DNA of 336 nt from Escherichia coli (GTDB lineage: Bacteria > Pseudomonadota > Gammaproteobacteria > Enterobacterales > Enterobacteriaceae), in the NCBI RefSeq assembly GCF_003334385.1, contig NZ_QOWN01000198.1. One strand, given 5' to 3'. The notes below the pieces were generated by a model. That model did no database searches. It was given only the letters and a program-made list of their open reading frames with translations, and was not told the origin of the DNA. How positions within the stretch are numbered: the first letter of the stretch is position 1; every line of letters starts with the position of its first letter. Shown here one piece after another: positions 1 to 336 of this stretch. The position numbers and the translations under genes are program-made.

Positions 1-27
1 GGCGACGCCGCCCTGACCACATCGTAG
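1..27 (+). CDS. Possible 3' end of an upstream protein-coding gene (partial; C-terminus ...GDAALTTS, stop TAG 25-27); product unknown
   Basis: Frame 1 reads GGC GAC GCC GCC CTG ACC ACA TCG TAG. It is open from the window edge to the TAG at 25-27, with GC-rich third positions typical of a coding frame. Only 8 codons are visible, so this is weak. Frame 2 (stop 14-16) and frame 3 (stop 58-60) cannot be excluded. Confidence 0.3.
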   Translation, partial: GDAALTTS

Positions 28-34
28 TGTTTAA

Positions 35-63
35 ATGTCATGAATCCTCCCGGTCGGGATAAT
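35..63 (+). promoter_or_regulatory. Candidate sigma70-type promoter: -35 ATGTCA (35-40), 17-bp spacer, -10 GATAAT (58-63); predicted start near 70
   Basis: The hexamers match the TTGACA/TATAAT consensus at 4/6 and 5/6 with the optimal 17-bp spacing. This is a pattern match only; there is no experimental or comparative support. Confidence 0.25.
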
Positions 64-143
64 GTTGTGAGTCAGATGAGGGGCGGGCTGAAGTCCGGAA
101 GTTACAGGACAATGGCAGGAGGAAGACTACAGCCCGCAATACG

Positions 144-168
144 AAAAAGGCCGCGCAGTTGCGCAGCC
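144..168 (-). terminator. Minus-oriented intrinsic-terminator-like hairpin: GGCUGCGC-AACU-GCGCGGCC followed by UUUUU
   Basis: On the minus-strand RNA the stem (plus coordinates 168-161 pairing with 156-149) is 8 bp including one G-U wobble, with a 4-nt loop, followed directly by U5 (plus 148-144) and then CGUAUU. On the plus strand the same stem has a C/A mismatch and no U tract, so the orientation signal favours minus. Confidence 0.4.
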
Positions 169-195
169 TTATGAATTCTGGTTAAAATCCATTCG

Positions 196-201
196 ATTAT
201 A
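196..201 (-). promoter_or_regulatory. Perfect -10 hexamer TATAAT on the minus strand (plus sequence ATTATA); no convincing -35 or TG extension
   Basis: This is an exact consensus -10 in an AT-rich context, about 30 nt upstream (minus sense) of the minus-oriented terminator hairpin at 168-144. The -35 candidates (CAACAG or GCAACA) are poor. A chance TATAAT in an AT-rich window of this size is not unlikely. Confidence 0.2.
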
Positions 202-223
202 AAAATGTATATCTCATGCTGTT

Positions 224-250
224 GCCCGAACCCACTCGGGCTTTTTTTTT
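224..250 (+). terminator. Rho-independent (intrinsic) terminator, plus strand
   Basis: GCCCGA (224-229) pairs perfectly with TCGGGC (236-241), with a 6-nt loop ACCCAC, immediately followed by T9 (242-250). The upstream flank is not A-rich, so the signal is oriented for plus-strand transcripts. Confidence 0.85.
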
Positions 251-254
251 GCCC

Positions 255-280
255 ACAAGAAAGCCCCTCCGGAGAGGGGC
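255..280 (-). terminator. Probable intrinsic terminator for a minus-strand transcript entering from the right
   Basis: A perfect 7-bp GC-rich stem, GCCCCTC (263-269) with GAGGGGC (274-280), has a 4-nt loop. On the minus-strand RNA it is followed by UUUCUUGU (plus 262-255). On the plus strand it is followed by GGAGAGUGG with no U tract, so orientation favours minus. It sits about 12 nt downstream of a possible minus-strand stop codon (293-295). Confidence 0.45.
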
Positions 281-292
281 TGGAGAGTGGCG

Positions 293-336
293 CTATGTGC
301 CATTGCATGGTGCCGGGTGCCTCCCGGTGAGTTCAG
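293..336 (-). CDS. Possible 3' end of a minus-strand protein-coding gene (partial; C-terminus ...ELTGRHPAPCNGT, stop TAG = plus 295-293); product unknown
   Basis: This minus-strand frame is open from the window edge to a TAG whose reverse complement is CTA at 293-295, with the minus-oriented hairpin 12 nt downstream. Only 13 codons are visible and one is a rare AGG. The alternative frame with TGA at 333-335 is also possible. Very weak. Confidence 0.2.
   Translation of the reverse strand, partial: ELTGRHPAPCNGT

Follow-up and report, generated by a model that had tools for sequence, protein, structure and literature searches.

The stretch of DNA analysed here (336 nucleotides, referred to as the window) is 100% identical to positions 2990000-2990335 of the E. 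coli EC2 chromosome, accession NZ_CP058571, in which window positions 194-250 correspond to 2990193-2990249. The window is a "moron" spacer in the late operon of a lambdoid E. coli prophage, and in the annotated parent locus of EC2 the late operon is oriented along the minus strand of the window. The order of the parent locus is antiterminator Q, DNA methylase, tRNA-Ile and tRNA-Arg, a tolA-like cargo gene, the spacer, nanS-p, DUF1378, DUF826, holin and lysozyme. Between the tolA-like gene and nanS-p, the spacer carries an STnc100-type sRNA gene on the minus strand and then an anti-sRNA gene on the plus strand, the order published for such dyads. According to the RefSeq annotation of the identical locus, nanS-p encodes a carbohydrate esterase of the SASA family and the tolA-like cargo gene encodes 142 amino acids. 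We noticed that this cargo gene, which occupies the stx position (parent-locus 6567-6995, minus strand), bears the product name 'cell envelope integrity protein TolA' at only 142 amino acids, and that its N-terminus (…LILASLTTGC) resembles the signal peptide of a lipoprotein. Calling it TolA is probably an over-annotation. The features of the window, in window coordinates, are as follows.

1..59, minus strand: start of the nanS-p gene, with the ATG at 41..39 and the Shine-Dalgarno sequence GGGAGG at 51..46; the RefSeq CDS ends at parent-locus 6041.
59..48, minus strand: small hairpin over the nanS-p Shine-Dalgarno sequence, predicted by the minus-strand fold.
83..137, minus strand: conserved stem-loop of the nanS-p leader, with an outer stem 83-90/130-137 and an inner stem 92-96/124-128, from covariation and fold.
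142..170, minus strand: terminator-like hairpin on the late-operon strand, a 10-bp stem at 170..147 followed by UUUUU, from the terminator scan.
183..188, plus strand: -10 hexamer TAAAAT, 5 nt before C194, with a -35-like TTGCGC at 159-164 and an 18-bp spacer.
194..250, plus strand: anti-sRNA gene of the AsxR/AgvB/EcOnc03 family, about 57 nt, CGAUUAUAAAAAUGUAUAUCUCAUGCUGUUGCCCGAACCCACUCGGGCUUUUUUUUU, from an Rfam match and homology, with the 5' end inferred.
194..209, plus strand: variable 5' targeting region of 16 nt, a fourth allele, predicted to be unstructured, from allele comparison and the centroid fold.
224..250, plus strand: intrinsic terminator, stem 224-229/236-241, loop ACCCAC and U9 at 242-250, from the terminator scan; presumed Hfq proximal-face site.
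251..336, minus strand: 3' 86 nt of an sRNA of the STnc100/PasD/EcOnc27 type, with its terminator stem at 281..262, from Rfam STnc100; the gene extends to about 460.

Partial or full copies of the window are present in 2371 of 5426 complete E. coli genomes. About 350 phage records, predominantly of Stx-converting phages, also match the window at about 86% identity. A scan of GTDB species representatives for the range of the family yielded a sole match, the 888-bp contig NZ_JPLE01000080.1 of the Xanthomonas pisi DSM 18956 assembly. This contig agrees with the AsxR/STnc100 spacer of the Stx2 phage Sp5 in all stretches compared by eye and is presumably contaminating E. coli or phage DNA. The range of the anti-sRNA family thus looks restricted to prophages of E. 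coli and Shigella.

An earlier reading made from the letters of the window alone (the sequence-only reading) had proposed an Hfq-type sRNA on the plus strand that ends at a strong terminator at 224-250. Such an sRNA is very probably encoded here. The terminator scan recovered the 6-bp stem 224-229/236-241 followed by nine U at 242-250, the window as a whole holding 4 terminator-like sites (0.3 expected in shuffles), and the stretch at 181-222, described as A/U-rich, has a G+C content of 26%. The same reading had suggested looking for compensatory changes in the terminator stem. Our structure alignment comprised 45 unique 345-nt regions from 117 of the loci listed; the stem is invariant in all 45. 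The strand and the terminator had been read correctly, and the Rfam match places the RNA in the AsxR family (RF02703, positions 194-246, plus strand), at 63.0 bits, a score that equals the gathering score of 63 and does not exceed it. The AgvB family (RF02702) also matched on the plus strand, with 43.4 bits, under its gathering score of 56. Since the window allele scores exactly the AsxR gathering score, we note as an aside that the Rfam threshold may have been set on this very allele. The remaining Rfam matches (Leu_leader, OmrA-B, MicX and others) all fell far under their gathering scores and were rejected as terminator-like chance matches. Over the 3' 38 nt, the window RNA is identical to EcOnc03 at 38 of 38 positions, to AsxR at 36 and to AgvB at 35.

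Among the new RNAs that Tree et al. 2014 (PMC4104026) found bound to Hfq in E. coli O157, AgvB, AsxR and EcOnc03 were the most abundant. These anti-sRNAs are 51-60 nt long on Northern blots, have primary 5' ends as mapped by RLM-RACE, are destabilised in the absence of Hfq and consist of a conserved 3' part of about 42 nt joined to a variable 5' part of 14-18 nt; the Hfq-binding prophage sRNAs are arranged as a dyad (Tree et al. 2014, PMC4104026). The window RNA is a member of a family known since 2014 and held in Rfam, and what is uncharacterised is its 5' allele, not the kind of sRNA as the sequence-only reading had it. The U9 tail and terminator are compatible with Hfq binding; a test for ARN motifs of the Hfq distal face was uninformative because, under the definition used, AsxR itself fails it.

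To place the 5' end we relied on homologues. When the Sakai prophages Sp5, Sp9 and Sp10 are aligned with the window, CCTGGTTAAAAT is invariant and is followed by 5 nt and then by CGAT, and the 5' ends of the homologues mapped by RLM-RACE fall at the same CGAT that stands at window position 194. On this basis, C194 is the most likely first nucleotide of the window RNA, which gives a length of about 57 nt. The family set comprised at least 120 IMG/VR loci, collected by a pattern scan, together with reference loci, at least 129 members in all. The box GGTTAAAAT is invariant in 129 of 129 family members among the loci listed, and both TAAAAT and TTGCGC are kept in all 45 unique sequences among the loci listed. 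Our promoter scan gave no call at the 183-188 site because the -35 matches the consensus at only 3 of 6 positions; the assignment of the promoter rests on sequence conservation.

Downstream on the plus strand, and tail-to-tail with the anti-sRNA, lies the end of the second sRNA of the dyad. Rfam STnc100 (RF02076) matched at 336..251 on the minus strand with 70.9 bits, above the gathering score, the 5' end being cut by the window edge; in the parent locus the full-length match at 6460..6251 (window 460..251) reached 179.1 bits. We also noticed that the tail of the STnc100-type terminator is U-poor in the window (UUCUUGUGGGC) as compared with the Sp5 copy.

The structured core of the window belongs to the other strand. 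A GC-rich structured core at 83-168 had been described as the 5' domain of a plus-strand RNA. Its composition (59% G+C) and its helix 83-90/130-137 were borne out, the suggested search for compensatory changes in this helix being positive (84/136 is C-G in 27 and T-A in 15 of the 45 unique sequences; in the inner stem, 92/128 is A-T in 31 and G-C in 5), while the strand had to be changed. In the hairpin at 147-170, the 45 unique sequences gave 364 Watson-Crick pairs, 69 pairs that form on the minus strand only (G.U there, C.A on the plus strand), 1 that forms on the plus strand only and 16 unpaired; the stem at 83-137 has 47 minus-only wobble cells versus 4 plus-only. It is because of this combined asymmetry, 116 minus-only versus 5 plus-only, that we assign the structured core at 83-170 to the minus strand, in the nanS-p leader. 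Folding of minus-strand 42-193 gave z = -4.4, with none of 200 shuffles as good, as compared with z = -2.2 for plus-strand 70-250. No Rfam family matched the minus-strand leader elements of 42-193. The minus-strand elements are best read, from sequence and predicted fold, as the leader of nanS-p in a late or read-through transcript, carrying a second terminator after that of STnc100, a stem-loop and a Shine-Dalgarno hairpin. These three elements might insulate the lysis genes from read-through of cargo and sRNA transcription, or control nanS-p translation. More generally, a fold that is spotted in raw sequence can turn out to be that of the opposite strand.

A comparison of the 5' regions revealed discrete alleles on the constant 3' part. 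Among the 129 loci listed there are only four 5' alleles: AgvB-type (54), window-type (32), EcOnc03-type (25) and AsxR-type (18). Single-base variants aside, we saw no intermediates between them in these loci. The 16-nt 5' region of the window allele, which is unpaired in the centroid fold, is identical to AsxR at 12 of 16 positions, nucleotides 1-7 and 9-12 being the same. The window allele appears mosaic-like, with a 5' region near AsxR, a 3' part equal to EcOnc03 and an adjoining STnc100 terminator near the Sp10 copy. About 150 complete E. coli records (of the 5426 genomes), many of them from human isolates, carry its promoter and RNA with at least 99% identity. Among the loci listed, all four alleles lie upstream of nanS-p, and linkage to Stx holds for 18 of 18 loci with the AsxR allele whereas it holds for 1 of 31 with the window allele. 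In the loci listed, the cargo neighbours of the window allele are TolA-like in 8, TerB-like in 4, Stx in 1 and other genes in 16, with 2 loci too short to classify. The exact sequence of the allele was not found in the text of the literature searched.

AsxR neutralises FnrS and AgvB neutralises GcvB. Pairing of the window allele was screened with RNAduplex, the targets being full-length FnrS and GcvB, the specific sites in these two, and 21 core sRNAs of K-12 as a panel. The CACAACA decoy of GcvB R1 that AgvB carries is absent from the window allele, and pairing to GcvB R1 reached -3.6 kcal/mol for the window allele versus -19.5 kcal/mol for AgvB. The top of the panel for the window allele was GcvB R2 at -9.0 kcal/mol, AAAUGUAUA pairing with UGUACAUUU, a value that 57% of shuffled queries equalled or bettered. 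As to the controls, the panel returned GcvB R1 clearly for AgvB, but for AsxR it returned FnrS only as a tie, with a shuffle fraction of 0.96. We therefore rejected in-silico target assignment as evidence: it is without power, its best match is at chance (0.57) and the validated AsxR-FnrS pair is not recovered. GcvB R2 is a weak lead as the partner of the window allele. In the same panel, EcOnc03 of Sakai Sp9 pairs with the GcvB R1 region over 12 consecutive positions, G.U pairs included, at -13.3 kcal/mol, no better than shuffles; EcOnc03 might be a second GcvB sponge.

We consider it highly probable that plus-strand 194-250 is the gene of a short prophage anti-sRNA of the AsxR/AgvB/EcOnc03 family, an sRNA sponge that is transcribed independently and binds Hfq. 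The analysis established homology, conservation of the promoter, genomic position and the distinctness of the allele, and also that the allele has lost the motifs through which AsxR and AgvB pair. By analogy with its relatives, we infer that the window RNA is transcribed with C194 as its 5' end, binds Hfq and acts as a sponge. A dedicated promoter (-10 TAAAAT at 183-188) would drive transcription of the anti-sRNA, antisense to the late operon, as far as the 224-241 hairpin and U9. The terminator and U tail would bind Hfq, as they do in the characterised relatives, and the unstructured 16-nt 5' region would pair with a core-genome sRNA, inactivating or destabilising it. Loss of that core sRNA would in turn de-repress its targets in the lysogen.

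The longer RNA envisaged by the sequence-only reading, an sRNA of about 180 nt that would start near 70 from a promoter at 35-63 and consist of the structured 5' domain at 83-168, the A/U linker and the terminator, is very improbable. The promoter does match the sigma-70 consensus at 9 of 12 positions, and plus-strand 70-250 folds better than shuffles (z = -2.2). However, the promoter overlies the ATG (41-39) and Shine-Dalgarno sequence (46-51) of nanS-p, and its -10 at 58-63 is not conserved, reading GATAAT in 21, GATAGT in 16 and GGGATT in 6 of the homologues. The wobble asymmetry of 116 to 5 and the z of -4.4 place the structure on the minus strand, and the -10 box that is invariant is the one at 183-188. 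Moreover, the primary ends of the homologues lie at CGAT, their Northern bands are 51-60 nt long, and the Hfq peaks of AsxR, AgvB and EcOnc03 span 49-54 nt (for the AsxR orthologue, a band of 54 nt and a peak of 49 nt); the orthologous spacer of Sp5, as far as the esterase gene, has no Hfq peak listed besides that of AsxR. A 3'UTR-derived sRNA, also mentioned in that reading, is not what lies here because there is no upstream plus-strand gene: the flanking genes are all on the minus strand, and the only frame in the region, ORF 40-174 (44 amino acids), is intact in only 16 of 45 unique homologues. That ORF had rightly been judged to have no credible coding potential, and we rejected it as a coding gene, its frame or start codon being lost in the other 29 of the 45.

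Two further explanations accept the short RNA and differ in what it does. It is unlikely, though more probable than the 180-nt RNA, that the window allele works as an AsxR orthologue and has kept the ability to sponge FnrS in spite of the change of U8 to A. The allele keeps 10 of the 11 AsxR-FnrS seed pairs, shares nucleotides 1-7 and 9-12 with AsxR and has AsxR as its best Rfam match. Against this, the U8-to-A change interrupts the 8-bp contiguous AsxR-FnrS helix, leaving 4 + 3 bp, and with the FnrS terminator loop as partner the RNAduplex energy weakens from -7.7 kcal/mol for AsxR to -5.0 kcal/mol, near the -3.9 and -4.1 kcal/mol of the non-FnrS alleles; in addition, the window allele mostly stands without a link to stx in the loci listed, whereas the AsxR allele there is always linked. 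Lower in probability than FnrS sponging, and improbable in our view, is an action mainly in cis, with no target in trans. In that case the RNA, or simply its convergent transcription and terminator, would regulate by antisense, or insulate against, minus-strand transcription that reads through from the cargo gene and STnc100 towards nanS-p and the lysis genes. The RNA is a perfect complement to minus-strand 250..194 of late or read-through transcripts, its gene sits between the minus-strand terminators at 281..262 and 170..147, and all four alleles are found upstream of nanS-p. But two family members have demonstrated targets in trans, FnrS and GcvB, and the presence of discrete 5' alleles with an unchanging scaffold suggests that trans specificity is under selection; regulation in cis would need no variable 5' region.

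Within the preferred reading of the RNA as a trans-acting sponge, we tentatively propose, at somewhat less than even confidence, that the 16-nt region defines a fourth specificity class, which would sponge a core sRNA other than FnrS or GcvB R1 and so rewire a host regulon in lysogens. This class would be the second commonest in the loci listed, and its carriers are mostly non-Stx prophages of human and extraintestinal E. coli. The target of the anti-sRNA is known for two of the four alleles, and the window allele is common and largely outside Shiga-toxin phages. Once identified, its partner would reveal how host sRNA networks are reprogrammed by ordinary prophages that carry no toxin, and would also test whether exchanging the 5' end on a fixed scaffold serves as modular targeting.

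Among the known systems, EcOnc03 of Sakai Sp9 has the same promoter box, the same dyad position upstream of nanS-p and an identical conserved 3' 38 nt; it differs in its variable 5' region, 21 nt (CGAUAAAAAUGACAAUGCAAG) as compared with the 16 nt of the window allele (CGAUUAUAAAAAUGUA), and is itself without a validated target. AsxR (EcOnc02, Stx2 phage Sp5), the best Rfam match, shares the length of the 5' region, the position, the strand logic and the terminator, whereas AsxR proper scores 88.1 bits as against 63.0 for the window, the four 5' changes break contiguous FnrS pairing, and the cargo is stx2AB in place of the tolA-like gene. AgvB (EcOnc01, Sp10 and Sp17) has the same scaffold (35/38) and dyad architecture, but the window stays under the AgvB gathering score. 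STnc100/PasD/EcOnc27 (sRNA103) runs convergently to the anti-sRNA, an arrangement already published for EcOnc27/AsxR and EcOnc06/AgvB; it is on the other strand and mostly outside the window. [quoted passage not shown] Identity of the window RNA with one of the Pas sRNAs of EPEC was considered and rejected: PasA and PasC differ in probe and position, and PasD2 corresponds to the STnc100 slot. At the PP2 and PP4 loci of EPEC E2348/69 there is no anti-sRNA, and the EPEC RIL-seq data are not usable for the anti-sRNA because these prophages carry none.

In the sponges SroC (of GcvB), 3'ETS-leuZ and chbBC (of ChiX), base-pairing titrates or destabilises an Hfq-dependent sRNA, which is also how the window RNA is proposed to act. 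SroC, 3'ETS-leuZ and chbBC are processed from mRNAs or tRNA precursors, whereas the window RNA, by analogy with its family, would be a primary transcript from a prophage promoter of its own.

Follow-up and report, generated by a model that had tools for sequence, protein, structure and literature searches.

The nanS-p genes have the Shiga toxin genes as their immediate upstream neighbours and belong to a region rich in prophage sRNAs (STnc100/PasD, AsxR/AgvB and the EcOnc RNAs), and the esterases that they encode serve the growth of pathogenic E. coli on the O-acetylated sialic acids of mucin. Transcripts of nanS-p rise by 1-2.4 log upon mitomycin C induction (PMC10462455). The closest described systems come from the same region, where Tree et al. 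2014 (PMC4104026) described a "convergent sRNA pair" at the moron site and mapped the 5' ends of AsxR-type RNAs as the primary starts of 51-60-nt RNAs; the STnc100-family sRNA is itself related to PasD (2026 Zhu/Storz preprint). In Table S2, the same authors (PMC4104026) reported three Hfq-CRAC peaks of E. coli O157 Sakai prophages, EcOnc08 and EcOnc21 (both in Sp4, Sakai minus strand) and EcOnc42 (Sp15), which are annotated as homologues and all lie on the strand antisense to the late genes; northern blots gave a band of ~271 nt for each. The function of EcOnc RNAs of this class is listed as unknown in reviews (PMC7873438). Our literature searches, which included the papers on this region, found no described element upstream of nanS-p. 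The stem-loop reported here thus appears to be undescribed, the overlapping EcOnc21 Hfq peak on the opposite strand being already published.

We analysed 336 nucleotides of E. coli DNA (the window), which correspond to the intergenic "moron" site that lambdoid prophages have downstream of their late promoter PR'. The sequence recurs at 100% identity in several E. coli chromosomes (the locus is carried, for example, by strain EC2, NZ_CP058571), many Stx-converting phages match it at ~87% identity, and E. coli genomes hold ~4,700 copies. The minus strand of the window is that of the late genes, and along it the source genome carries the Q antiterminator, a methyltransferase, two tRNAs, a TolA-like moron gene, the window itself, the esterase, a holin and a lysozyme; the annotated SASA-family carbohydrate esterase CDS (nanS-p) begins at window 41 on the minus strand, both in phage phi191 and in the window's own genome. 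Read in this direction, the window holds the 3' half of STnc100, an AsxR-like anti-sRNA (encoded on the plus strand), the terminator T2, a hairpin, the ribosome-binding site and nanS-p (Table 1). The hairpin (137->83, minus) lies on the sense strand between T2 and the nanS-p ribosome-binding site, 9 nt downstream of the T2 U-tract and 41 nt upstream of the start codon. The AsxR/AgvB genes (RF02703, RF02702) are its immediate neighbours on the plus strand and belong with it to one conserved "moron-site" module of lambdoid prophages; ~57 nt separate the hairpin from the Rfam model as well as from the mapped primary 5' ends.

Table 1. Features of the 336-nt window; arrows give positions in minus-strand reading order.
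Feature	Position	Strand	Remarks
Sigma-70-like promoter match ATGTCA-17-GATAAT	35..63	+	Points into the hairpin; consensus match only; possible antisense start
nanS-p translation start region	39..59	-	Mini-hairpin UCCC (59->56)/GGGA (51->48), Shine-Dalgarno (SD) GGGAGGA (51->45), ATG (41->39)
Closing helix P1, 3' arm	83..90	-	CAGCCCGC; columns 122-129 of alignment A1; 96.4% of cells paired, 4 pairs doubly changed
Outer second helix P2, 3' arm GGACU	92..96	-	GGAC alternatively pairs with GUCC at 110->107 (inner helix)
Pyrimidine-rich hairpin interior	97..123	-	Variable in length and sequence; UCCUCC (123->118) complementary to nanS-p SD
Outer second helix P2, 5' arm AGUCU	124..128	-	Stacked on P1 across a U-U mismatch; in minimum-energy fold and RNAalifold consensus
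Closing helix P1, 5' arm	130..137	-	GCGGGCUG; G-U wobbles kept on the minus strand only (27 cells vs 5)
Intrinsic terminator T2	138..170	-	Stem 170->147, then U-rich tail; from terminator scan; adjoins the hairpin upstream
AsxR-type anti-sRNA gene	194..246	+	Rfam RF02703, 63 bits (equal to gathering score), E = 8e-10, full length; terminator 224-241
STnc100-family sRNA, 3' part with terminator	251..336	-	Rfam RF02076, 70.9 bits, E = 2e-15; cut by the window edge

An earlier note on this DNA had drawn attention to an 8-bp closing helix around 39 nt, and this helix is present exactly as claimed: GCGGGCTG (83-90) is the exact reverse complement of CAGCCCGC (130-137), and a repeat search extends the arms to 13 nt (83-95 and 125-137), of which 12/13 are complementary. 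A perfect 8-mer inverted repeat with a loop of up to 60 nt occurs in 18% of dinucleotide shuffles of the window, so that the 8-bp match by itself is weak evidence. The case for the hairpin rests instead on fold stability and, above all, on conservation with covariation among the homologues. Folding of the 55-nt segment gives -20.6 kcal/mol (z = -3.6) for the plus strand and -21.4 kcal/mol (z = -4.4) for the minus strand, and in neither case did any of 200 shuffles equal it. The second helix of the minimum-energy fold, AGUC(U)/(G)GACU, pairs 92-96 with 124-128 and stacks on the closing helix. The same note had placed another helix inside the hairpin, GTCC (93-96) with GGAC (107-110); these segments can indeed pair, but the minimum-energy fold does without them, folds with the inner helix being 1.5-2.5 kcal/mol worse than those with the outer one (-17.4 vs -18.9 kcal/mol on the plus strand, -17.7 vs -20.2 kcal/mol on the minus strand). 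The outer and inner pairings are mutually exclusive, and a permissive search found a partner for each in most homologues (32 and 33 of 35 haplotypes). The inner alternative takes a different form from one structural type to another (see below for the types): GUCC/GGAC in type A, CUUC/GGAG in C, UCCC/GGGA in D and GUCU/AGAC in E.

Homologous leaders were gathered from ~200 related loci of viral contigs, with the NanS-p N-terminus and the conserved ribosome-binding-site sequence as queries, and yielded a comparison set of 56 distinct leaders (alignment A1) with 35 hairpin haplotypes in five structural types. Type A comprises the window and the Sakai prophages Sp4 and Sp5, type B is found for example in L049 and Sp17, type C in L018 and L025, type D in L024 and type E in L103 (L numbers denote loci of our set). 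The RNAalifold consensus of the 56 leaders recovers P1 and the outer P2. Across the 13 pairs of these two helices, standard pairing is found in 94.9% of 728 cells, against 25-50% when the partners are slid by 1-3 columns; P2 taken by itself is paired in 92.5% of cells and has 2 pairs with double changes. Altogether six pairs are doubly changed (e.g. G-C to A-U or U-A, C-G to U-A, U-A to G-C), a number that 0/500 shuffles reach and that has to be read with the make-up of the sample in mind, since the homologues are close relatives within Escherichia prophages, the five types represent few independent lineages and recombination between prophages complicates the count of events. The covariation in orthologues that the earlier note had put forward as a check is present: compensatory and wobble changes maintain the pairing of the sense strand, and the pairing is retained among types whose whole hairpin, arms included, measures 39-56 nt. 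Searched with a covariance model of the hairpins, 100 phage loci (860 kb) yielded exactly one copy apiece, and each phage record likewise has one.

Could the repeat be a feature of the DNA, i.e. a protein-bound or recombination-related inverted repeat, or else a functionless palindrome that arose by chance and is carried along with the leader? The frequency of such repeats in shuffled windows would allow it, and sRNA modules and nanS-p alleles meet here in a mosaic joint. However, the variable spacing of the arms, with pairing kept throughout, is a poor fit to a DNA site of fixed spacing, and neither the six doubly changed pairs nor the strand-specific bias of the wobble pairs (see below) would be expected from a DNA site or from chance. 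We consider both of these origins very improbable.

The distribution of the element appears narrow. In a scan of one genome per bacterial species with the ribosome-binding-site pattern, essentially none was found outside Escherichia: the matches were one Escherichia genome, one 888-bp "Xanthomonas" contig and one chance match, and brought no extra diversity. The "Xanthomonas" contig (NZ_JPLE01000080.1, 'Xanthomonas pisi', locus L204) has a nanS-p leader of the E. coli kind, which over the stretch examined agrees with the Sp5-like type A sequence, and it may be E. coli contamination of the assembly. Other nanS-p alleles (e.g. those of L043 and L056) have unrelated leaders without the hairpin, which shows that the hairpin is not required for nanS-p expression.

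Which strand carries the structure can be read from the wobble pairs (G-U or U-G) of the homologues and from their folds. (i), cells that pair solely on the minus strand outnumber those that pair solely on the plus strand in P1 (27 vs 5) as well as in P2 (68 vs 1), for a total of 95 vs 6. (ii), the bias persists when distinct wobble states are counted, with 7 vs 2 within type A and 9 vs 1 in the other types. (iii), when the haplotypes are folded one by one, the minus-strand hairpin is stable in 5/5 types and the plus-strand hairpin is as stable as its counterpart in types A and B only, collapsing in types C, D and E (e.g. -18.3 kcal/mol on the minus strand vs -2.5 on the plus strand, or -21.1 vs -5.8 kcal/mol). 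The wobble bias and the folding of the individual types indicate that selection for pairing acts on the nanS-p sense RNA. The stem-loop is thus real, conserved among E. coli prophages and best preserved on the nanS-p sense strand.

The strand is of consequence for the reading under which the hairpin first attracted attention, namely that a plus-strand RNA offers GGA motifs in its loops to a protein of the CsrA/RsmA family. The motifs are where they had been reported on the plus strand (97-99, 107-109, 118-120 and 121-123), so that 83-137 contains four GGA, one of them in the loop of the inner hairpin, and GGA near or in loops is what the window shares with the CsrB/CsrC sponges and with CsrA-bound leader hairpins. 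The likeness ends there. On the plus strand the 35 haplotypes have anywhere between 0 and 4 GGA, with none in type E, and the minus strand has just 0-1; the pairing is conserved on the opposite strand; and the single loop GGA depends on the suboptimal inner helix. Moreover, Rfam gave no match to a CsrA-sponge family at E <= 1, and the literature search gave no paper naming CsrA together with nanS-p. Several GGA motifs, presented in hairpin loops and conserved among orthologues, are what a CsrA-binding RNA would show, and this locus does not display them. CsrA binding can hence be set aside as extremely improbable. The fold of 70-250 on the plus strand, another check that the earlier note had named, gives z = -2.2 against shuffles.

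Several other identities were considered for 83-137. Rfam at E <= 1 returned no credible family over this segment; a match to Leu_leader (82-174, 21.9 bits for a gathering score of 50) reflects a generic resemblance to a hairpin followed by a terminator. The Rfam matches of the neighbouring sRNAs do not extend to the hairpin: that of the AsxR/AgvB family, whose 51-62-nt RNAs join a variable seed at the 5' end to a conserved 3' part with a terminator, is confined to 194-246, the hairpin lying upstream of the putative anti-sRNA promoter, and that of STnc100 (RF02076) to 251-336. The hairpin shares a GC-rich stem on the late strand with the intrinsic terminators T1 (STnc100) and T2 (147-170), but it is not called by the terminator scan, its interior measures 39 nt and the sequence after its stem, CCCUCAUCUG on the minus strand and AAUACGAAAAA on the plus strand, is in neither case a U-tract. 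Two open reading frames run across it, 40-174 (+, 44 aa) and 102-308 (-, 68 aa), and were judged not credible because the lengths of the types differ by 6, 7, 10 and 16 nt, which breaks any frame; the minus-strand frame also crosses two sRNA terminators. Finally, the presence of one copy per phage record and per locus speaks against a mobile or repeated element.

We thus propose, with somewhat better than even confidence, that in the 5' leader of the prophage late gene nanS-p, which encodes a sialate O-acetylesterase of the SASA family, the hairpin acts in cis as an RNA stem-loop that would insulate or stabilise the message. Since it lies downstream of T2, it should be made mainly when Q-antiterminated late transcription passes the upstream terminators; the promoter scan of the window found no minus-strand promoter that would set the hairpin at a primary 5' end. 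The RNA would then fold into an 8-bp closing helix, a second helix of 4-5 bp and a variable pyrimidine-rich interior, a self-contained module of the leader that would keep an anti-SD-like pyrimidine tract from pairing with the strong SD of nanS-p. The hairpin might also provide the nanS-p/lysis mRNA with a protected, structured 5' boundary after processing in the AU-rich UUUUUCGUAUU upstream.

The idea of insulation takes up, in altered form, a remark of the earlier note that GGAGGA resembles an SD or anti-SD sequence: it is the minus-strand complement UCCUCC that matches the nanS-p SD GGGAGGA (51->45), and without the closing helix the two pair in silico. In all types, the sense hairpin has an interior rich in pyrimidines. 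When P1 was forbidden, the predicted probability of an unpaired SD fell from 0.22 to 0.02 in the window, and among the other leaders of types A and C from 0.27 to 0.10, from 0.29 to 0.11 and from 0.38 to 0.13; types B and E lacked this effect and type D showed little of it, all values coming from a folding model that cannot represent pairing between a loop and the outside. These predictions, mixed as they are among types, hint at insulation of the SD by the hairpin. The SD is in any case predicted to be unpaired with a probability of just 0.2-0.4 in all types. The mini-hairpin at 48-59 (-), UCCC-GACC-GGGA, which occupies the first four bases of the SD, is part of the RNAalifold consensus, its sequence having belonged to the pattern with which the homologues were collected, so that its invariance cannot be judged.

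A stabilising role would bring the hairpin close to the ompA 5' stem-loop, the type of leader-stabilising element that acts at the extreme 5' end of its transcript. Like the ompA-type leader stem-loops, the hairpin is stable and autonomous, lies in the leader upstream of and apart from the ribosome-binding site, and is free in sequence as long as pairing is kept. It differs from them in its place in the transcript, being internal to a long late transcript unless this is processed.

Processing itself, as opposed to insulation, is the close alternative on the same strand. The minus-strand hairpin would then be a site for RNase III or a site associated with RNase E, which would separate the upstream sRNA and terminator region from the nanS-p/lysis mRNA or, as in the sib retroregulation of lambda, cause transcripts that have read through to be degraded. 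In type A, P1 and the outer P2 form a quasi-continuous stem of 13-14 bp, and in type B a perfect stem of 12-13 bp; the AU-rich, single-stranded UUUUUCGUAUU (148->138) lies directly 5' of P1, and the hairpin is transcribed only through T2 read-through, as such a function would have it. However, typical RNase III substrates have ~20 bp, more than the stem offers here, and types C, D and E have weak stems with many G-U pairs. We therefore regard a processing signal as distinctly unlikely, and keep to the insulating or stabilising leader element as the preferred reading.

The plus strand deserves separate consideration, in view of the Hfq peaks mapped in sibling prophages. The functional RNA could be an antisense RNA of the EcOnc08/21/42 class, long enough to start near or inside the 5' end of nanS-p, cross the ribosome-binding site and the hairpin in antisense and end at the anti-sRNA terminator; the hairpin would be its structural and Hfq-binding module, and the interior, which is purine-rich when viewed on the plus strand (AGG AGG AAG at 117-125), would offer A-R-N triplets to the distal face of Hfq. 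It resembles the A-R-N repeats that Tree et al. (PMC4104026) linked to Hfq binding. The EcOnc RNAs have the position that this explanation calls for, since they run antisense to the leader of nanS-p, in the interval bounded by the start of this gene and the anti-sRNA terminator, with the convergent sRNA pair on one side and nanS-p on the other, and the hairpin of Sp4 is of type A like that of the window. On NC_002695.2, EcOnc21 covers the antisense strand of T2 and of most of the hairpin homologue (717-802 of the Sp4 locus L205, with the P1 arms at 763-770 and 810-817), and EcOnc42 spans, in antisense, the opening ~78 nt of nanS-p. The plus strand has a promoter-like ATGYCA-17-GATAAT, conserved wherever the hairpin-type leader occurs and absent from other leader types; it is found in Sakai Sp4 (L205 865-837) and Sp15 (L207 509-537) as in the window, and overlaps the nanS-p start codon and SD in antisense. 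In type A, the window included, the plus-strand hairpin is as stable as the minus-strand one, and the larger segment 70-250 folds on the plus strand with the z of -2.2 given above.

Against this stand the wobble pairs and the folding of the individual types, which show that the pairing is maintained on the other strand and that the plus-strand hairpin is lost in types C, D and E: the EcOnc21/08/42 RNAs read antisense to nanS-p, i.e. along the plus strand of the window, whereas the conservation of the hairpin favours the nanS-p sense strand. Moreover, the window has the AsxR-type 3' module, whose mapped primary transcripts have only 51-60 nt, the long transcript being documented just for a sibling type of module; the 3' module of Sp4 and Sp15 is indeed a different variant from that of the window. 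The longest run of A-R-N triplets is just 1-3 among the haplotypes, and the predicted promoter would yield an RNA of ~180-195 nt, not 271 nt. A plus-strand antisense RNA as the functional molecule is thus possible, if on balance doubtful. It is compatible with the leader element and may act alongside it. The suggestion of the earlier note that the hairpin could be a protein-binding module of an sRNA fares accordingly: the hairpin is outside the mapped AsxR-type sRNA, but its plus-strand equivalent in Sakai Sp4 lies under the EcOnc21 peak, which makes such a module a live rival, with Hfq and not CsrA as the candidate protein.

The DNA of the window may in fact be selected on both strands, the opposite strand being transcribed in sibling prophages. 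One may go further and speculate that the two constraints are connected: an antisense RNA of the EcOnc21/42 class would need a purine-rich tract for Hfq, the complement of this tract on the nanS-p mRNA would be an anti-SD-like pyrimidine tract, and the sense hairpin would be an evolved lock or switch, holding the pyrimidine tract away from the SD. Translation of nanS-p in lysogens would be turned off once the antisense RNA or Hfq opened the hairpin, and late transcripts would fold it co-transcriptionally and be translated. We rate this scheme as rather unlikely; the sense-strand leader element remains our preferred reading.

If the hairpin modulates the translation of nanS-p or the stability of its mRNA, or if it contacts the EcOnc21/42 antisense RNA, it would add a post-transcriptional layer to the control of a colonisation factor and would provide the first functional handle on an Hfq-bound EcOnc RNA of unknown role. 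If it is merely a structural element of the leader, the analysis has corrected the strand and removed a false CsrA lead.

Some observations concern the leader and its neighbours more broadly. The sequence CACAACA, the consensus target of the GcvB R1 seed (Tree et al., PMC4104026), occurs at 69->63 (-), ~20 nt ahead of the nanS-p ATG, and has not been kept by every type; anti-GcvB sRNAs (AgvB) are encoded beside nanS-p in sibling prophages. A targeting of the leader by GcvB was nevertheless rejected, the predicted duplex with the R1 region of K-12 GcvB being no better than that of shuffled leaders (fraction 0.13).

In Sakai Sp17, the Hfq peak EcOnc06 (an RNA of ~177 nt; 450-512 of locus L208, homologous to ~175-235 of the window, -) maps to the late (sense) strand, where it is antisense to AgvB2 and immediately precedes the T2 homologue. 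Its position suggests that T2 is a real 3' end and that a sense RNA with the GcvB-like UUGUUGUGUUGUU tract is made there. On the plus strand, T2 (147-170, -) holds the likely -35 box of the anti-sRNA, TTGCGC at 159-164, followed by a -10 box TAAAAT at 183-188 and a start near 194, so that late read-through transcription would cross the anti-sRNA promoter. The core TGCGCAA-G is invariant in 56/56 leaders, with two intervening bases that vary in the Sp4-type, and it is kept even where the T2 stem has decayed (types C and D).

At the far end of the anti-sRNA gene, its terminator (224-241) stands back to back with that of STnc100 (262-281). The variable 5' seed of the anti-sRNA reads CGAUUAUAAAAAUGUAUAUCUC in the window vs CGAUUAUUAAAACGAGUAUCUC in AsxR, and judging from this difference the window's anti-sRNA may have a target other than the FnrS terminator loop.

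Follow-up and report, generated by a model that had tools for sequence, protein, structure and literature searches.

The window, the whole 336-nt stretch of Escherichia coli DNA analyzed here, lies in a lambdoid prophage, downstream of the antiterminator gene Q, where it spans the intergenic DNA that separates a cargo ("moron") gene from a nanS-p esterase gene. Several E. coli chromosomes carry it at 100% identity, 2,371 of 5,426 complete E. coli genomes contain partial matches, and 357 phage records match it, most of them Stx-converting phages. Read along the window's minus strand, the prophage at the EC2 locus has the order Q, DNA methyltransferase, tRNA-Ile, tRNA-Arg, a cargo CDS annotated 'tolA' and then the window, followed by a SASA carbohydrate esterase of the nanS-p type, DUF1378, DUF826, holin and lysozyme. 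This prophage has no stx. Every CDS annotated in the 6 kb to each side of the window is on the minus strand, which we therefore take to be the strand of the late operon. In the Stx2a phage phi191 the homologous region sits between stxB and the nanS-p homologue, annotated nanS, and stxA, stxB and nanS are likewise all on one strand. The cargo gene at the position of stx (L001 6567-6995, 142 aa) carries the annotation 'cell envelope integrity protein TolA' but probably represents a moron that has a TolA-like repeat, not a true tolA. RefSeq leaves the window's intergenic region blank, as it does in thousands of E. coli genomes. Our analyses assigned the following features to the window:

1-41, minus strand: start of the CDS of a nanS-p-type SASA carbohydrate esterase (ATG at 41-39, Shine-Dalgarno GGAGG at 50-46), from the RefSeq annotation of an identical locus.
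137-170, minus strand: second minus-strand intrinsic terminator, predicted from the scan and folding (10-bp stem at 170-147, tail UUUCGUAUUG).
159-188, plus strand: candidate sigma-70 promoter of an anti-sRNA (-35 TTGCGC at 159-164, 18-nt spacer, -10 TAAAAT at 183-188; start at C194).
194-250, plus strand: AsxR/AgvB-family anti-sRNA gene of ~54-57 nt (variable 5' seed at ~194-209, linker UAUCUCAUGCUGUU, terminator hairpin, U9).
224-250, plus strand: intrinsic terminator of the anti-sRNA, predicted from the scan and folding (6-bp stem with five G-C pairs, 6-nt loop, T9).
251-336, minus strand: the 3' 86 nt of STnc100 (Rfam RF02076), an EcOnc27-type sRNA whose gene extends out of the window as far as what would be position 460.
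254-281, minus strand: STnc100 terminator, predicted from the scan, folding and covariation (8-bp stem with tetraloop at 281-262, interrupted U-tract UUCUUGUG at 261-254).
255-290, minus strand: possible outer 4-bp helix enclosing the STnc100 terminator (CCAC 290-287 with GUGG 258-255), present in the Rfam consensus and in folding.

A consensus scan for terminator-like sites and promoters, run over the 336 nt with dinucleotide shuffles as the control, returned four terminator-like sites representing three distinct hairpins, compared with 0.3 +/- 0.5 sites in the shuffles. In the plus-strand hairpin GCCCGA (224-229) pairs with TCGGGC (236-241) around the loop ACCCAC, and T9 follows at 242-250. 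In the facing minus-strand hairpin 281-274 pairs with 269-262, giving AGCCCCUC-UCCG-GAGGGGCU and then UUCUUGUG in the RNA, or AGCCCCTC-TCCG-GAGGGGCT and then TTCTTGTG in the DNA. Eleven bases (251-261) lie between the end of T9 and the base of the minus-strand hairpin. The third hairpin, 170-147 on the minus strand, has the tail TTTCGTATTG in the DNA. All three sites, 224-250 (+), 281-254 (-) and 170-137 (-), combine a G+C-rich stem-loop with a U-tract, as Rho-independent terminators do; by sequence and structure they are stop signals, with termination activity predicted.

Folding gave -23.5 kcal/mol for minus-strand 251-290 (z -4.23, with none of 200 shuffles as good) and -18.3 kcal/mol for minus-strand 140-176 (z -4.98). 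For plus-strand 194-250 the 224-241 hairpin was present in both the MFE and the centroid structure (z -2.23, as good in 5 of 200 shuffles). The initial annotation had proposed two back-to-back convergent intrinsic terminators at this place, which the scan, the folding and the conservation described below bear out; the minus-strand hairpin that it put at 255-280 is present, with its coordinates shifted to 281-254. The stem of the plus-strand hairpin is short (6 bp), and AT/GC-patchy intergenic DNA might in principle yield inverted repeats by chance. We regard such an origin as having next to no probability, given four sites where 0.3 were expected, z-scores reaching -4.2 and -5.0, and the conservation of the hairpins, with compensatory changes, across hundreds of phage and prophage copies.

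The plus-strand hairpin forms the end of a match to the Rfam AsxR model (RF02703), which covers the full model (1-53) over 194-246 with 63.0 bits, exactly at the gathering score of 63. The AgvB model (RF02702) fell short of its gathering score of 56, with 43.4 bits. From this sequence match, the 224-241 hairpin is identified as the predicted terminator of an AsxR-type RNA. The layout of the AsxR/AgvB family was also present: a ~42-nt conserved 3' region with a terminator hairpin, preceded by 16 nt of distinct 5' sequence. C194 is the counterpart of the RACE-mapped 5' end (CGAU...) of AsxR and AgvB in Tree et al. 2014, and the gene occupies the family's position, as a member of a convergent pair between the moron CDS and the downstream ORF, 3' of Q (L001). 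The hairpin and U9 predict a 3' end at ~247-250, in support of the earlier proposal that any plus-strand RNA stops at about 250. The U-tail at this end would be expected to serve as the binding site for the proximal face of Hfq.

A sigma-70 promoter at 159-188 likely drives the anti-sRNA. It was recognized by eye and by its conservation, the hexamers TTGCGC and TAAAAT being shared by loci of the AsxR, AgvB and other types; the consensus scan passed this promoter over, as its -35 matches the consensus at only 3 of 6 positions. The 3' arm of the 170-147 terminator holds the TTGCGC at 159-164, the likely -35 element, and terminator and promoter would thus overlap. In E. coli NCTC9112 a copy 99% identical to the window (L123 701-1034) has TAAAAC in place of the -10 TAAAAT (window position 188) and T8 in place of T9; this copy may be a variant with a weakened promoter.

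Two opposed hairpins with U-tracts have the look of a boundary between convergent protein genes, and the initial annotation had treated the site as such an ordinary arrangement. We consider it highly improbable that the hairpins end the mRNAs of two facing protein genes, as no plus-strand protein gene ends at the site, the sole plus-strand unit is the ~55-nt sRNA, and phi191 is the same. The flanking CDS are all on the minus strand, and the hairpins end an AsxR-family anti-sRNA and STnc100. The proposal that the terminators separate two transcription units holds for the two sRNA genes; it does not hold for the minus strand as a whole, which we infer from lambdoid biology to be a Q-antiterminated late operon that needs read-through.

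The view that nothing in 102-308 is translated was upheld. A 68-aa minus-strand ORF (308-102) crosses two RNA genes and a T-tract that varies between T7 and T9; in NCTC9112 the 99%-identical copy breaks it up (T8 for T9, together with a 1-nt deletion at 188), and phi191 has no counterpart. A 41-aa plus-strand ORF (205-330) was rejected too, being frameshifted in the 99%-identical copy and absent from phi191, and the T-tract being polymorphic in length.

On the minus strand the Rfam STnc100 model (RF02076, gathering score 47) gave 70.9 bits for a match that is cut by the window edge (251-336), and 179.1 bits for the full-length gene in the source genome (L001 6251-6460). The 281-262 hairpin corresponds to the terminal stem of this model. 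The start of STnc100 lies ~75-110 nt past the stop codon of the moron gene or of stxB. Upstream of L001 6460 we found TTGACA at 6474-6469, with no convincing -10 at 16-18 nt. The northern probe used for EcOnc27, GGCCTTGGTATATGCCTAATCTCTGTATACTGCAT, falls in the phi191 segment that aligns with the STnc100 3' part of the window, and EcOnc27 is therefore the STnc100 homologue. The U-tract of the STnc100 terminator is interrupted (UUUCUUGU) and poorer than in many relatives, and termination at this hairpin may for that reason be inefficient. The outer helix (290-287/258-255) was just 74% paired across relatives and has been replaced in many copies, which gives it weak support. Copy number varies at some loci: one IMG/VR contig (L037) has five STnc100 copies (4984-5196 and 6956-7937), four of them in a head-to-tail array, and another (L005 351-1028) has two.

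Conservation was studied in stretches collected from IMG/VR with a 26-nt core motif of STnc100. The motif retrieved 120 stretches, 108 of which could be extracted in register with the window, giving 109 loci with the window included. Related prophages and phages have kept both hairpins, 224-241 (+) and 281-262 (-). In 52 of the 109 loci a plus-strand hairpin followed by a T-tract lay within 45 nt of the STnc100 terminator, an undercount since the Sp5-type STnc100 stem is imperfect and escapes the simple scan, and a further minus-strand terminator downstream, as at 170-147, was found in 50 of these 52 convergent-pair loci. In an alignment of 22 distinct sequences (A1) the STnc100 stem (helix 58-66/76-83) was paired in 94.9% of cells, and four of its eight pairs showed changes on both sides, the compensatory changes including G-C to A-U, U-A and C-G to U-A. 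The covariation score for the three helices together was 0.239, compared with 0.118 +/- 0.014 in shuffles (reached by 0 of 500) and no more than 0.083 in slid controls; slid controls for the whole three-helix structure were at most 54% paired.

At the plus-strand slot, MAFFT put the hairpin types out of register (62% paired), which made column-wise covariation uninformative for the plus-strand hairpin, and each type was instead folded independently. At least five unrelated hairpins occupy the slot in relatives (GCCCGA/UCGGGC, GCCCGCG/CGCGGGC, ACCGCUC/GAGCGGU, GCCCGUAU/AUGCGGGC and GCCCGC/GCGGGC), each followed by T6-T9. Unrelated hairpins with T-tracts in one slot are the pattern that would be expected of a functional terminator slot. 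In two IMG/VR contigs both members of the pair matched Rfam models: STnc100 at 687-892(+) abuts AsxR at 894-946(-) in L002, and STnc100 at 12336-12528(+) abuts AgvB at 12529-12590(-) in L007. Five other loci (L026, L037, L074, L041 and L091) have, at the equivalent of 190-250, other short modules of promoter, hairpin and T-tract without an Rfam match at the gathering threshold. These modules in the convergent slot are probably further anti-sRNA-like families absent from Rfam.

It had also been suggested that the A9 upstream of the plus-strand hairpin, as read on the minus strand, could turn 241-224 into a second stop that catches read-through on the minus strand. In favor of this, folding works just as well for the minus-strand version of the hairpin (-11.4 kcal/mol), and an A-tract and a T-tract flanking a single hairpin are the signature of a bidirectional terminator. 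The A9 is indeed present, as the mere complement of the plus-strand U9. After 241-224, however, the minus strand continues as AACAGCAUG; this following sequence, AACAGCAUGAG, holds no U-tract, the scan made no call there, and the z-score of the minus-strand fold was -1.63. A canonical, conserved minus-strand terminator, 170-147, lies 55 nt further on. A bidirectional role for 224-241 is accordingly very doubtful. The pattern of a bidirectional terminator was absent from the other hairpin as well, 262-281 on the plus strand being followed by GGAGAGUGG. The window shares with the bidirectional terminators of convergent genes an A-tract and a T-tract between opposed units, but its two hairpins are distinct, and a U-tract follows each of them in one direction only.

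Based on the sequence, structure, conservation, family membership and genomic context described here, we are confident that the hairpins are the Rho-independent terminators of two convergent, abutting sRNA genes that lie in the late part of a lambdoid prophage, its "moron" region. A convergent sRNA pair at the moron site has already been published. Tree et al. 2014 mapped Hfq-bound RNAs in E. coli O157:H7 Sakai by Hfq cross-linking and 5' RACE and described "convergent sRNA genes" at the site of moron insertion, which follows the Q-antiterminated PR' (PMC4104026). Their example is the pair of EcOnc02 (AsxR) and EcOnc27, 3' of stx2B in Sp5, with similar pairs in Sp3, 4, 9, 10, 11, 15 and 17 (PMC4104026). 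Zhu, Shabalina and Storz (bioRxiv 2026) reported STnc100, AsxR and AgvB around prophage esterase genes downstream of Q, with STnc100 related to PasD. It is from these two reports that we consider the arrangement already known.

What can be said about expression, size and Hfq dependence of the window's RNAs is by analogy with the homologues in the literature. The Sakai anti-sRNAs are 51-60 nt by northern and consist of 14-18 variable nt at the 5' end and ~42 conserved nt at the 3' end (PMC4104026). EcOnc27 was mapped to 1268411-1268490(+), with ~235/247-nt forms of which the 247-nt form is destabilized without Hfq, and it is faced by the 54-nt EcOnc02/AsxR at 1268494-1268542(-) (Table S2, PMC4104026).

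The window's RNA and AsxR (EcOnc02, RF02703; Stx2 phage Sp5) occupy the same slot, antisense to the late operon between moron/stx2B and nanS-p and facing STnc100. They share the promoter hexamers, the 5' start CGAUUAU and an identical hairpin, GCCCGAACCCACUCGGGC. They differ at two positions in the 3' part, the AsxR linker being GCAAUU where the window has GCUGUU, and AsxR has a U6 tail where the window has U9. The stretch that runs from UAUCUCAUGCUGUU to the end of the hairpin is identical in the window and in EcOnc03 of Sp9, as printed by Tree et al. (Fig. S4, PMC4104026). Both EcOnc03 and AgvB (EcOnc01) have the ~42-nt conserved 3' region in common with the window, but their 5' seeds differ, and the window is without the CACAACA repeats by which AgvB mimics GcvB. 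The minus-strand RNA resembles EcOnc27 of Sakai Sp5 (STnc100; related to PasD of EPEC) in its position after the moron CDS and in its terminator architecture. It differs in the 3'-terminal ~50 nt, which is mosaic; the window's version, …CUGGAGAGUGGCGCUAUGUGCCAU…, also recurs beside other types of anti-sRNA.

For the working of the locus we propose the following. Transcription from the putative promoter at ~159-188 would give a ~55-nt AsxR/AgvB-family anti-sRNA that is released at ~247-250 by the 224-241 hairpin and U9; the hairpin and U-tail would double as its stabilizing 3' module and Hfq-binding site. In the opposite direction STnc100, of ~210 nt and starting beyond the window, would end 7-9 nt after the 281-262 stem, at ~253-256. 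The 3' ends of the two RNAs would then lie a few base pairs apart and not overlap. In the lysogen, the three terminators, including 170-147 on the minus strand, would limit transcription to the two sRNAs and leave nanS-p and the lysis genes silent. Lying between the sRNA pair and nanS-p, the 170-147 terminator would serve as a back-up, suitably located to stop polymerases that run past the STnc100 terminator. After induction, in lytic growth, Q-modified polymerase from pR' would pass the terminators to reach nanS-p and the lysis genes. We infer the exact 3' ends, the promoter and the Q read-through for the window's own prophage. In Stx phages, Q-modified polymerase from pR' reads through downstream terminators and the late genes, including nanS-p (z1466), are strongly induced (PMC8065619). 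In this respect the window is like lambda-type tR' and StxS, where intrinsic terminators in the late operon are there for Q-modified polymerase to pass and terminated products can act as sRNAs. Lambda-type tR' differs in lying directly after pR', whereas the window's terminators are several kb downstream, after a moron, and paired with an opposing sRNA gene.

These same terminators raise the question of whether insulation of the late operon is the primary role of the site, with 281-262 and 170-147 keeping moron/stx and un-antiterminated transcripts out of the nanS-p/lysis cassette and the RNAs arising as by-products. There are two serial minus-strand terminators just upstream of nanS-p, both kept in 50 of the 52 loci, and STnc100 begins soon (~75-110 nt) past the stop codon of the moron gene or of stxB. 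Stx phages are known to antiterminate downstream terminators through Q, and StxS, a by-product of pR'-tR', is a precedent for terminated late transcripts becoming sRNAs (PMC8065619). However, STnc100/EcOnc27 and the anti-sRNAs are abundant and Hfq-bound, and AsxR and AgvB have demonstrated targets (PMC4104026). The body of STnc100 is also conserved well past its terminator (179 bits), and insulation leaves the plus-strand gene unexplained. We therefore hold insulation as the primary role to be possible but rather unlikely; it complements the explanation by an sRNA pair more than it competes with it.

The anti-sRNA of the window is an unnamed allele. Its 5' seed (194-209) is CGAUUAUAAAAAUGUA; the nearest is that of AsxR, CGAUUAUUAAAACGAG, which differs at 4 of the first 16 nt. 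The window's seed occurred in 42 IMG/VR contigs and in ~150-180 of the 5,426 complete E. coli genomes; at >=95% identity the allele was present in ~180 of these genomes and was never annotated. The carriers are often non-Stx prophages of extra-intestinal or commensal strains. A literature search of searchable texts found no paper that prints the sequence string of this allele.

Pairing with two candidate partners was examined with RNAduplex. The identity of the FnrS sequence was verified; nt 1-11 of AsxR with the FnrS terminator loop (UUUGAUGAGUCG) gave -7.7 kcal/mol, no better than shuffles. The window's allele with FnrS gave -5.0 kcal/mol, U8 to A breaking the 11-bp helix of AsxR, and was likewise no better than shuffles. 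With GcvB, the window's allele gave -12 kcal/mol compared with -22 kcal/mol for AgvB, the positive control. Neither FnrS nor GcvB thus yielded anything above shuffles for the window's allele, whereas the AgvB-GcvB control stood out. We tentatively speculate, as a minority possibility, that the plus-strand RNA is a distinct, unnamed anti-sRNA allele whose altered seed redirects it from FnrS to another core-genome sRNA, and that the terminator-flanked slot is a cassette in which prophages swap sponge specificities by recombination at the terminators.

In 39 copies of the window's allele the T-tract had seven to nine T. Five of 19 distinct allele copies had single substitutions that weaken the plus-strand stem (such as GCCCGA to UCCCGA, UCGGGC to UCAGGC or UCGGUU); loci with plus-stem variants in IMG/VR were L135, L136, L130, L147, L149 and L161. 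These weakened hairpins, like the altered -10 box of the NCTC9112 copy, suggest from their sequences that the gene may be decaying in some prophages.

The significance of these findings beyond correct annotation is small: two Hfq-type sRNA genes and three terminators are placed in a blank region. Their recognition sets the RNA boundaries (plus strand 194 to ~250, minus-strand end at ~253-256), marks the 68-aa ORF as spurious and flags an uncharacterized anti-sRNA allele in non-Stx prophages. In addition, the module offers a clear natural case of sRNA genes that terminators confine within an operon expressed under Q antitermination only.

Some minor observations concern the sequence around these genes. 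The spacer at 242-261 is quasi-palindromic (T9 GCCCAC AAGAAA). Where the A and T runs are longer, as in relatives such as L007, the spacer of a read-through RNA is predicted to form a further small hairpin. On the plus strand, a sigma-70-like match at 35-63 (ATGTCA, 17 nt, GATAAT) runs antisense across the nanS-p start codon; with one such match found and 0.2 expected, it is probably due to chance. The 5' leader of nanS-p (window 42-146) differs from phi191 at 4 of 105 positions, whereas 251-303 is highly divergent or mosaic, and the conserved leader might contain a regulatory element of its own.
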